Shown: in pieces, positions 1 to 22,377 of the stretch | How the letters are laid out: each line of letters opens with the position of its first letter | Position numbering within the stretch: position 1 is the stretch's first letter | Source: a virus | Length of the DNA: 22,377 nucleotides | Virus genome (UHGV): UHGV-0172060 | Strand: one strand, 5' to 3' | Notes under the pieces: generated by a model | Seen by the model: only the letters and a program-made list of their open reading frames with translations | Databases searched by the model: none | Told to the model about the DNA's origin: nothing | Program-made: the position numbers and the translations under genes

Positions 1-49
1 TGATGAGTAAACAACAGGAATTGTTTCGGTATAACTTCAGGAGTTTTCT

Positions 50-223
50 ATGGAAGATCAAAAAGCAACCAAGCCACAGGTTAAGTTCGACACAATGAAA
101 GCATTCGCAGGTATGGGTGCTGCTGTTGAAGTTCTGATGAAGGCTGCTCCTAATGCGTTCACTCACGCTACTGTCTCTGGTAAAGAGCAGCAGGGTAAGC
201 TTCGTCGTCGCAAAGCAGCATGA
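50..223 (+). CDS. hypothetical small protein (57 aa), basic C-terminal tail
   Basis: ATG at 50 preceded by AGGAG at 37-41; in-frame TGA at 221-223; followed directly by a terminator hairpin. Too short for the ORF track. No family recognised. Confidence 0.4.
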   Translation: MEDQKATKPQVKFDTMKAFAGMGAAVEVLMKAAPNAFTHATVSGKEQQGKLRRRKAA

Positions 224-242
224 TCATAGCTGGTGCTTTTTG

Positions 243-272
243 AAAACCCGCCTTTAGGCGGGTTTTTTATTT
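243..272. terminator. bidirectional rho-independent terminator between convergent genes
   Basis: aaaacccgcc-ttta-ggcgggtttttt: GC stem flanked by an A-run on one side and a T-run on the other, lying between the + gene ending at 223 and the - gene ending at 271. Confidence 0.7.
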
Positions 273-552
273 AGTGATGTTCTTTGCCCTTCTGTTTGCT
301 TGTTCTGACCTGTTCCCACTCGATACGTCCTTCTTCTCGTCTTTTGTCTATGTATTCCGCAAGATCCTGAATATTGATGCAACGTTTTGCTTTTTGTGAT
401 GTGCCGATGCGATATGTTGGAACGGGCAACTTACAAGCGTTTGCTTTTGCTTCTGCCGTAGCTGGACTCATGCCAAAGTACTTTTGGCTAACTGCTGAGA
501 GTTCAATGTTAGGGGTATTGAATTCAGCCATCAGTAAAAACAAGGTGTTCAT
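271..552 (-). CDS. excisionase-like DNA-binding protein (PrtN/pyocin-activator-type)
   Basis: ORF 271..579 on minus strand; start placed at the internal ATG (552) because GGAG lies 6 nt upstream, whereas the longest-ORF start is GTG with no SD. Small basic protein at the distal end of the leftward early operon; family assignment from memory only. Confidence 0.55.
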   Translation of the reverse strand: MNTLFLLMAEFNTPNIELSAVSQKYFGMSPATAEAKANACKLPVPTYRIGTSQKAKRCINIQDLAEYIDKRREEGRIEWEQVRTSKQKGKEHH

Positions 553-588
553 AATTTTCTCCATCAAAACCGGCTGCACCCGGGAAAA

Positions 589-1161
589 TCATAATTCTGT
601 GCTGGTGGCAGGAATTAATTTCTGCCAGATAGCGGAAACATATTTTGCCTGATGACGGGCATCAGCCAGGGCGTTGTGCCGTTCGCCATCGAAAGGCATG
701 TCCATTTTGGGGTCGAATCCGATGGAACGCCCAAGCGTAACGATCGTGCGTACATCGTGGTCATTCCAGTATGCCCACGGGCAGATTTGTCCTGCTCGCT
801 CATAAGCTCCACGTAAAATTACGTTGTCGAAGGTGGCTCCGTTACCCCAGACTTTTAAATATTTCGTATTGTCTGCGTGCCGGTTAATGAAATGATTTAG
901 TTCTGAGAGAGCATCGCTGATCGACAAAGTATCATCAATACAGATTGCAGCTCGTGCTTCAGGGCTTTGTTTCAACCACCACAGGATGGTATCGCCGTCA
1001 GGTGTAGCTCCTTGCCCCATAGCACTTTCCAGGCTAACAACCGTATAGAATTCTTGTCCGATGTCTCCGGTTTCTGGAGTGAAGAACACCGCGCCAATGG
1101 AAACGATCGGTGCATCCTTATTTTTCCCCATCGTCTCAAGGTCGATCATTAAGTTGTTCAT
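589..1161 (-). CDS. DnaQ-like 3'-5' exonuclease (DEDD family)
   Basis: N-terminal MIDLETMG (Exo I D-x-E motif); ~190 aa; ATG overlaps the upstream stop (ATGA), GAGGTGA SD upstream. Confidence 0.75.
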   Translation of the reverse strand: MNNLMIDLETMGKNKDAPIVSIGAVFFTPETGDIGQEFYTVVSLESAMGQGATPDGDTILWWLKQSPEARAAICIDDTLSISDALSELNHFINRHADNTKYLKVWGNGATFDNVILRGAYERAGQICPWAYWNDHDVRTIVTLGRSIGFDPKMDMPFDGERHNALADARHQAKYVSAIWQKLIPATSTEL

Positions 1162-1970
1162 CACTTCACCTCTTGTGATGGTTTTGCTGCAAAATACTCG
1201 ATACCTTTATCCCAGATAGATTTTATGGTCGACCACGTGACTGGCACTTTAATTTCAATACGTCCGCTCCCGTCACAGGTATCGCAATCATCATCGCCAA
1301 AGCATTCCAGGCAGCTTATAAACGTAGTTTCTGAAAATTCACCGGATAGCGCCCCCTTAGCGCCGTTCTCGGCTGTTAGTCTCTTCGGCACCATAACCCA
1401 ACCATCCGGAGTTACCGGAGAGTTGCCAGACAGTGCGTTCTGCAATCGTTCCAGCTTAACGTATTCCTGAACCCTGTTTCCGTCGCACGCCTGAAGCCAT
1501 TGCACAGCCTTTTGCGCATCAGTGTGAAAGGCACAAGTGCGACCGTCATCAAATTGCATTTCGTAGAGGTCAGCAACCTGTTTAAACTGCGTTTGTGGCA
1601 ACTTGTAAGCCTGGCTTGCAGGTACGGCACCATAGAGCATGGCAGCGCGGCAGGCGTTCCAGCCTTCATCAAAACCGACTATGCCATTATTTAAAGACGG
1701 ACGAGCATCTGGCACCACCGGCACTGGCTTGGCTATATATAGCGGCTGAACATACCAGCCCTTTGATAACCAACTGTCAGCAATGTTTTTACTCCTGGTT
1801 ATTGCCGGAATACCTAAGCCATTGTCTGAATGCAGCCATGCCACCGGATCCTCTTCCAGCGATGCCAGAGCAATTTCATAAGCACGGCGCTCAACATTGT
1901 CTCGCACGTCCATGCTGCTGATTCGTTCTTTGATTTCTTTAATCAGTTCTTTATCGGTAAATGTGGTCAT
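1161..1970 (-). CDS. hypothetical phage early protein with C-terminal CxxC...CxxCxGxG zinc-ribbon motif (Ea22-like?)
   Basis: 269-aa ORF, translationally coupled on both sides; C-terminal CLECFGDDDCDTCDGSGRIE resembles a DnaJ-type zinc finger. Ea22-like assignment is a guess. Confidence 0.6.
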   Translation of the reverse strand: MTTFTDKELIKEIKERISSMDVRDNVERRAYEIALASLEEDPVAWLHSDNGLGIPAITRSKNIADSWLSKGWYVQPLYIAKPVPVVPDARPSLNNGIVGFDEGWNACRAAMLYGAVPASQAYKLPQTQFKQVADLYEMQFDDGRTCAFHTDAQKAVQWLQACDGNRVQEYVKLERLQNALSGNSPVTPDGWVMVPKRLTAENGAKGALSGEFSETTFISCLECFGDDDCDTCDGSGRIEIKVPVTWSTIKSIWDKGIEYFAAKPSQEVK

Positions 1971-2332
1971 TATGCTCCAGCCTCCGGTGCTTTTGGCATT
2001 ACTGCCCAGTGAGTGATGTTGACGTTTTCAAGGTCCCCGACCTGAAATGTCCACTGCCATTCTCCGGTTTCTTTTTGCCCCCATGTATACCAGAGAGAAC
2101 GCCAGCCAATCAGCCAGCCTTCTCCATTAGCATCAAATAACAGAACACTTTCATTCGCTGGCGGCAGTTCAGCTGACACTGGTATTACTTTGTTTTCCAG
2201 TGCTGCACATTTAGCTTCAAGCGCATCAAATTTACGCACCAGGTATTCAGCATCCGTTTCATTCACTTTCAGATCTCGCGGTACACATTTCCCGCGAAGA
2301 AATCCTTCCATTTCGAAAACATTCATGCGCAT
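1970..2332 (-). CDS. hypothetical phage protein (DUF551-like, YfdS-like)
   Basis: 120-aa ORF; start overlaps the stop of the HD gene; GGAG SD. Family assignment from memory only. Confidence 0.55.
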   Translation of the reverse strand: MRMNVFEMEGFLRGKCVPRDLKVNETDAEYLVRKFDALEAKCAALENKVIPVSAELPPANESVLLFDANGEGWLIGWRSLWYTWGQKETGEWQWTFQVGDLENVNITHWAVMPKAPEAGA

Positions 2333-2859
2333 TTGCGTAACTCCGATAATTCGTTAAAGCGTTCCATAAACATCCCGTAGGCATGGCCTGGAGCCAGTGG
2401 AATCACGTTGAACATCTCTGTTGCCGGGATACCTTCCAGTACAGGCCAGAAAGAGCCATCATCAAGCCCGAGATCGCGGCGTTCGGTTGCCAGCATGATG
2501 AGATCGGCATATTTCACGGGCGTACTCATAACCGGTGGTAACCCGTATTTCTCACGGATTACGGCGTCTATTTTTTCTTCCATCCGTTTATAGTCAGGAA
2601 GAAGGCGTTTCAGTGGTGCGGGAATGTCCTGGCAATACGCTTCTGTTGCATCATGCATTAACGCTTCAAAAGCAAATTCCTGCGGCACCAGCTGGCTGCA
2701 AAGAACCGCATGTTGGGCGACGCTGTAGAAGTGCGAAAGATGACCGGCAAAGCGACAGATATTTGAAAGGGAAACCGCGATATCGTTAATATCGATGTCG
2801 TCTTTATTTATCCTGTCATAATAAAAATGCTTCCCAGAAAAAGTTTTGATAAATGACAT
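2323..2859 (-). CDS. HD-domain metal-dependent phosphohydrolase (YfdR-like 5'-deoxynucleotidase family)
   Basis: H...HD motif (SVAQHAVLCSQL...ALMHDATEAY). Start chosen at MSFIKTF (GGAG SD 6 nt upstream) rather than the longest-ORF start at 2886. Confidence 0.75.
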   Translation of the reverse strand: MSFIKTFSGKHFYYDRINKDDIDINDIAVSLSNICRFAGHLSHFYSVAQHAVLCSQLVPQEFAFEALMHDATEAYCQDIPAPLKRLLPDYKRMEEKIDAVIREKYGLPPVMSTPVKYADLIMLATERRDLGLDDGSFWPVLEGIPATEMFNVIPLAPGHAYGMFMERFNELSELRKCA

Positions 2860-2986
2860 TTTGTTCTCCACGTATATGCGCTGCACCGCGCTGAATTCTG
2901 GTAAAAAGAATCCCTCACCATCCGGCGATTATTGAGTAAATTACGTTTCCATAAATGCCCCCGCAGGGGCATTTGCAGTAATGAAA

Positions 2987-3811
2987 TCAGGCGGTGAAAG
3001 TACCAATAAAGGTTTCTACTTTGCTGTCCTTGAATTTCTCAACAAGCAGATCACGAAATTCGTTAGCCATTTCTTCCTGCACCGCCTCCAGCTGAATAAT
3101 GCGCAGAACCAGTACCGGACGATCGCCAGTGATAATGCTGAGGCGTAATTTAAACGGACGTTCTTTCAGACCTTCAAACGGAATGCATTTAAATTCAAAT
3201 GCCACTGGCATAATGTCTTTGGTCTTCGCTTCGACAGACTCCATCAGGGAGCGTTTGCCGCTGAAGTCATTATCTTCAAAATCAGCGGTCTGGTTTGCTT
3301 CAATCGTGATTTTACGGACCGCCGCAGCCGCTTTTGTTGCCTGAATGGTGTCACCATTAGCATCAAAGCCCACAAGGTAGTCGGCCCAGTCTTCAATCCA
3401 TTCTGCCAGTGATTTCTGGGAGTTACGCTCGCCATTAACAGACAACAGAGCAGAGAACGGTGCTGTCTTTTTCAGTTTGAGAGTGGCGGTGTTATCTGCG
3501 TGACCTGGTTCATCAATAGTACCCAGGTTAAGCACACTGACGGCACGCATATTATCAGCATCGATAAAGCAGCGGGTGCCTTCATCTGCAAGATCTTTAG
3601 AATAACGGGTAAAGTCATCGATGCTGGCAGTGGAAAGCGCACCACGGAAACGGAAGCGATTTAAATTAAATTTTTCCAGATCATGAATGCGGAAATTCTC
3701 AGGCAATGCCACAGCATCGGCACCAATCTTACTGATAATTTCATTAACACCCTGAGCAGAAATAAGGGCATGGATTTGATTAATTGCGGTTGCGTCTAAG
3801 TTCTGAGACAT
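2987..3811 (-). CDS. YfdQ-family protein (DUF2303-like) of unknown function
   Basis: 274-aa ORF with GAGGA SD; recalled resemblance to E. coli CPS-53/KpLE1 prophage protein YfdQ, adjacent to an HD-domain YfdR-like gene as in that prophage. Confidence 0.65.
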
Positions 3812-3876
3812 AATAAGTCCTCACTATATTAAGATATTCAGTGATGAGATAAATAATCAGTTAATTAAGAACGATA

Positions 3877-4239
3877 TTAATGACCTGCTGCGCGGAGTTT
3901 TCCGTCAGGTTCACCGGCAAGAGTCAGTAATTGTCCCTGGTCTTCCTGCAGAATAGTCAGGCGACCACCGCGATTGACATACATCGGCGTTTCGGTGGTG
4001 TCTTCTTCGGAAATTTTCCCGCGGTTAGTCGGGCGAACATATGAGAGTTTGTGTTTGATTTTCACACGGTTCTCATCAAATGGTTCGATTTCCAGGTTGA
4101 GTGAGACCTTACCTTTGGTTTTCGTGTTCATCACACCGGAAGCGACTTCACTGAGAACTGCGCCGATTTTGGTTTCAAATACGCCGCCGTCCAGCTCCCC
4201 GATAAATTCCTGCACGTTGGTACTGCGTTCGCTAGCCAT
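3877..4239 (-). CDS. hypothetical phage protein (YfdP-like), first gene of the leftward early operon
   Basis: Start placed at MASERS (ATG 4237-4239) with GAGGAG 7 nt upstream; the ORF-track start at 4470 lies inside a highly structured leader with no SD. In-frame ATGATG at 4253-4258 is an alternative start. Confidence 0.6.
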   Translation of the reverse strand: MASERSTNVQEFIGELDGGVFETKIGAVLSEVASGVMNTKTKGKVSLNLEIEPFDENRVKIKHKLSYVRPTNRGKISEEDTTETPMYVNRGGRLTILQEDQGQLLTLAGEPDGKLRAAGH

Positions 4240-4376
4240 TTTGCTGCTCCTCATCATATCGACCCTGCAAGGTCGGTTGGTTTCTCCACAAAACAGAGAA
4301 GAACACCTGCGGTGGTAGCCGCCCGGATGGATTGGGTTATGAGCCCGTCGTCCGGTGATGCTCTTCTCTGTTTTGT

Positions 4377-4422
4377 AAAAAGAGCGGTACCAGCCGGAAG
4401 CAAGTGTACAAACTGGTACCGC
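4377..4422 (-). terminator. intrinsic-terminator-like hairpin in the early-left leader (tL-like), followed by a boxA-like motif
   Basis: On the minus strand: gcggtaccag-(17 nt loop)-ctggtaccgc followed by tcttttta. The sequence CGCTCTTTTTACAA resembles rrn/lambda boxA (GCTCTTTAACAA). Confidence 0.4.
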
Positions 4423-4825
4423 CAAAGCAGTGGCTGTTGTGGTGGGGTTGTCACTCAGGCGTATGGTCAACCTGACAATCCGGTGTCCTCAACGGGGAAA
4501 GAGTAACCCCGCCATACTTACCGCCGCGCCATTTCGCGGATTACCACAACGCTGAGAGCACTTAGCCAGTTACGGCACCACACTTTGTCGAGGTTCCATA
4601 AATGCCCTCATCGTTGCACCCTGGTCTCTTCCCAGGCGTCAAACCGAATCGCCACGCTGGTTAGGCGTCTTATCAGCATCCTCATTGACTTGCACATTCC
4701 GGCTACCTGGTTTGTTTGCCCGAGCAAGGAGTGGATTGTCCCCTTTAACGTCCCCAGACCGCTAACGACGCATGTGCCATACGCCGTGTTACAACCAAAT
4801 TTTGTCAGGACCTTGTTTGTTGGTC

Positions 4826-4890
4826 TGGAAAGAAAGATAAAATGAAATTGCGTAACGTGCAAGTATTTTATTGCGAGATATGCAATAGCG
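4826..4890 (-). promoter_or_regulatory. PL-like early-left promoter with two repressor operators (ATTGC-N7-GCAAT type)
   Basis: Minus strand: -35 TTGCAC, 17-nt spacer, -10 TATCTT. Operator palindromes at 4870-4886 (ATTGCGAGATATGCAAT, perfect arms) and 4847-4863 (ATTGC-N7-GCAAG); the same half-sites recur in the cI/cro intergenic region. Confidence 0.5.
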
Positions 4891-4921
4891 TGAGTAATGA
4901 AAAGCCACCTTCTGGTGGCTA
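4890..4921 (-). terminator. rho-independent terminator downstream of the repressor gene (tImm-like)
   Basis: Minus strand: agccacc-agaa-ggtggct followed by tttcatt, about 20 nt after the repressor stop at 4942. Confidence 0.6.
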
Positions 4922-4941
4922 ATTGATGTTGAGGTAGGGGG

Positions 4942-5634
4942 TTAATTGTGTCGCTTAAGGGTTTGTGACTGACTGATTAAGACCTTTCCAAAGACCATAA
5001 ACCGGTGTTCGTTTTCGCTGGTAATTCCCCATTCGCGGTAAATCTGATTATCAGAAATTACCAGCAGTTTATCAGGTATCATTTGCAGTCGTTTGACGTA
5101 AATTTTATCATCAAAACCAAATACATATATACCATCCCCATCAAACTGATTGATACTGATATCAACGAAGATGAGATCTCCTGGCTCAATGGTTGGACAC
5201 ATACTGTCCCCACGAACGTTGATAACTTTAATGTGATTTGCTGGTCGTCCACCAAACATCGATACAGCATTATCAGTTCTGTATTCAATGGCATGAATCA
5301 CATCAATGACATCACCGCCCTGGATAAGGCCATTTCCCGCACTGGCACTGACATCCAGCATTTCAATACGGAATACATCCTTCACCTGCGCAACATCCTC
5401 ACTAATACTGTTTTTACATACAGTATTACTTTTGAGGTCTGAGGTAAAGAGATCAGCAATATCAACACCTAAGCTCCTGGCAATATTACTCAGGGCTTGT
5501 TCAGTGAATTGTTTCTGCTTACCTGTTTCGAGGCGCGAGATATTCGCCGCATCCACTCCTATTGCTTCAGCGAGATCGGCGATTTTCATGTTCTTCGCCT
5601 GGCGAAGTTGTCTGACTCGATTTCCTATGTTCAT
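4942..5634 (-). CDS. cI-like prophage repressor (XRE HTH + S24 LexA-like peptidase domain)
   Basis: N-terminal HTH (RQLRQAKNMKIADLAEAIGVDAANISRLETGK); C-terminal S24 signatures (GDSMCPTI serine, VKRL lysine); divergent from a cro-like gene. Confidence 0.9.
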   Translation of the reverse strand: MNIGNRVRQLRQAKNMKIADLAEAIGVDAANISRLETGKQKQFTEQALSNIARSLGVDIADLFTSDLKSNTVCKNSISEDVAQVKDVFRIEMLDVSASAGNGLIQGGDVIDVIHAIEYRTDNAVSMFGGRPANHIKVINVRGDSMCPTIEPGDLIFVDISINQFDGDGIYVFGFDDKIYVKRLQMIPDKLLVISDNQIYREWGITSENEHRFMVFGKVLISQSQTLKRHN

Positions 5635-5731
5635 GCGTTTATTACATTTCTTTATTGCGCGTTAAGCAAATCAACTTGCGCAAAATATTTGCGTGAAATA
5701 ATATGCTCATCACGCAATATGTGGAGGTTAT
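5635..5731. promoter_or_regulatory. divergent PRM/PR promoter region with operator repeats (OR-like)
   Basis: Sits between the divergent repressor and cro-like starts. Candidate PR: -35 TTGCGC, 17 nt, -10 TAATAT. Operator-like sites ATTGCGCGTTAAGCAAA (5654-5670), TATGCTCATCACGCAAT (5702-5718) and palindrome CGCAAAATATTTGCG (5677-5691). Confidence 0.6.
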
Positions 5732-5992
5732 ATGCAATCACCATTACGGAATGTGCGTAAGGCGCACGGATTTACTTTGCAGCATGTTGCTGCGGGCGTT
5801 CAGGTCAATCCAGCGACGCTGAGTCGTATTGAAAGACTGGAACAAATTCCATCTATCGATCTTGCAGAACGTCTGGCCAATTTTTTTAAGGGTGAAATCA
5901 GCGAAATGCAGATTCTTTATCCGGCACGTTTTCAATCTAGCCAAAACCAGAATGGGTTTAAACCACAGGAACAGGAGGTAAGCCGTGGGTAA
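5732..5992 (+). CDS. Cro-like XRE-family HTH regulator
   Basis: 86-aa HTH protein (GFTLQHVAAGVQVNPATLSRIER) transcribed divergently from the repressor; GGAGG SD. Confidence 0.8.
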   Translation: MQSPLRNVRKAHGFTLQHVAAGVQVNPATLSRIERLEQIPSIDLAERLANFFKGEISEMQILYPARFQSSQNQNGFKPQEQEVSRG

Positions 5993-6536
5993 GCATCATT
6001 GGAAAGTGGAAAAACAACCTGAGTGGTACGTGAAAGCTGTCAGAAAAACTATCGCGGCATTGCCAGGGGGTTACGCTGAAGCTGCTGACTGGCTGGATGT
6101 AACAGAGAACGCTTTATTCAACCGCCTTCGTGCAGATGGCGATCAGATTTTCCCGTTGGGATGGGCAATGGTTTTACAGCGTGCTGCTGGCAATCACCAC
6201 ATTGCGGATGCTGTCGCACAGTCTGCTGGTGGGGTGTTTGTATCACTTCCTGAAATTGAGGAAGTAGAGAACGCCGATATCAACCAGCGCCTGCTGGAGG
6301 TCATTGAACAGATCGGCAGTTATTCCAGACAGATTCGTTCAGCAATTGAAGACGGGGTGGTGGAACCACACGAGCAGGCAGCAATTAACGACGAGCTGTA
6401 CATGTCAATTTCGAAGCTGCAGGAGCATGCAGCACTGGTCTACAAAATCTTTTGCGCTCCAGAAAAGAGTGACGCCCGCGAGTGTGCAGCTCCGGGCGCC
6501 GTGGCGTTTTGTGTCTGTGGAGAAACTAACGCATGA
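5985..6536 (+). CDS. CII-like/YdaT-family early regulatory protein (putative)
   Basis: 183-aa ORF with GTG start and AGGAGG SD, overlapping the end of cro; its position after cro matches the CII/YdaT slot of lambdoid and Rac-type prophages. Family assignment tentative. Confidence 0.5.
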
Positions 6537-6871
6537 ACAGTTTAACAACACACTACCGTCGCTCGCAACTGATTGCGCTTCCTGTACCGGGTGGAAAAGC
6601 GAAGGTGGAGTATTGCTATGCAGTGAATGTACCAGGTGACAGGGAAATTGTAACCCACAGCTTTGCAGAGTGGGCTGTGGGTGATTTCAACCGGCAGAAG
6701 GAGACAGTCCTTTGCGACAAGTTAACCGCTGGTTCAAAGATCACTACGGAGTGCCCGTCAGAGTCATTCGTTGGGAGCCGGAAACACAACGGGTTATCTA
6801 CCTCCGTGAAGGCTATGAACATGAATGCTTCAGTCCGCTCGAACAGTTTCGTCGTAAATTCAGGGAAATAG
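6533..6871 (+). CDS. hypothetical protein (ORF A; N-terminal half looks protein-like, C-terminal half looks out of frame)
   Basis: ATGA-coupled start at 6533, ends 9 nt before the O-like start; the C-terminal ~50 aa are Ser/Asn-rich and overlap a better-looking ORF in another frame. Confidence 0.35.
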
Positions 6872-6924
6872 AGGTCGGTCATGAGCCTGTTAATGACATC
6901 CCAGCCCATTGTGATAAATCGTGA
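6712..6924 (+). CDS. hypothetical small protein (ORF B, GYEHEC-motif protein)
   Basis: TTG start with near-ideal SD (AAGGAGA, 7-nt spacer); protein-like composition ([33 protein letters not shown]); overlaps ORF A and the O-like start. Confidence 0.45.
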
Positions 6925-7873
6925 TCTTGCATGCCGTATTGGTCTGAATGAGGCAATTGTGTTGCAGCAGCTTCATTACTGGCTGAATGAAACGAATTCA
7001 GGCACTGAGCATGGCGGAATTCGCTGGGTTTATAACACGACAGAACAGTGGCTGGAGCAGTTTCCGTTCTGGTCAGAGTCCACTCTGAAACGCACATTTG
7101 CAAGCCTGAAATCACTTGGGGTTTTGCGTCGCGAGCAACTCAATAAATCGAAGCGTGACATGACCAACTTCTACACGATCAACTATGAAAGTGAGCTTTT
7201 AGAAGAGGTCAAAGTGAACGAATCGATCAGGTCAAAATGCACTTCTCCATCGGGTCAAAGTGACCTGATGGATGGGCGCAAAATGACACGATCCATTGGT
7301 TCAAAACGACACGCTGTCATCGGGTCAAAATGGCCCAATGATCTTACAGAGAATACAACAGAGATTACTACAGAGAATAAAACCTCTTCTCGTCCGGACG
7401 CTTCGCAACCGGACACGCAAACGGCTGAACAGGAGTTTTTTACTCGCCATCCTGATGCGGTTGTATTCAGCCCTAAAAAGCGCCAGTGGGGAACGCAGGA
7501 TGATTTGACCTGCGCACAGTGGCTCTGGAAAAAAATCATCGCCCTGTACGAGCAGGCCGCCGAATGTGACGGCGAGGTGGTTCGTCCCAAAGAACCGAAC
7601 TGGACAGCCTGGGCAAACGAAATTCGCCTGATGTGTGTGCAGGATGGTCGTACTCACAAACAAATCTGCGAGATGTACAGCCGCGTCAGCCGCGATCCGT
7701 TCTGGTGCCGTAACGTGCTCAGCCCGTCGAAGTTGCGGGAAAAATGGGATGAGCTTTCCCTGCGCTTATCGCCGTCCGTCAGCACGCACACAGAAAAACG
7801 TGAAGACCCGTACTTCAAAGCCAGTTACGACAACGTGGACTACAGCCAGATCCCGGCAGGATTCAGGGGGTGA
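6881..7873 (+). CDS. replication initiator protein (lambda O-like) with origin iterons embedded in the coding sequence
   Basis: N-terminal DNA-binding-like region ([26 protein letters not shown]); central low-complexity linker encoded by direct repeats; GAGGT SD. Confidence 0.7.
   Translation: MSLLMTSQPIVINRDLACRIGLNEAIVLQQLHYWLNETNSGTEHGGIRWVYNTTEQWLEQFPFWSESTLKRTFASLKSLGVLRREQLNKSKRDMTNFYTINYESELLEEVKVNESIRSKCTSPSGQSDLMDGRKMTRSIGSKRHAVIGSKWPNDLTENTTEITTENKTSSRPDASQPDTQTAEQEFFTRHPDAVVFSPKKRQWGTQDDLTCAQWLWKKIIALYEQAAECDGEVVRPKEPNWTAWANEIRLMCVQDGRTHKQICEMYSRVSRDPFWCRNVLSPSKLREKWDELSLRLSPSVSTHTEKREDPYFKASYDNVDYSQIPAGFRG
7205..7390. repeat. candidate replication origin: about five iterons at ~23-bp spacing plus three 12-bp ACAGAGA A-rich repeats
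   Basis: Iterons (a/g)TC(g/a)GGTCAAA(a/g)TG centred near 7210, 7233, 7256, 7302, 7326; then ACAGAGAATACA / ACAGAGATTACT / ACAGAGAATAAA at 7346, 7358, 7370. Confidence 0.65.
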
Positions 7874-7875
7874 TC

Positions 7876-8364
7876 ATGAGTCTTTTGAATGAAGTTCAGA
7901 AATTCATTGAAGCCCATCCGGGGTGTACTTCCGGAGACATTGCGGATGCTTTTGCAGGTTACTCACGGCAGCGCGTTCTGCAGTCAGCAAGCAAGTTACG
8001 TCAGAGTGGGCGTGTGGCTCACCGTTGTGAAGGAGATACACGCAGACATTTCCCACGCCTGACTGAGAGAGCGCAGGAGCCGGAACCACAACCAGTTCGT
8101 GAAACCAGACCTGTGCGCAATTTCTATGTCGGCACTAACGATCCCCGGGTGATTTTGTGCCTGACTCGCCAGGCGGAAGAACTGGAGTCCAGGGGCCTAT
8201 ACCGTCGTGCTGCAACGGTGTGGATGGCGGCATTCCGTGAAAGCCACTCCCAGCCAGAACGAAACAATTTTCTGGTGCGTCGTGAGCAGTGTTTACGGAA
8301 AAGCAGCAAGCGCGCTGTATCGGGTGATGAGTGGTATCTGTCAGGGAATTACGTGGGGGCTTAA
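7876..8364 (+). CDS. putative regulator with C-terminal PerC-like domain
   Basis: ATG 7876 with GGGGGTGA SD; C-terminal LTRQAEELESRGLYRRAATVWMAAFRE...VRREQCL matches the recalled PerC-family signature (LE..GL.RRAA..W...RR..CL). Confidence 0.5.
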   Translation: MSLLNEVQKFIEAHPGCTSGDIADAFAGYSRQRVLQSASKLRQSGRVAHRCEGDTRRHFPRLTERAQEPEPQPVRETRPVRNFYVGTNDPRVILCLTRQAEELESRGLYRRAATVWMAAFRESHSQPERNNFLVRREQCLRKSSKRAVSGDEWYLSGNYVGA

Positions 8365-9017
8365 TGAGTAATAAATATTGCCAGGAGCTGGTGGAACTGC
8401 GGAACAAACCAGCCCATGAACTGAAGGAAGTGGGTGATCAGTGGCGCACGCCGGACAACATTTTCTGGGGAATTAACACCCTGTTTGGCCCGTTTGTTCT
8501 GGATCTGTTCACTGACGGTGATAACGCCAAATGTACCGCGTATTACACGGCGGAAGACAACGCGCTGGCGCATGACTGGTCAGAACGCCTTGCGGAGCTT
8601 AAAGGTGCTGCCTTTGGTAATCCTCCATACAGCCGCGCCAGTCAGCATGAGGGGCAATACATCACCGGCATGCGTTACATCATGAAACATGCCAGTGCCA
8701 TGCGTGATAAGGGCGGGCGCTATGTTTTCCTGATCAAAGCTGCCACCAGCGAAGTGTGGTGGCCGGAAGATGCAGATCATATTGCTTTTATTCGCGGGCG
8801 TATTGGTTTTGAACTGCCTGTCTGGTTTATCCCGAAAGACGAGAAGCAGGTACCGACAGGAGCTTTTTTCGCTGGTGCTATTGCTGTTTTTGACAAGACC
8901 TGGAAGGGATCGGCAATCAGCTACATCGGGCGCGATGAACTTGAGGCATGTGGTGAGGCGTTTCTGGCGCAGGTTCGCCAGCAGGCGGAAAAACTGGTCA
9001 GGGAGATGGCGGCATGA
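8364..9017 (+). CDS. phage Dam-like N6-adenine DNA methyltransferase (orphan)
   Basis: FGNPPYS catalytic motif (NPPY); ~217 aa; TAATG-coupled start with GGGGG SD; no adjacent restriction endonuclease. Confidence 0.75.
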   Translation: MSNKYCQELVELRNKPAHELKEVGDQWRTPDNIFWGINTLFGPFVLDLFTDGDNAKCTAYYTAEDNALAHDWSERLAELKGAAFGNPPYSRASQHEGQYITGMRYIMKHASAMRDKGGRYVFLIKAATSEVWWPEDADHIAFIRGRIGFELPVWFIPKDEKQVPTGAFFAGAIAVFDKTWKGSAISYIGRDELEACGEAFLAQVRQQAEKLVREMAA

Positions 9018-9340
9018 CGACATTAACTCAATGCCAGCAGCAGGTGCTGGATATGCTGATTTCTTATCAGAAAGAGCGTGGCTTTCCGCCAACCAATCAG
9101 GAGGTGGCAACCATGCTGGGATACCGTTCAGTGAATGCAGCGGTGGAGCATCTTCGCGCACTGGAGAAAAAAGGCGTCATCACGATAAAGCGTGGCGTGG
9201 CCCGGGGGATAACGCTTCATACCGCGGTGAAGGACGACGACAGCGAGGCGGTCGGGATTATCCGCGCACTGCTTGCCGGTGAGGAAAACGCAAGGCTGCG
9301 TGCAACCCACTGGTTACATGAGAGGGACCTGAAAGTATGA
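9014..9340 (+). CDS. LexA N-terminal DNA-binding-domain homolog lacking the S24 peptidase domain
   Basis: Residues 1-70 align closely with the LexA DNA-binding domain (LT..QQ.V.D.I......G.PPT..E.A..LG.RS.NAA.EHL.AL..KGVI.I..G..RGI.L); the protein stops at 108 aa with no protease domain. Confidence 0.75.
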   Translation: MTTLTQCQQQVLDMLISYQKERGFPPTNQEVATMLGYRSVNAAVEHLRALEKKGVITIKRGVARGITLHTAVKDDDSEAVGIIRALLAGEENARLRATHWLHERDLKV

Positions 9341-9726
9341 AGCTGATCCTGCCTTTTCCGCCCAGCGTGAACACGTACTGGCGACACCCCAACAAAGGGG
9401 CATTTTCTGGTAAGAGCCTGATAAGCGCGGCGGGGCGAAAATTTCAGAGCGCGGCGTGCGCAGCAATAGTTGAGCAGTTACGTCGTCTGCCAAAACCAAC
9501 GTCGGCACCTGCTTCAGTGGAGATCGTGTTGTTTCCTCCGGATAACCGGATCCGCGATCTGGACAACTATAACAAGGCGCTGTTTGACGCCCTGACCCAC
9601 GCGGGTGTGTGGGAAGACGACAGACAGGTGAAAAGAATGCTGGTGGAGTGGGGACCGGTTATCCCGGAAGGGAAGGTCGAGATCACTATCAGTAAGTACG
9701 AGAAAACGGCGGGTGCAGCCGCCTGA
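9337..9726 (+). CDS. rusA: RusA-family Holliday junction resolvase
   Basis: LPFPPSVNTYWRH ... RDLDNYNKALFDALTHAGVWEDDRQV: characteristic RusA motifs including the catalytic Asp cluster; ~129 aa. Confidence 0.9.
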   Translation: MKLILPFPPSVNTYWRHPNKGAFSGKSLISAAGRKFQSAACAAIVEQLRRLPKPTSAPASVEIVLFPPDNRIRDLDNYNKALFDALTHAGVWEDDRQVKRMLVEWGPVIPEGKVEITISKYEKTAGAAA

Positions 9727-9745
9727 GCAAAAGGAGAAACGAAGT

Positions 9746-10555
9746 ATGAATAATCTGATGGTCATTGATGGTATTGAAGTTCGTCGTGATGCTTATGGGC
9801 GTTACAGCCTGAACGATCTGCATCGCGCAGCAGTAGCATCTGGTGCAAATGCCAGAACCAAGGAGCCGGGAAAGTTTCTTTCCAGCCAACAAACTGTTGA
9901 GCTTGTTCATGAATTGACCAACACCCAGAATTTGGGTGTTGACCCGGTGAGTGTGATTCATGGGGGAAATGAACGGGGAACGTATGTCTGCAAGGAACTG
10001 GTGTATGCCTATGCAATGTGGATCAGCCCGTCATTCCATCTGAAGGTGATCCGTACTTTCGATATGGTAACCAGCGCACCGGAAAAATTATCCGGACAGG
10101 CTGCTGACAAGATGCAGGCTGGCGTGATCCTGCTGGACTTTATGCGCCGGGAGTTAAACCTGTCTAACTCTTCAGTGCTTGGTGCCTGTCAGAAACTCCA
10201 GGAGGCTGTTGGCTTACCGAATCTGGCACCGCGCTATGCCATTGATGCTCCTGCTGACGCGCCTGATGGCTCAAGCCGCCCCACGCTATCATTGAGTGCA
10301 CTGCTGAAGCAGTATGGTATCCGCCTGACAGCTAATCAGGCATATCACCAGATGGCGAAGCTGGGGATCGTTGAACAACGTGAACGATACAGCCGCACTG
10401 CGATTAACAACATCAAAAAATTCTGGTCGCTGACAGCGAAAGGCTGCATGTTCGGCAAGAACATCACCAGTCCCGCAAATCCGCGCGAGACGCAGCCGCA
10501 TTTCTTCGAATCCCGATTCCCTGAGCTGTTAAAGCTGCTCGATACCGTTCATTGA
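9746..10555 (+). CDS. KilA-N domain protein (antirepressor-like)
   Basis: N-terminal KilA-N-like region (VIDGIEVRRDAYGRYSLNDLHRAA ... GTYVCKELVYAYAMWISPSFHLKVIRTFD); start at the ATG with AAGGAG SD. Confidence 0.7.
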   Translation: MNNLMVIDGIEVRRDAYGRYSLNDLHRAAVASGANARTKEPGKFLSSQQTVELVHELTNTQNLGVDPVSVIHGGNERGTYVCKELVYAYAMWISPSFHLKVIRTFDMVTSAPEKLSGQAADKMQAGVILLDFMRRELNLSNSSVLGACQKLQEAVGLPNLAPRYAIDAPADAPDGSSRPTLSLSALLKQYGIRLTANQAYHQMAKLGIVEQRERYSRTAINNIKKFWSLTAKGCMFGKNITSPANPRETQPHFFESRFPELLKLLDTVH

Positions 10556-10556
10556 G

Positions 10557-11552
10557 GTGACCGTGAGAGCACTACTGACTCCTGAAATTGCCCCGCGTAT
10601 GGGGATCGTATTGTTCAGGCCAGGTTCAGAGCTGATGCCCCTGTTTATGCAGGGGCGTGTCCTGCTGGAGCCTGAGCCGGAACGTTATTCATCTTTTGCC
10701 AGTGGTGCCGTTCCGGCGGTATCACAACCGCTGGCGGATGATCCTGCCGTTCGGGGCGTGTTCCGCAATGAGGCAGTGATCCGTCGTGCTGGTGGCGTGG
10801 AATGTCTTGAAAGCTGGTTACTTCGTGAAAAGGGCTGTCAGTGGCCTCATTCCGACTGGCACAGCGAGAACATGACCACAATGCGGCACGCGCCGGGCGC
10901 AATCCGTCTGTGCTGGCACTGCGATAACCAGTTGCGCGATCAGTTCACGGAACGGCTGGAATCAATGGCAACGGATAACTGTGCCCGCTGGGTATTGTCT
11001 GTTGTGCGTCGGGATCTCGGTTTTGATGATAGTCACGTTGTGACAATGCCGGAACTGTGCTGGTGGCTGGTTCGTAATGACCTGGCGGATGCCTTACCGG
11101 AAAGTGCAGCCCGTAAGGCACTGAGATTACCGAAGCCTGTTGTGCCGTCTGTCACCCGGGAAAGTGACCTTGTGCCTTCGGTTCCTGCCACCAGCATCAT
11201 CCAGGATAAGGCGAAAAAGGTGCTGGCGCTGAAAGTGGATCCGGAGTCGCCGGAGTCTTTTATGTTACGCCCAAAACGTCGCCGCTGGGTTAATGAAAAG
11301 TACACGCGCTGGGTTAAGACACAGCCGTGTGCATGTTGTGGAAAGCCCGCTGATGATCCCCACCACCTGATAGGCCACGGTCAGGGGGGAATGGGTACAA
11401 AAGCGCATGACCTCTTTGTGTTGCCTTTGTGCAGAAAGCATCACGACGAGCTGCATGCGGATACCGTGGCATTTGAAGAGAAGTATGGCTCCCAGTTGGA
11501 GCTGATATTTCGTTTTATCGATCGTGCGCTGGCAATAGGCGTACTGGCGTAA
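10557..11552 (+). CDS. DUF968-like phage protein with C-terminal Cys/His (HNH-like) metal-binding motif
   Basis: 331-aa ORF with C-terminal CACCGKPADDPHH...CRKHHDELH; GTG start is uncertain (poor SD). Confidence 0.55.
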   Translation: MTVRALLTPEIAPRMGIVLFRPGSELMPLFMQGRVLLEPEPERYSSFASGAVPAVSQPLADDPAVRGVFRNEAVIRRAGGVECLESWLLREKGCQWPHSDWHSENMTTMRHAPGAIRLCWHCDNQLRDQFTERLESMATDNCARWVLSVVRRDLGFDDSHVVTMPELCWWLVRNDLADALPESAARKALRLPKPVVPSVTRESDLVPSVPATSIIQDKAKKVLALKVDPESPESFMLRPKRRRWVNEKYTRWVKTQPCACCGKPADDPHHLIGHGQGGMGTKAHDLFVLPLCRKHHDELHADTVAFEEKYGSQLELIFRFIDRALAIGVLA

Positions 11553-11565
11553 GTGGAGAACGAGC

Positions 11566-12318
11566 ATGAACCTTGAAGCCTTACCAAAATATTACTCCCC
11601 AAAATCTCCCAAATTGAGCGATGAGGCACCGGCGACAGGCTCGAGTGGTTTAACGATTACGGATGTGATGGCTGCGCAGGGGATGGTGCAGTCGAAAGCA
11701 CCGCTTGGGTTTGCCTTATTTCTGGCAAAAGTTGGTGTTCAGGATCCTCAGTTTGCGATTGAAGGTCTGCTCAATTACGCGATGGCACTGGATAACCCGA
11801 CATTGAACAAATTGAGTGAAGAAACCCGGTTACAGATCATCCCTTACCTTGTGAATTTTGCCTTTGCTGATTATTCCAGGTCTGCTGCAAGTAAGGCTCG
11901 CTGTGAGCATTGTGCTGGTACTGGATTTCATAATGTATTGCGCGAAGTGGTGAAACACTCCAGAAGCGGGGAATCTGTTATCAAGGAAGAGTGGGTGAAG
12001 GAACTATGTCAGCATTGTTATGGTAAGGGAGAGGTCAGCACAGCGTGTAGAGGGTGTAAGGGGAAAGGTATTGTACTGGATGAAAAAAGAACCCGGCTTC
12101 ATGGTGCGCCTGTTTATAAGGTTTGTGGGCGTTGCAATGGAAACCGGTTTAGCCGTTTACCAACCACACTGGCGCGGCATCATGTCCAGAAGCTGGTACC
12201 GGATCTGACGGATTATCAGTGGTACAAAGGATATGCAGATGTCATTGATAAACTGGTTACAAAGTGCTGGCAGGAAGAAGCATATGCAGAGACACAATTG
12301 AGAAAAGTGACAAGATAA
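11566..12318 (+). CDS. putative late-gene antiterminator Q-like protein with four CxxCxGxG zinc-finger repeats
   Basis: Lies immediately upstream of a PR'-like promoter and tR'-like terminator; CEHCAGTG, CQHCYGKG, CRGCKGKG, CGRCNGNR repeats; GGAG SD. Confidence 0.55.
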   Translation: MNLEALPKYYSPKSPKLSDEAPATGSSGLTITDVMAAQGMVQSKAPLGFALFLAKVGVQDPQFAIEGLLNYAMALDNPTLNKLSEETRLQIIPYLVNFAFADYSRSAASKARCEHCAGTGFHNVLREVVKHSRSGESVIKEEWVKELCQHCYGKGEVSTACRGCKGKGIVLDEKRTRLHGAPVYKVCGRCNGNRFSRLPTTLARHHVQKLVPDLTDYQWYKGYADVIDKLVTKCWQEEAYAETQLRKVTR

Positions 12319-12349
12319 ATGATTTTCGCCGAAGATGGCGACATGATGC

Positions 12350-12385
12350 TTGCATTTTTCAAAAAATATGGATAAGATTTTCCCA
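12350..12385 (+). promoter_or_regulatory. PR'-like late promoter
   Basis: -35 TTGCAT (12350-12355), 17-nt spacer, -10 TAAGAT (12373-12378), about 30 nt after the Q-like stop. Confidence 0.45.
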
Positions 12386-12423
12386 ACGATGGGCTTTGTA
12401 TGTCTACCGTTGATAAGATTTAA

Positions 12424-12450
12424 GAACCCGCCACTGAGCGGGTTTTTTGT
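12424..12450 (+). terminator. tR'-like rho-independent terminator downstream of the late promoter
   Basis: aacccgcc-actga-gcgggtt followed by ttttgt. Confidence 0.7.
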
Positions 12451-12570
12451 ACCTGTAAACTTGGTGCAGTACAGTAAACACGCTGGTGGTCGTGAATACT
12501 GACTTTTTATCTTGCTGGATTTTTAGACAAGAGTTATTGGTATGTCATGTTAACCAGAAGGGAAAAAGAC

Positions 12571-12834
12571 ATGCTAAAACAGCAAGATATGACAGAAACC
12601 GCCGCCGCAGTCCTTCATTTCTTACCTGCTGACAAGTGGGTAACGCCACGCATGATGACGAGAACTACCGGAGTAAGCGAAGCCCGGTGCCAGTTAATAC
12701 TGACTCAGTTAGTTCTGGCGGGTCTGGCGAAGGATAACGGCGGGTGGGTGTTGGTAGCACCTGCCAGCCATTCGCTCATGCTTACTGGTCACAAGCGAAC
12801 CACGGCCCACTGCTTTAGCGCAAAAGCAGAGTGA
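12571..12834 (+). CDS. small winged-helix-like protein (possible PapI/FaeA-like regulator) upstream of a methyltransferase
   Basis: Start placed at the ATG with AAGGGA SD (the ORF-track start at 12547 has no SD); VLHFLPADKWVTPRMMTRTTGVSEARCQLILTQLVLAGLA resembles a PapI-type winged helix. Assignment tentative. Confidence 0.5.
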   Translation: MLKQQDMTETAAAVLHFLPADKWVTPRMMTRTTGVSEARCQLILTQLVLAGLAKDNGGWVLVAPASHSLMLTGHKRTTAHCFSAKAE

Positions 12835-12861
12835 GCCTACCAGAGTTACGCTTACTGATCC

Positions 12862-13914
12862 ATGAAAAATACTGTAAAAATAAACAGTGTTGATTTAATC
12901 AACGCTGATTGCCTGCATTTTATTCAGTCCCTGCCTGATGATTCCATTGACCTGATTGTTACCGATCCGCCTTACTTCAAGGTGAAACCTAACGGTTGGG
13001 ACAATCAGTGGAAAGGGGACGAAGATTACCTTAAGTGGCTGGACCACTGTCTGGCCCAGTTCTGGCGGGTGTTGAAACCTGCCGGAAGCCTTTACCTGTT
13101 CTGTGGGCATCGCCTGGCATCTGATATTGAGATCATGATGCGTGAACGTTTCAACGTGCTTAACCATATCATCTGGGCGAAGCCGTCCGGACGTTGGAAT
13201 GGGTGTAATAAAGAAAGTCTGCGCGCATATTTTCCTGCCACAGAGCGCGTTCTGTTTGCTGAACATTACCGGGGGCCATATCGCGGCAAAAGTGACGGCT
13301 ATGCGGCAAAAGAAAGGGAACTCAAACAGCACATAATGGCACCGCTGATATCGTATTTCAGGGATGCTCGTGCCGAACTGGGTATAACGGCAAAACAAAT
13401 TGCCGAAGCCACAGGTAAGAAAAATATGGTTTCCCACTGGTTTGGTGCCAGTCAGTGGCAGTTGCCGAATGAGGCTGACTATCGGAAGTTACAGGCACTG
13501 TTTTCCCGTATAGCGGTAGAGAAGTTTCAGGAACAACAACTGGAACAACCACACCACCAGCTGGTGGCATCTTATGATTCACTGAATCGCAAATATTCTG
13601 AATTGCTGGATGAGTTTAAATCTCTCCGGCGCTATTTCTCCGTATCAGTCTCCGTGCCTTATACCGATGTCTGGACGCATAAGCCCGTTCAGTTCTACCC
13701 GGGTAAACATCCGTGCGAGAAACCGACGGATATGCTCCGGCAAATAATCAATGCCAGTAGTCGACCTGGTGATCTGGTTGCTGATTTCTTTATGGGATCC
13801 GGTTCCACAATAAAAGCAGCAATGGCGCTGGGGCGTCGGGCGTTAGGTGTTGAACTTGAGTCAGAGCGGTTTAATCAGACGGTGAAAGAGGTAAGTGAAC
13901 TGGTGGGGAAATAA
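12862..13914 (+). CDS. DNA methyltransferase, beta-class (N6-adenine or N4-cytosine), orphan
   Basis: N-terminal DPPY motif (IVTDPPYF), C-terminal AdoMet-binding motif (DFFMGSGST), i.e. beta-class motif order; 350 aa; no neighbouring endonuclease. Confidence 0.85.
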   Translation: MKNTVKINSVDLINADCLHFIQSLPDDSIDLIVTDPPYFKVKPNGWDNQWKGDEDYLKWLDHCLAQFWRVLKPAGSLYLFCGHRLASDIEIMMRERFNVLNHIIWAKPSGRWNGCNKESLRAYFPATERVLFAEHYRGPYRGKSDGYAAKERELKQHIMAPLISYFRDARAELGITAKQIAEATGKKNMVSHWFGASQWQLPNEADYRKLQALFSRIAVEKFQEQQLEQPHHQLVASYDSLNRKYSELLDEFKSLRRYFSVSVSVPYTDVWTHKPVQFYPGKHPCEKPTDMLRQIINASSRPGDLVADFFMGSGSTIKAAMALGRRALGVELESERFNQTVKEVSELVGK

Positions 13915-13919
13915 TTCTG

Positions 13920-13947
13920 GTGGCCACGTTGCGTGGCCTTTTTATTT
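13920..13947 (+). terminator. rho-independent terminator closing the methyltransferase cargo
   Basis: ggccacg-ttgc-gtggcc followed by tttttattt, directly after the methyltransferase stop. Confidence 0.7.
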
Positions 13948-13990
13948 CCAACACAGCACCCGCAAATATCGCGAGGTGAGAGATGACGAA

Positions 13991-14326
13991 ATGCCTCATA
14001 ACCCAAATACCTGGCCGGACTGGCTGGAGTTGTTTCAGAGCTGGTGGCGTGGAGACACACCGCTGGGTGCAGTGATTATGTCGATCGTTATGGCTGGTTT
14101 GCGCATCGCCTATTTTGGCGGTGGTGGTGGCTGGAAGCGAAAAACGCTCGAGATTTTGCTCTGTGGCGCTCTGACGCTGACCTTTGCATCCGCTCTTGAA
14201 TATGTCGGATGGCCTAAATCGCTTTCTGTTGCCATTGGTGGTGGCGTGGGGCTGATCGGTGTCGATGCTATTCGTGGGGCTGCAATGCGAGTAATCGGTA
14301 ACAAATTTGGTAGCTCGAAGGAGTAA
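13991..14326 (+). CDS. holin (three predicted transmembrane segments)
   Basis: Start at MPHNPN with GAGGTGA SD; three hydrophobic segments; immediately upstream of the endolysin. Confidence 0.7.
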   Translation: MPHNPNTWPDWLELFQSWWRGDTPLGAVIMSIVMAGLRIAYFGGGGGWKRKTLEILLCGALTLTFASALEYVGWPKSLSVAIGGGVGLIGVDAIRGAAMRVIGNKFGSSKE

Positions 14327-14329
14327 TTT

Positions 14330-14806
14330 ATGCAGACACTAAATTCCCAGCGTAAAGCTTTCCTGGATATGGTGGCATGGTCAGAAGGAACGGATAACGG
14401 GCGACAACCGACACGTAACCACGGTTATGATGTTATTGTTGGTGGCGAACTGTTCACTGATTACTCCGATCACCCTCGCAAACTTGTCACGCTAAACCCA
14501 AAACTCAAATCAACAGCCGCCGGACGTTACCAGCTTCTTTCCCGTTGGTGGGATGCCTATCGTAAGCAGCTTGGCCTGAAAGACTTCTCTCCGAAAAGCC
14601 AGGACGCTGTGGCATTGCAGCAGATTAAGGAGCGTGGCGCTTTACCGATGATTGATCGCGGTGATATCCGTCAGGCTATCGATCGTTGCAGCAATATCTG
14701 GGCGTCGTTACCTGGTGCAGGTTATGGTCAGTATGAACATAAAATCAGTGATCTGATTTCCCGGTTTAAAGAGGCTGGTGGGGTGGTAAATGAAGTTGAG
14801 CTATAA
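14330..14806 (+). CDS. R: endolysin, lambda R-like lytic transglycosylase
   Basis: Near-identity over most of its length to lambda R as recalled (QRKAFLDM.AWSEGTDNGRQ.TRNHGYDVIVGGELFTDYSDHPRKLVTLNPKLKST.AGRYQLLSRWWDAYRKQLGLKDFSPKSQDAVALQQIKERGALPMIDRGDIRQAIDRCSNIWASLPGAGYGQ). Confidence 0.95.
   Translation: MQTLNSQRKAFLDMVAWSEGTDNGRQPTRNHGYDVIVGGELFTDYSDHPRKLVTLNPKLKSTAAGRYQLLSRWWDAYRKQLGLKDFSPKSQDAVALQQIKERGALPMIDRGDIRQAIDRCSNIWASLPGAGYGQYEHKISDLISRFKEAGGVVNEVEL

Positions 14807-22377: not shown

Follow-up and report, generated by a model that had tools for sequence, protein, structure and literature searches.

The window, a stretch of 22,377 nucleotides of the virus genome UHGV-0172060, carries at 589-4239 a string of co-oriented genes on the minus strand that is almost certainly the early-left (PL) operon of a lambdoid Escherichia coli phage of the mEp460/PhiR40/LLS type, and identity at the DNA level is 97.7% with PhiR40_1 and about 97.6% with mEp460. 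The operon is almost certainly a mosaic made up of a conserved yfdP-yfdQ-yfdR cassette, a variable unit of Ea22/DUF551-type genes (here yfdS and the YfdT-like ORF269), and a DEDDh exonuclease gene beside xis. From high to low coordinates, the features are as follows.

4903-4920, minus strand: terminator-like hairpin ending the cI transcript, AGCCACCAGAAGGTGGCT followed by TTTTC, directly upstream of the PL region
4847-4885, minus strand: element with two operator-like 15-bp sites, TTGCACGTTACGCAA (4848-4862) and TTGCATATCTCGCAA (4871-4885), both TTGC-N7-GCAA repeats
Overlapped by the operator-like sites, minus strand: candidate PL promoter predicted from sequence, TTGCAC-17 nt-TATCTT
4616-4787, minus strand: candidate structured RNA in the PL leader, conserved, about 170 nt (alignments, RNAalifold)
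3877-4239, minus strand: yfdP (120 amino acids), 98% identical to K-12 YfdP, PF27127
2987-3811, minus strand: yfdQ (274 amino acids, DUF2303), 99% identical to K-12 YfdQ
2860-2986, minus strand: yfdQ-yfdR spacer, conserved and structured, with hairpins at 2953-2974, 2915-2928, and 2878-2891 and the Shine-Dalgarno sequence GGAG at 2866-2869
2323-2859, minus strand: yfdR (178 amino acids), HD-domain phosphohydrolase, 98% identical to K-12 YfdR
1970-2332, minus strand: yfdS (120 amino acids, DUF551), 98% identical to K-12 YfdS
1161-1970, minus strand: ORF269, mosaic Ea22/YfdT-type protein, PHROG 60, with a YfdT-like N terminus
589-1161/1164, minus strand: DEDDh 3'-5' exonuclease (Rv2179c-like), 190 amino acids (Pfam, PHROG, PDB 8kel)
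271-579, minus strand: PrtN-type excisionase, next gene of the same transcription unit (domain search and mEp460 annotation)

The preliminary description of this region as an early-left operon of a lambdoid phage was right in outline according to domain and PHROG searches, and domain searches confirmed that the operon encodes DUF proteins, an HD hydrolase, and a DnaQ-superfamily exonuclease. Its count of seven genes has to be corrected, since 589-4239 holds six ORFs, all on the minus strand, and the seventh co-oriented gene is the excisionase outside that range; all seven early-left ORFs were examined here. The claim that the genes are translationally coupled holds for yfdR/yfdS (10-nt overlap), yfdS/ORF269 (1 nt), and ORF269/exonuclease (ATGA) but not for yfdP-yfdQ and yfdQ-yfdR, which are separated by 65 and 127 nt. 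The proteins were called YfdP/YfdQ-like, but they are in fact YfdP, YfdQ, YfdR, and YfdS themselves, 98 to 99% identical to those of the K-12 prophage CPS-53. Judged by these identities, the gene set is the already-catalogued yfdP-yfdQ-yfdR-yfdS early cluster with an exonuclease and is ordinary as a set.

Family membership of YfdP follows from its identity to the K-12 protein and its position directly 5' of yfdQ, and PF27127 is carried by all YfdP homologues in precomputed annotation. YfdQ matched DUF2303 (PF10065) over residues 7 to 272 of 274 with 307.7 bits (cut-off, 26.6; E = 8e-92), and its family comprises about 1,800 clusters at 50% identity. Structure prediction, proposed earlier as a check, was carried out with AF2 for these two proteins and gave one match in all. 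The YfdP model, a long helix plus a three-stranded sheet, had no informative fold match among solved structures, and the YfdQ model (pLDDT, 76.6) had no whole-fold match to solved structures except the homologue entry 9o7m, a very recent unpublished PDB entry with 36 YfdQ chains, which suggests a large YfdQ assembly. Neither protein showed sequence or fold similarity to single-strand annealing proteins (SSAPs), SSB, nucleases, or Gam/Abc proteins.

The HD metal-binding residues of YfdR (H50, H68-D69, and D78) are intact in an alignment with PDB 2gz4 (E = 3e-14). RefSeq annotates K-12 YfdR as a 5'-deoxynucleotidase, and the HD family bears the PHROGs label 'deoxyribonucleoside 5' monophosphate phosphatase'. 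The window protein scored 24.2 bits against the YfbR-like family (PF12917), below the cut-off of 25.9, and 19.9 bits against the NCBIfam equivalog NF003009, for which 122 are needed, and from sequence comparison we class it as a YfdR orthologue and not as a YfbR equivalog. YfdS matched DUF551 (PF04448) marginally, at 22.1 bits with a cut-off of 22. ORF269 is 81% identical to YfdT over its N-terminal 42 amino acids, to which the likeness is confined, and its counterparts in related phages are annotated as Ea22/ead-like. Its earlier designation as a zinc-ribbon protein agrees with the C-terminal cysteine motifs CLEC and CDTCDGSG, but the protein had no match in Pfam (DUF551 included) or in the PDB.

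The exonuclease matched PF16473 over positions 1 to 177 of 177 with 251.8 bits (cut-off, 27; E = 4e-75), and its catalytic residues D7, E9, D112, H162, and D167 are all intact. It also matched PDB 8kel, 'Exodeoxyribonuclease' (227 amino acids), over 138 residues at low identity (E = 8e-11), an entry that we take to be DexA from its name and length. In PADLOC, a library of defence-system proteins and not of anti-defence proteins, the exonuclease matched the generic Cas-associated DEDDh model alone (E = 2e-5), with no defence-family match beyond it.

The placement of these genes under a repressor-controlled PL promoter is plausible. The operator-like sites match repeats in the cI-cro interval, which supports it; against it, no candidate passed a consensus promoter scan of the PL region, and a leader of about 600 nt with no convincing ORF lies between the sites and yfdP. 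The first spacer hairpin after yfdQ (2953-2974) is terminator-like and shows AU<->UA compensatory changes in an alignment of 29 long-form spacers, and a hairpin was present after yfdQ in 53 loci.

The closest named system is CPS-53 (KpLE1) of K-12, which has the gene order of the window, the same yfdQ-yfdR spacer, and proteins 98% (YfdP), 99% (YfdQ), 98% (YfdR), and 98% (YfdS) identical. CPS-53 has a short YfdT (101 amino acids) in the place of ORF269 (269 amino acids), with the first 42 residues alone in common; neither the exonuclease nor the repressor nor the leader RNA survives in this prophage. Among phages, mEp460 and the PhiR phages (PhiR40_1/PhiR47_1/PhiR55_1) are 97 to 98% identical in DNA to the window over most of 300-6000, and together with phiSTEC1575-Stx2k, SfV, ST64B, and LLS, they share its layout of cI, leader, yfdP, yfdQ, and HD gene, and further on exonuclease and xis. 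The segment from yfdR to the exonuclease differs among relatives, with six small genes in mEp460 and two in the window.

Across 80 species-level loci, yfdP was directly 5' of yfdQ in 79, while yfdR followed yfdQ within 4.5 kb in 58 and came immediately next, with no ORF between, in 48. In 58 of the 80, the same strand also carried a gene for a cI-type repressor some 2.1 kb upstream. The pair occurred without yfdR in the other 22, all distant loci among them, so the core pair has a function for which YfdR is not needed. Among 80 E. coli prophage loci, 79 had yfdPQR complete, and yfdS, ORF269, and the exonuclease were present in about 50, 6, and 16, respectively. HD and exonuclease genes were frequent neighbours, the latter in 38 of the 80 species-level loci. 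The yfdP-yfdQ adjacency spans Enterobacterales, Vibrionales, Oceanospirillales, and high-GC prophages, and in distant loci the pair adjoins genes for YqaJ exonuclease, RecT or Erf-like/Rad52-like SSAPs (the latter two types recognised by sequence motifs alone, without a Pfam match), SSB, Sipho_Gp157, and a gp5.9-like RecBCD inhibitor.

In this phage, cI, cro, and CII are followed by a single 330-amino-acid ORF in the O position that has no Pfam match and that we regard as the replication gene solely because of its position. The ORFs examined included no P, DnaB-type, or N gene. The check for routine recombination functions by Pfam/PHROG homology and the predicted YfdP/YfdQ folds assigned none; the seven early-left ORFs had no Pfam/PHROG match to an SSAP (Red-beta/RecT/Erf/Sak), Exo/RecE, or Gam/Abc2, and the operon lacks the SSAP that marks a lambdoid recombination module. 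The window has 16 Chi sites where 0.95 is expected, an excess in keeping with the absence of a recombination module. The phage is of the type described for LLS, which likewise has no recombination module, an O-only replication module, no N gene, and a Chi-rich genome (PMC12315714).

The preliminary description, which considered the genes to be mostly of unknown function, missed a published phenotype for K-12 YfdQ, YfdR, and YfdS (Noguchi & Katayama 2016, PMC4776307). DnaA binding by YfdR, with inhibition of oriC initiation by extra gene copies, is the only tested mechanism for these genes, in their K-12 copies. [quoted passage not shown] Multicopy yfdQ and yfdR together with yfdS or yfdT inhibited initiation at oriC, with both yfdQ and yfdR being required and yfdP dispensable, and extracts oversupplied with YfdQRST inhibited oriC replication in vitro. 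YfdQ, YfdS, and YfdT did not bind stably to DnaA or YfdR. The effect was seen with multicopy supply only, initiation was unchanged when yfdQRST was deleted, and the paper itself concedes a possible over-expression artefact; the measurements come from a cryptic prophage and never from a growing live phage (all PMC4776307).

The 98 to 99% identity of YfdQ, YfdR, and YfdS to the tested proteins suggests that the window YfdR may also be a DnaA-binding initiation inhibitor. Our best explanation overall, which we put forward tentatively and at a little under an even chance, is a PL operon whose YfdR, YfdQ, and YfdS/YfdT-type protein restrain host oriC initiation, and we count for it this identity, the K-12 experiments, the O-only, Chi-rich context, the conservation of the cassette, the hairpin after yfdQ, and the intact HD and DEDDh residues; against it count the limits of the K-12 data and the 22 of 80 loci in which yfdP-yfdQ occur without yfdR. 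Loss of the S24-type repressor would start transcription from the operator-flanked PL through the leader, yfdP and yfdQ would be expressed first, and the hairpin after yfdQ may lower the flow into yfdR and downstream genes. YfdR would then bind DnaA domain I at Phe46 in competition with DiaA and DnaB and, jointly with YfdQ plus either YfdS or a YfdT-type protein, would hold back host oriC, a step whose K-12 basis is multicopy and in vitro only. Since the phage has an O-type gene only and no helicase loader, host DnaB could be freed for the phage origin, and the exonuclease and a weak dNMP phosphatase activity of YfdR might be side functions in DNA-end and nucleotide turnover. A parallel drawn by Noguchi and Katayama is lambda P, likewise an early phage protein with the host initiator as its target and inhibition of oriC as its effect (PMC4776307); the DnaA domain bound is III for lambda P, which is a helicase loader as well, and I for YfdR, which has an HD fold, and the two are not homologous.

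The part of this explanation that involves YfdS/YfdT-type proteins competes with a somewhat unlikely reading in which yfdS and ORF269 are Ea22-type lysis-lysogeny modulators, functionally unrelated to yfdPQR and merely sharing the operon. The N terminus common to ORF269 and YfdT, the Ea22/ead-like labels in related phages, and the variable presence of both genes in E. coli loci point this way, as do the published findings that Ea22 variants can carry DUF551 as a portable C-terminal domain and that Ea22 favours lysogeny (PMC10834534), but the genetic requirement for yfdS or yfdT in the DnaA-related phenotype means that they may cooperate with YfdQR (PMC4776307). It is unlikely that YfdP and YfdQ are a two-protein module whose targets are intermediates of phage DNA replication or recombination, with the DnaA effect being secondary; such a module might handle ssDNA or DNA ends, or it might modulate a repair or recombination factor of the host. 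The constant adjacency of the pair across bacterial orders is in line with this, as is its place beside YqaJ, SSAP, SSB, and RecBCD-inhibitor-like genes, but adjacency in an early operon is weak evidence, and similarity of the proteins to SSAP, SSB, nuclease, or Gam/Abc is absent. The window phage relies on Chi sites and lacks a recombination module, but the cluster co-exists with complete modules elsewhere (ArgO145; PMC12315714) and is thus no replacement for one. The large assembly hinted at by the 36-chain deposit and the weak MMS and H2O2 sensitivity of a yfdQ deletion, as cited in PMC4776307, also speak for the module.

An improbable and speculative reading takes up the roles proposed in the preliminary description, nucleotide-pool manipulation or anti-defence, which gained no support from the results here. 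In it, the enzymes would alter nucleotide pools or remove nucleotide-based immune signals, or else would finish the breakdown of host DNA. T5 Dmp and T4 DexA are host-DNA-disposal enzymes of lytic phages and are the precedents for nucleotide turnover. They are a 5'-deoxyribonucleotidase and a 3'-5' exodeoxyribonuclease, the classes to which the HD protein and the exonuclease belong by sequence, and by analogy one can speculate that the exonuclease makes dNMPs that YfdR dephosphorylates, although a temperate phage has little to gain from dumping dNMPs. [quoted passage not shown] The HD and exonuclease genes are often neighbours (exonuclease in 38/80 species-level loci), but two unrelated genes separate them here, and only about 16/80 close E. 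coli loci have the exonuclease. Variable neighbour genes in related loci resemble methyltransferases and anti-restriction-type cargo, as far as sequence goes, while the PADLOC match is limited to the generic DEDDh model.

The gene set itself adds nothing new, as K-12 and dozens of sequenced phages carry the same genes and part of their function is already in the literature. What is new here is the counts of yfdPQ adjacency and of yfdR downstream, the distant SSAP/YqaJ/SSB neighbours, the fold results, and the conserved spacer hairpin. Among the early genes of temperate proteobacterial phages, few uncharacterised pairs are as widespread as YfdP/YfdQ. The pair comes first after PL in lambdoid phages that replicate with an O protein only and recombine via host RecBCD and Chi, and its role, once known, would help explain the way in which such phages seize or borrow the replication machinery of their host. 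A bolder proposal, of low probability, is that YfdP-YfdQ is a constant module without a known fold, probably a very large assembly, that acts on phage or host replication or recombination, possibly makes up for the helicase loader or the recombination module that Chi-rich 'O-only' lambdoid phages lack, and has its expression set by the leader RNA and the post-yfdQ spacer.

The leader RNA is a lead in its own right, probably of greater novelty than the gene set. Its structure and that of the yfdQ-yfdR spacer were absent from Rfam and from the literature searched, and the leader gave no Rfam match at the gathering threshold or at E <= 1 (chance-level matches only, E about 5) and no hit in a tRNA search. 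Around an invariant core, GGUAGCCGGAAUGUGCAAG at 4689-4707, 98.1% of the alignment cells were paired, compared to 24 to 38% in slid controls, with 61 compensatory cells (RNAalifold and pair counts), and the covariance model matched at 131.8 bits. With a structured PL-leader RNA and no N gene, the window resembles HK022, whose put RNA is an RNA-only early antiterminator, and a put-like mechanism has been suggested for LLS (PMC12315714); the covariance model, however, finds no match in HK022. The RNA is present as a single copy in the window, with none after PR. It is a mobile module and not specific to yfdPQ, and the same RNA is found in the P1 ban operon and beside tRNA genes in epsilon15-like phages.

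The early-left operon on the minus strand is a real but ordinary finding, being a known and partly characterised prophage operon whose gene count and coupling needed correction. Co-oriented ORFs run along this strand at 271-4239, and six of them, not the seven counted in the preliminary description, lie inside 589-4239:

3877-4239, minus strand, yfdP
2987-3811, minus strand, yfdQ
2323-2859, minus strand, yfdR
1970-2332, minus strand, yfdS
1161-1970, minus strand, ORF269, encoding a 269-aa product with a YfdT-like N-terminus
589-1161, minus strand, exonuclease
271-579, minus strand, PrtN-type excisionase, the next gene, just beyond 589-4239

Translational coupling had been proposed for the entire set. 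It holds for the overlapping pairs yfdR/yfdS, yfdS/ORF269 and ORF269/exonuclease only, whereas yfdP and yfdQ are separated by 65 nt and yfdQ and yfdR by 127 nt. The majority of the domains named earlier were confirmed by Pfam. YfdQ is a DUF2303 protein (E 8e-92), and the exonuclease is a full-length DEDDh enzyme of the Rv2179c-like type (E 4e-75) with intact catalytic residues (D7, E9, D112, H162 and D167). The DUF551 match was marginal (22.1 bits against a cut-off of 22), and the YfbR-like match of the HD protein fell below threshold (24.2 bits against 25.9); the catalytic residues of YfdR (H50, H68-D69 and D78) are intact. The Pfam search gave no match for YfdP or ORF269. ORF269 carries the Cys motifs CLEC and CDTCDGSG, and the Q antiterminator (11566-12318, plus strand) has a DnaJ-type CXXCXGXG zinc-finger match of 30 bits, under the cut-off, with a Cys motif of the same type as that at the ORF269 C-terminus.

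Judged by their sequences, the proteins are the gene products of the cryptic Escherichia coli K-12 prophage CPS-53 themselves, with identities of 98% for YfdP, 99% for YfdQ, 98% for YfdR and 98% for YfdS. ORF269 differs in that it shares only its first 42 residues with K-12 YfdT (81% identity). The DNA at 300-6000 is 97.7% identical to PhiR40_1, PhiR47_1 and PhiR55_1 and about 97.6% identical to mEp460, and related blocks are carried by Stx phages, SfV and others. The gene set was already known, since the same genes are annotated in related phage records (as YfdP, YfdQ family, 5'-deoxynucleotidase, DUF551 or Ea22-like, and 3'-5' exonuclease). yfdS and ORF269 are members of the mosaic Ea22/DUF551 group, which has been tied to lysogeny decisions and oxidative-stress phenotypes (PMC10834534).

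For the comparative anatomy, the window proteins served as tblastn queries and neighbouring ORFs were clustered; the survey took in 80 loci, almost every one from a separate species. yfdP lies directly 5' of yfdQ in 79 of the 80, and the sole exception is truncated by a contig end. yfdR follows within 4.5 kb downstream in 58/80, with no ORF in between in 48. A repressor of the cI type is encoded on the same strand some 2.1 kb upstream in 58/80, and an Rv2179c-type exonuclease lies within 4.5 kb in 38/80. Of 80 near-identical prophage loci in E. coli, 79 have yfdPQR together, about 50 have yfdS, about 16 the exonuclease and about 6 ORF269. From these presence counts, therefore, the conserved core is yfdP-yfdQ(-yfdR), and the remaining genes are variable cargo. 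yfdR is absent from the distant loci (42-47% identity) of Kistimonas, Hahella, Marinobacter, Pontibacterium, Photobacterium and Vibrio. In Kistimonas, Hahella and Pontibacterium, the pair adjoins a YqaJ exonuclease, RecT or a probable Rad52-like SSAP (called by sequence motif alone), SSB and Sipho_Gp157, and one distant locus has a gp5.9-like RecBCD inhibitor near the pair. The YfdQ family comprises 1,787 clusters at 50% identity (E<=1e-3); the best 150 of these are nearly all about 265-285 aa long, with a few shorter fragments and no fusions.

A structure deposited as 'YfdQ Protein' (PDB 9o7m) contains 36 chains of a 274-aa YfdQ homologue (E 1.9e-44). We consider it very recent because it is missing from the Foldseek PDB copy reaching April 2026 and we found no paper for it. 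Close relatives of this protein (87-93% identity) occur in high-GC prophages (loci L290 and L291). L291 was the one locus read, with genes assigned from sequence motifs; there yfdQ (5962-6786, 87% identical) stands in the order yfdP, yfdQ, coiled-coil protein, Erf-like SSAP, YqaJ exonuclease and SSB. Fold searches with the AF2 models were uninformative, and PDB sequence searches with YfdP, ORF269 and YfdS returned no meaningful match. A PD-(D/E)xK nuclease was considered for the CFID...PGHAD...K segment of YfdQ and rejected, as the homologue in 9o7m does not retain the lysines.

The features to the right of the operon begin with the putative PL region and continue past cI to cro, a CP76-type CII and the replication region:

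4848-4862 and 4871-4885, two 15-bp TTGC-N7-GCAA sites, which match sites in the cI-cro interval
4903-4920, terminator-like hairpin ending cI
4942-5634, minus strand, S24-type cI
6881-7873, plus strand, 330-aa ORF with no Pfam match

The claim of a repressor-controlled PL is supported because the operator-like 15-bp sites recur in the cI-cro interval, but the consensus promoter scan gave no pass. The replication region appears to have a single ORF, the 330-aa one, which we take, from its position alone, to be the O-type replication gene; it is followed by PerC-like, Dam, RusA, KilA-N, DUF968, Q and methyltransferase genes. No N, P/DnaB (helicase or helicase loader) or recombination module was found among the ORFs examined (right of 6500, the larger ones). 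Chi sites (GCTGGTGG) number 16 in the window against 0.95 expected, with 13 on the plus strand. The phage belongs to the Chi-rich 'LLS functional type' of lambdoid phages, which lack a recombination module and N and have an O-type replication gene only (PMC12315714, Genome Res 2025). The Chi positions include 601, 6225, 8387 and 20355.

Interference with DnaA by YfdR is the best-supported mechanism, and we hold it with moderate confidence, adopting it because it is the sole mechanism that has been tested for these genes. Noguchi and Katayama (2016, PMC4776307) found yfdQRST to be a multicopy suppressor of hda-185 over-initiation; suppression needed yfdQ and yfdR plus either yfdS or yfdT, with yfdP dispensable. 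[quoted passage not shown] Deletion of the genes gave no initiation phenotype; the authors allowed for an over-expression artefact and likened the effect to that of lambda P, a DnaA binder (PMC4776307). They also cite nucleotide affinities that are much lower for YfdR than for YfbR (Zimmerman 2008, as cited in PMC4776307). YfdR, aided by YfdQ and by YfdS or YfdT, would interfere with the host DnaA, and such interference would suit a phage without a helicase loader of its own.

The nucleotide-pool or anti-defence role put forward in the preliminary description is a guess that can call on a PHROG label, and T5 Dmp and T4 DexA are precedents for a role of this kind. The exonuclease is distantly related to PDB 8kel, an 'Exodeoxyribonuclease' of 227 aa whose name and length point to T4 DexA. 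The nucleotide-pool or anti-defence role gains no support from any result of the analysis, including the PADLOC search, which returned a generic DEDDh match only. Nucleases of the DnaQ type turn up sporadically close to int in operons of this kind and are not counted as recombination-module genes (PMC12315714). The main alternative to DnaA interference is that YfdP-YfdQ form a replication/recombination module, a reading founded on the recombination and replication genes that accompany the pair. A role as recombinase is argued against by the co-existence of the cluster with complete recombination modules (PMC12315714). In the same study, the yfbR/yfdQ/yfdP-type cluster is described as common in early-left operons, with no function assigned.

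More novel than the gene set itself are two by-products of the analysis, conserved RNA structures in the yfdQ-yfdR spacer and in the PL leader. The spacer has the following elements:

2860-2986, minus strand, yfdQ-yfdR spacer, conserved as structure
2953-2974, minus strand, terminator-like hairpin 1, AAAUGCCCC-UGCG-GGGGCAUUU
2915-2928, minus strand, second conserved hairpin
2878-2891, minus strand, third conserved hairpin, with a near-constant GUGCAG loop and a variable stem
between hairpin 3 and the yfdR ATG at 2859, minus strand, SD sequence GGAG

In 53 loci, the spacer starts with a strong hairpin between A-rich and U-rich arms. The 58-nt stretch that holds hairpin 1 has an MFE of -17.5 kcal/mol (z = -2.1), and AU<->UA exchanges are seen in its stem in 12-13 of the 29 aligned long-form spacers, together with further compensatory changes. 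The spacer may act within the operon as an attenuator or a processing site, and would then uncouple yfdPQ from yfdR and the genes beyond it. We place the yfdR start at ATG 2859, which has GGAG 7 nt upstream and agrees with the K-12 annotation; a start at GTG 2886 was rejected because this position falls within hairpin 3.

The PL leader, of about 600 nt, is a mosaic of short modules, and neither a convincing ORF nor an Rfam match (Rfam 15), tRNA or tmRNA was found in it. One module is a candidate structured RNA that is conserved across many phages:

4616-4787, minus strand, structured RNA candidate of about 160-172 nt in the PL leader
2501-2685 of the P1 locus L164, leader RNA
L165 (phiV10), L167, L168, L169, L101-L106, L127 and L128, further loci with the leader RNA

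In P1, P7 and D6, it belongs to the C1-controlled ban operon and begins 1 nt past trnI; it adjoins tRNA-Arg in the epsilon15-like phages (phiV10 and SPN9TCW) and in a Klebsiella phage, and the repressor in mEp390. An invariant core, GGUAGCCGGAAUGUGCAAG, is matched exactly at least 120 times in IMG/VR, and grouping these matches at 96% identity leaves 48 clusters. RNAalifold predicted 27 pairs on 42 sequences, with 98.1% of cells paired against 24-38% when the partners were slid. Covariation was strong: compensatory cells numbered 61, compared with 1-15 for slid partners, and the score was reached by none of 500 shuffles. Of the 80 yfdPQ loci, 7 gave a covariance-model match, each time between cI and yfdP; HK022 and K-12 CPS-53 gave none. 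From this occurrence and these absences, the leader RNA is therefore a mobile module, neither a put-type element nor a constant component of the yfdPQ cassette.

Other identities were considered for the leader and rejected: a put-like RNA, as HK022 has no model match and the window holds a single copy; the prophage sRNAs AgvB, AsxR, STnc100, Esr41 and Pas, whose Rfam families gave no match, Pas sRNAs being moreover about 84 nt long, terminator-bearing and located in late regions; and N-type antitermination, as the leader lacks a convincing ORF. A boxA-like sequence, GCTCTTTTTAC, lies at about 4372-4385 on the minus strand, about 115 nt 5' of yfdP, in this phage without an N gene. Elsewhere in the leader, 4428-4550 is separately conserved in Stx2a phages and Tritos, and 4240-4425 in SfV and ST64B.

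What the first reader, a model, noticed from the sequence alone, without database searches (positions are those of the whole stretch)
4240..4830. Early-left leader of ~590 nt with no N-like gene but dense RNA structure
The repressor gene is followed by its own terminator, then a PL-like promoter with two operators, exactly as in lambda. Where lambda has nutL and N, this window has ~590 nt with no plausible ORF (only peptides of 29 aa or less). On the transcribed (minus) strand the leader contains a terminator-like hairpin with U-tract (4377-4422), an adjacent boxA-like motif (CGCTCTTTTTACAA), and a perfect 15-bp inverted repeat (4288-4302 with 4362-4376) closing a 59-nt structured loop only ~38 nt upstream of the first start codon. 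There is also no room for a nutR-type site on the right, since cro overlaps the next gene. Together this suggests an RNA-based, N-independent antitermination or processing element (HK022 put-like, or an RNase III site), or a prophage-encoded sRNA.
Basis: partly seen in the sequence, partly recalled or inferred. Interest (0 to 1): 0.7.

Follow-up and report, generated by a model that had tools for sequence, protein, structure and literature searches.

The report
Modular structured-RNA cassette in prophage leader
The ~590-base gene-free stretch after this prophage's early-left promoter is a string of conserved, independently exchangeable structured RNAs: a relative of the DicF small-RNA precursor, two RNase III-type stems, and an unannotated double-pseudoknot RNA that also occurs in phage P1, epsilon15-like phages, Shiga-toxin phages and about a third of complete E. 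coli genomes.

Summary
Window 4240-4830 has no credible gene, lies downstream of an operator-flanked PL-type region, and is read on the minus strand. It is not one leader but an array of modules, each shared separately with unrelated phages.

- **X** (4792-4614): a ~180-nt RNA with two pseudoknots and clear compensatory changes. It has no Rfam match and I found no paper on it. It occurs in 1833 of 5426 complete E. coli genomes, in P1 (between tRNA-Ile and ban) and in Uetakeviruses (before tRNA-Arg).
- **LS** (4616-4547): a long stem.
- **M2** (4550-4436): a tRNA-shaped pseudoknotted module. In K-12 Qin its homologue is the body of the published RNase III-generated 190-nt DicF species.
- **Terminator hairpin** (4422-4377): it sits in the DicF slot but is not a DicF family member.
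- **M4** (4381-4281): a hairpin with a 25-bp stem.

[quoted passage not shown] The boxA-like motif is the terminator tail and is not conserved. Nothing resembles HK022 put. A put-like function for X remains an untested rival. Function of X: unknown.

The parts
4896..4920 (-). Intrinsic terminator of the repressor gene (AGCCACC-AGAA-GGTGGCT followed by a T run).
   Evidence: Terminator scan; coordinates.
4832..4885 (-). PL/OL region. Two operators TTGC-N7-GCAA lie at 4885-4871 and 4862-4848. The candidate -35 is TTGCAC (4862-4857) and the candidate -10 is TATCTT (4839-4834). The inferred transcription start is near 4827.
   Evidence: The operator motif is enriched and flanks the repressor on both sides. 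The hexamers are weak, and the promoter is inferred from position. The mosaic break with other immunity types falls at about 4805.
4614..4792 (-). RNA X core, about 180 nt.
- Hairpin Pa (CGGCG...CGUCG). Its loop GCACAU pairs with AUGUGC 75 nt downstream (pseudoknot 1, invariant).
- Helix UCUGG/CCAGG enclosing variable hairpins.
- A variable hairpin.
- Hairpin Pg (ACGC-CUAACCA-GCGU). Its loop AACC pairs with GGUU (pseudoknot 2).
- Hairpin Ph (4637-4618) with loop GAAGAGA.

A conserved 5' extension reaches 4800.
   Evidence: My covariance model R1 gives a single hit of 202.8 bits. 94% of cells are paired against 31-44% in slid controls, and 17 pairs change on both sides against 3-6. For pseudoknot 2 the partners are C-G in 93 sequences and A-U in 13, with no mismatch among the 106 sequences that match the motif. 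No Rfam match.
4547..4616 (-). Long stem LS (CAACGAUGAGGGCAUU ... AAGUGCUCUCAGCGUUG) with a variable apical insert. Predicted RNase III site that separates X from the next module.
   Evidence: The helix is present in most of 186 unique homologue flanks, with many compensatory arm variants. The Qin counterpart contains the position 190 nt upstream of the DicF 3' end, which is where the RNase III-dependent 5' end lies.
4436..4550 (-). Module M2, a tRNA-shaped four-way junction. It is closed by GUUGUGGU/ACCACAAC and has a kissing pseudoknot GUAUGG/CCAUAC. It is homologous to the body of the 190-nt DicF species of K-12 Qin and to part of P1's annotated 'dicF-like region'.
   Evidence: Alignments A4 and A6. 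94.5% of cells are paired against 33-56% in slid controls, and 9 pairs change on both sides against 0-4. In Uetakeviruses the same slot holds tRNA-Arg(UCU).
4377..4435 (-). Short spacer, 10-bp hairpin (4422-4413 with 4393-4384, 19-nt loop) and U-tract 4383-4377. It occupies the position that DicF holds in Qin. Predicted intrinsic terminator and 3' end of an RNA of about 180 nt (M2 plus hairpin).
   Evidence: It shares UUUGGCGGUAYCAGUUU with DicF. The Rfam DicF model does not match it. 66 of 70 unique M2 loci carry a terminator-like hairpin at this position.
4281..4381 (-). Module M4, a branched hairpin with a nearly perfect stem of about 25 bp. Predicted RNase III-type processing or translational-control site.
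   Evidence: z = -5.6. 98% of cells are paired across 36 unique homologues, but only a few pairs change on both sides.
4237..4275 (-). Small hairpin (4275-4260), Shine-Dalgarno GAGGAG (4252-4247) and the yfdP start codon (4239-4237).

Best explanation
The interval is the 5' untranslated part of the early-left (PL) transcript, and it works as a polycistronic precursor of noncoding RNAs.

Transcription starts just left of the operators and first makes RNA X. RNase III then cuts the long stem LS. This frees X (about 220-270 nt) and creates the 5' end of an RNA of about 180 nt, made of the tRNA-shaped module M2 plus the hairpin in the DicF slot. That RNA ends at the hairpin's U-tract. Polymerases that read through transcribe M4. 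The 25-bp stem of M4 swallows the U-tract and is a second RNase III-type site just upstream of the yfdP ribosome-binding site. The leader therefore both delivers stable RNAs and sets how much yfdP-yfdQ-yfdR message is made and translated.

**Shown here**
- The modules exist and are structured.
- Their strand.
- Their modular distribution among unrelated phages.
- The homology of M2 to the DicF precursor.

**Inferred**
- The cleavage sites in this phage.
- The stability of the products.
- Partial termination.
- Everything about what X does.
For: **Modularity.** BLAST breaks the interval into pieces that are shared separately with SfV/ST64B, with PPompW/Evi and an Actinobacillus phage, and with phiV10/P1/SPN1S.

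**Strand.** X is always co-oriented with the adjoining tRNA: 24 nt after tRNA-Ile(CAT) in P1-like loci and about 150 nt before tRNA-Arg(TCT) in Uetakevirus loci. Conserved helices contain G-U pairs that would be A-C mismatches on the other strand.

**Structure.** Covariation supports X, M2 and LS. M4 has z = -5.6.

**Processing precedent.** In K-12 Qin, M2 lies directly 5' of dicF at about 92% identity to the window. DicF exists as a 53-nt species with an RNase E-dependent 5' end and a 190-nt species with an RNase III-dependent 5' end. Both terminated (ydfABC-dicF) and read-through transcripts were seen (PMC10448788). Counting 190 nt back from the DicF 3' end lands inside the 3' arm of the Qin long stem.

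**Conserved grammar.** Across more than 200 loci the order is long stem, then a module closed by GUUGUGG...CCACAA (a real tRNA, M2 or another tRNA-shaped element), then a hypervariable hairpin with a U-tract.

**No gene.**
Against: - I have no transcript data for this phage or for X in any phage. The promoter hexamers are weak.
- X plus LS does not fold better than shuffled sequence (z = -0.7). The case for X rests on covariation and on invariant junctions.
- The homologues are few lineages spread by recent horizontal transfer, so shuffle-based significance is inflated.
- Alignment A7 was fitted to the model.
- M4 hardly varies, so covariation for it is weak.
- RNase III cleavage is mapped only in Qin, and I placed it by transcript length, not by nucleotide.
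- The window's DicF-slot hairpin lacks the DicF 5' seed and may be only a terminator.
- The explanation leaves the function of X open.
Confidence: 0.55

Rival explanations
1. X is an RNA-based processive antiterminator. It would work like HK022 put without being related to it: the nascent X binds the transcribing RNA polymerase, so that it reads through the DicF-slot terminator and escapes Rho on the long untranslated array. That would replace the missing N protein.
For: - X is promoter-proximal in PL leaders of N-less lambdoids with at least four different immunity regions: the window, mEp390 and several IMG/VR loci, where by eye it begins within about 0-45 nt of the predicted start.
- In lambdoid and Uetakevirus contexts an intrinsic-terminator hairpin lies between X and the first protein gene.
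- Its unpaired junctions are invariant while its hairpins vary, as expected for an RNA that docks on a conserved host machine.
- SfV and mEp460_4F5 carry a small ORF where the window has X plus M2.
Against: - No similarity to the HK022 immunity region.
- There is exactly one copy per locus and none downstream of PR, whereas HK022 needs putL and putR (PMC9378689).
- In P1, X lies after the M2 terminator and directly before ban, so it cannot act on that terminator.
- dicB-type operons have the same terminator without X, yet read-through transcripts are observed.
- The Uetakevirus unit is a very short operon.
- The small ORFs that replace X are of unknown function or are HTH proteins, not known antiterminators.
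Confidence: 0.15
2. X and the tRNA-shaped modules are trans-acting decoys or sponges. Once released from the array early in infection, they would titrate a host factor or a defence nuclease that recognises tRNA or rRNA features.
For: - Real tRNAs, elements with canonical D- and T-arm sequences and an encoded CCA, and M2 all occupy the same slot.
- One module insert copies a 16S rRNA hairpin, matching 25 of 29 bases of positions 254-282 and hitting an SSU rRNA model at E = 2.7e-6.
- In a Klebsiella phage the cassette is followed by a Tad2-like anti-Thoeris gene.
- The Pg loop of X displays (A/C)ACCA, which resembles a tRNA 3' end. This last point is my own reading and was not tested.
Against: The evidence is purely contextual. 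The window leader shows no similarity to the rrn operon. The ACC of the Pg loop is engaged in pseudoknot 2. No binding partner is known.
Confidence: 0.15
3. The interval is only a regulatory spacer. It would be an attenuator terminator plus an RNase III hairpin controlling yfdP, while the rest is recombination debris carried along by mosaic exchange.
For: The boundaries of the pieces coincide with mosaic breakpoints. Close relatives such as SfV do without X and M2. K-12 CPS-53 lacks the whole leader.
Against: Debris would not keep invariant junction nucleotides together with compensatory stem changes across Punavirus, Uetakevirus and several lambdoid lineages. Nor would it persist in 1833 of 5426 complete E. 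coli genomes at up to 100% coverage.
Confidence: 0.08
4. The conserved sequence encodes a small protein on one strand or the other, or it acts as single-stranded DNA, for example as a priming or packaging signal.
For: Stop-free stretches of up to 111 codons exist. Some phage records annotate ORFs here. Two overlapping ORFs match PHROG families of unknown function.
Against: - PGAP calls no gene and there is no Pfam match.
- Indels fall in all mod-3 classes.
- Variation is concentrated in stems as compensatory pairs.
- The stronger PHROG match (phrog_3651) covers only the last 75 of 162 profile positions, as expected for ORFs called by chance over conserved DNA.
- Constant co-orientation with tRNAs and placement in transcribed leaders argue for RNA.
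Confidence: 0.04

Closest known systems
DicF precursor of the dicBF operon (Qin prophage, E. coli K-12)
   Same: M2 is about 92% identical to the sequence directly 5' of dicF. The order is the same: long stem, M2, spacer, hairpin with U-tract, all inside an operon repressed by a phage repressor. Published RNase III (190-nt species) and RNase E (53-nt species) processing, and partial read-through, provide the mechanistic model.
   Different: The window's hairpin lacks the DicF 5' seed and is not matched by Rfam RF00039. In the window the cassette sits at the very start of the PL transcript and is preceded by X rather than by ydfABC. I found no description of M2 as a conserved, pseudoknotted, tRNA-shaped module.
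HK022 putL/putR antiterminator RNAs
   Same: Position just downstream of PL in a lambdoid phage without N. An RNA with invariant unpaired nucleotides.
   Different: put is about 70 nt with two stem-loops and is present in two copies, putL and putR (PMC9378689). X is about 180 nt with two pseudoknots, occurs once, has no detectable similarity, and is also found next to tRNAs in P1 and Uetakeviruses.
Lambda N-leader (nutL plus the RNase III hairpin upstream of N)
   Same: A long double-stranded hairpin a few tens of nucleotides upstream of the first early-left start codon. From my own knowledge, RNase III cleavage there modulates N translation in lambda.
   Different: There is no N gene and no conserved boxA. 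The Ph loop GAAGAGA only recalls the nutL boxB loop GAAGA, again from memory. I found no protein with an arginine-rich motif.
GOLLD and ROOL large ornate RNAs of phages and prophages
   Same: Complex, conserved structured RNAs of unknown function, reported mostly in phages or prophages and often next to tRNA genes. This rests on my own knowledge and on PMC12286853, which I saw only listed.
   Different: X is much smaller, is confined to Enterobacteriaceae phages in my searches, and matches neither Rfam family.
tRNA-like processing signals that release small RNAs (herpesvirus MHV68 tRNA-miRNA units, MALAT1-mascRNA, bacterial tRNA 3'-ETS sRNAs)
   Same: A tRNA or tRNA-shaped element placed directly upstream of a small regulatory RNA, so that RNA-processing enzymes define the small RNA's 5' end. 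This is an analogy from my own knowledge.
   Different: For DicF the mapped enzymes are RNase III and RNase E, not RNase P or RNase Z. Recognition of M2 by RNase P is untested.

Membership tests
DicF sRNA (Rfam RF00039) | Scores above the family's gathering threshold with the covariance model. | tested here: not met
   No hit in the window even at E <= 10, including a 111-nt search around the hairpin. The same model scores 76-77 bits on PPompW and Evi.
DicF sRNA (Rfam RF00039) | Located directly 3' of the conserved M2 module and ending in a hairpin with a U-tract. | tested here: met
   Alignments A4 and A6. Shares UUUGGCGGUAYCAGUUU with DicF.
DicF sRNA (Rfam RF00039) | 5' single-stranded seed (UUUCUGGUGACG...) used for target pairing. 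| tested here: not met
   About 19 nt that include the seed are absent from the window in alignment A6.
HK022 put antiterminator RNA | About 70 nt made of two stem-loops, with sequence similarity among put elements. | tested here: not met
   blastn of the leader and model R1 find nothing in the HK022 immunity region. X is about 180 nt with two pseudoknots.
HK022 put antiterminator RNA | One copy after PL and one after PR. | tested here: not met
   Single R1 hit in the window and one per locus in 100 further loci.
HK022 put antiterminator RNA | Suppresses termination by binding RNA polymerase. | not testable with these tools
   Needs reporter assays or in vitro transcription.
Lambda-type nut site (boxA plus boxB with an N protein) | Conserved single-stranded boxA. 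| tested here: not met
   The boxA-like string is the terminator's 3' stem plus U-tract. GCUC varies to GCCC, GACC or GUCC in homologues.
Lambda-type nut site (boxA plus boxB with an N protein) | An N-like protein encoded after PL. | tested here: not met
   No CDS in the interval. The first gene, yfdP, has no Pfam match and matches only PHROGs of unknown function.
RNase III substrate | Roughly two helical turns (about 20 bp or more) of nearly perfect double-stranded RNA. | tested here: met
   M4 has a stem of about 25 bp. LS has about 16 bp at its base with one mismatch.
RNase III substrate | Cleavage demonstrated. | tested here: inconclusive
   Cleavage is shown only for the Qin counterpart of LS. 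I placed it there from the length of the 190-nt species. It has not been shown for this phage or for M4.
tRNA | Recognised by ARAGORN or by the Rfam tRNA model. | tested here: not met
   No tRNA in the window. The tRNA-like relative L284 is not called either at E <= 0.1.
tRNA | Four-way junction closed by a terminal stem of 7-8 bp, occupying the position of a tRNA gene in related arrays. | tested here: met
   M2 structure. The same slot holds tRNA-Arg(UCU) in Uetakeviruses, and in other loci elements with D- and T-arm sequences and a CCA.
Intrinsic (Rho-independent) terminator | G+C-rich hairpin followed directly by a U-tract. | tested here: met
   10-bp stem followed by UCUUUUU. The 19-nt loop is longer than usual, which is why the scan missed it.
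Any Rfam 15 family (for X and M2) | Covariance-model match. | tested here: not met
   Zero matches at gathering thresholds over the whole window, and only chance-level matches at E <= 10.

The most novel reading that the evidence does not exclude
X founds a new class of phage-encoded, double-pseudoknotted RNAs. The '(long stem - module)n - sRNA' arrays would be a general noncoding operon of temperate enterobacterial phages. RNase III stems would release interchangeable cargo RNAs: real tRNAs, tRNA mimics, rRNA-hairpin mimics, X, and hypervariable DicF-type sRNAs. These would act in trans on host machinery or on defence systems early after induction. That would be a bacterial-virus counterpart of herpesvirus tRNA-miRNA cassettes.
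Probability: 0.3. Interest if true: 0.85.

Novelty: new variant of a known kind. Interest (0 to 1): 0.68.

Why it matters
Phage P1, lambdoid and Shiga-toxin prophages, and E. coli itself are among the most heavily annotated genomes. Even so, a 180-nt RNA with invariant junctions and two pseudoknots sits unannotated in about a third of complete E. coli genomes and in P1 between trnI and ban.

The analysis also changes how DicF should be viewed. DicF appears to be one variant in the last slot of a conserved, modular cassette. The other slots hold tRNAs, tRNA-shaped RNAs and X, and the RNase III processing stems are conserved through compensatory changes. The conserved body of the 190-nt DicF species would be a folded module in its own right.

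If X acts on RNA polymerase, it would be a second, unrelated solution to N-independent antitermination. If it acts in trans, it would be a new phage effector RNA. Either possibility can be tested directly with existing phages: P1, phiV10, mEp460 and cdtI.

Tried and rejected
- **Rfam 15.** I searched the whole window, the interval at E <= 10, and the hairpin alone. Nothing relevant came up.
- **ARAGORN.** No tRNA in the window.
- **HK022 put.** I fetched the HK022 immunity region and searched it with blastn (word size 7) and with model R1. No match.
- **boxA.** Rejected, because the motif is part of the terminator and is not conserved.
- **N-like gene in relatives.** SfV orf33 and the mEp460_4F5 122-aa ORF occupy the place of X plus M2. 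They are a PHROG of unknown function and an HTH_17 protein.
- **Coding potential.** No Pfam match. The stronger PHROG hit is truncated (75 of 162 profile positions), and both matched families are of unknown function. Homologue lengths are not multiples of three.
- **Host RNA mimicry by the window leader.** No similarity to the rrnH operon.
- **K-12 CPS-53 as a source of expression data.** It lacks the leader.
- **Literature.** I searched by sequence strings, yfdP, DicF with structure terms, DicF with tRNA-like, P1 ban, and structured phage RNAs. Nothing describes X or M2 as a module. The P1 genome paper and one 2026 preprint were not available.
- **Genome-contig scan.** The stringent pattern returned only 3 species representatives (Escherichia, two Citrobacter), so it says little about host range.
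- **Folding energy.** It does not support X plus LS (z = -0.7).
Full report
**Setting.** The window is an SfV/mEp460/cdtI-type lambdoid prophage of E. coli. An identical stretch lies in strain MB53. There NCBI's PGAP annotation gives yfdR, yfdQ and yfdP on the minus strand, an XRE/S24 repressor (window 4942-5634, minus), a cro-like HTH gene (5732-5992, plus) and ymfL (5985-6536). It places no CDS between yfdP and the repressor.

**Checking the observation.**
- The repressor gene ends in a hairpin with a U-tract at 4920-4896.
- Two TTGC-N7-GCAA palindromes lie at 4871-4885 and 4848-4862, with a third at 5655-5669 between repressor and cro. That makes 4 matches in 22 kb against 0.85 expected. 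The PL/OL reading is therefore sound.
- The promoter hexamers are weak. My best candidate is TTGCAC, 17 nt, TATCTT, which would put the start near 4827.
- The terminator-like hairpin is real: 10 perfect pairs (4422-4413 with 4393-4384), a 19-nt loop, then UCUUUUU.
- The 15-bp inverted repeat is exact. It is the core of a stem of about 25 bp, 4381-4357 with 4307-4281.
- The whole minus-strand leader folds with z = -4.0 and the plus strand with z = -3.4. Most of the signal comes from M4 (z = -5.6). M2 plus the terminator gives z = -1.6, and X plus LS gives z = -0.7.
- No credible gene is present. There is no Pfam match. The two PHROG matches are to families of unknown function, and the stronger one covers only the last 75 of 162 profile positions. 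Homologue lengths fall in all mod-3 classes.

**The leader is a mosaic.** A sensitive BLAST against phage genomes does not return one homologous leader. It returns separate pieces.
- Window ~4276-4425 is shared with SfV, SfII, ST64B and phiNP.
- Window ~4428-4550 is shared with PPompW phages, Evi and an Actinobacillus phage.
- Window ~4544-4800 is shared with phiV10, TL-2011b and typing phage 9. Sub-segments of this piece are shared with P1, P7, SPN1S, a Klebsiella phage and mEp390.
- Phages with other immunity regions (cdtI, Stx2c phages, Ayreon, 2H10) stay 98% identical up to window 4805 and then diverge. This sets the 5' edge of the conserved RNA.

**Module X (4792-4614).**

*Contexts and strand.* In P1 the homologous stretch lies between tRNA-Ile(CAT) and ban. 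In phiV10 it lies directly upstream of tRNA-Arg(TCT). In both it is on the tRNA's strand. A pattern scan of IMG/VR hit its 120-locus limit. Together with loci already in hand this gave 92 unique variants in three contexts: P1-like, 24 nt after tRNA-Ile; Uetakevirus, about 150 nt before tRNA-Arg; and lambdoid PL leaders without a tRNA. All adjoining tRNAs are co-oriented with X. A second scan for a divergent clade again hit the limit. All 100 loci searched scored 103-143 bits with my covariance model R1.

*Structure.* On 39 sequences, 94% of cells pair against 31-44% when partners are slid. Seventeen pairs show changes on both sides against 3-6 in the slid controls. The fold is:
- Hairpin Pa, with many compensatory variants. 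Its loop GCACAU pairs with AUGUGC about 75 nt downstream. This pseudoknot is invariant, so covariation cannot test it.
- A helix UCUGG/CCAGG that covaries and encloses variable hairpins.
- A variable hairpin.
- Hairpin Pg, with at least ten complementary arm variants. Its loop (A/C)ACC pairs with GGU(U/G): C-G in 93 sequences, A-U in 13, and no mismatch among the 106 sequences that match the motif.
- Hairpin Ph, with loop GAAGAGA.

*Conservation pattern.* The unpaired junctions are invariant even in the Salmonella, Klebsiella and mEp390 versions, while the hairpins vary freely. That is the pattern of an RNA with a specific tertiary fold or a specific binding partner.

*Distribution and annotation.*
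- R1 finds exactly one copy in the window. It finds none in HK022 and none in dicB-type loci.
- Rfam 15 has no match.
- BLAST finds X in 1833 of 5426 complete E. coli genomes, with 554 places on plasmids. It is not annotated in any of the 12 listed E. coli records.
- It also occurs in P1, P7, D6, SJ46, phiV10, TL-2011b, cdtI, and Stx2a and Stx2c phages.
- I found no paper that describes it.

**Long stem LS (4616-4547).** Directly after Ph, most homologues have a long helix. Its arms differ between lineages but stay complementary. Examples are CAACGAUGAGAGC/GCUCUCAGCGUUG, CAACAGGUAAGAGCAUUG/CAGUGCUCUUUCCGUUG, CAACCAAAAGAGC/GCUCUUUUUGUUG and GUAGUGAAGAGAGCA/UGCUCUCUUCACUAC. The apical inserts are hypervariable.

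**Module M2 (4550-4436) and the link to DicF.**
- In PPompW and Evi phages the M2 homologue lies immediately 5' of an Rfam-confirmed DicF, on the same strand, inside a dicA-ydfABC-dicF-dicB type operon.
- K-12 Qin has the same arrangement, at about 92% identity to the window.
- P1's annotated 'dicF-like region' overlaps an M2 copy.
- M2 folds as a four-way junction closed by GUUGUGGU/ACCACAAC. It has a kissing pseudoknot GUAUGG/CCAUAC, which becomes GCAUGG/CCAUGC in P1. 94.5% of cells pair against 33-56% in slid controls, and 9 pairs change on both sides against 0-4.
- Ragunathan et al. 2023 (PMC10448788), confirming Faubladier et al. 1990, showed two DicF species. The 53-nt RNA has an RNase E-dependent 5' end. 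The 190-nt RNA has an RNase III-dependent 5' end. They also saw both terminated and read-through operon transcripts.
- Counting 190 nt back from the DicF 3' end gives L242 946-951, inside the 3' arm (939-955) of the Qin long stem that precedes M2. The 190-nt DicF is therefore M2 plus DicF, and the long stem is the RNase III site.

**The DicF slot (4435-4377).** Across 100 unique M2 loci, M2 is followed by a hypervariable stretch and then a GGCGG...CCGCC-type hairpin with a U-tract. In the unbiased subset, 66 of 70 loci have such a terminator-like hairpin. DicF is one variant of this slot. The window's variant keeps UUUGGCGGUAYCAGUUU and the hairpin, but it lacks the DicF 5' seed and is not matched by RF00039. 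It may be a divergent sRNA or only a terminator.

**Module M4 (4381-4281).** The U-tract and the following ACAAAACAGAGAAGAGCAUC pair with GGUGUUCUUCUCUGUUUUGUGGAGAAA. This closes a branched apex. 98% of cells are paired across 36 unique homologues, but variation is low and only a few pairs change on both sides. The stem ends about 42 nt before the yfdP start codon. A small hairpin and the Shine-Dalgarno GAGGAG follow it. From my own knowledge, this geometry recalls the RNase III hairpin of the lambda N leader.

**General grammar.**
- The divergent loci show arrays built as long stem plus module, sometimes repeated, ending in the hypervariable hairpin with a U-tract.
- The module slot is closed by GUUGUGG...CCACAA. 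It can hold tRNA-Arg(UCU) (19 of 120 loci), M2, a second common tRNA-shaped type (present in mEp460), or elements with canonical AGCUCAG and GGUUCGAAUCC arms and an encoded CCA.
- X itself can follow a Qin-type long stem.
- Ph-like hairpins with GAAAGA or GAAGAGA loops, preceded by UGAC, recur before long stems. Ph may therefore belong to the stem unit rather than to X. I saw these last two points by eye in the output.

**Mechanism.**

*Best supported (confidence 0.55).* The PL transcript is a polycistronic noncoding precursor.
- RNase III cuts LS. This releases X and creates the 5' end of an RNA of about 180 nt (M2 plus hairpin) that ends at 4377.
- Read-through transcripts form M4 and continue into yfdP.
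- Shown: the modules, their structures, their strand, and the homology to a processed precursor.
- Inferred: the cleavages in this phage, the stability of the products, and partial termination.

*Function of X.* It is unknown.
- A put-like role (0.15) fits X's promoter-proximal place in N-less lambdoids and the terminator downstream of it. It fits poorly with the single copy, the P1 arrangement, and read-through in dicB operons that lack X.
- A trans-acting decoy or sponge role (0.15) is suggested only by context: tRNA mimics in the same slot, a 16S-like insert in one module, and anti-defence cargo after one cassette.
- The spacer-only (0.08) and coding or DNA-level (0.04) readings are unlikely.

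**Comparison with known systems.**
- M2 plus the hairpin is a new member of the DicF-type locus, but not of the DicF RNA family.
- LS and M4 resemble RNase III sites. This is mapped only for the Qin counterpart of LS.
- X belongs to no described family. It shares its position with put, and its phage-and-tRNA context with GOLLD and ROOL, but nothing else with either.

**Verdict.** The feature is real and is more than a leader. I rate it a new variant of a known kind: a DicF-type processed cassette extended by an undescribed RNA and by tRNA-shaped modules. There is a substantial chance that X is something new.

Noticed in passing
L250 4600-4646 (IMG/VR contig 2681813308_000001): The variable insert of a tRNA-shaped module copies a 16S rRNA hairpin. 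It matches 25 of 29 bases of E. coli 16S positions 254-282 and hits an SSU rRNA model at E = 2.7e-6. Modules in these arrays may display mimics of host RNA.
   Followed up: partly
L130 1135-1656 (Klebsiella phage ST512-KPC3phi13.3); L004 1853-2224 (phiV10): The protein gene downstream of the X-tRNA-Arg cassette is variable cargo. It is a Tad2-like anti-Thoeris protein (PF11195, 4.2e-26) in the Klebsiella phage and a Phage_gp49_66 protein in phiV10.
   Followed up: partly
L284, L267, L355 (downstream of X and the long stem): These elements have tRNA-like D-arm (AGCUCAG) and T-arm (GGUUCGAAUCC) sequences, an acceptor-like stem UUGUGGU/ACCACAA and an encoded CCA. Their anticodon region is greatly enlarged. 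L284 is not matched by the Rfam tRNA model at E <= 0.1, and ARAGORN reported no tRNA within 600 nt of X in loci of this type.
   Followed up: partly
L002 5215-5403 (+) (phage mEp460, right of ymfL): Rfam finds isrK (67 bits) and C4 antisense RNA (83.6 bits) in tandem ahead of the Rha antirepressor gene. The window has no such hits.
   Followed up: no
L003 5303-5404 (P1 record 68791-68892): P1's annotated 'dicF-like region' is in fact the 3' half of an M2 copy plus a different terminator hairpin. The Rfam DicF model does not reach its threshold there.
   Followed up: partly
window 4312-4503 (+) and 4257-4454 (-): ORFs over the conserved noncoding modules match PHROG families of unknown function (phrog_3651, phrog_33599). 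These families were probably built from ORFs called by chance over conserved RNA genes.
   Followed up: partly
L247, L255, L269, L271 (flanks of X): Hairpins with the form UGAC-stem-GAAAGA-stem recur many times around the arrays, before each long stem and in tandem runs. They could be sites for a protein. The loop recalls the lambda boxB loop GAAGA, which I cite from memory only.
   Followed up: no
window 7124-7138: A fourth exact match to the operator pattern TTGC-N7-GCAA lies 1.5 kb to the right of the immunity region, inside the replication-gene area.
   Followed up: no
L137 2400-2696 (SfV orf33); L138 2203-2571 (mEp460_4F5): Close relatives carry a small ORF plus its own terminator exactly where the window has X plus M2. 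One is 98 aa and matches phrog_3195 (unknown function). The other is 122 aa with an HTH_17 domain. The first slot after PL is an exchange hotspot.
   Followed up: partly

Follow-up and report, generated by a model that had tools for sequence, protein, structure and literature searches.

Analysis of a 22,377 nt stretch of viral DNA (UHGV-0172060, hereafter the window) revealed four 17-mers flanking a cI repressor gene, which are very probably the operators of a lambda-type lysis/lysogeny switch in an E. coli prophage and would be bound by CI. The switch appears to be an ordinary one of the lambda type, with a recognition sequence described in no paper of the literature searched; nor are the operators annotated in the GenBank records of SfII, mEp460 and Stx2a_1447. 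It adds one further specificity to the catalogue of lambdoid repressors and leaves the general understanding of such switches unchanged. A sequence-only reading of this DNA had proposed that a set of ATTGC-N7-GCAAT motifs flanking the repressor gene are candidate OL and OR operators. Direct reading of the sequence found all five of its elements exactly where it had placed them, and their conserved positions on both sides of cI support the proposal. The features are as follows.

4834–4839, minus strand: predicted −10 hexamer TATCTT of the leftward early promoter PL
4847–4863, no strand: OL1, promoter-proximal left operator ATTGCGTAACGTGCAAG, covering the PL −35 and spacer
4857–4862, minus strand: predicted PL −35 hexamer TTGCAC, the right half of OL1
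4870–4886, no strand: OL2, upstream left operator ATTGCGAGATATGCAAT, a perfect ATTGC-N7-GCAAT
4903–4920, minus strand: intrinsic terminator of the cI transcript, from a terminator scan
4942–5634, minus strand: cI repressor gene, 230 aa, N-terminal HTH_3 and C-terminal Peptidase_S24 autocleavage domain
5641–5646, minus strand: predicted PRM −10 hexamer TGTAAT
5654–5670, no strand: OR3, cI-proximal right operator ATTGCGCGTTAAGCAAA, covering the PRM −35 and spacer
5669–5664, minus strand: predicted PRM −35 hexamer TTGCTT, inside OR3
5674–5683, plus strand: invariant ACTTGCGCAA, holding the predicted PR −35 TTGCGC (5676–5681) and an operator half-site
5675–5691, no strand: OR2 frame, a third operator in relatives, with only the left half CTTGCG left in the window
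5679–5693, no strand: subclade-specific palindrome CGCAAAATATTTGCG, better written CGCAA-N5-TTGCG, with half-sites facing outwards
5699–5704, plus strand: predicted PR −10 hexamer TAATAT
5702–5718, no strand: OR1, cro-proximal right operator TATGCTCATCACGCAAT, covering the last part of the PR −10 and the start site predicted near 5711
5732–5992, plus strand: cro-like gene, 86 aa, HTH_3, divergent from cI, with GGAGG ahead at 5723–5727
5752–5768, no strand: candidate fourth site TGTGCGTAAGGCGCACG in cro codons 7–12, weak in the window (7.7 bits)

Pfam searches found HTH_3 (1.1e-10) and Peptidase_S24 (PF00717, 5.9e-19) in CI, and residues 3–64 of the N-terminal part matched HTH_3, HTH_26 and HTH_31. 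The cleavage site Ala99-Gly100 and residues Ser144 and Lys181 are invariant in an alignment of the relatives and HK022 CI. With its N-terminal HTH, and an S24 domain carrying the Ser/Lys dyad and the Ala-Gly site, CI appears from its sequence to be a repressor of the lambda type. The stem of the cI terminator has changed in a compensatory manner in relatives (GCCACC/GGTGGC, GGCCTC/GAGGCC, CCGCC/GGCGG) with the T-run kept, and the terminator is annotated in SfII. The cro-like product also matched HTH_3 (5.8e-10), and its gene carries a Cro annotation in SfII, PhiR47_1 and Stx2a phages.

The raw count of the pattern is not above chance, and support for the sites comes from their location and conservation. 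ATTGC-N7-GCAAT was matched three times with at most one mismatch versus 1.34 expected (17 of 100 shuffles reached three), and 15 times with at most two mismatches versus 16.2 expected. All three matches with at most one mismatch, together with the two-mismatch site at 5702–5718, fall in the two non-coding stretches adjoining cI, which amount to 212 nt or 0.95% of the window. A weight matrix was built from 31 sites of relatives with CI at most 84% identical. The four operators were its top four matches in the 22 kb, at 15.4–19.1 bits with the next of about 22,000 positions at 7.9 bits; as the matrix was built from homologous DNA, these scores measure conservation and not independent recurrence. 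First-order Markov sequences of the window's length gave a mean of 0.18 matches of at least 15 bits, and none of 2000 gave four.

Comparison of motifs across homologous immunity regions, the check that the sequence-only reading had named for itself, found them conserved. Sites lie at equivalent positions flanking cI in 91 distinct related loci encoding 49 distinct CI proteins, with 16 loci from eight genera checked by hand, although these counts are of homologous DNA and not of independent events. Pairwise identity was 0.91 in the half-sites, 0.50 in the central 5 bp and 0.66 in other intergenic columns (half-site versus centre columns, Mann-Whitney p = 1e-8). The proposed motif family is real, and its better consensus is the 15-bp TTGCG-N5-YGCAA. 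The accompanying proposal that the set defines the immunity specificity of this prophage needs narrowing: the half-site is common to a whole clade of repressors that are 67–100% identical, and therefore does not by itself give the window prophage a unique immunity.

The TTGCG-N5-YGCAA motif accompanies the CI helix xAN[IV]SR[LV]ETGKQ. When the search was run in reverse, starting only from the motif pair, this helix was encoded within 1.5 kb in 91 of 120 IMG/VR stretches. The motif was absent from HK022, SE1, 1W, SaltyDalty, Turner, Klebsiella phage 6 LV-2017, LLS and e14, all with a differing N-terminal domain, and regions with a homologous CI C-terminal domain and a different N-terminal domain carry other palindromes. 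Among the regions compared, the operator sequence appears to track the DNA-binding domain of the repressor. HK022 CI was rejected as a covariation partner, its homology being confined to the C-terminal domain, and YmfK/YmfT of K-12 e14 is unrelated (23% identity, GGTACA-type sites). The operator specificity of the LLS repressor was called unknown in a 2025 paper (PMC12315714). LLS CI is a different protein, of 209 aa with 35% identity over 34 aa and with ACTAAG-type palindromes, and that remark is therefore inapplicable here.

On the left side, OL2 is the top matrix match in the window (19.1 bits) and OL1 the second-best (17.9 bits). The TTGC and GCAA halves of OL1 are invariant and its centre variable among aligned relatives, and an OL1-type site lies at the matching distance from the cI stop in 89 of the 91 loci. 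The position of OL2 is also conserved, with a centre spacing from OL1 of 23 bp in the window and 22–24 bp in relatives. The predicted PL −10, read as AAGATA on the plus strand, is present in 12 of 14 aligned relatives at a constant 17 nt from the −35, and TTGCRY-17 nt-TATCTT recurs in the window, SfII, mEp460, and the Klebsiella and Flotzy loci. The sequence-only reading had put a PL-like promoter at 4847–4886; the predicted −35 does lie within that span, but the −10 falls just outside it. The leftward start is predicted near 4827.

As a separate observation, the PL leader contains a conserved, unannotated structured RNA, at 4792–4540 on the minus strand, with a terminator at 4423–4377. An Rfam search of the whole window at gathering score gave no family, and one of 4200–5000 at E up to 10 gave nothing credible. 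The RNA does not resemble HK022 putL/putR, occurs only once in the window and has no counterpart in K-12 CPS-53. AgvB and AsxR were considered and rejected, since their Rfam families are unmatched here and both lie in late regions.

On the right side, OR3 scored 16.6 bits, with invariant halves and a variable centre among relatives, and all 91 loci have an OR3-type site with its centre about 28 nt ahead of the cI ATG. The predicted PRM hexamers TTGCTT and TGTAAT within and beside it have 17-nt spacing, and the −10 (ATTACA on the plus strand) is invariant across 16 distinct sequences. Its last base is 7 nt from the A of the cI ATG, and the cI mRNA from PRM is therefore predicted to be leaderless, starting at that A (near 5634) as in lambda; no Shine-Dalgarno sequence precedes cI in the sequence read. 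OR1 scored 15.4 bits, and 90 of the 91 loci have an OR1-type site with its centre about 76 nt ahead of the cI ATG. In every relative the left half of OR1 reads ATGC, not TTGC, because these bases are shared with the PR −10. The predicted −10 itself (TAAYAT) is invariant, 17 nt from TTGCGC, in 16 of 16 sequences; all 10 columns of ACTTGCGCAA are likewise invariant in 16 distinct sequences, and the 17-nt spacer that follows is not. At PL, PR and PRM alike, predicted hexamers with invariant 17-nt spacing overlap the operators. These promoters are predictions which a sigma-70 consensus scan of the window did not call, since every −35 shares just 3 of its 6 bases with TTGACA. The one leftward call that the scan made in the OR region (TCCACA-16-TATTAT) was rejected, its −35 not being conserved.

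No OR of three sites, each about two turns from the next, was found in the window. The OR2 frame scores −4.9 bits and the two full OR sites are 48 bp apart, so classical adjacent-dimer cooperativity at OR is not evident. In 17 of the 91 loci an OR2 site, its centre 49 nt ahead of the cI ATG, reaches 9 bits or more, with CTTGCGCAATTCGCTAG (13.4 bits) and CTTGCGCAATTCGCTAA (14.9 bits) as examples, and the frame is a good site (12–15 bits) in Klebsiella-type relatives. The CGCAAA-N3-TTTGCG palindrome reported between the repressor and cro starts is present, but only the E. coli/Shigella/Citrobacter subclade has it and it does not belong to the family-wide set; alignments show it absent from Salmonella, Klebsiella and Flotzy-type relatives. 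In the subclade, TTGCG at 5689–5693 is invariant and the 5 nt between the halves occur in eight forms; such invariant halves around a freely varying centre may mark a bound site. Its inside-out symmetry is not readable by the dimer geometry that fits TTGCG-N5-CGCAA. A reading of the element as a PurR-like box was rejected: the spacing is one base too long, there is no central CpG and it is unconserved outside the subclade.

Inside cro, roughly 50 bp downstream of OR1 at the position equivalent to TGTGCGTAAGGCGCACG, 53 of the 91 loci carry a site of at least 9 bits. Its TGCG and CGCA blocks are invariant despite amino acid differences (L/V, S/A); Ser is always encoded by TCG and Ala by GCG, with the third positions of Arg and Lys codons varying. 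In the window's subclade this site has changed symmetrically, from TTGCG/CGCAA to GTGCG/CGCAC. It is conceivable, though we regard it as doubtful, that the E. coli/Shigella subclade has remodelled its middle operator into the inside-out CGCAA-N5-TTGCG while keeping an operator within cro, and is thus not a plain copy of lambda. Were both elements to function, repression and autoregulation would depend on a higher-order arrangement of an unusual kind. For example, dimers bridging OR3 and OR1 might capture half-sites, one site might be specific to Cro, or there might be a roadblock or loop anchor downstream.

In the proposed mechanism, CI dimers would read the inverted repeat through their HTH_3 N-terminal domain. 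Occupancy of OL1 and OL2 would block early-left transcription from PL, and occupancy of OR1 would cover the −10 and +1 of PR and block transcription of cro. Binding at OR3 would cover the PRM −35 and give negative autoregulation of cI. The middle right half-sites of the window's subclade would require cooperative help to be occupied. By analogy with lambda, 434 and P22, induction would proceed by RecA-stimulated self-cleavage of CI at Ala99-Gly100 through the Ser144/Lys181 dyad, emptying the operators, after which Cro, the second HTH_3 protein, may take the same sites. No pairwise similarity was detected between the CI N-terminal domain and Cro, and shared recognition of the sites is therefore suggested by analogy only.

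We also considered that the palindromes serve Cro alone, or another phage regulator such as a CII-like protein of the YmfL family, with CI binding elsewhere. Cro is also an HTH_3 protein whose gene adjoins the sites, and it accompanies CI in nearly all loci, so that co-occurrence cannot separate the two. Against this, these are the only repeated palindromes conserved on both flanks of cI, and they cover the predicted PL, PR and PRM, where a maintenance repressor must act. To our knowledge, every lambdoid switch so far characterised (lambda, 434, P22) has operators common to CI and Cro, which also counts against exclusive use by Cro, and we consider this reading very unlikely. It is highly improbable, too, that the TTGC/GCAA blocks are promoter elements only (−35-like TTGCxx on either strand) with incidental dyad symmetry. 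Three half-sites do coincide with the predicted −35 hexamers TTGCAC, TTGCGC and TTGCTT; yet conservation is equal in OL2, in one half each of OL1 and OR3 and in both halves of OR1, none of which belongs to a −35, the 5-bp gap between conserved halves is the same at all four to five positions of a locus, and the motif follows the repressor N-terminal domain and not promoters.

A role for the inverted repeats as hairpins of the early transcripts, in RNA processing or attenuation, and not as DNA sites, finds some encouragement in the cro-internal element, where a stem-loop was flagged and the subclade change is symmetric. This is nevertheless extremely improbable: the promoters overlapped by OL1, OL2 and OR3 have their predicted starts downstream of these sites, the stems are just 5 bp, and one consensus at every position fits a single protein and not differing RNA structures. 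Chance occurrence would account for a raw count in the window equal to expectation, but its probability is close to negligible, since the location in 0.95% of the window, the matrix scores and the conservation across eight genera already reject it. Operators for CI remain the preferred reading of the four 17-mers.

The switch resembles that of lambda in its divergent cI and cro genes, in a repressor combining an HTH with a LexA-like, self-cleaving S24 domain and Ala-Gly site, and in several imperfect palindromes of one consensus that flank cI and overlap PL, PR and PRM (predicted in the window). Neighbouring OL sites about 23–24 bp apart, a predicted leaderless cI mRNA from PRM and a terminator after cI are further likenesses. 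It differs in having a 15-bp operator in place of the 17-bp TATCACCGC-type of lambda, two left operators where lambda has three, operators that overlie the −35 and spacer of PL and PRM, and a degenerate middle right operator, with an extra site inside cro in many relatives. Its Cro is an HTH_3 protein without the lambda Cro fold, and no N gene is nearby. The CI C-terminal domain is clearly homologous to that of HK022 (X16093; 44% identity overall), and the 15-bp 5-N5-5 geometry is the same (TGAAC-N5-GTTCA in HK022, where two OL and three OR sites are annotated), but the two proteins do not align in the N-terminal DNA-binding domain, and their half-sites are unrelated in sequence. By Pfam, the N-terminal domain belongs to the same HTH family (HTH_3/XRE-type) as 434 and P22 c2, the solved DNA-binding domains closest to it are those of 434-derived and XRE-family proteins, and P22-like repressors align over the full length at about 42%. 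The recognition-helix sequence differs from those of 434 and P22, as do the operators, which are ACAA-N6-TTGT in 434 and of the ATTTAAG type in P22.

A defined operator consensus would allow prediction of homo-immune prophages, the reading of promoter-operator mutations in Shiga-toxin phages, in which spontaneous induction and toxin release are governed by repressor-operator affinity, and the design of reporters or repressor decoys. The immunity module is common: of 5,426 complete E. coli genomes, 1,036 match at least 80% of a 4500–6000 query. The module was also found in the Stx2a-converting phages Stx2a_1447 and WGPS2, in phiSTEC1575-Stx2k, in the serotype-converting Shigella phage SfII and in coliphage mEp460.

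Reading of the window between positions 4500 and 6300 confirmed the positions of all five sequence elements that a sequence-only reading had described on either side of the cI repressor gene. The elements and the genes around them are as follows:

4847-4863, OL1 (first candidate left operator), ATTGCGTAACGTGCAAG
4870-4886, OL2 (second candidate left operator), ATTGCGAGATATGCAAT
4920 to 4903, minus strand, predicted intrinsic terminator 3' of the repressor gene
4942-5634, minus strand, cI repressor ORF, 230 aa, Pfam HTH_3 and Peptidase_S24, flanked by the five elements
5654-5670, OR3 (candidate right operator next to cI), ATTGCGCGTTAAGCAAA
5679-5693, middle palindrome, CGCAAAATATTTGCG
5702-5718, OR1 (candidate right operator next to cro), TATGCTCATCACGCAAT
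5732-5992, plus strand, cro-like ORF, 86 aa, HTH_3, divergent from cI

A Phage_CP76/YmfL-type CII-like gene lies downstream of the cro-like ORF. In the GenBank records of phages mEp460 (1909-2556 of comparison locus L002) and Stx2a_1447 (1841-2488 of L003) the second ATG is taken as the repressor start, which gives 215 aa and drops the first 15 residues, including the beginning of the Pfam HTH match (residues 3-7). The 230-aa start is used by SfII and RefSeq, and agrees with the conserved leaderless-promoter geometry.

The count of motif matches by itself is not above chance; the signal is the location of the matches and their evolution. In the whole window ATTGC-N7-GCAAT was matched 3 times with up to one mismatch (1.34 expected) and 15 times with up to two (16.2 expected), and the four sites all fall within the 212 nt of non-coding DNA adjoining cI, which is 0.95% of the window. 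A weight matrix was built from 31 sites, all of them in relatives with a CI no more than 84% identical to that of the window. Its four best matches in the whole window were exactly the four sites (19.1, 17.9, 16.6 and 15.4 bits; the next scored 7.9). Markov-shuffled sequences averaged 0.18 matches scoring 15 bits or more in 22 kb, and 0 of 2000 had four; as the matrix derives from homologous DNA, this result speaks to conservation.

The immunity region is 96-99% identical to those of coliphages PhiR47_1, PhiR40_1, PhiR55_1 and mEp460, of phiSTEC1575-Stx2k and 1720a-02, and of the Stx2a phages Stx2a_1447 and WGPS2, and 90% identical to that of Shigella phage SfII; of 5,426 complete E. coli genomes, 1,036 match at least 80% of the 4500-6000 query. 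The CI set was extended with more distant homologues (67-84% identity) from one Salmonella phage, two Klebsiella phages, coliphages Flotzy and Eeyore, and genomes of Shigella, Citrobacter, Pseudescherichia, Klebsiella, Buttiauxella and Trabulsiella. The alignments covered 16 distinct intergenic regions between cI and cro and 14 distinct stretches 3' of cI. At every site the half-sites TTGC(G) and (Y)GCAA are invariant or almost so, and the central five bases vary freely (for example OL1 centres TAACG, AGATA, CATTA, GTAAC and AAATG). Mean pairwise identity was 0.91 in half-site columns, 0.50 in centres (Mann-Whitney p = 1e-8) and 0.66 in other intergenic columns. The sites first described as ATTGC-N7-GCAAT are thus real and conserved, but their consensus is better written as the 15-bp TTGCG-N5-YGCAA.

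A reverse search of IMG/VR with the left-operator pair alone (TTGCG-N5-YGCAA, 6-10 nt, TGCG-N5-YGCAA) returned at least 120 stretches. Among the matches listed, 91 of 120 encode, no more than 1.5 kb away, a protein with the recognition-helix string xAN[IV]SR[LV]ETGKQ; of the other 29, at least 8 end at a contig edge, and the remainder are GC-rich and unrelated. Pooling of all loci gave 91 distinct flank pairs, with 61 different right-hand flanks and 49 different CI proteins. At a threshold of at least 9 bits, sites occurred as follows:

about 28 nt upstream of the cI ATG, 91 of 91 loci
49 nt upstream of the cI ATG, 17 of 91 loci
about 76 nt upstream of the cI ATG, 90 of 91 loci
about 126 nt upstream of the cI ATG, within cro, 53 of 91 loci
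about 62 and 86 nt beyond the cI stop (two sites), 89 of 91 loci

Conserved hexamers predict three promoters:

4862-4834, minus strand, PL (leftward early): -35 TTGCAC 4862-4857, 17 nt, -10 TATCTT 4839-4834
5676-5704, plus strand, PR (rightward, cro): -35 TTGCGC 5676-5681, 17 nt, -10 TAATAT 5699-5704
5669-5641, minus strand, PRM (cI maintenance): -35 TTGCTT 5669-5664, 17 nt, -10 TGTAAT 5646-5641

A simple consensus promoter scan called none of them, since each -35 fits TTGACA at just 3 of 6 positions. The putative PL -35 is the right half of OL1, and the SfII, mEp460, Klebsiella and Flotzy loci share the pattern TTGCRY-17-TATCTT. For PR, ACTTGCGCAA and TAAYAT are invariant with constant spacer length in the 16 aligned intergenic regions; the left half of OR1 is ATGC in all relatives because OR1 begins within the PR -10. 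On the plus strand the PRM -10 reads ATTACA, also invariant, and the hexamer ends 7 nt upstream of the A of the cI ATG. Given this position and the lack of a Shine-Dalgarno sequence, the cI mRNA is predicted to be leaderless, as in lambda.

The CGCAAA-N3-TTTGCG palindrome, which had been included in the operator set, is present but not shared by the whole family. Relatives of the Klebsiella type, and others, have a third operator of the usual kind in the frame of 5675-5691: CTTGCGCAATTCGCTAG, scoring 13.4 bits, or CTTGCGCAATTCGCTAA, scoring 14.9 bits. Its centre is 21 bp from that of OR3 and 27 bp from that of OR1; in the window's subclade this frame scores -4.9 bits. There the second TTGCG (5689-5693) is invariant and the preceding five bases take eight forms, so the element is better described as CGCAA-N5-TTGCG, apparently outward-facing operator half-sites with the same signature of conserved halves and free centre. 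Binding here might involve cooperative half-site capture or a preference of Cro. Within cro, TGTGCGTAAGGCGCACG (5752-5768) is a weak matrix match in the window (7.7 bits); the corresponding sequence in relatives is ATTGCGGAAATCGCATG or TTTGCGAAAATCGCAAG. Its TGCG and CGCA are invariant despite differing residues (Leu/Val, Ser/Ala), with Ser always TCG and Ala always GCG while third positions nearby vary, which points to selection at the DNA level. The site is a candidate fourth operator for the clade; that it serves as one in the window prophage is doubtful.

Operator specificity, as judged from these comparisons, would go with the repressor DNA-binding domain. The CI of HK022 has the C-terminal domain in common (44% identity overall), but its N-terminal domain is not alignable; its annotated operators, TGAAC-N5-GTTCA, keep the 5-N5-5 geometry and differ in sequence. 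The repressors of Turner, Klebsiella phage 6 LV-2017, SE1, 1W and SaltyDalty (39-44% identical, near full length) carry other recognition helices, and no TTGC...GCAA sites were found beside their cI genes. LLS CI and e14 YmfK were rejected as relatives, being unrelated proteins with different palindromes.

The proposed OL/OR set is therefore retained as predicted operators, conserved across relatives and lying over the putative PL, PR and PRM. The repressor residues Ala99-Gly100, Ser144 and Lys181 are invariant in the CI alignment, and the switch would operate in lambda style, with an SOS-cleavable repressor acting on operators across the three promoters. The divergent cro and the terminator 3' of cI are also lambda-like. 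It differs from lambda in operator sequence and length, in having two left operators rather than three, in operators that cover the -35 at PL and PRM, in a degenerate middle right operator and in a Cro of HTH_3 type. The operator sequences were not found in the literature searched, and the GenBank records of SfII, mEp460 and Stx2a_1447 carry no operator annotation. The immunity region thus appears to be a lambda-like switch with its own predicted operator sequence.

The predicted PL transcript has a leader of about 590 nt (4240-4830, minus strand) before its first gene, yfdP (3877-4239, minus strand), unannotated in RefSeq and with a folding z of -4.87 against dinucleotide-preserving shuffles. 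It contains:

4792-4583, minus strand, conserved structured-RNA-like element of about 210 nt, beginning about 35 nt into the predicted transcript
4423-4377, minus strand, intrinsic-terminator-like hairpin, GGCGGTACCAG...CTGGTACCGC then TCTTTTT
4290-4374, minus strand, long hairpin (stem about 25 bp), after the terminator and before yfdP

The terminator and long hairpin ahead of the first gene suggest that early-left expression requires read-through or antitermination; no N homologue was found near the leader, nor any similarity in it to HK022 put. The RNA-like element is single-copy in the window and recurs at 78-83% identity in P1/P7 between tRNA-Ile and ban (P7: 1508-1717 of L024) and, in phiV10-like podophages, immediately 5' of a tRNA-Arg gene (1193-1402 of L025). 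Its invariant 22-mer, CCAGGTAGCCGGAATGTGCAAG, occurs in more than 120 IMG/VR contigs. Two of its hairpins have compensatory changes (6-10 double changes), and a coding role is excluded by indels of 4 and 7 nt in the loops. The element matched no Rfam family even at E up to 10, contains no tRNA, and no matching paper was found in the literature searched.

Mosaic joints lie at about 4778-4805, a little way into the predicted PL transcript: phage cdtI and the Stx2c-converting phages have a leader 99% identical up to 4805 and different immunity regions, and SfII shares the immunity region solely rightward of about 4778. These joints would mark the left limit of an exchangeable immunity module. A 108-aa ORF (9014-9340, plus strand), named 'LexA family protein' in RefSeq, lies between rusA and the gene for a DNA methyltransferase; on visual inspection its N-terminal part resembles a LexA-type DNA-binding domain, and its length leaves no room for an S24 domain. 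Such a DNA binder without a cleavage domain could interfere with SOS control. E. coli MB53 matches the window at 100% identity over 4500-6000. To the left of its early-left operon (165-269 of L018) are a Panacea-domain gene and a truncated gene for tRNA-dihydrouridine synthase, which suggests a dus gene as the integration site of the prophage.

Follow-up and report, generated by a model that had tools for sequence, protein, structure and literature searches.

Two overlapping reading frames in a prophage early region, ORF A and ORF B, very probably form a genuine out-of-frame gene pair that evolution has maintained. The account of the locus that we favour assigns the pair to an e14-like lambdoid prophage, within its early rightward operon. 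The window analysed is a stretch of 22,377 nucleotides from UHGV virus genome UHGV-0172060. All positions given are those of the window, and all features are on the plus strand.

Organisation of the ymfL-ymfM region

ORF A is located after a CP76-type CII gene, ymfL, and before a replication gene, in an early operon controlled by cI and cro. The ymfL gene (5985..6536) matches Pfam Phage_CP76 (E 5e-16) and PHROG 101, 'CII-like transcriptional activator' (E 4e-72); PGAP names its product 'protein YmfL'. ORF A (6533..6871; 112 aa) extends from an ATG at 6533 to a TAG at 6869-6871. The start of ORF A had been described as coupled to the upstream gene and, as expected, the ymfL TGA and the ORF A ATG share the sequence ATGA (6533-6536). 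A GGAG motif (6519..6522), positioned 10 nt upstream of the ATG, is likely to serve as the Shine-Dalgarno sequence of ORF A.

ORF B (6712..6924; 70 aa) is in the -1 frame relative to ORF A and extends from a TTG at 6712 to a TGA at 6922-6924. The start was originally described as TTG with a near-ideal Shine-Dalgarno sequence. This is borne out by AAGGAG (6698..6703), which is 8 nt upstream of the TTG and falls within the ORF A codons Q-K-E. The closest upstream stop in the ORF B frame is a TGA at 6682..6684. The two frames overlap by 160 nt (6712..6871); here, frame B is selected for amino acids and frame A is free of stops. The remaining ORF A-only segment (6533..6711) encodes the conserved YmfM N-terminal domain of ~60 aa, as supported by the codon-position profile and by stand-alone homologues. 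Downstream is an O-like replication initiator gene (6881..7873; PHROG 391, 'replication initiation O-like', E 6e-101). Its first 44 nt, from the ATG at 6881, are shared with the 3' end of ORF B. Conversely, ORF A stops short of the replication gene, and the junction between the ORF A stop and the replication-gene ATG reads TAG-AGGTCGGTC-ATG (6869..6883). The boundaries of both frames, and the 160-nt and 44-nt overlaps, were all reproduced as first described. The stretch recurs with 100% identity in 11 other complete E. coli genomes, and matches were found in 2709 of 5426 genomes.

ORF A corresponds to ymfM and ORF B to a DUF4222 gene

We compared ORF A with YmfM of the K-12 e14 prophage (b1148). 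The two are collinear, without indels, and 108 of 112 residues are identical. ORF A also matches PHROG 1170 over residues 1-112 (E 1.2e-69), and its homologues, of 102-128 aa, have identities down to 46%. These matches identify ORF A as a genuine known gene, ymfM, rather than a spurious frame. In K-12, ymfM is annotated as 'cell division inhibitor YmfM' and is reported to be the SOS division inhibitor SfiC (bioRxiv 10.1101/2020.11.19.390815). The curated K-12 annotation contains ymfM only. In the other E. coli genomes examined, PGAP leaves ORF A unannotated and calls DUF4222 instead.

The AF2 model of the YmfM N-terminal domain contains strands and a helix (pLDDT ~58-70). The tail of ORF A has a pLDDT of 33-43 and is predicted to be disordered. 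Residues 19-50 of the N-terminal domain resemble beta-hairpin repeats (Flg_new, DUF7507) of very large proteins; we judged this a motif-level likeness and set it aside. Doubt had been raised over the C-terminal half of ORF A, which is rich in Ser and Asn. That doubt was well placed, in that this half has no amino-acid selection and its composition follows from ORF B. Thus, Ser, Thr, Ala, Gly, Asn and Pro make up 52% of the tail, and the expectation from recoded ORF B is 0.50 +/- 0.06. The Ser-rich tail is an automatic by-product of the DUF4222 sequence being read in the +1 frame.

ORF B matches Pfam PF13973 (DUF4222) with an E value of 1.5e-18 and a score of 66.5 bits (cut-off 27), residues 2-53 aligning with positions 3-52 of the 53-position model. 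Hence, the HMM check that had been proposed for the two translations places ORF B in PF13973 and ORF A in PHROG 1170. The PGAP accession of ORF B is WP_001250270.1. Stand-alone homologues of 55-70 aa, with 60-84% identity, occur across Enterobacterales. In an alignment of 30 members, the invariant columns V16, R27, I29, Y30, R32, G34, Y35, C39, P42 and F50 are all present in ORF B. The AF2 model is a small beta-barrel (pLDDT 78). Across lineages, the start codon is ATG, GTG or TTG at the same position, and ORF B keeps its own Shine-Dalgarno sequence. This is of the GGAG, GGAGG or AGGGG type, 8-14 nt upstream of the start, in most of 26 representative lineages; two Pantoea/Mixta-type loci have only a GGG run. 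Taken together, the alignments mark ORF B as a conserved DUF4222 gene with a Shine-Dalgarno sequence and start codon of its own.

In the loci examined in detail, genes of the DUF4222/RgdR family are directly upstream of a replication gene. There are hints of a role for the family that is tied to expression of the replication module.

The overlap is conserved across Enterobacterales

An ORF A/ORF B overlap of 160-169 nt is present in nearly all of ~190 distinct loci from Enterobacterales. Among loci retrieved via ORF B alone, all 31 GTDB loci and 94 of 95 distinct sequences have frame A open over 160-169 nt. The frame is also open in distant ORF B subfamilies (~45% identity), and in all 32 overlap-type loci retrieved via the YmfM N-domain.

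One locus (L199) at first appeared to have YmfM without DUF4222. This architecture was ruled out; L199 has an internal deletion of DUF4222 that keeps the ymfM frame intact. A second (L200) is a prophage deletion junction. In a few phages, YmfM-N ends only ~20 nt into DUF4222. The long read-through is therefore dispensable for either gene.

Frame B is selected for amino acids and frame A for the absence of stops

In the ORF A-only part, differences at frame A codon positions 1, 2 and 3 were 0.004, 0.005 and 0.047 respectively. This part is under purifying selection in frame A. For the overlap, differences at ORF B codon positions 1, 2 and 3 were 0.004, 0.003 and 0.062. The second positions of ORF A codons, which are third positions of ORF B codons, differed at 0.066 in the overlap, compared to 0.068 at 4-fold sites of the non-overlapping part. 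The overlap is selected for amino acids in frame B. Between the window and K-12, all four substitutions in the overlap fall at ORF B third, and hence ORF A second, positions. Neither codon-position rates nor the composition of recoded ORF B revealed amino-acid constraint or a selected composition in the ORF A tail.

Frame A is marked instead by the codons that ORF B does not use. Among 21 lineage representatives, codons that make a stop in frame A occurred at 0 of 98 stop-prone sites, where 38.7 were expected (stop-prone versus safe contexts, Fisher p = 2.7e-9). The ORF B codons for Val, Leu and Ile never end in A or G when the next codon starts with A or G. Conversely, GTG, GTA, CTG and ATA are used freely in the same alignment columns when the next codon starts with C or T. 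Conditional on the ORF B protein and on local codon usage, the probability of frame A being open over the overlap is 0.078 for this sequence, with a mean of 0.059 over 75 distinct overlaps; yet virtually all related loci have the frame open, more often than chance would allow. For nine lineages whose ORF B third positions differ by 40% or more, the joint probability is ~1e-11, a value that overstates independence, the lineages being related and mosaic.

Stand-alone DUF4222 genes provide natural controls. In each of six such loci (L156, L158, L160, L161, L168 and L185), the +1 frame contains 3-4 stops. Similarly, when non-overlapped DUF4222 genes were retrieved on the basis of the N-domain, 24 of 28 distinct genes had at least one +1-frame stop (median 3), the frame being open by chance in the other 4 of 28. 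Hence, frame A is actively kept free of stops in the overlap and is otherwise unconstrained there. Stop avoidance is the sole argument that the ORF A tail is functional. Considered as an overprinted pair, diverged homologues show selection on both frames: the third-position pattern for frame B, and stop avoidance, together with the natural controls, for frame A. Amino-acid constraint was found for one of the two peptides only, the ORF A tail changing at the 4-fold-site rate.

A model for translation of the overlap and its junction with the replication gene

We propose that ribosomes arriving from the CII-like ymfL gene would restart at the overlapping ymfM ATG (ATGA) and first make the folded YmfM N-terminal domain of ~60 aa. 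The same ribosomes would stay in frame across the next gene, adding a variable, predicted disordered tail of ~50 aa, and would terminate at the TAG (6869-6871), 9 nt ahead of the O-like gene ATG. A second set of ribosomes would initiate inside ymfM, at AAGGAG-N8-TTG (6712), in the -1 frame. The product of this internal start would be the 70-aa DUF4222 beta-barrel protein of the RgdR family.

The replication gene is in the same frame as ORF A, and a GAGG sequence (6871-6874) precedes the replication-gene ATG, which follows 9 nt after the ORF A stop. Of 26 representatives examined, the replication gene was located in 24. The end of ORF A is 0-11 nt from the replication-gene ATG, and 23 of the 24 have it 0-9 nt upstream. 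By comparison, the ORF B stop is found anywhere from +1 to +89 nt relative to the replication-gene start. Conservation of the ORF B C-terminus explains in part why the ORF A stop is so constant in position. Frame A may be kept open so that ymfM ribosomes reach the start of the replication gene, a form of translational coupling to which we give not quite an even chance. The fact that, in many lineages, the ORF B stop is also close to the replication-gene ATG (+1 or +8 nt) counts against coupling via ORF A; ORF B alone could couple to the replication gene. More tentatively, the 53-codon tail of ymfM might be a 'translated bridge', for which the absence of stops is the sole selected property and translation, rather than the peptide, is the function. 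If so, ymfL/ymfM ribosomes would be carried across the nested gene and released 9 nt before the replication-gene ATG. We also looked for RNA structure that would hide the ribosome binding site of the replication gene or of ORF B, or promote frameshifting; the segments 6830-6910, 6850-6900, 6670-6740 and 6500-6560 folded no better than shuffles (z = -0.9 to +1). For the replication gene, this result is a further point against the favoured account. An Rfam search of the window gave no match.

Alternative readings of the two frames

The original prediction offered two readings: a frameshift that fused or split a gene, or a genuine nested small gene. The nested gene stands, ORF B being conserved and having its own Shine-Dalgarno sequence and start. 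The frameshift does not stand, given the conservation seen in comparisons between lineages. According to this reading, a frameshift mutation or an assembly error split one ancestral gene into two frames or fused two genes, and the real protein would be a fusion of the YmfM N-terminal half with DUF4222. Such in-frame fusions do exist but are rare (P0059, 118 aa; P0065, 119 aa and 14 member sequences); in them, a one-base insertion links YmfM residues 1 to ~53 with a full DUF4222. However, the main YmfM cluster has 1295 member sequences, compared to 14 in the largest fusion cluster. As a test for a frameshifted pseudogene, we looked for an intact single-frame version in relatives; this is not the norm, whereas the two-frame form is. 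Identity of the stretch in the 11 other complete E. coli genomes rules out a sequence or assembly error, and the two frames are kept across genera despite heavy synonymous divergence. Furthermore, DUF4222 retains its Shine-Dalgarno sequence and start codon at the same position, the ORF B frame is closed by a stop 3-66 nt before that start, and in other phages the modules are separate genes ~700-830 nt apart. We consider a split or fused gene to be extremely improbable. A further rival is programmed -1 frameshifting from ORF A into ORF B, yielding a regulated YmfM-N-DUF4222 fusion. ORF B is in the required -1 frame, and the natural fusion alleles indicate that the fusion protein can be encoded. 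The TGA at 6682-6684 confines any switch of frame to a 27-nt interval (6685-6711) that is open in both frames. Yet this interval has no X_XXY_YYZ slippery heptamer, 6670-6740 folds no more stably than its shuffles do (z = -0.85), the doubly open interval is only 3-6 nt in some lineages (L007, L117, L021 and L026), and ORF B has a conserved Shine-Dalgarno sequence and start of its own. Programmed frameshifting had been thought unlikely because no slippery heptamer was seen. We agree, noting also the lineages with an ORF B-frame stop 3 nt before the start, and rate the mechanism as highly improbable.

It could also be argued that only DUF4222 matters in the overlap, ORF A past ~6712 being neutral or lucky read-through, or ORF A being no gene. 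The lack of amino-acid constraint in the tail, its low-confidence disordered prediction, a composition fully explained by the ORF B sequence and the omission of ORF A by PGAP all fit this argument, as does the estimate that ~6-14% of DUF4222 sequences would have an open +1 frame by chance. Conversely, purifying selection acts in frame A on the ORF A-only part, which also has homologues that stand alone; therefore, ribosomes must enter the overlap in frame A. Synonymous codons that would make stops are absent from 98 of 98 prone sites in 21 lineages but are used in safe contexts, and ~3 stops occur in that frame of control DUF4222 genes that lack YmfM upstream. A neutral tail is thus improbable. 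Finally, the overlap may be genuine but be kept because YmfM itself needs a disordered C-terminal extension of such length, as a degradation tag, as a spacer or to damp a toxic N-domain. Stop avoidance alone fits a need for the peptide and the delivery of ribosomes equally; the tail is predicted to be disordered and ORF B might supply coupling on its own. In addition, overprinted frames typically encode fast-evolving disordered regions, and other phage and SOS division inhibitors are under proteolytic control, SulA being degraded by Lon; we counted both points in favour of an extension. Against it, stand-alone YmfM-N homologues (56-68 aa) are without such a tail, second codon positions of ORF A change at the synonymous rate, the tail composition is unshifted from the neutral expectation and, in the overlap-type lineages examined, the end of ORF A tracks the replication-gene ATG. 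A requirement for the extension is possible but doubtful. The maintained overlapping pair, with frame A held open, is the reading that we retain.

Comparison with known systems

The closest relative is K-12 e14 ymfM, which has the same neighbours (ymfL upstream and a replication gene downstream) and the same internal DUF4222 frame. The K-12 replication module is the chimeric ymfN/oweE, whereas the O-like gene is intact here. Because the downstream replication modules differ, DUF4222 has 70 aa here and 59 aa in K-12.

RgdR (ECs1581) is a small regulator of LEE1/T3SS and motility encoded by a prophage of EHEC O157:H7 (Flockhart et al. 2012, PMC3378721). Regulatory activity, namely LEE1 activation, motility repression and DNA binding, is known only for RgdR and close variants (PMC3378721). 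RgdR matches the DUF4222 model (E 2e-23, 82 bits), and ORF B is 41% identical to RgdR over 49 residues. Both genes are immediately upstream of the replication gene of their element; that of RgdR is ATGA-coupled to a P4-type primase gene. Unlike ORF B, the RgdR gene is in a P4-like element and has no overlapping upstream ORF. RgdR, at 99 aa, also has N- and C-terminal extensions and an RGD motif, which ORF B lacks.

The classic embedded out-of-frame phage pair is Rz/Rz1 of lambda, spanin genes that are both expressed from the same mRNA. The likeness is that a small gene with its own start lies in another frame of a larger lambdoid gene. However, Rz1 is wholly within Rz, whereas ORF B runs beyond the ORF A stop. 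Moreover, both overlapping peptides of Rz/Rz1 are constrained partners, while the ORF A tail shows stop avoidance only. In overprinted genes of small phages, such as E within D of phiX174, a newer frame similarly overlies an older conserved gene, and the likeness extends to biased composition, poor conservation and predicted disorder. In phiX174, the overprinted peptide is itself a functional product; here, the sole selected property detected in the overprinted segment is staying open to the next start. The tight junctions of the locus (ATGA; stop, 9 nt, ATG) resemble those of termination-reinitiation operons and are typical of translational coupling.

Consequences for ymfM and SfiC

SfiC is the second SOS-linked inhibitor of division in E. 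coli; its gene went unidentified for ~35 years, and ymfM is the current candidate (bioRxiv 10.1101/2020.11.19.390815). Expression of a K-12 ymfM DNA fragment is reported to cause Z-ring inhibition and filamentation, and Ansari et al. treat ymfM as a single-product gene (bioRxiv 10.1101/2020.11.19.390815). We found no mention of the nested DUF4222 gene in that preprint or in other papers identified by a literature search. Within the K-12 ymfM ORF lie the Shine-Dalgarno sequence and TTG start of DUF4222, together with 53 of its 59 codons. Therefore, published ymfM clones and deletions also alter DUF4222. The published experiments are compatible with either product as the cause of filamentation and Z-ring inhibition, and the nested DUF4222 protein could account for part or all of SfiC filamentation.

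YmfM and DUF4222 can be separated by single-base changes that leave one of the two proteins unaltered. Thus, C6718T is silent in ORF A (Asp62 GAC to GAT) and converts DUF4222 Gln3 from CAA to TAA. T6712C, combined with a change of CAGAAGGAG to CAAAAAGAA, is likewise silent in ORF A (Leu; Gln-Lys-Glu) and removes both the start and the Shine-Dalgarno sequence of ORF B. In the opposite sense, T6723A is silent in ORF B (Val4 GTT to GTA) and converts ORF A Leu64 from TTA to TAA, leaving YmfM(1-63). Window positions are converted to K-12 MG1655 coordinates by adding 1,197,289.

Origin of the overlap

The locus is a clean natural case of an overprinted frame held open without amino-acid constraint, for which stand-alone versions of both genes serve as controls. 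Stand-alone YmfM-N genes encode 56-68 aa and have DUF4222 ~700-830 nt downstream. Stand-alone DUF4222 also occurs ATGA-coupled to the replication gene. We infer that the overlap arose by extension of a short ymfM-N reading frame into DUF4222. Relatives have ymfM-N and DUF4222 parted by a gene of the antirepressor type; one locus (L202) has this KilA-N/ANT gene between a short YmfM-N gene and DUF4222.

Two known genes overlap in different frames

The two ORFs lie among the immunity and replication genes of an e14-like, lambdoid prophage of Escherichia coli. A cI-like repressor gene (4942-5634, reverse strand) is followed by a cro-like gene and by ymfL (5985-6536, forward strand), which encodes a CP76-type CII activator. 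ORF A (6533-6871, forward strand) comes next. It runs from an ATG at 6533 to a TAG at 6869-6871 and encodes 112 amino acids. The ATG shares bases with the TGA of ymfL, as ATGA, and GGAG is located 10 nt upstream. ORF B (6712-6924, forward strand) encodes 70 amino acids; AAGGAG lies 8 nt 5' of its TTG start (6712) and the stop is TGA (6922-6924). The overlap is 160 nt with ORF A and 44 nt with the O-like replication initiator gene (ATG 6881, forward strand; PHROG 391, E = 6e-101). The coordinates, starts, ORF B Shine-Dalgarno sequence and overlaps in the original prediction were all recovered.

ORF A and K-12 b1148 ('cell division inhibitor YmfM') form a gap-free alignment in which 108 of 112 residues are identical, and on this alignment ORF A is ymfM. 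ORF B matches the Pfam DUF4222 model (E = 1.5e-18, 66.5 bits, cut-off 27). It is in the -1 frame with respect to ORF A, and the closest in-frame upstream stop is at 6682-6684. Inspection of the 27 nt open in both frames identified no slippery heptamer, as had been noted from the sequence. The arrangement is not programmed frameshifting.

The two-frame arrangement is conserved

The original prediction left two options: a frameshift that fused or split one gene, or a genuine nested gene. Another 11 complete E. coli genomes carry a 601-nt stretch of the locus at 100% identity, and 2709 of 5426 genomes have a match to it. Homologous loci were then retrieved using ORF B alone, which gives a sample without bias for an intact ORF A. 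Contigs from a one-genome-per-species set gave 31 loci (Citrobacter, Enterobacter, Raoultella, Atlantibacter, Kosakonia, Buttiauxella, Leclercia, Pantoea, Mixta and others), and a further 80 contigs were viral. Read in +1 relative to ORF B, each of the 31 loci is open for 160-169 nt, as are 94 of the 95 distinct sequences in the whole set; the sole exception (L041) has a frameshift upstream. Across these loci the +1-frame stop occupies the same alignment position, and the third frame is soon closed. Distant DUF4222 subfamilies (~45% identity, GTG starts) have the same layout. In-frame fusions of the YmfM N-terminal half to DUF4222 occur only as rare one-base-insertion alleles; the fusion cluster P0065 has 14 member sequences, compared with 1295 in the main YmfM cluster. 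Sequencing error, assembly error and a split gene are rejected, since the arrangement is identical in complete genomes, is kept across genera and is rarely fused. The overlap is not a frameshift artefact. The same observations refute the first option; the nested gene is borne out.

The rare alleles carry one-base indels near 6683-6690 (P0059, P0065; P0063, P0066, P0077; L041). The YmfM N-half is joined to DUF4222 in some of them (118-119 aa); in others YmfM is cut to 63 aa and ends 13 nt into DUF4222. Two natural variants have lost DUF4222 and kept the ymfM frame. One (L144, match 1501-1665) has a stop at DUF4222 codon 12. The other (L199, 2001-2237) has an internal deletion of ~40 codons, and its ymfM frame still ends where it usually does, next to the start of the replication gene. 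At L145 (1355-1696), and also L146-L148, the upstream ORF (113-128 aa) is unrelated and likewise reads in +1 across the whole DUF4222 gene into the replication gene. Overprinting may have happened here a second, independent time, or the open frame may be due to chance.

Stop codons are avoided in frame A

A stop in frame A requires T at the second and A or G at the third position of an ORF B codon, followed by A or G. Among ~360 instances of Val, Leu and Ile codons preceding A- or G-starting codons (74 distinct sequences), none ends in A or G. In identical alignment columns, A- and G-ending codons are used freely before C or T. For example, at Val column 15, the codons are GTC (43) and GTT (1) before A, and GTC (18), GTG (3), GTT (6) and GTA (2) before C. 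CTG is found in 46 of 72 sequences at Leu column 30, and ATA in 35 of 74 at Ile column 28.

For 21 lineage representatives, with differences at ≥30% of third positions in ORF B, stop-making codons were found at 0 of 98 stop-prone sites; local codon usage predicts 38.7 (stop-prone versus safe contexts, Fisher p = 2.7e-9). Given the ORF B protein and codon usage, the exact probability of an open frame A averages 0.059 (range 0.016-0.168). The joint probability for nine lineages with near-saturated third positions is ~1e-11; since the lineages are mosaic and share ancestry, this value overstates their independence. The +1 frame contains 3-4 stops in every one of six stand-alone DUF4222 controls (L156, L158, L160, L161, L168 and L185). 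Retrieval via the YmfM N-domain gave 28 distinct DUF4222 genes that are not overlapped; 24 of them contain stops (at least one, median 3) and four contain none.

These patterns indicate that frame A is kept open in the overlap. The two ORFs are genuine genes, and translation in frame A enters the overlap; judging from the avoidance of stops, it would continue through. Taken as sequence evidence, the data argue for a genuine, selection-maintained out-of-frame overlap of two individually known genes. Overprinted phage genes are a known kind, to which this overlap belongs; its selection signature is unusually clean.

Constraint differs between the segments

Codon positions 1/2/3 of the ORF A-only part differ by 0.004/0.005/0.047 (90 loci, closest pairs), a pattern of purifying selection on frame A. 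For the overlap, the frame-B values are 0.004/0.003/0.062. Within the overlap, the four-fold sites of ORF B match or exceed those of the ORF A-only part in rate of change (0.066 versus 0.068, 0.276 versus 0.148 and 0.605 versus 0.376). On these codon-position profiles and four-fold-site rates, amino-acid constraint is not detectable in the ORF A tail. Between the window and K-12, the ORF A-only part has a single substitution, which leaves the ORF A protein unchanged; the overlap has four, all at ORF B third and ORF A second positions. The Ser/Asn-rich C-terminal half in the original prediction is confirmed, and recoding of ORF B accounts for it: Ser/Thr/Ala/Gly/Asn/Pro make up 0.52 of the tail, and 0.50 +/- 0.06 when ORF B is randomly recoded and open versions are kept.

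The two modules also occur apart

YmfM residues 1-62, used as query in an exhaustive search without profiles, identified stand-alone homologues of 59-68 aa (42-64% identity). Loci retrieved with the short homologues form four groups. In 28 distinct loci, a short YmfM-N (56-68 aa) precedes DUF4222 by ~700-830 nt. In three, YmfM-N ends ~20 nt into DUF4222 in the other frame. A further 32 have the long overlap of 162-168 nt, and seven have no DUF4222 nearby. The gene order at L202 is cro, CII, YmfM-N (67 aa), a KilA-N/ANT (antirepressor-type) gene and DUF4222. Two loci (L158, L160) have DUF4222 without any YmfM; an antirepressor-like gene is upstream, and DUF4222 is ATGA-coupled to the replication gene. 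The distributions show that ymfM-N and DUF4222 are two independent modules. We infer that the overlap arose by extension of a short ymfM-N gene into DUF4222, probably once the gene between them had been lost.

The predicted ORF A structure has strands and a helix at modest confidence (residues ~10-54). Repeated weak matches of residues 19-50 (6587-6682) to beta-hairpin repeats of very large surface proteins (Pfam Flg_new, DUF7507) were set aside; a shared strand-turn-strand motif, not homology, is probably the cause.

The junction with the replication gene

Why should frame A be kept open? GAGG follows the ORF A stop, and the replication ATG is 9 nt past that stop. We examined 26 representative lineages and located the replication gene in 24. 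In 23 of these, ORF A stops 0-9 nt short of the replication ATG, and in the other it stops 11 nt beyond. ORF B terminates +1 to +89 nt from the replication-gene start, and most lineages have a Shine-Dalgarno sequence 5' of ORF B. Ribosomes could be coupled from ymfL into ymfM and, with frame A open, be brought to the replication gene's start. That frame A must remain open for this delivery has, in our view, slightly less than an even chance. Against it, ORF B alone could couple in many lineages, RNA structure sequestering the replication ribosome binding site was not found, and the ORF A stop position is partly set by the conserved ORF B C-terminus. As the main alternative, YmfM may need a disordered extension of any sequence. 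The pLDDT of the tail (33-43) is consistent with disorder. Stand-alone YmfM-N homologues do without a tail, which speaks against this explanation, and we consider it less likely.

RgdR and the division inhibitor

RgdR (ECs1581) is described, in passages of Flockhart et al. (2012; PMC3378721), as a small regulator encoded by an EHEC prophage and acting on LEE1/T3SS and motility; those passages do not mention filamentation. RgdR matches the DUF4222 model (E = 2e-23) and is 41% identical to ORF B. Like ORF B, its gene sits upstream of a replication gene, in this case an ATGA-coupled P4-type primase gene. In all contexts examined in detail, the gene directly 3' of a DUF4222-family gene is the replication gene of the element, whether O-like, Phg_2220_C-type or P4 primase; an ATGA or a short overlap usually couples the two (L201 3720-4019; L158, L160 1483-1659; window 6712-6924).

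The overlap has a practical bearing on annotation and on the interpretation of SfiC/YmfM. Filamentation and Z-ring loss were reported using the ymfM ORF in pBAD24, ymfM deletions and library fragments from ymfL' to ymfN' (Ansari et al., bioRxiv 10.1101/2020.11.19.390815). The cloned ORF includes AAGGAG, the TTG and DUF4222 codons 1-53, which are essentially the entire Pfam domain and predicted fold. Either product could be the division inhibitor, because the clones and deletions affect both genes, the preprint reports no start-codon mutants, tagged protein or frame-specific mutants, and a literature search found no link between ymfM and DUF4222 or RgdR. The YmfM N-domain is the likely inhibitor, and we favour it clearly over the DUF4222 product.

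Annotation and other features of the region

The K-12 annotation lists ymfM and omits the DUF4222 gene. PGAP annotates a 'DUF4222 domain-containing protein' (WP_001250270.1), without ymfM, in all top-scoring E. coli genomes; phage records are mixed. An antisense ORF of 97 aa (6616-6909, reverse strand), codon-for-codon opposite ORF B, resembles the usual shadow ORF of a conserved gene. A third-frame ORF of 111 aa with a TTG start (6304-6639, forward strand) covers the ymfL 3' end and the ymfM 5' end. A shorter version is open in K-12, and the ORF is probably spurious.

Downstream of the O-like gene are, in order, PerC-like, Dam-type methylase and LexA-DNA-binding-domain genes and rusA. The GTG start of the PerC-family activator gene (7870-8364) overlaps the O-like stop (GTGA) and extends the chain of tightly coupled early genes. 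The 'LexA repressor' of PGAP (~9014-9340, forward strand, 108 aa) has the LexA DNA-binding domain only; a phage-borne, non-cleavable LexA-like protein could influence SOS control. Such genes recur 3' of the methylase gene in related prophages (L114 5148-5354, L115 4895-5215).

Follow-up and report, generated by a model that had tools for sequence, protein, structure and literature searches.

The gene at 6881-7873 of this viral DNA encodes an O-like replication initiator of 330 residues, and its middle part is filled with two kinds of short direct repeats. This raises the question of whether the repeats form a replication origin inside the gene of its own initiator, or whether they serve some other purpose. 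Positions given here are those of the window, that is, the whole stretch of 22,377 nucleotides that was analysed (UHGV-0172060), and all features lie on the + strand. We propose that 7203-7414 is likely to be the replication origin of a lambdoid prophage, with a build resembling that of lambda ori. To judge from its sequence, it very probably belongs to the lambda type of origin, in a P-less variant that is common in E. coli but uncharacterised.

The first kind of repeat is a 23-bp iteron. The initial annotation had described about five direct repeats of RTCRGGTCAAARTG at this spacing; location and spacing were borne out, but there are six units rather than five. Tandem Repeats Finder (TRF) detected a period of 23 with 5.4 copies at 7207-7332, and the six units stand in register at 7203-7341, with starts at 7203, 7226, 7249, 7272, 7295 and 7319 (spacings of 23, 23, 23, 23 and 24). 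Three of them match the earlier consensus exactly, one has two mismatches and two have three. Iteron 1 (AAGAGGTCAAAGTGAACGAATCG, 7203-7225) contains the exact core GGTCAAAGTG, and iteron 2 (ATCAGGTCAAAATGCACTTCTCC, 7226-7248) follows in register. Iteron 3 (ATCGGGTCAAAGTGACCTGATGG, 7249-7271) shows the highest dyad symmetry, being self-complementary at 16/21 positions, and a 43-nt imperfect inverted repeat (I1) is centred on it. The core of iteron 4 (ATGGGCGCAAAATGACACGATCC, 7272-7294; GAGGTCAAAGTGA in relatives) has diverged, the unit having three mismatches to the consensus, and that of iteron 5 (ATTGGTTCAAAACGACACGCTGTC, 7295-7318) is diverged as well. The deviation of iterons 4 and 5 from the core in this window was counted against the origin reading. 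Iteron 6 (ATCGGGTCAAAATGGCCCAATGA, 7319-7341) is again dyad-symmetric (14/21) and adjoins the second kind of repeat. Because the iterons are dyad-symmetric, the array region folded as single-stranded DNA gives a z-score of -3.0. The array is specific to this place: the core GGTCAAARTG occurs four times in the whole 22.4-kb window, always within the array (0.13 occurrences in shuffled sequences; 0/100 shuffles reached four), and scores of at least 23.8 on a weight matrix derived from the six units are confined to those units, the best score elsewhere in the window being 10.4.

The second kind of repeat consists of three 12-bp units, ACAGAGAATACA, ACAGAGATTACT and ACAGAGAATAAA (ACAGAGAnTAc), at 7346-7381, which we presume to be the DNA unwinding element. 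TRF reported a period of 12 with 3.2 copies. The number of these repeats and their start had been noted correctly, but not their end at 7376: copies of ACAGAGANTA begin at 7346, 7358 and 7370, and therefore the array ends at 7381. This motif is found three times in the window, against 0.11 times in shuffles, and none of 100 shuffles reached three. Of all 40-bp duplexes within 5700-9000, that of 7343-7382 is the least stable; in the window as a whole it ranks at the 99.6th percentile. GC content of the block is 0.32 versus 0.50 for the gene, and 71% of its top strand is purine. The block is thus only moderately A/T-rich compared with that of lambda (GC 0.32 vs 0.22), with a similar purine content (0.71 vs 0.73). 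To the right of the 12-mers, at 7392-7414, we read a weak palindrome, GTCCGG-N11-CCGGAC, which is a positional analogue of the lambda ori palindrome. Here it has only 6-bp arms and an 11-bp spacer; at the matching place, many relatives have a near-perfect 23-bp palindrome, GTCCGGTTGCG.CGCAACCrGAC, with arms of 10-11 bp. Inverted repeats following the 12-mers average 7.2, versus 5.5 in control segments.

Comparison with phage SfII revealed that the N-terminal domain and the repeats travel together. In blastn, the window is 93% identical to SfII up to 6886 and 98% identical from 7377 on, with no similarity between. The interval 6887-7376, which comprises the N-terminal domain, the iterons and the 12-mers, is occupied in SfII by an HTH_36 N-terminal domain with its own 15-bp repeats, TCTGACCCGTCAAAA. 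The alignment thus establishes that, relative to SfII, N-terminal domain and repeats were swapped as one cassette. Likewise, L012 and L009 have altered or different N-terminal domains together with different iterons, and the iterons that occur with one N-terminal domain family fall into at least 33 sequence groups, most with a period of 23. The initial annotation had held that repeats absent from otherwise conserved homologues would speak against an origin; a TRF array is present in nearly all of the homologues examined, and the exceptions keep iteron cores or 12-mers. Viral contigs that carry the unchanged 12-mer number at least 120, with GC contents of 0.29-0.64, and the iterons beside it are of at least 33 different types. 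The set of 120 was picked by the 12-mer DNA motif itself, and in 44/120 of these viral loci TRF detected no array ahead of the 12-mers. Hosts of the 12-mer-bearing phages include Bacillales, Lactobacillales and Deferribacterales. This type of origin and initiator is present in 1772/5426 complete E. coli genomes (at least 80% coverage), or about a third, and also in serotype-converting Shigella phages. A circular record of 43.7 kb has the origin-initiator module and no typed plasmid replicon.

The cassette structure allows a different reading of part of the locus, in which the 12-mers and the palindrome are kept mainly as a recombination linker between an origin-specificity cassette and interchangeable C-terminal domains, and not as an unwinding or recognition element. 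The SfII breakpoint at 7377 falls inside the last 12-mer, in L014 and L016-L020 the C-terminal domain type switches right behind the 12-mers and palindrome, and L009 combines a different N-terminal domain with degenerate 12-mers, all of which agree with such a linker. But recombination cannot keep a sequence constant across phages whose hosts span GC contents of 0.29-0.64, and the 12-mer block is the minimum of duplex stability at the very place of lambda's AT-rich unwinding region. We therefore consider this explanation unlikely, although it has more in its favour than the other alternatives. Roles of the 12-mers as recombination linker and in unwinding are mutually compatible.

A second alternative concerns the iterons. 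The 23-bp repeats might be sites for autoregulation, copy control, exclusion or partition at which the O-like protein or the product of a neighbour (PerC-like, cII) binds, and the true origin would then be elsewhere. Plasmid iterons are indeed also used in copy control and autorepression (PMC4980987). Against this, cII, orf112 and the PerC-like gene stay 93-98% identical to SfII, and the repeats change with the O-like N-terminal domain only. Furthermore, phage HannyBb retains the repeats in the absence of its orf112 and PerC-like neighbours, the repeats always lie beside the least stable duplex and a palindrome (weak here), as in the mapped ori of lambda, and a search of 6800-7900 yielded no other repeat array or initiator gene. 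Taken together, these observations make a purpose other than replication improbable, somewhat more so than the linker. Two further candidates were rejected: an RNA element (no Rfam match at E <= 1 in 6400-8400) and an internal promoter or terminator (no sigma-70-like site inside the gene; terminator-like matches at chance level). Among host-factor sites near the origin, neither a perfect DnaA box nor an IHF consensus was found.

Since the repeats lie within a coding region, constraint on DNA has to be separated from constraint on the peptide. The iterons encode residues 108-154 of 330, and iterons and 12-mers together encode residues 108-168. AlphaFold2 predicts residues 109-203 to be disordered (pLDDT ~25), and therefore it was right to place the arrays, inside the ORF at 6881-7873, in the linker-coding part. 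The starts of the six 23-bp units fall in codon phases 1, 0, 2, 1, 0 and 0. When conservation among 13 homologues is broken down by codon position (1/2/3), the N-terminal domain shows a coding signature (0.86/0.93/0.64), whereas the positions hardly differ in the iterons (0.82/0.85/0.82) and the pattern is reversed in the 12-mers (0.98/0.80/0.97). Glu codons within the 12-mers are GAG in 42/42 cases, versus 163 GAG and 228 GAA in the rest of the same genes, and the Thr codons ACC and ACG are never used there. In members such as Bacillus L033, Lysinibacillus L166, L034 and L105, 12-mer copies are in differing frames. These features identify the 12-mer as a DNA-level motif. For the repeats as a whole, the frame shifts, the codon-position conservation and the co-variation with the N-terminal domain demonstrate, at the level of sequence, that they are a DNA element. 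It is thus very improbable that the repeats merely mirror a low-complexity peptide-repeat linker and have no DNA function. What favours that reading is the predicted disorder of the encoded linker, the in-frame position of the 12-bp units (TENT/TEIT/TENK) and the translation of the motif as TExT in 118/120 viral contigs (the set chosen by the DNA motif). Against it, the 23-bp units encode differing peptides because they change frame, the iterons lack third-position relaxation, the 12-mers vary at the non-synonymous position and are nearly invariant at synonymous ones with the restricted codon choice described above, and several distant members have the 12-mer in other frames.

The encoded protein is related to a known initiator. 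It matches PHROG 391, 'replication initiation O-like', with an E value of 6e-101, and its residues 147-294 align with residues 135-270 of lambda O in BLASTP (33% identity, E 9e-27), so that the earlier naming as O-like is supported by both. A search against Pfam and NCBIfam gave no family below E 0.01; at E up to 10, Slx4 and Cdc6_C appeared, both as weak matches. In E. coli, RefSeq labels the gene 'hypothetical protein', and several phage records name the protein DnaT (primosomal protein I). The N-terminal half shows no BLASTP similarity to that of lambda O, and with no Pfam match below E 0.01 the N-terminal domain does not fall into Phage_rep_O (PF04492). Residues 1-108 (6881-7204) are predicted by AlphaFold2 and Foldseek to form a winged-helix domain, presumed to read the iterons. 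In the model, residues 14-101 form a helix-strand-helix-helix-strand-strand arrangement of moderate confidence (pLDDT 55-77), and the top Foldseek matches in the PDB are the N-terminal domains of RepA_N plasmid initiators (5kbj, 4pql, 4pt7), which are weak (E 0.03-0.07, TM ~0.44). At the other end of the protein, a helical domain of about residues 190-294 (7448-7762) is modelled with a pLDDT of 88. The BLASTP alignment marks it as a true homologue of the C-terminal domain of lambda O, which is the P-binding half of that protein. Its family has 2693 representatives at E <= 0.001; a search for PDB relatives returned none that was significant.

The early rightward operon consists of cro, cII, orf112 and the O-like gene. 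The O-like gene is followed by a PerC-like gene, an earlier assignment that Pfam PF06069 corroborates, and then by genes for Dam, a LexA-type DNA-binding protein, RusA and KilA-N. Pfam and PHROG searches downstream of the O-like gene found no P, DnaC or DnaB gene; the absence of a P-like or DnaC-like loader, already remarked on in the initial annotation, therefore holds here, and neither a loader nor a helicase gene is present anywhere in the SfII genome. We considered orf112 and the PerC-like gene as obligate partners and rejected them, since HannyBb has the same origin type without either.

A possible route to the helicase is indicated by the end of the protein. Its C-terminal tail, SQIPAGFRG (7844-7870), was matched by BLASTP to DnaT of E. 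coli MG1655, whose C-terminus is SQIPPGFRG: 8/9 residues are identical, both stand at the extreme C-terminus, and the O-like protein thus carries the DnaT end motif IPxGFRG. A tail motif of this type recurs on other types of C-terminal domain. A loader or helicase gene (DnaC, DnaB or P) lies downstream of 2/41 tail-bearing initiators versus 25/56 tail-less ones (Fisher 8e-6, a value that ignores relatedness). DnaT has been proposed to act upstream of DnaB-DnaC loading, by a mechanism that is not settled (PMC13377028). No relationship to DnaT could be detected for the core of the C-terminal domain, either by HMM (E 0.12), by hhalign (probability 0.14) or by fold comparison (no match), and the DNA-binding three-helix-bundle domain of DnaT was not found in the O-like protein. 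Helicase recruitment is the weakest link of our proposal.

We propose the following order of events. As part of the early rightward operon, the O-like gene would be transcribed after induction. The winged-helix N-terminal domain would then bind the six partly dyad-symmetric iterons, probably as dimers, and form an O-some-like complex. The resulting strain would open the adjacent block of three 12-bp ACAGAGAnTAc repeats. The conservation of the 12-mer sequence exceeds what A/T richness alone would require, so that specific reading of one strand is probable as well, in the way that Rep proteins of iteron plasmids read their 13-mers. Finally, in a phage that encodes neither P nor DnaC nor DnaB, host DnaB-DnaC would be recruited directly by the DnaT-like tail together with the C-terminal domain of lambda-O type.

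A literature search on the repeat sequences, SfII/SfV origins and replisome-organiser origins, made within journals that need no subscription, found neither the 12-mer nor this initiator family described. [quoted passage not shown] If this is true, recruitment through a DnaT-type motif would hint at the function of the DnaT tail itself, and the tail would offer a handle on helicase recruitment when a phage supplies no loader. The invariant 12-mer would in turn be a handle on how initiators without ATPase open DNA at a defined site. For annotation, the order of winged-helix domain, 23-bp repeats and ACAGAGAnTAC repeats could serve as a rule for phage origins, and a recognised origin would help to explain incompatibility in replication, and exclusion, between prophages that share a host. 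For replicon engineering, at least 33 iteron types on one scaffold may represent natural orthogonal pairs of origin and initiator.

The locus shares single features with several known systems. With E. coli DnaT it shares the last nine residues, apart from one substitution, and for both an action ahead of DnaB-DnaC loading is proposed, but the domain cores are not detectably related, and the O-like protein is a predicted origin-binding initiator whereas DnaT is a restart factor. RepA_N plasmid initiators (RepA of pSK41 and pTZ2162) have a winged-helix N-terminal domain and are the top structural matches to the one predicted here, although weak ones (best E 0.03); in these plasmids, too, the rep coding region contains the iterated origin. 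Their sequences show no similarity to the O-like protein, and the C-terminal domains are unrelated. In oriC and in iteron plasmids (RK2 oriV), conserved direct repeats of 12-13 bp likewise stand in an easily melted region beside the initiator sites, although their sequence is unrelated and the element here is within a coding region; in RK2 and F, Rep binds one strand of the 13-mers of the unwinding element specifically (PMC4980987). P22 and phage L have iterons inside gene 18 (PMC8022706), and the present locus is like theirs in having iterons of its own sequence within the initiator gene of a lambdoid replication module; unlike here, a phage DnaB-type helicase gene (gene 12) comes next in those phages.

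The closest system is lambda. Several features set the two apart: the N-terminal domain is outside the Phage_rep_O family and the iteron sequence is different, the A-rich part is a sequence-conserved 12-bp repeat where lambda has a plain AT tract, the P gene is absent, and the protein is extended at its C-terminus by a tail that bears the DnaT end motif. In lambda and Stx phages the origin, made up of iterons and an AT-rich tract, is situated midway in the O gene, and the O protein binds the AT-rich DNA in single-stranded form (PMC7466680); lambda-type origins of Stx phages have six iterons, as found here. In the lambda reference, four 18-bp iterons spaced by 20, 24 and 23 bp, in shifting frames, encode O residues 117-145 of 299, and are followed by an A/T-rich, purine-rich stretch and then by the palindrome GTCAGAGAATTC...GAATCCTCTGAC. 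The lambda ori layout suggested by the initial annotation agrees with these annotated parts, the palindrome being weak here. In both, the initiator gene comes after cro and cII and ends in a homologous C-terminal domain, and the origin lies in the middle of that gene, with dyad-symmetric direct repeats about two helical turns apart that shift frame and encode the inter-domain linker, then an A-rich, purine-rich, easily melted stretch on the promoter-distal side of the iterons, and next to it the palindrome, which is weak in the present window.

Comparative evidence is strong that a lambda-type replication origin lies inside its own initiator gene, the O-like gene at 6881-7873, and it is very probably bound by the product of that gene. 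The origin reading of the initial annotation is upheld here by comparison, through the lambda layout, cassette exchange and DNA-level conservation. The window is a lambdoid prophage of the SfII/SfIV/mEp460_4F5 group. A 1.9-kb query around the origin aligns with Escherichia virus mEp460_4F5 at 97.9% identity (99% of the query) and with Shigella phage SfII at 97% (75% of the query). The gene order is a cI-like repressor (4942-5634, minus strand), cro-like (5732-5992), cII-like (5985-6536), orf112 (6533-6871, encoding a 112-aa protein of PHROG 1170 with no known function) and the O-like gene. The next gene (7870-8364) is PerC-like, as first annotated, and encodes a winged-helix N-part and a PerC domain. 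It is followed by genes for a Dam methylase (8331-9017), a LexA-type DNA-binding protein, RusA and a KilA-N protein. A PerC-like gene is the commonest one after initiators of this O-like type, yet it is missing from the relative HannyBb.

The O-like identity of the initiator was confirmed by its match to PHROG 391, 'replication initiation O-like' (E 6e-101), and by the alignment of residues 147-294 with residues 135-270 of lambda O (33% identity, E 9e-27). By this homology, the C-terminal half is assigned as a true domain of the lambda O type; the two proteins are unrelated in their N-terminal halves. No Pfam or NCBIfam family matched the O-like protein at E 0.01, only weak Slx4 and Cdc6_C hits appeared up to E 10, and neither domain has a model in these databases. 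In the AlphaFold2 model, a winged-helix N-domain and a helical C-domain are joined by a disordered linker (residues 109-203, pLDDT about 25). The best fold matches of the N-domain, which are weak, are RepA_N plasmid initiators. The iterons and 12-mers encode residues 108-168, within the predicted linker. The gene is annotated 'hypothetical protein' in the RefSeq top matches listed, and the names used in phage records are 'O protein', 'primosomal protein' and 'replication protein'.

Tandem Repeats Finder (TRF) detected a period of 23 at 7207-7332 (5.4 copies) and a period of 12 at 7346-7383 (3.2 copies). The direct repeats are thus where the initial annotation put them, but set in register they form six units of 23 bp instead of five, starting at 7203, 7226, 7249, 7272, 7295 and 7319. 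All four copies of the core GGTCAAARTG in the 22.4-kb window lie within the array (0.13 expected), and all three copies of ACAGAGANTA in the 12-mer block (0.11 expected). Units 3 and 6 of the iterons have dyad symmetry. No 40-bp duplex in 5700-9000 is less stable than the 12-mer block, which is at the 99.6th percentile of the window. To its right lies a weak palindrome, GTCCGG-N11-CCGGAC (7392-7414, 6-bp arms), and many relatives (L048, L050, L063 and others) have a near-perfect 23-bp palindrome, GTCCGGTTGCG.CGCAACCrGAC, at the same place. No DnaA or IHF consensus was found around the origin, no internal promoter in the O-like gene, and an RNA element was rejected, as no Rfam family was found at the origin. 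Four GATC sites (7177, 7225, 7290 and 7340) lie within 7170-7345, where 0.8 are expected (Poisson P about 0.009), and three of them are at iteron borders. The phage has its own Dam methylase gene two genes downstream of the O-like gene. Control of the origin by Dam methylation is conceivable.

Repeats inside a gene could be kept for the peptide or for the DNA. The six 23-bp units start in codon phases 1, 0, 2, 1, 0 and 0, so the peptides they encode differ. We aligned 13 homologues from bacterial genomes and phages, chosen by protein similarity. Conservation at codon positions 1, 2 and 3 was 0.86, 0.93 and 0.64 in the N-domain, the usual coding pattern, and 0.82, 0.85 and 0.82 across the iterons, a flat profile. 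In the 12-mers it was 0.98, 0.80 and 0.97, the sole variable base being a second, non-synonymous codon position. In a similar homologue set, Glu codons in the 12-mers were GAG in 42 of 42 cases, against 163 GAG and 228 GAA elsewhere in those genes, and the Thr codons ACC and ACG were never used in the 12-mers. Judged by these codon patterns, the repeats act as DNA, not as peptide.

The next question is which protein would read them. Identity between the window and SfII (L002) is 93% up to 6886 and 98% from 7377 on, with no similarity in the stretch between. These sharp mosaic breakpoints delimit 6887-7376. In this interval SfII carries an N-domain of the HTH_36 type, 15-bp repeats of its own (TCTGACCCGTCAAAA) and an A-rich repeat of its own, GATCCGTCAG(T/A)AAAA. 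Therefore, the exchanged cassette is exactly the N-domain, iterons and 12-mers, while cII, orf112 and the PerC-like gene are unchanged. This points to the O-like N-domain, rather than a neighbouring protein, as the predicted reader of the repeats. Among other compared loci, L012 has altered wing residues with iterons AAGGACAATCTGTCCC, and L009 has a different N-domain with iterons CCGCAAACAAGAATGCGG. In HannyBb (78% identity) the iterons are retained and the 12-mers match those of the window exactly, with orf112 and the PerC-like gene missing. Loss of the repeats from conserved homologues was not seen; nearly every homologue examined has TRF arrays, and those without one still have iteron cores or 12-mers.

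The 12-mers extend far beyond these phages. Searching IMG/VR for exact matches to two copies in tandem (ACAGAGANTACNACAGAGANTAC) gave at least 120 contigs with locus GC from 0.29 to 0.64. Of the 120 contigs listed, 112 have the motif in an ORF of the same N-domain family, and most remaining ORFs are cut off at the contig end. Upstream of the 12-mers, TRF found 20-25-bp arrays in 76 of the 120 loci listed (period 23 in 60 of the 76), which fall into at least 33 unrelated sequence groups. The C-terminal domains vary, the window's type being present in only 44 among the 120 matches listed. The same 12-mer is found in homologues from Bacillus, Lysinibacillus, Lactiplantibacillus and Deferribacterales, in some with 11-bp spacing, so that successive copies are read in different frames. 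Therefore, the family architecture is a winged-helix domain, variable 23-bp iterons, invariant 12-mers, often a palindrome, and an interchangeable C-terminal domain. ACAGAGAnTAC is invariant beside at least 33 iteron types in at least 120 viral contigs, and occurs in Bacillales, Lactobacillales and Deferribacterales relatives, at times in other reading frames (loci L042-L161, L033, L035, L164 and L166 taken together). By analogy with TrfA and RepE, which recognise a single strand of their 13-mers (PMC4980987), conservation of sequence beyond mere A/T content suggests that the 12-mers may be read specifically, and we give an even chance to their being a specifically read unwinding or loading element. 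A search of the open-access literature found no paper mentioning the iteron or 12-mer sequences. The ~785-aa proteins encoded by L035, L036 and L037, from Deferribacterales and Proteobacteria MAGs, resemble a far larger relative of the O-like initiator. Two N-terminal domains of the initiator type come first in tandem, then a 21-bp repeat in 5-10 copies and a long C-terminal extension rich in Cys.

The initial annotation noted no P-like or DnaC-like loader gene after the O-like gene. This holds, as no P, DnaC or DnaB gene lies downstream of it in the window or anywhere in the SfII genome. Neither orf112 nor the PerC-like gene looks like a helicase loader. The O-like protein ends in SQIPAGFRG (7844-7870), identical at 8 of 9 residues to the E. 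coli DnaT C-terminus, SQIPPGFRG. This tail is found in 19 of 150 family representatives, and initiators whose C-terminal domain is of another type, Phg_2220_C, have it too. Among loci with a readable next gene, that gene is DnaC-like, DnaB or P-like for 2 of 41 tail-bearing and 25 of 56 tail-less initiators (Fisher 8e-6, relatedness ignored). The tail might recruit the host helicase-loader complex, a plausible but weak proposal. The label 'Primosomal protein I' in some phage records is not supported, because the domain core of the O-like protein is not DnaT-like.

The origin segment is present at ≥80% coverage in 1772 of 5426 complete E. coli genomes, about a third. NZ_CP081704.1 (L163), a 43.7-kb (43,680-bp) circular record, has the same module, an initiator with 98% identity and no typed plasmid replicon. 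Deposited as an E. coli plasmid, the record is an entire phage genome; the assembly probably caught a phage that had excised or was replicating.

The order of iterons and A-rich, purine-rich block bears out the proposed lambda ori layout, as compared with the annotation in lambda's own record. In lambda, four 18-bp iterons span O residues 117-145 of 299 (spacing 20, 24 and 23 bp; phases 0, 2, 2 and 1), and a GC 0.22 stretch, 73% purine on the top strand, separates them from the palindrome GTCAGAGAATTC...GAATCCTCTGAC. In the window, six units (residues 108-154 of 330) are followed by the 12-mer block (GC 0.32, 71% purines) and the weak palindrome. The same architecture is described for lambda and Stx origins, with six iterons in the Stx phages and binding of O to the single-stranded AT-rich DNA (PMC7466680), and for P22 and phage L (PMC8022706). 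In summary, this kind of origin is already known. The variant in the window, which appears uncharacterised and very widespread, combines, as predicted from sequence, a new N-domain family with a sequence-invariant 12-mer as putative unwinding element and a tail like that of DnaT, and it lacks a P gene.

Follow-up and report, generated by a model that had tools for sequence, protein, structure and literature searches.

The closest described systems to the gene analysed here are the PerC/Pch regulators and the ANR proteins and, as regards its position, the helicase loaders P of phage lambda and DnaC of the host. PerC, encoded on the EPEC plasmid pEAF, and PchA/B/C, encoded on EHEC prophages, are single-domain proteins of ~90–104 aa. 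Pch relieves the silencing of LEE1 by H-NS, StpA and Hha, displacing these proteins from DNA (PMC4764244). PchD and PchE, which are full-length homologues, hardly affect LEE (PMC6265319), and the PerC-like proteins of PICIs do not activate LEE1, EcCIMP1_025 repressing it (PMC11773190, citing Porter 2005). ANR proteins (Aar and its relatives) are single-domain proteins of 39–80 aa acting as anti-activators of AraC-type regulators, and are composed of three helices with a highly conserved cysteine (PMC4038620). The gene under study, yfdN, is itself already known and annotated. It was called "the K12 unique PerC homologue" in a study in which it was deleted as a precaution ahead of ler-lacZ assays (PMC5931665). 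The observation that its product is PerC-like is correct but ordinary.

The window (the whole stretch of 22,377 nucleotides from UHGV-0172060 that was analysed) is an mEp460/SfV-like lambdoid prophage, in line with the prophage setting of the original prediction. Its features are collected in Table 1. yfdN belongs to the rightward operon of early genes, with rep before it and Q further on; stops and starts there overlap or abut. A consensus scan revealed no sigma-70-like promoter on the + strand between 5500 and 12500 (3 sites in total, compared to 5.2 expected) and did not recover in the window the dam promoter that is annotated within orf40 of SfV. Nor did the window contain any gene for a helicase, a primase or a P- or DnaC-like protein.

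Table 1. Features of the window, with the parts of YfdN given by residue number
Feature	Coordinates	Strand	Remarks
Early-left genes		-	
cI	4942-5634	-	
cro, then CP76-type cII			after cI in gene order
orf112	6533-6871		112-aa ORF between cII and rep
Replication initiator Rep	6881..7873	+	O/DnaD-like N-terminal winged helix; residues 147-294 homologous to lambda O C-domain
Shine-Dalgarno-like AGGGGG	7865..7870	+	in last rep codons, 5 nt before yfdN ATG
yfdN CDS (162 aa + TAA)	7876..8364	+	96% identity to E. coli K-12 YfdN (b2357)
YfdN N-terminal winged helix, residues 1-62	7876..8061	+	H3-13, H19-25, H31-44, beta hairpin 47-60; pI 9.8; conserved NPG motif
YfdN disordered linker, residues 63-88	8062..8139	+	pLDDT ~50; mean column conservation 0.12, occupancy 0.55
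YfdN PerC/ANR-like three-helix core, residues 89-148	8140..8319	+	Pfam match 98-151 = 8167-8328; pI 10.7
YfdN disordered C-terminal tail	8320..8361	+	conserved motif (W/C)x(L/M)(A/S)G(N/R/K/H)(Y/F)xG; residues 145-162 disordered
Dam-type N6-adenine DNA methyltransferase	8364..9017	+	ATG overlaps yfdN stop (TAATG)
LexA-DNA-binding-domain-only protein, 108 aa	9014-9340		PF01726, E 2.9e-19
RusA, KilA-N, DUF968, Q			order after LexA-domain gene
Second methylase, lysis genes, HNH, TerS, TerL, portal, protease, capsid			order after Q
Second DNA methylase, N6_N4_Mtase (PF01555)	12862-13914		between Q antiterminator and holin genes
Portal gene, split in two frames	18260-19499		

The ORF at 7876–8364 (+) comprises 162 codons, from ATG 7876 to TAA 8362–8364. 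Starting instead at an in-frame GTG (7870) would yield 164 aa, as in the annotation of K-12 YfdN. ATG 7876 is more likely to be the true start, since the AGGGGG is located 5 nt upstream of it and all diverged homologues start with MSL…. Since this AGGGGG lies within the end of rep, translational coupling from rep to yfdN is implied. The identity to K-12 YfdN (b2357, on the cryptic prophage CPS-53), whose annotation is still 'uncharacterized protein', extends over all 162 residues. K-12 yfdN also has the same neighbours, yfdO (a Rep remnant) and yfdM (a methylase remnant), although these flanking genes are truncated in K-12 whereas rep and dam are intact in the window. Full-length identity, together with the synteny rep, yfdN, methylase, places the ORF in the YfdN orthologous group of CPS-53/SfV type. 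The window ORF, K-12 YfdN, SfV orf40, ST64B Sb43 and the mEp460 homologue are the same gene, with nothing of substance different between them.

yfdN DNA is present at 90–100% identity in 2668 of 5426 complete E. coli genomes (~49%), where its RefSeq label is "yfdN: PerC family transcriptional regulator". Copies with 99.4% identity are present in O157:H7 genomes. As judged by tblastn, 56 phage records carry the gene, including mEp460, SfV (orf40), SfII, SfIV, Stx2c/Stx2k phages and ST64B. Identity to the window protein is 95–99% in most of these records and 67% for ST64B Sb43. Salmonella phage F1055 carries a homologue at 45% identity (tblastn).

The AlphaFold2 model of YfdN, built from an alignment of 27 sequences, has a mean pLDDT of 86, with 94–98 in both domains. 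The N-terminal domain adopts an H-H-H-beta-beta winged-helix fold of the MarR/ArsR-like kind, with a basic recognition helix and wing; at the sequence level its matches are weak only (a MarR PHROG at 8e-5, and BilQ with 17 bits for a cut-off of 125). Beyond the linker, the three helices of the core (90–105, 109–122 and 126–143) form a TPR/MIT-like fold in which L103, R111, A112 and R136 are invariant and C139 is nearly so (96% of 27 diverse YfdN-type members). Both domains are strongly basic. The motif of the disordered tail, which is a candidate for short linear docking, is found in ~20 of the 27 diverse members. Sequence searches of the PDB with YfdN and Rep gave nothing meaningful, and Foldseek against BFVD and PDB returned generic winged helices only, with no match at E ≤ 1e-3.

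The claim that the C-terminal ~50 aa are PerC-like stands well beyond chance. Residues 98–151 match Pfam PerC (PF06069) with 39.5 bits and E 7e-10, above the curated gathering cut-off of 22.6 bits, and cover profile positions 5–58 of 90. PHROG 1324, labelled 'transcriptional activator', matches YfdN over its full length (E 2.5e-77), and diverged two-domain relatives also pass PF06069 with 29–34 bits. However, the C-terminal third of PerC (profile positions 59–90, 'PP...MGI...FR') is absent from the YfdN-type alignment, so that the domain is incomplete. In contrast, a 104-aa Pch-type protein spans positions 1–89 of 90 with 149 bits; it aligns with YfdN residues 100–149 at 40% identity over 50 residues (E 2e-8). 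An exhaustive profile search gave 161 representative proteins of two kinds, two-domain (~140–165 aa) and core-only short (55–100 aa). In the canonical short PerC type, the shared core AE·LE·KGLYRRAA·RW…ER…RR··C is followed by a 'PP…MGI…FR' extension.

PerC and PchA/B/C thus have in common with YfdN the core AE.LE.(K/R)GLYRRAA..W...ER...RR..CL, and YfdN, like most PerC/Pch proteins, is carried on a mobile element. They differ in that PerC/Pch proteins cover the whole profile with a single domain (~90–105 aa), whereas YfdN, with 162 aa, lacks the C-terminal third and carries its own winged helix, linker and tail. The gene of the Pch-type comparator adjoins the phage lysis gene Rz1, while yfdN follows rep. 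With the ANR family, YfdN shares three helices and the conserved cysteine (C139), without any evident AraC-type partner. The NCBIfam ANR model NF033650 matched residues 96–140 (E 7e-5), and ANR membership was rejected since the 22.6 bits are below the curated cut-off of 32. As judged from sequence, YfdN is a Pfam-level PerC member that carries a PerC/ANR core in a different architecture, and not an equivalent of PerC or Pch.

The original prediction went further and suggested that the protein could be an activator of PerC/Pch type that is encoded on a prophage and acts on virulence loci of the host, LEE (ler) for instance. The resemblance of the core to the Pch-type protein, the nearly identical copies in O157:H7 genomes and the removal of K-12 yfdN by Uhlich et al. 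as a prudent step before ler-lacZ assays (PMC5931665) are consistent with this. Several observations argue against it: only profile positions 5–58 are covered, the gene is found in about half of the complete E. coli genomes, in K-12 and in Shigella and Salmonella phages, and even full-length PchD, PchE and the PICI proteins do not activate LEE1. No direct functional test of YfdN was found in the literature mentioning yfdN. K-12, Shigella and Salmonella are known to be devoid of LEE. Because yfdN is common in hosts without LEE, LEE activation is not the function under selection. Control of LEE virulence is unlikely as the main function of YfdN, and the virulence reading as originally put, which nothing found in this analysis backs, is most improbable; some cross-talk with LEE in an EHEC background is conceivable. 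The label "PerC family transcriptional regulator" should consequently not be read as virulence activator, given that YfdN has the core only, in a different architecture and mostly in LEE-less hosts.

In the window, yfdN is immediately downstream of an O-type initiator gene, whose TGA occupies 7871–7873. The same holds for the 13 diverse loci examined whose YfdN-type gene is intact: in every one, no other gene separates it from the replication initiator gene before it, and the two are at most 12 nt apart or overlap by 4 nt. These loci, with 26–100% identity to the window YfdN, come from Escherichia, Shigella, Salmonella, Citrobacter, Enterobacter, Leclercia, Kosakonia and Tatumella. Their initiators have an HTH_36/DnaD_N N-domain in common and three unrelated C-domains. 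Adjacency of rep and yfdN was also observed in 66 of the 74 assessable Rep-seeded viral contigs (IMG/VR); the two IMG/VR scans gave almost only 97–100% identical copies, informative for pairing counts but adding no new diversity.

The gene had been said to occupy the slot of lambda P. As to position this is robust, and like lambda P and host DnaC, yfdN directly follows an O-type initiator gene with translational coupling. The likeness is restricted to gene position, and functional equivalence to P is not supported. Lambda P has 233 aa; BLASTP with YfdN gave only an 8-residue match (E 0.21), and no ATPase/AAA+, P or DnaC-like domain was found in YfdN with Pfam, NCBIfam and PHROG. Moreover, yfdN is dispensable in related phages. 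In vB_EcoS-733R5, the next gene after that of a Rep with 48% identity encodes a methylase, and YfdN and P are both lacking. In phage cdtI (L184), reportedly an "inducible lambdoid prophage" according to the title of Asakura 2007, residues 27–158 are deleted. The deletion keeps the yfdN start, stop and dam junction and leaves a 30-aa remnant, MSLLNEVQKFIEAHPGCTSGDIADAF-YVGD*, ending in YfdN's own frame. The same ~395-bp deletion (window 7954–8348) is present in 7 of the 74 assessable contigs (L122, L134, L140, L147, L148, L156 and L167). Finally, copies of YfdN with 97–100% identity accompany Rep proteins with two unrelated bodies, 46 of the window type and 33 of the SfV type, and YfdN therefore does not co-vary with Rep. 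YfdN is thus not the indispensable, ever-present partner of the initiator that a loader of P/DnaC type would be, and is probably not a P substitute.

The initiator itself differs from those coupled to P. Rep residues 147–294 (window 7319–7762) align with lambda O residues 135–270 (33% identity, E 9e-27), and the C-domain of lambda O is the part that contacts P. The Rep tail ...SQIPAGFRG resembles that of the host primosomal protein DnaT, …SQIPPGFRG. Between the Rep C-terminus (~7832–7870), …NVDYSQIPAGFRG, and the C-terminus of host DnaT, …EPDSQIPPGFRG (K-12 dnaT, L019), 8 of 9 positions are identical. D-x-x-(I/V)P-x-GFRG ends every Rep without a following P; it is kept in all 13 Reps that precede intact YfdN-type genes, for all the differences between their three kinds of C-domain, and in those of 733R5 and cdtI. 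We rejected the possibility that this tail is merely the ribosome-binding site of yfdN (AGG GGG TGA) since there is synonymous variation in its codons for Ile, Pro, Gly and Arg, the last being CGA, CGC or CGG in some loci. This synonymous turnover shows selection at the protein level. O proteins that precede P (lambda, Edno5, Klebsiella ST16-OXA48phi5.1) end in …TDWIYGV(D/Q)L or …DWIDGVLE. Among homologous O-type proteins (L020–L023, a small sample), absence of P tracks with the DnaT-like tail, which, on these few sequences, looks like a modular tail swap in O-type initiators correlated with P loss.

In K-12, dnaT is followed by dnaC, and the DnaT-like tail could plausibly give Rep its own route to the host DnaB–DnaC loading machinery, a step that we infer from the tail likeness. 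A 2026 preprimosome paper (PMC13377028) states that the mode of DnaB/DnaC recruitment is unknown and does not discuss the DnaT tail. The pattern of Rep tails, lambda-type with P or DnaT mimic without P, provides a testable idea for how these common prophages load the host helicase and could also probe the role of the still-unexplained DnaT tail. The finding adds little on YfdN, PerC-annotated in thousands of genomes and named as the K-12 PerC homologue in the literature; the neighbouring Rep gene with its DnaT-mimicking tail is the more interesting by-product.

The YfdN tail, …WYLSGNYVGA (residues 149–162; family consensus LAG(R/N)(F/Y)VG), is loosely like the DnaT/Rep tail IPAGFRG. Both show the succession hydrophobic, small, Gly, aromatic, any, Gly, at or near the C-terminus. 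This likeness may be a coincidence.

YfdN could accordingly be thought to act in replication, bridging the O-type initiator or origin to host helicase loading (DnaB–DnaC, PriA/PriB/DnaT) or modulating this hijack, for example via its tail. Such a role would fit the adjacency to the initiator in the intact loci and viral contigs, the lack of a P-, DnaC-, helicase- or primase-like gene in those modules and in the window, the resemblance of Rep to the P-contacting part of O, the dnaT–dnaC order of K-12 and the loose similarity of a LAGRFVG-type tail to that of DnaT and Rep. We nevertheless consider it unlikely. YfdN has no lambda P similarity, ATPase or other replication domain; the 733R5 Rep, with its DnaT-like tail, is accompanied by neither YfdN nor P; the gene is largely deleted in cdtI and in the 7 contigs; the pairing with two Rep types shows no co-variation; and P loss correlates with the DnaT-like tail of Rep, itself a route to host helicase loading.

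Proteins with a winged helix, PerC core and tail might also form a distinct family dedicated to lambdoid replication modules without P, in which they would aid or regulate primosome hijack. Here the tail that couples the O-type initiator to P, …TDWIYGVDL, would have given way to a copy of that of host DnaT, …IPxGFRG, and YfdN might, for instance, compete for, or bridge, the docking site of the new tail. This extended proposal appears quite doubtful to us. If it were true, the PerC core would serve mobile elements mainly in replication or in access to the nucleoid, and virulence regulation would not be its primary role.

The gene downstream of yfdN (8364–9017 and its equivalents in L013–L018 and L020) usually encodes a DNA methyltransferase, of unrelated types: Dam PF05869, D12 PF02086, C5+D12 fusions (607–727 aa) and PAPS-reductase-Dam fusions. 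In some loci it encodes a protein of unknown family, or there is no methylase at all. The position after yfdN appears to be a hotspot of methylase replacement.

By analogy with the C proteins of restriction-modification systems, YfdN might time or tune the downstream methyltransferase. The presence of at least three unrelated methyltransferase types (Dam, D12 and C5+D12 fusions) at most loci, with stops and starts overlapping or abutting, is compatible with this. However, L007 and L010 keep YfdN with no methylase after it, 733R5 has a methylase without YfdN, the cdtI-type deletion removes YfdN while preserving start and stop and thus the coupling to dam, and the region contains no promoter-like + strand site. 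A role as methylase controller is very unlikely in view of these cases.

The position of yfdN is equally that at which the ren/nin accessory region of lambda starts. YfdN might then be an accessory protein like lambda Ren, active in superinfection exclusion, counter-defence or host takeover through protein contacts of its TPR-like core and tail. Its dispensability and the combination of a TPR/MIT-like core with a conserved disordered tail motif are in keeping with this, as are over-expression phenotypes in screens. Glycogen accumulation changed on over-expression of a set of ASKA clones that comprised yfdN (PMC2853380), and a screen for filamentation enriched the UTI89_C5098-C5102 fragment, of which yfdN2 is part (PMC6206680); neither effect was specifically assigned to YfdN, and the phenotypes are unspecific. 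Moreover, PADLOC defence models gave no credible match for YfdN among known defence and anti-defence families. We regard such an accessory role as rather improbable.

We tentatively favour, at somewhat less than even chances, the reading that YfdN is an early protein, dispensable for the phage, that binds DNA and serves as a regulator or anti-silencer. Support comes from the PF06069 match and the full-length match to PHROG 1324, from the sub-threshold ANR match on the same helices, the basic character of both domains and the precedent of Pch, and from the early-operon position without a + strand promoter of its own, together with dispensability. In this view, YfdN would belong to the delayed-early proteins that lambdoid phages of the SfV/mEp460/ST64B type can do without, its translation occurring in tandem with that of the initiator on the rightward early mRNA. 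Its basic MarR/ArsR-like winged helix most likely binds DNA, its basic PerC/ANR-type core may target the silencing by nucleoid proteins or else a partner regulator, and the conserved disordered tail probably docks on a partner protein. ANR proteins, according to later work on this family, bind partner regulators and H-NS. After induction, YfdN could act at promoters of the phage, and possibly at those of the host, by locally remodelling or counteracting either nucleoid-protein silencing or a partner regulator, as an accessory transcriptional modulator rather than a replication enzyme. The domain make-up, homology, synteny and dispensability of YfdN are what the analysis shows, and DNA binding, anti-silencing and timing of expression are what we infer. 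Two observations weigh on the other side: the missing C-terminal third of PerC may be needed for Pch-like activity, which would count against a regulator, and the strict post-rep position across 26–100% identity could point to a replication-linked role instead.

Some other genes of the window deserve mention. The 112-aa ORF at 6533–6871 matches no Pfam or NCBIfam family and is kept at the same position in most related loci, with 36–96% identity. The protein encoded at 9014–9340 is without the S24 peptidase domain, and its synteny is kept across most loci; as judged from its domain content, it could be an uncleavable LexA mimic binding SOS boxes. In the portal gene, the ORF at 18260–19243 corresponds to positions 2–232 of the Phage_portal profile and the overlapping ORF at 19074–19499 to positions 234–321. 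This split over two frames is a frameshift and thus indicates a defective prophage or a sequencing error. The second methylase gene is found after Q and before the lysis genes, the late-transcribed 'moron' position at which Stx phages carry stx.

Follow-up and report, generated by a model that had tools for sequence, protein, structure and literature searches.

The window, by which we mean the whole 22,377-nt stretch of the UHGV virus genome UHGV-0172060 that was analysed, is a lambdoid prophage of the mEp460/SfV-like type. It contains a gene for a protein of 108 amino acids that carries the DNA-binding domain of LexA on its own (LexA-DBD hereafter). The gene belongs to a rightward early operon with the order PerC-like, Dam, LexA-DBD, RusA, KilA-N, DUF968 and Q. 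The genes and signals around it are listed below, with gene assignments from Pfam unless another source is named.

4942–5634, minus strand: cI-like repressor gene (HTH_3 + S24)
7870–8364, plus strand: PerC-like gene
8331–9017, plus strand: Dam-like methyltransferase gene (Dam, PF05869, E = 6.9e-45)
9001–9005, plus strand: Shine-Dalgarno sequence GGGAG, 8 nt 5′ of the ATG, read from the sequence
9014–9017, plus strand: ATGA overlap between the start of the LexA-DBD gene and the stop of the Dam-like gene, read from the sequence
9014–9340, plus strand: stand-alone LexA-DBD gene, with an ATG start, 108 amino acids and the stop codon included (ORF list)
9337–9340, plus strand: ATGA overlap between the stop of the LexA-DBD gene and the start of rusA, read from the sequence
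9337–9726, plus strand: RusA gene (PF05866)
9713–10555, plus strand: KilA-N gene
10557–11552, plus strand: DUF968/HNH gene
11566–12318, plus strand: Q antiterminator gene
12862–13914, plus strand: N6_N4 methylase gene

From the PerC-like gene through Q the genes are tightly packed or overlap, which indicates that the LexA-DBD protein is a product of the early-right operon and not the immunity repressor. The place of a cI-type immunity repressor is filled by the separate HTH_3 + S24 gene on the minus strand; unlike a repressor of that type, which would stand divergent from cro at the immunity region and carry an S24 domain, the LexA-DBD gene lies 3.4 kb downstream of the cI-like gene, within the rightward operon, and encodes no S24 domain. 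The original prediction, made from the sequence alone, had the gene transcribed together with the Dam-like methyltransferase and RusA, and the ATGA overlaps on both sides bear this out, as they make the gene co-operonic with both neighbours. Rfam and tRNA scans of the window returned no matches.

DNA-binding domain and C-terminal tail

Residues 1–65 of the protein matched the full 65-position profile of LexA_DNA_bind in Pfam (PF01726; E = 2.9e-19, 69 bits against a cutoff of 23.7), and the best PDB sequence matches were the N-terminal domain of E. coli LexA (1lea, E = 6e-16), followed by full-length LexA. Foldseek placed the first 66 residues on DNA-bound E. coli LexA (3jso) with an rmsd of 1.0 Å and 52% identity. 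With a family alignment of 34 sequences as input, AlphaFold (AF2) gave a model with a pLDDT of 83 (a single-sequence model was poor, with a pLDDT of 58); structure prediction was of the monomer only (pTM 0.58). In the model, the winged helix comprises helices at residues 6–22, 28–35 and 40–52 and strands at 56–58 and 66–68. Pfam, the 1lea match and the AF2/Foldseek comparison thus agree, for residues 1–68, with the original reading of the first ~70 residues as the N-terminal winged helix of LexA.

The same reading had the protein end without the S24 autocleavage domain, and this is confirmed: Peptidase_S24 (PF00717) gave no Pfam match in the 108 amino acids, and the NCBIfam lexA equivalog TIGR00498 was matched over profile positions 1–91 of 203 only, with 70.6 bits, below its cutoff of 110.95. 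Judged from its sequence, the regulator probably could not be switched off by DNA damage. The segments of the protein are as follows.

9014–9217, plus strand: LexA-type winged helix-turn-helix, residues 1–68 (PF01726, AF2 model, Foldseek)
9131–9169, plus strand: recognition helix, residues 40–52 (VNAAVEHLRALEK), from alignments
9224–9238, plus strand: low-confidence flexible linker, residues 71–75 (pLDDT < 50)
9239–9319, plus strand: predicted family-specific two-helix hairpin, residues 76–102, with helices at 76–88 and 93–102 (AF2 model, family alignment)
9275–9280, plus strand: A88-G89, the AG of the string LLAGEE, not a conserved cleavage site (HMMER, AF2 model, family alignment)

The Foldseek fold search found no LexA counterpart of the tail. 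A pattern of hydrophobic and small residues is kept in the family alignment at tail positions 79, 82, 83, 86, 87, 93, 97, 100 and 101, and A93, A97 and L101 are nearly invariant. Apolar positions conserved in such number over two helices this short point to a packing surface, and, on the model, the hairpin is probably a dimerization element.

The string LLAGEE had been likened to the Ala-Gly cleavage loop of LexA. HMMER does face A88-G89-E90 with A84-G85-E86 of LexA, but extending the LexA alignment as far as the AG does not add to the score and even reduces it (61.9 bits for residues 2–70 and 60.1 bits for residues 2–90). The AG pair occurs mainly in a near-identical E. coli clade, and other subfamilies have ND, NG, AE, AN, EG, KG, ER, NN or other pairs at the same place. 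Furthermore, the LLAGEE segment is predicted to form the C-terminal end of an α-helix, whereas the cleavage site of LexA lies within an extended strand-loop. The likeness is therefore no more than chance would give, and with no gain in score, a variable AG and a helical model we ruled out LLAGEE as a vestigial cleavage loop.

Homologs in enterobacterial prophages

The protein matched PHROG 362 from end to end (phrog_362 positions 1–106 of 106, E = 3.8e-59). The copies in mEp460, SfV (orf42), SfII, cdtI and Stx2a and Stx2c phages are 97–100% identical; over the phage copies of PHROG 362 the identity is 96–100%, with the same flanking genes, and near-identical annotated copies occur also in SfIV and in Stx2k converting phages. 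At a nucleotide identity of at least 95%, 2233 of 5426 complete E. coli genomes (~41%) carry the gene, in up to four copies each. Protein searches, both word-indexed and exhaustive, widened the family to proteins of 105–135 amino acids with identities down to ~40%, hosted by E. coli, Salmonella, Citrobacter, Cronobacter, Klebsiella, Atlantibacter, Enterobacter and Kosakonia.

Stand-alone LexA-DBD proteins of phages are a known type, and this family is already catalogued and automatically named. NCBI calls short proteins of the PHROG 362 type “LexA family transcriptional regulator”, and mEp460_046 is annotated as “LexA DNA binding domain protein”; other automatic names are “hypothetical” and “transcriptional repressor”, and “SOS-response repressor and protease LexA” and “RecA-mediated autopeptidases” are wrong ones. 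In the full-text literature searched, we found no functional study of the short enterobacterial LexA-DBD family; the searches led only to gp6 and gp7 of phage GIL01.

An HMM of the tail alone matched 164 of the 323 retrieved proteins, and an S24 match was present in 0 of these 164. Against the Salmonella allele, dN/dS was 0.11 (0.03 in the DNA-binding domain and 0.26 in the tail), and the family is under purifying selection. The original prediction had allowed for homologs that would reveal a truncated piece of a full-length LexA-like repressor; the homologs instead form a family with a length range, a tail and a dN/dS of its own. A truncated or pseudogene LexA is ruled out by the uniform length, the family's own conserved tail, the absence of any S24-bearing member and the low dN/dS.

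The gene order and the overlapping gene ends are kept in Cronobacter prophages at ~50% protein identity, and also in Salmonella and Citrobacter. Dam is absent in SfIV, in 2H10 and in a Citrobacter prophage, and the constant neighbors are the PerC-like gene upstream and RusA downstream. The order differs in Klebsiella (dinI-orf-homolog-orf-DUF968), where the homolog has 130 amino acids. There, dinI and a small ORF precede the homolog. A near-consensus LexA box overlaps the dinI promoter (TTGAAC-17-TATACT), and between this promoter and the homolog the search of the plus strand gave no terminator. The position of the Klebsiella homolog downstream of a dinI promoter controlled by an SOS box links the family to SOS modulation. 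Taken as a whole, the gene is a real and conserved one, encoding a non-cleavable LexA-type winged-helix protein in an early lytic operon.

Operator contacts and LexA boxes

Helix III of E. coli LexA contacts DNA through S39, N41, A42, E44 and E45 (PMC3091678). The window protein has S39, N41, A42, V44 and E45, so that four of the five positions are as in LexA. After alignment to the family HMM, all retrieved proteins were sorted by whether they had the tail or the S24 domain. Glu44 is absent from all 153 scorable members of the tail family (which have V, A, T, N, L or F in its place) and present in 19 of the 21 S24-bearing LexA proteins of the same sample. An E or a D occupies position 45 in 135 of the 153 family members, but some subfamilies have L, T, G or I there, and their positions 44 and 45 together read LL (e.g., in Klebsiella), LT, AG or FI. 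In the family alignment S39 is invariant, N41 and H46 are nearly so, and R64-G65-I66 of the wing is invariant.

The altered-specificity variant LexA408 (P40A, N41S, A42S) recognizes CCGT in place of CTGT. That N41 and A42, both of them LexA408 positions, are kept in the family argues for a CTGT-like half-site. To our knowledge, all hosts of the subfamilies have one common SOS box, and the loss of Glu44 together with the variation of position 45 among such hosts argues against simple SOS-box mimicry. The original suggestion of a non-inducible repressor or decoy sitting on SOS boxes is thus plausible but only partly favored by the residues in place, strict mimicry of LexA is uncertain, and the family-wide replacement of Glu44 probably alters either the affinity or one base of the half-site.

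A scan for CTGT-N8-ACAG boxes had been proposed along with the original prediction. We scored the window with a weight matrix made from a set of E. coli LexA boxes, whose absolute scores are approximate, and obtained two strong candidates:

5406–5425, no strand assigned: LexA-type box TACTGTTTTTACATACAGTA, candidate operator inside the cI-like (HTH_3 + S24) repressor gene, 24.7 bits
12870–12889, no strand assigned: LexA-type box TACTGTAAAAATAAACAGTG, candidate operator in codons 3–9 of the N6_N4 methylase gene, 22.8 bits

The best score reached in 100 shuffles was 17.1 bits; this control, and the perfect TACTGT-N8-ACAGT(A/G) matches, are independent of the matrix. The two boxes are the sole perfect CTGT-N8-ACAG matches in the window, which contains no CTNT-N8-ANAG palindrome besides them. 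Our operator search covered inverted repeats, CTGT/ACAG pairs at spacings of 0–14, CTNT-N8-ANAG and, in intergenic regions, perfect palindromes with 6-nt arms; apart from terminator-like hairpins, the cI/cro operators and the two N8 boxes, it found no operator-like palindrome in the window. The intergenic perfect-arm palindromes belong to G+C-rich hairpins, among them the terminator-like ones at 4903–4920 and 12422–12447.

Within the cI-like gene, box 5406–5425 falls in the part that codes for the linker, and it is the best-conserved block among cI alleles that are only 69–76% identical overall (SfII, ST64B, Klebsiella phage 1 LV-2017 and Flotzy). Box 12870–12889 is kept in phiP27, Stx2_EH2201, phiNP and Hafnia phage yong2. 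The LexA-DBD gene is absent from the whole genomes of phiP27 and ST64B (local tblastn, nothing with E < 2). Since both boxes are conserved in phages without the gene, they are most simply sites for the host LexA. Both exist independently of the LexA-DBD gene, and a role for them as dedicated operators of its product is unsupported. From their sequences they are possible, non-dedicated targets of the protein. In the Cronobacter prophages no LexA-type box was found within 6 kb of the gene.

Possible roles and known relatives

We tentatively favor, while giving it somewhat less than an even chance, the explanation that the gene encodes a RecA-insensitive surrogate of LexA which restores repression at SOS-type operators once the host LexA is gone. 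The protein would be made only after inactivation of the S24-type cI of the prophage, or after infection. Its tail hairpin would dimerize it, taking over the dimerization role of the C-terminal domain of LexA, and the dimer would bind LexA-type palindromes with CTGT-like half-sites, as a natural counterpart of engineered LexA(1–87)-leucine-zipper repressors. Because the protein is non-cleavable, it would re-repress SOS-type operators just as the host LexA is being destroyed. It might act on SOS genes of the host, on functions under LexA control in rival prophages and on the two boxes of the window.

Several observations favor a surrogate LexA. The fit to DNA-bound LexA is close (52% identity, rmsd 1.0 Å), four of the five contacts are kept and S24 is missing. 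To these are added the conserved helical tail, the purifying selection, the kept synteny and the dinI link in Klebsiella, together with the precedent of gp7 of GIL01, through which a phage manipulates the LexA regulon and keeps a co-resident prophage silent or outcompeted (PMC9700832). The only CTNT-N8-ANAG palindromes in the window being two high-scoring canonical LexA boxes also speaks for it. The explanation is weakened by the loss of Glu44 in 153 of 153 members, by the independence of the boxes from the gene and by the lack of a Cronobacter box within 6 kb. A more specific form of it strikes us as possible but less likely than not, namely that a prophage LexA-DBD protein re-silences the SOS regulon in lytic growth after the host LexA has been destroyed, as an “SOS off” switch imposed by the phage, by which the hierarchy of prophage induction would be set. 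Such a switch would silence SOS-induced toxins, colicins and mutagenic polymerases and, most of all, the LexA-controlled antirepressors of rival prophages.

The strongest alternative, which we regard as a serious possibility but not a probable one, is a phage-specific regulator that has its own diverged, non-SOS palindrome, retuned through the changes at positions 44 and 45 and through a new dimer geometry, and that has no direct effect on the SOS regulon. It would activate or repress particular phage or host genes in lytic growth, in the manner of gp6 of GIL01, a truncated LexA homolog that binds its own palindrome over the −35 element of the late promoter P3 and activates transcription (PMC6182141). 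The universal loss of Glu44 fits such a regulator, as does the difference at position 45 between subfamilies despite the common host SOS box; so do the independence of the window boxes from the gene and the many further stand-alone LexA-DBD proteins of 65–150 amino acids in phages that we found among BFVD fold matches. However, no alternative palindrome stands out in the intergenic regions of the window, and the only CTNT-N8-ANAG palindromes of the window are the two canonical LexA boxes; N41 and A42, the positions at which LexA408 departs from CTGT recognition, are conserved; and the late genes of the window phage are already under the Q antiterminator.

It is very improbable that the protein is the decaying remnant of a full-length LexA-like protein, or that it does not bind DNA and acts through contacts, e.g., with RecA or LexA. 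The protein does look like half of LexA with dimerization and cleavage missing, but its uniform length, its own conserved tail, the lack of S24 in every member, the dN/dS of 0.03 in the DNA-binding domain and the retention of the gene in 41% of complete E. coli genomes at an identity of at least 95% do not look like decay. RecA contacts LexA through the C-terminal domain, and this domain is missing from the window protein, which counts against contact with RecA. Cleavage at A88-G89 in trans by the host LexA, UmuD or the C-terminal domain of the phage cI with RecA*, which would make the protein SOS-responsive, is scarcely credible: HMMER pairs residues 88–90 with the AGE of LexA, and Kim and Little reportedly observed in 1993 an intermolecular cleavage by C-terminal fragments of LexA and lambda cI in vitro, but the AG varies across the family, the model puts the segment at the end of a helix and not in a strand-loop, and the longer alignment gains no score.

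If the protein is a LexA surrogate that binds SOS boxes, then very common prophages of E. coli, Shigella and STEC, the Stx2a and Stx2c converting phages among them, possess an SOS repressor that is not inducible. Such a repressor could reshape the response to DNA damage, mutagenesis, the expression of colicins and toxins and the competition among co-resident prophages at induction, with a bearing on Shiga-toxin release and on antibiotic-triggered SOS. If the protein has an operator of its own, it would be the second independent case, after gp6 of GIL01, of a LexA DNA-binding domain turned into a private phage regulator, and a natural example of a LexA-DBD specificity shifted by substitution at residue 44.

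The N-terminal domain of E. coli LexA (1lea, 3jso) shares with the window protein the winged helix-turn-helix, S39, N41, A42 and E45 and the R64-G65-I66 wing. The window protein differs from LexA in having no S24 protease and dimerization domain and no functional Ala-Gly site, in the change of Glu44 to Val and in its two-helix tail, which stands in place of everything past residue 70 of LexA. The BlaI/MecI repressors resemble it in plan only, with a short winged helix and C-terminal helices, which in those repressors form the dimerization domain; they gave weak fold matches with an rmsd above 8 Å and have no sequence relation, so that this is analogy and not membership. The LexA(1–87) fusions to dimerization domains used in the bacterial LexA two-hybrid system, associated with Schmidt-Dorr in 1991 and Dmitrova in 1998, are said to repress SOS operators and to be non-cleavable. 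They have the same plan as the window protein, a LexA DNA-binding domain joined to a small heterologous dimerization element, but they are artificial and retain Glu44, whereas the window protein is natural, with a putative dimerization and a putative operator.

The closest characterized case is gp6 of the Bacillus tectivirus GIL01, which is likewise a phage LexA DNA-binding domain without the cleavage domain, encoded in an early operon (PMC6182141). With 66 amino acids gp6 is the winged helix alone, whereas the window protein has the extra helical tail and belongs to a Q-controlled lambdoid phage. BLASTP gave no alignment between the two proteins, the best PHROG of gp6 was 3502 (with E = 2.8e-5 only to phrog_362), and gp6 comes from a Bacillus-type LexA, unlike the window protein. 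The lack of a BLASTP alignment, the different PHROG and the LexA of a different host point to two independent captures of the LexA domain by phages.

A LexA-type box and a structured leader at the N6_N4 methylase gene

Two features lie at the start of the N6_N4 methylase gene (12862..13914, plus strand):

12870-12889: strong candidate LexA box, TACTGTAAAAATAAACAGTG, occupying codons 3-9 of the methylase gene
about 12742-12861: conserved leader of about 100 nt, 5′ of the methylase gene (also at L001, 15937-16056, and in homologues)

The box begins 8 nt past the methylase start codon, and it is kept in phiP27, Stx2_EH2201, phiNP, and Hafnia phage yong2, with the arms intact and the spacer changed. 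This conservation of a LexA box at codons 3-9 suggests that the late-region methylase is under SOS control.

The leader folds into three hairpins, with compensatory changes at 7 of the 31 pairs among the six phages compared, and has no match in Rfam. About 63 nt present in mEp460 and cdtI are missing from the window; the small upstream ORF, which is 65-87 aa long in the phages checked, apparently runs on into the leader here as a result, giving a 95-aa ORF (12547..12834).

Inverted repeats elsewhere in the window

A second LexA-type box was found inside the cI-like immunity repressor gene (HTH_3+S24):

5403-5428: perfect palindrome with 9-nt arms, TAATACTGT-N8-ACAGTATTA, within the cI-like gene (4942..5634, minus strand)

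The palindrome falls where the gene encodes the linker; it forms a near-consensus candidate LexA box, and is the best-conserved block among cI alleles that are only 69-76% identical (SfII, ST64B, Klebsiella phage 1 LV-2017, and Flotzy). No obvious promoter overlapping this box was seen. Separately, a perfect inverted repeat with 9-nt arms, ACCCACAGC-N12-GCTGTGGGT (6653-6682), lies within ORF 6533..6871, a short way upstream of where the replication genes are grouped.

Related loci and LexA-head proteins

In the exhaustive protein search, P0130, P0131, P0148, P0150, P0153, and others carry two LexA_DNA_bind stretches per chain; each may represent a pseudo-dimer of LexA heads within a single polypeptide. 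A Klebsiella prophage locus (L006) encodes a 130-aa LexA-DBD homologue, with LL at recognition-helix positions 44/45:

L006, 5362-6393: stretch holding dinI, a small ORF and the homologue, with a predicted dinI promoter, TTGAAC-17-TATACT, overlapped by an SOS box, TACTGTTTATTTATACAGTA

There dinI is followed by a small ORF and the homologue, and no plus-strand terminator was found between the three. In ST64B (L022, 32327-33606), sb44, the Dam-like gene (297 aa), has an additional C-terminal stretch of about 80 aa; it directly abuts rusA, at the position where the window carries the LexA-like gene.

What the first reader, a model, noticed from the sequence alone, without database searches (positions are those of the whole stretch)
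12547..13947. Winged-helix gene plus beta-class DNA methyltransferase inserted between tR' and the holin
Between the tR'-like terminator (12424-12450) and the holin there is a two-gene insertion (small winged-helix-like protein, then a 350-aa DPPY...FxGxG methyltransferase) that ends in its own strong terminator (13920-13947). This is the classic cargo site of lambdoid phages (stx, nmpC and similar). No restriction endonuclease partner is present, so it is either an orphan protective or epigenetic methyltransferase under a dedicated small regulator, or a remnant restriction-modification module. The small protein looks PapI/FaeA-like, and PapI-type regulators act through methylation-sensitive switches, so a phage-borne methylation-dependent regulatory module is possible.
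Basis: partly seen in the sequence, partly recalled or inferred. Interest (0 to 1): 0.65.

Follow-up and report, generated by a model that had tools for sequence, protein, structure and literature searches.

The report
Phage late-gene promiscuous adenine methyltransferase module
This is the well-known slot behind the late-gene antiterminator of a lambda-like E. coli phage, and it carries an orphan DNA methyltransferase 81% identical to M.EcoGII (an enzyme shown to methylate adenine in any sequence), plus a small winged-helix gene of unknown role and a conserved folded RNA leader that matches no Rfam family; in this copy a 63-base deletion has fused the last two.

Summary
Between a tR'-like terminator (12422-12447) and holin S (13991-14326) lie a small ORF, an intact 350-aa beta-class methyltransferase (12862-13914) and a second terminator (13922-13938).

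- **Interpretation:** only partly supported.
[quoted passage not shown] It is therefore an orphan enzyme with probably no target motif. I infer that it is Q-dependent, made late, and serves against restriction. It is not a remnant of a restriction-modification system.
- **Small gene plus methyltransferase:** the same pair is already sequenced in SfV (orf47/orf48), mEp460, phiP27 and many Stx phages. The junction region occurs in 1064 of 5426 complete E. coli genomes.
- **The small protein:** it belongs to a real family of 62-67 aa under purifying selection (PHROG 331). The predicted fold is a confident winged helix, but nothing links it specifically to PapI/FaeA or to C-proteins.
- **The 95-aa ORF:** it results from a 63-bp deletion found in no other sequence examined. 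The deletion removes the protein's wing and stop codon and fuses it to the methyltransferase leader.
- **Unexpected result:** the ~135-nt leader before the methyltransferase gene is a conserved structured RNA. Covariation supports it, it has no Rfam match, and it always sits next to this methyltransferase.

Its function, and that of the winged-helix protein, remain inferred.

The parts
11566..12318 (+). Late-gene antiterminator Q. It defines the start of the late operon and lies upstream of the module.
   Evidence: Pfam Antiterm PF03589, E=2.1e-53. Annotated as Q in the homologous SfV and Ayreon loci.
12422..12450 (+). tR'-like intrinsic terminator: stem AAGAACCCGC/GCGGGUUUUU followed by a U-run.
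   Evidence: Folds at -13.9 kcal/mol, z=-3.5. Found as an inverted repeat. The homologous site is annotated or scanned as a terminator in SfV and Ayreon.
12571..12745 (+). Native part of the small winged-helix gene (PHROG 331 family), residues 1-58: conserved N-terminus MLKQQDMTETA, helices H1-H3 and invariant RCQLILTQL. The upstream ATG at 12547 is probably not the real start.
   Evidence: phrog_331 at E=5e-25. Homologues found. An intact ORF in 68 of 86 loci, almost all of 62-67 aa. Median dN/dS 0.29, and 0.12 for H3. AlphaFold2 pLDDT 87.7 for an intact relative. A 1-nt indel in SfV excludes ATG 12547.
12743..12746 (.). Junction of a 63-bp deletion found in no other sequence examined. Lost are the wing strand YGNKFRRCQ, the stop codon, the hairpin that follows the gene, and the 5' end of the methyltransferase leader (GUGAAAAUGGGC, the 5' strand of helix P0).
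   Evidence: Alignment with Ayreon and SfV. The E. coli genome matches listed span 204 nt against 141 nt in the window. The junction string is absent from all fetched loci.
12746..12834 (+). Read-through tail of the fused ORF, 29 codons (WVLVAPASHSLMLTGHKRTTAHCFSAKAE), translated from leader RNA sequence. It is not native protein.
   Evidence: Translation. In the AlphaFold2 model of the window variant, residues 66-87 have pLDDT below 50 and the overall value is 60. The leader reading frame is not conserved in relatives, which carry 1-nt indels and early stops.
12739..12861 (+). Remnant of the conserved structured 5' leader RNA of the methyltransferase. P1 is 12739-12750 with 12758-12769, where the deletion replaced one U-A pair with a G.A mismatch. 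P2 is 12771-12780 with 12790-12799. The orphaned 3' strand of P0 is 12805-12809. P3 is 12811-12816 with 12823-12828. P4 is 12831-12836 with 12850-12855. No Shine-Dalgarno sequence precedes the AUG at 12862.
   Evidence: Structure tested on a structure-blind MAFFT alignment: 86% of cells paired against 33-42% for slid controls, and 19 pairs with changes on both sides against 8-12. After realignment to the covariance model: 89% paired and 22 such pairs. The window scores 108.8 bits against 150-166 for most intact E. coli-type copies. No Rfam family matches.
12862..13914 (+). Orphan beta-class N6-adenine DNA methyltransferase of the M.EcoGII family, apparently intact.
   Evidence: PF01555 at E=1.6e-42. 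80.5% identity over 349 aa to M.EcoGII, 88% to Anc291 and 70% to SUPREM. 98-99% identical to the enzymes of vB_EcoM-720R4, cdtI and mEp460. DPPY and FxGxG are present.
13922..13947 (+). Intrinsic terminator closing the methyltransferase cassette: GGCCACG-UUG-CGUGGCC followed by UUUUUAUUU.
   Evidence: Found by the terminator scan. Folds at -12.5 kcal/mol. Annotated as a terminator at the same place in SfV, Ayreon and N15.
13991..14326 (+). Holin S, the first lysis gene and the downstream boundary of the module.
   Evidence: Pfam Phage_holin_3_1 PF05106, E=2.6e-27. SfV S lies at the homologous position.

Best explanation
This is the methyltransferase module of the late operon of a lambdoid E. 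coli phage.

**The enzyme.** The 350-aa protein belongs to the M.EcoGII family. It is an orphan beta-class enzyme that very probably methylates N6 of adenine with little or no sequence specificity.

**Expression (inferred from position).** The gene lies downstream of Q and the tR'-type terminator. It should therefore be silent in the lysogen and transcribed only when Q makes RNA polymerase resistant to terminators after induction. The same modified polymerase would read through the cassette's own terminator into the lysis genes.

**Purpose (inferred).** The enzyme would heavily methylate replicating phage DNA before packaging. That would protect progeny against many adenine-sensitive Type I, II and III restriction systems in the next host.

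**Extra control (inferred).** Because the enzyme is toxic, a further layer of control is plausible. The methyltransferase mRNA begins with a conserved ~135-nt structured leader. A long-range helix P0 encloses hairpins P1 and P2, followed by P3 and P4, and there is no Shine-Dalgarno sequence. I infer that the leader sets the level of methyltransferase translation.

**The small gene (inferred).** The 62-67-aa basic winged-helix protein encoded just upstream is a conserved but dispensable partner of the cassette. I consider it most likely a nucleic-acid-binding modulator of methyltransferase expression or action. This would resemble Com acting on mom in phage Mu, but with a different fold.

**This window.** A 63-bp deletion has removed the wing and stop codon of the small protein and the 5' end of the leader. 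Ribosomes translating the fused ORF would now run through the leader to within 27 nt of the methyltransferase start. The regulatory part of the module is therefore altered here, while the enzyme itself looks intact.

**Shown versus inferred.** Shown: family membership, gene order, purifying selection on the small gene, its fold, and conservation and covariation of the RNA structure. Inferred: late expression, non-specific activity of this particular enzyme, the anti-restriction role, and the functions of the leader and the small protein.
For: **Methyltransferase**
- PF01555 at E=1.6e-42.
- 81% identity over the full length to M.EcoGII, with no gap through the target-recognition region. It is 88% and 86% identical to the ancestral variants Anc291 and Anc289, and 70% to SUPREM.
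[quoted passage not shown] M.EcoGII itself methylates adenine in DNA in any sequence context (PMC5778455).
- M.EcoGII is prophage-borne, unexpressed in the lysogen, and slows growth when expressed. Its authors propose that it overcomes host restriction (PMC5778455; review PMC12707154).
- A weak HTH_3 match at residues 167-193 fits the published helical target-recognition domain at residues 160-237.

**Context**
- The same slot, Q, terminator, methyltransferase, terminator, holin, is occupied in SfV, Ayreon/mEp460, phiNP, Flotzy, yong2, N15 and PY54.
- It lies directly upstream of stx2 in phiP27 and 1720a-02.
- No promoter-like site above chance lies inside the module.

**Small gene**
- Median dN/dS is 0.29.
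- An intact ORF is present in 68 of 86 loci, and in almost all of them it is 62-67 aa.
- All 78 IMG/VR loci that carry the gene and extend far enough have the methyltransferase downstream.
- It is found with methyltransferases as divergent as 61-64% identity, in Proteus, Morganella, Xenorhabdus and Photorhabdus.
- M.EcoGII is active when cloned alone, so the small protein is not a subunit required for catalysis.

**Leader**
- Covariation tests are positive.
- G.U pairs fit the + strand only.
- All 94 IMG/VR loci with the leader's 5' motif and enough downstream DNA have the methyltransferase directly downstream.
- It is present in N15 and PY54 as well.
Against: - There are no expression or methylation data for this phage or any close relative. 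Silence in the lysogen is taken from M.EcoGI/II in another strain.
- 81% identity does not prove the same (lack of) specificity.
- 14 of 77 GTDB loci, and phage Flotzy, keep the leader and methyltransferase without the small gene. The leader is the same whether or not the small gene is present. This weakens any strict dependence of one on the other.
- Xenorhabdus and Photorhabdus keep the small gene but only a shortened leader.
- In N15 and PY54 the probable homologue of the small gene lies upstream of the late promoter, in another transcription unit.
- The minimum-free-energy fold of a single intact leader reproduces P1 and P3 but not P0 or P2.
- The sequences are phylogenetically related, so shuffle statistics overstate significance. 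Only the slid-partner control addresses this.
Confidence: 0.7

Rival explanations
1. The small winged-helix protein is a controller-type (C-protein-like) transcription factor. It would bind an operator in the module and switch methyltransferase transcription on or off.
For: - The protein is basic and has a DNA-binding-type winged-helix fold.
- NCBI names some alleles 'TrmB family transcriptional regulator'.
- It is always immediately upstream of the methyltransferase.
- A near-palindrome, CTGCTTTAGC/GCAAAAGCAG, lies about 35 nt before the methyltransferase ATG.
Against: - That palindrome is helix P3 of the RNA. Its arms covary in PY54 and N15, which points to RNA pairing rather than a fixed operator sequence.
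- No promoter above chance lies between the two genes.
- A terminator-like hairpin separates the two genes in many alleles.
- C-proteins are Xre-type HTH proteins, and this one is not.
- The methyltransferase cassette persists unchanged without the small gene in 14 GTDB loci.
Confidence: 0.2
2. The pair forms a PapI/FaeA-type methylation-dependent epigenetic switch. The small protein would read the methylation state set by the methyltransferase at specific sites and control phase-variable expression.
For: - The fold class (winged helix) is shared with PapI.
- Some prokaryotic winged-helix domains are reported to sense 6mA (abstract of PMC11037411).
- A GATC directly precedes the methyltransferase ATG in most copies.
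Against: - No member of the family matches Pfam FaeA, even with a permissive cut-off.
- The enzyme family is non-specific, so it cannot create a site-specific methylation pattern.
- From its position and by analogy with M.EcoGI/II, it should be silent in the lysogen, where a heritable switch would have to operate.
Confidence: 0.04
3. The module is the decayed remnant of a Type II restriction-modification system that has lost its endonuclease.
For: A methyltransferase preceded by a small HTH-like gene superficially resembles a C-M-R operon.
Against: - No nuclease ORF or pseudogene lies between Q and the holin.
- The same endonuclease-free order appears in every phage record inspected, down to about 48% methyltransferase identity.
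- Terminators bound the cassette tightly on both sides.
- The closest characterised enzyme is a known orphan.
Confidence: 0.02
4. The small winged-helix gene is an independent cargo gene whose function has nothing to do with the methyltransferase, for example a host regulator or an exclusion or anti-defence factor. It would sit next to the methyltransferase only because both occupy the same cargo slot.
For: - It has its own 5' untranslated region and, in many alleles, its own terminator.
- It is absent from 14 GTDB loci and from Flotzy, with no change in the leader or methyltransferase.
- Its alleles recombine as modules, independently of the methyltransferase.
- There is a weak PHROG match to a Ren-like exclusion protein, E=0.043.
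Against: - In every case examined it lies directly upstream of this methyltransferase and nowhere else (57 phage records, 78 of 78 IMG/VR loci).
- The adjacency survives divergence to about 21% pairwise identity in the small protein and about 61% in the methyltransferase, despite phage mosaicism.
- Probable homologues accompany the methyltransferase in N15 and PY54 as well.
Confidence: 0.25
5. The methyltransferase is a sequence-specific Dam-like enzyme (GATC), as implied by 'DNA adenine methylase' annotations and by analogy with M.EcoVT2Dam of Stx phages.
For: Several records annotate it as 'DNA adenine methylase' or dam.
Against: - A methylome study of STEC lists M.EcoVT2Dam (GATC) and the M.EcoGI/M.EcoGII homologues as separate enzymes (PMC6602927).
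- This protein is 81% identical to M.EcoGII and 88% to a reconstructed ancestral variant of that family, whose tested members were largely non-sequence-specific.
- It is beta-class with a helical target-recognition domain, unlike the alpha-class E. coli and T4 Dam enzymes (established knowledge).
Confidence: 0.08

Closest known systems
M.EcoGII and M.EcoGI (E. coli O104:H4 C227-11 prophages), non-specific N6-adenine methyltransferases
   Same: - 80.5% identity over 349 aa.
- Same beta-class motif order and the same length.
- Carried by a prophage and an orphan.
- Murray et al. name the enzyme of phage 1720a-02 as a close relative. In that phage the gene sits in the same slot as here, preceded by the same small gene.
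   Different: About 19% of residues differ. The activity of this particular enzyme is untested. The published work does not describe the upstream small gene or the leader RNA.
SfV orf47-orf48, mEp460/Ayreon, cdtI, phiP27 L23-L24 and Stx2 phage equivalents
   Same: The same two genes in the same order, with the same flanking terminators. The region is about 98% identical in DNA to SfV and mEp460 outside the deletion.
   Different: The window copy has a 63-bp deletion that fuses the small ORF to the leader. SfV carries a different allele of the small protein (about 51% identity), although the flanking DNA is nearly identical.
Phage Mu com-mom
   Same: A toxic DNA-modification gene that is silent in lysogens (PMC12707154). 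It is preceded by a small basic protein gene and a structured leader. From established knowledge, Com binds the leader hairpin to permit mom translation.
   Different: Com is a zinc-finger protein and this one is a winged helix. No homology exists. Sequestration of the methyltransferase start codon has not been shown. The small gene is dispensable in some loci. Mom makes a different modification, and Mu is not lambdoid.
N15 gp51-gp52 and PY54 ORF59-gp60 (telomere phage-plasmids)
   Same: - The methyltransferases are 56-60% identical and lie directly before the holin.
- The leader RNA is detected by the covariance model (60 and 76 bits).
- The upstream small ORFs share the MTE.A motif and a weak profile match (E about 1e-5, probability 70-79%).
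   Different: In these phages the small gene lies upstream of the late promoter and terminator rather than downstream of them. Homology of the small proteins is only probable.
C (controller) proteins of Type II restriction-modification systems
   Same: A small DNA-binding-type protein encoded just upstream of a modification gene.
   Different: C-proteins have an Xre-type HTH, act with an endonuclease gene, and bind C-boxes at their own promoter. Here the fold is a winged helix, no endonuclease is present, and no promoter or C-box was found.
PapI / FaeA
   Same: A small stand-alone winged-helix protein.
Z-alpha domains (ADAR1, E3L, PKZ, ZBP1)

Membership tests
Beta-class N6/N4 amino-methyltransferases (Pfam PF01555) | Match to the family model above the curated cut-off | tested here: met
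   146.4 bits against a cut-off of 26.7, E=1.6e-42, covering model positions 1-220 of 221.
Beta-class N6/N4 amino-methyltransferases (Pfam PF01555) | Motif order: catalytic DPPY at the N-terminus, target-recognition region in the middle, FxGxG (AdoMet binding) at the C-terminus | tested here: met
   TDPPYF at residues 34-39 and FFMGSGST at 308-315. Solved beta-class enzymes (M.RsrI, M.MboIIA, CcrM and others) match both halves.
M.EcoGII family (non-specific adenine methyltransferases of enterobacterial prophages) | Close full-length sequence similarity to M.EcoGII, including the central target-recognition domain | tested here: met
   80.5% identity over 349 aa with two single-residue gaps near the C-terminus. 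88% identity to Anc291. The M.EcoGII sequence was machine-read from a supplementary PDF and may contain a few misread letters.
M.EcoGII family (non-specific adenine methyltransferases of enterobacterial prophages) | Methylates adenine in any sequence context | not testable with these tools
   Shown biochemically for M.EcoGII. Nanopore RNA sequencing found its reconstructed variants largely non-sequence-specific. For the window enzyme this is inferred from sequence.
M.EcoGII family (non-specific adenine methyltransferases of enterobacterial prophages) | Prophage-borne and silent in the lysogen | tested here: inconclusive
   The position behind Q and a terminator, with no internal promoter above chance, fits this. 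No expression data exist.
Type II restriction-modification system | A cognate restriction endonuclease gene next to the methyltransferase | tested here: not met
   Only Q, the small gene, the methyltransferase and the holin are present. The same holds in all related loci inspected.
C (controller) proteins | Xre-type helix-turn-helix fold (Pfam HTH_3 and related) | tested here: not met
   No HTH_3 match for any of six family members. The predicted fold is a winged helix.
PapI / FaeA regulators | Match to the FaeA/PapI family model | tested here: not met
   No FaeA match appeared in Pfam scans run with cut-offs of E 0.1 and E 10. The speed filters drop most matches above about 0.1, so a very weak similarity cannot be excluded.
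PapI / FaeA regulators | Acts with Lrp at paired Dam (GATC) sites in a phase-variable promoter | not tested
   No such promoter region is evident. The partner enzyme family is non-specific rather than GATC-specific.
Winged-helix (wHTH) DNA/RNA-binding domains | H1-H2-H3 three-helix bundle followed by a beta-hairpin wing | tested here: met
Z-alpha (Z-DNA/Z-RNA binding) domains | Conserved contact residues: Asn and Tyr in helix 3, Pro-Pro-x-Trp in the wing (from my own knowledge) | tested here: not met
   By inspection, helix 3 reads EARCQLILTQLVLAG and the wing reads KDNGGYGNKFRRCQ or DYQFGCYRRLQ. The signature is absent. Identity to Z-alpha structures is 8-17%.
Mu Com-mom type translational control | A small protein binds a leader hairpin and frees the start codon of a toxic modification gene | not testable with these tools
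   The required parts are present: a small basic protein, a structured leader and a toxic enzyme family. Binding and start-codon occlusion are untested. Com's zinc-finger fold is not shared.
Any described RNA family (Rfam 15) | Covariance-model match to the leader | tested here: not met
   No match at E up to 1 covers the leader, either in the window or in five intact loci: Ayreon, yong2, PSTRCR_117lys, N15 and PY54.

The most novel reading that the evidence does not exclude
The conserved leader RNA and the winged-helix protein together form a previously undescribed post-transcriptional safety switch for a promiscuous, self-toxic DNA/RNA adenine methyltransferase. One version has the winged helix binding the leader, or binding m6A-modified nucleic acid, to time or limit methyltransferase synthesis, as Com does for mom but with unrelated parts. 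Another has the leader itself acting as a sensor, for example of SAM or SAH, or as the enzyme's own autoregulatory binding site. Either way this would be a new class of cis-regulatory RNA, specific to phage methyltransferases and spread across Enterobacterales prophages and N15-like phage-plasmids.
Probability: 0.3. Interest if true: 0.6.

Novelty: new member of a known kind. Interest (0 to 1): 0.4.

Why it matters
**What is ordinary.** The gene pair is common. The methyltransferase family is already characterised and is sold as a reagent (EcoGII). Identical arrangements have been in GenBank since SfV.

**What is useful.**
1. The annotation is corrected. This enzyme should be expected to methylate adenine without a motif, not at GATC. 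It should be looked for in induced phage DNA, not in the lysogen methylome.
2. How such a toxic enzyme is kept in check is an open point in the M.EcoGII literature. Its gene is always preceded by a covarying structured RNA and usually by one particular winged-helix gene. That gives two concrete, testable candidates for the control.
3. The junction region is present in about a fifth of complete E. coli genomes (1064 of 5426). The module sits directly upstream of stx2 in several Shiga-toxin phages. Its regulation is therefore relevant to the host range of phages that spread toxin genes.

Tried and rejected
- **M.EcoVT2Dam (GATC).** I first suspected this identity from memory. A methylome paper lists that enzyme separately from the M.EcoGI/II homologues, and direct comparison placed the window enzyme with M.EcoGII.
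- **Lambda orf-64.** I wondered whether it is the homologue of the small gene. No lambda record appeared among the 57 tblastn matches, so I dropped the idea.
- **Sequence-only searches with the small protein.** The search against solved structures gave nothing significant (best E=0.3). NCBIfam gave nothing. Only structure prediction was informative.
- **A conserved leader peptide.** The E. coli-type leader holds a 33-codon ORF (MGGWWVLVAP...). Relatives have 1-nt indels, an early stop (PSTRCR) or no AUG (Xenorhabdus), so the conservation is at the RNA level.
- **RNAalifold on the MAFFT alignment.** It recovered only P0 and part of P1, because MAFFT misaligned the variable arms. I therefore defined the structure by hand and tested it with slid-partner controls.
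- **Pseudoknot between the GGU of the P2 loop and the ACC after P2.** Rejected on geometry and because the changes in Proteus and L015 are not compensatory.
- **N15 gp51 as the late antiterminator.** Rejected because the telomere phages carry their putative Q in the immB region (abstract of PMC4488713).
- **Hypermethylated virion DNA.** A literature search for evidence in such phages found nothing relevant.
- **Terminator scan.** It missed the tR'-like hairpin in the window, apparently because the stem extension consumed the U-run. Folding and the homologous Ayreon match confirm the hairpin.


Full report
**1. What is in the sequence**

The window is part of an E. coli lambdoid phage or prophage. 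Its closest record is vB_EcoM-720R4, at 97.4% identity over 84% of the window.

Downstream of the antiterminator gene Q (11566-12318, PF03589) the order of features is as follows.

- A tR'-like hairpin at 12422-12447 followed by a U-run (-13.9 kcal/mol).
- An ORF at 12547-12834.
- A 350-aa ORF at 12862-13914.
- A second hairpin with a U-run at 13922-13947.
- Holin S at 13991-14326 (PF05106).

There is no nuclease gene.

**2. The methyltransferase**

It matches Pfam N6_N4_Mtase at E=1.6e-42. DPPY lies near the N-terminus and FxGxG near the C-terminus, which is the beta-class order. Solved beta-class enzymes match only the two catalytic halves, leaving a central region of about 150 residues.

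That architecture is the one published for M.EcoGII: a Rossmann core at residues 1-134 and 260-349, and a four-helix target-recognition domain at 160-237 containing a helix-turn-helix (PMC11551740). I took the M.EcoGII sequence from that paper's supplement. The window protein compares as follows:

| Compared with | Identity |
|---|---|
| M.EcoGII (349 aa) | 80.5% |
| Anc291 (reconstructed ancestor) | 88% |
| Anc289 (reconstructed ancestor) | 86% |
| SUPREM (engineered variant) | 70% |

The supplement text was machine-read from a PDF and may contain a few wrong letters.

M.EcoGII methylates adenine in DNA in any sequence context. It is encoded on a prophage, is not expressed in the lysogen, and slows growth when expressed. 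Its authors proposed that it lets the phage overcome host restriction (PMC5778455; review PMC12707154). Nanopore RNA sequencing found the ancestral variants largely non-sequence-specific as well.

I had first suspected the GATC-specific M.EcoVT2Dam. A methylome study lists that enzyme separately from the M.EcoGI/II homologues (PMC6602927), so I dropped the idea.

**3. Context and expression logic**

The same slot is occupied in many phages.

- The full order Q, terminator, small gene, methyltransferase, terminator, lysis genes is seen in SfV (orf47/orf48), Ayreon and phiNP. The order Q, small gene, methyltransferase, lysis genes is also seen in yong2 and Morganella IME1369_02.
- The small gene and methyltransferase are adjacent in mEp460, cdtI and Providencia PSTRCR_117lys as well.
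- In phiP27 and 1720a-02 the pair sits directly upstream of tRNA genes and stx2.
- N15, PY54 and Flotzy have the methyltransferase directly before the holin.

A 141-nt query across the junction between the small gene and the leader matches 1064 of 5426 complete E. coli genomes. No promoter-like site above chance lies inside the module.

I therefore infer the following. The methyltransferase is transcribed only by Q-modified polymerase after induction. It methylates replicating phage DNA before packaging. The cassette terminator is read through into the lysis genes. This step rests on position and on the behaviour of M.EcoGI/II; it is not shown for this phage.

**4. The small gene**

It belongs to PHROG 331, a family of unknown function (E=5e-25). 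Its homologues are confined to enterobacterial phages and prophages.

*It is a real gene.*
- 68 of 86 related loci carry an intact ORF, and in almost all of them it is 62-67 aa.
- Median pairwise dN/dS is 0.29, and 0.12 over helix 3.

*Sequence features.*
- The N-terminus MLKQQDMTETA and the segment RCQLILTQL are nearly invariant.
- Helices 1-2 and the C-terminal wing each come in at least two forms.
- These forms recombine at the conserved segment.

*Family assignment.* Pfam gives only matches below threshold, to TrmB, MarR_2, DprA_WH and HTH_20. None is to FaeA or HTH_3. 'Winged helix' is confirmed; 'PapI/FaeA-like' and 'C-protein' are not.

*Linkage to the methyltransferase.*
- In 78 of 78 IMG/VR loci that extend far enough, the gene lies directly upstream of the methyltransferase. 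I never saw it in any other context.
- The pairing persists where the methyltransferase has diverged to 61-64% identity, as in Proteus, Morganella, Xenorhabdus and Photorhabdus.
- N15 gp51 and PY54 ORF59 are probable distant homologues (hhalign E about 1e-5, probability 70-79%). They lie upstream of the late promoter.
- The gene is missing from 14 GTDB loci and from Flotzy with no change to the rest of the cassette.
- M.EcoGII is active when cloned alone.

It is therefore a conserved accessory, not a subunit required for catalysis.

**5. The window copy is a deletion derivative**

Alignment with Ayreon and SfV shows that 63 bp are missing between two GGCGG microhomologies, with the junction at about 12743-12745. 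The deletion removes four things:

- the last nine codons (YGNKFRRCQ, the second wing strand);
- the stop codon;
- the hairpin that follows the gene;
- the first ~13 nt of the methyltransferase leader.

The reading frame then continues for 29 codons through the leader to the TGA at 12832-12834. That is how the 95-aa ORF arises.

The junction is absent from every fetched locus. The 40 best-ranked of the E. coli genome matches all carry the extra 63 bp. A model of the fused protein is poor: pLDDT is 60, and residues 66-87 score below 50.

**6. A conserved structured leader RNA (not part of the original finding)**

The ~135 nt before the methyltransferase AUG are more conserved than either flanking gene across E. 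coli, Klebsiella, Citrobacter, Hafnia, Providencia, Morganella and Proteus.

*Proposed structure.*

| Element | Typical sequence | Notes |
|---|---|---|
| P0 | UGGGC / GCCCA | Long-range helix that encloses P1 and P2 |
| P1 | about 11-12 bp hairpin | |
| P2 | about 10 bp hairpin | Internal C.A/A.C mismatches in the E. coli type; these become C-G/G-C in yong2 and Providencia |
| P3 | UGCUUU / AAAGCA | Follows P0 |
| P4 | GUGAGC / GCUUAC | Nine nucleotides separate it from the AUG; no Shine-Dalgarno sequence is present |

*Test on a structure-blind MAFFT alignment of 47 distinct sequences.*

| Measure | Observed | Partner slid 1-3 columns |
|---|---|---|
| Cells forming standard pairs | 86.3% | 33-42% |
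| Pairs with changes on both sides | 19 | 8-12 |

None of 500 shuffles reached the observed values.

*Test after realignment of 59 sequences to a covariance model.* 89.2% of cells pair, and 22 pairs show changes on both sides against 6-12 in the controls. One P2 pair shows CG 27, AU 13, UA 9 and UG 4. In P1, Proteus L081, N15 and PY54 have entirely different but complementary arms. One genome changes P0 from UGGGC/GCCCA to UGAGC/GCUCA.

*Other properties.*
- Many G.U pairs fit only the + strand.
- The 33-codon ORF in the E. coli-type leader is not conserved: relatives have 1-nt indels, early stops, or no AUG.
- No Rfam 15 family matches at E up to 1, in the window or in five intact loci.
- The leader begins directly after a terminator-type U-run in all contexts.
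- All 94 IMG/VR loci with its 5' motif and enough downstream sequence have the methyltransferase directly downstream.
- Xenorhabdus and Photorhabdus keep only the 5' GUGAAAUG and P1.

*In the window.* The deletion removes the 5' strand of P0. Because of the microhomology it rebuilds P1 with one mismatch. The covariance model still scores the remnant at 108.8 bits, against 150-166 for most intact E. coli-type copies.

*Caveats.* The sequences are phylogenetically related. I could not run a test that accounts for phylogeny. The minimum-free-energy fold of one intact copy reproduces P1 and P3 but not P0 or P2.

**7. How it most likely works**

- *High confidence.* The module is an M.EcoGII-family orphan methyltransferase cassette in the late operon.
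- *Moderately high confidence, inferred.* The enzyme has no sequence specificity, depends on Q, is made late, and protects phage DNA against restriction.
- *Moderate confidence.* The leader is a cis-acting RNA that sets methyltransferase translation. It is adjacent to the start codon, the gene has no Shine-Dalgarno sequence, and the enzyme is toxic.
- *Low to moderate confidence.* The winged-helix protein modulates the expression or action of the cassette. The nearest functional analogy is Com acting on mom in phage Mu, although the folds differ.

The main rival for the small gene is that it is an unrelated cargo gene that stays linked by position. Its strict adjacency to the methyltransferase argues against that rival; its dispensability argues for it.

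In this window the fused ORF would carry ribosomes through the leader, and the hairpin between the genes is gone. Any such control is therefore probably altered.

**8. Comparison with what is known, and novelty**

The methyltransferase is a new member of a characterised family. The gene pair is already deposited many times, annotated as 'DNA methylase' plus 'hypothetical protein' or 'TrmB family regulator'. The PapI-type epigenetic switch and the R-M remnant are not supported.

What appears to be undescribed is the structured leader and its fixed association with this methyltransferase family and, usually, with one winged-helix gene. The leader matches no Rfam family, and the M.EcoGII papers I read do not mention it.

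I score overall interest at 0.4. The finding as stated is ordinary. The leader and winged-helix observation is a concrete lead of moderate novelty on how a promiscuous, self-toxic methyltransferase is kept under control.

Noticed in passing
window 12739-12861; intact copies e.g. L002:3162-3305, L001:2971-3114, L003:2365-2503, L007:1863-2003: A conserved ~135-nt structured RNA leader lies directly upstream of every M.EcoGII-family methyltransferase gene examined. Covariation supports helices P0-P4, and no Rfam family matches. The window copy is truncated at its 5' end by the 63-bp deletion.
   Followed up: yes
small-gene alleles in L001, L002 and proteins P0052-P0057, P0064-P0117: The small winged-helix gene is a mosaic. 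Two very different H1-H2 modules and two different C-terminal wings occur in all combinations. They apparently recombine at the invariant RCQLILTQL coding segment, while the flanking DNA stays about 98% identical.
   Followed up: partly
window 12857-12864 and homologous positions in A4/A6: A Dam site (GATC) lies immediately before the methyltransferase start codon (CTGATCCATG or CTGATCTATG) in most E. coli, Proteus and Providencia-type copies. It is absent from yong2, N15 and PY54. This may be chance.
   Followed up: no
window 12416-12552, minus strand: A sub-threshold Rfam match to the Salmonella sRNA candidate STnc130 (29.5 bits against a cut-off of 55, E=0.063, full model length). It covers the tR' hairpin and the 5' untranslated region of the small gene on the opposite strand.
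   Followed up: no
L010:987-1087 and L007:1787-1862: Weak matches to isrJ and isrK (Gifsy-prophage sRNAs), below their cut-offs, in the region of the late promoter and terminator in Providencia phage PSTRCR_117lys and PY54.
   Followed up: no
L021 (Vagococcus sp.), L038 (Chryseobacterium sp.), L056 (Collinsella), L029 (Geobacteraceae MAG), L013/L025 ('Proteobacteria bacterium' MAGs): Genome records of non-enterobacterial organisms carry this methyltransferase at 80-92% identity, with the E. coli-type leader. This most likely reflects contamination or mis-binning rather than true host range.
   Followed up: no
phage records ON470584.1 (vB_EcoM-689R6) and PV340566.1 (PhiR47_1); IMG/VR loci L195, L265, L268, L272, L281: Close relatives of the window phage have a truncated methyltransferase (only residues 235-350 in 689R6). 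In PhiR47_1 the match to the window ends at position 12489, just before the small gene. Five IMG/VR loci give only partial methyltransferase matches. The cassette is therefore often lost or decayed.
   Followed up: partly
L002:2149-2832 (Ayreon/mEp460): Ayreon and mEp460 carry an extra cassette of about 700 bp (two hypothetical ORFs) between Q's terminator and a second copy of the tR'-like terminator. The window lacks it. The slot therefore accumulates cassettes bounded by terminators.
   Followed up: no
window 10557-11552 and 15366-15716: A DUF968/YdfU-family protein with an HNH-like C-terminus lies directly upstream of Q. A small HNH endonuclease gene lies downstream of the lysis genes, before the terminase region. 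Both are typical of this phage group.
   Followed up: no
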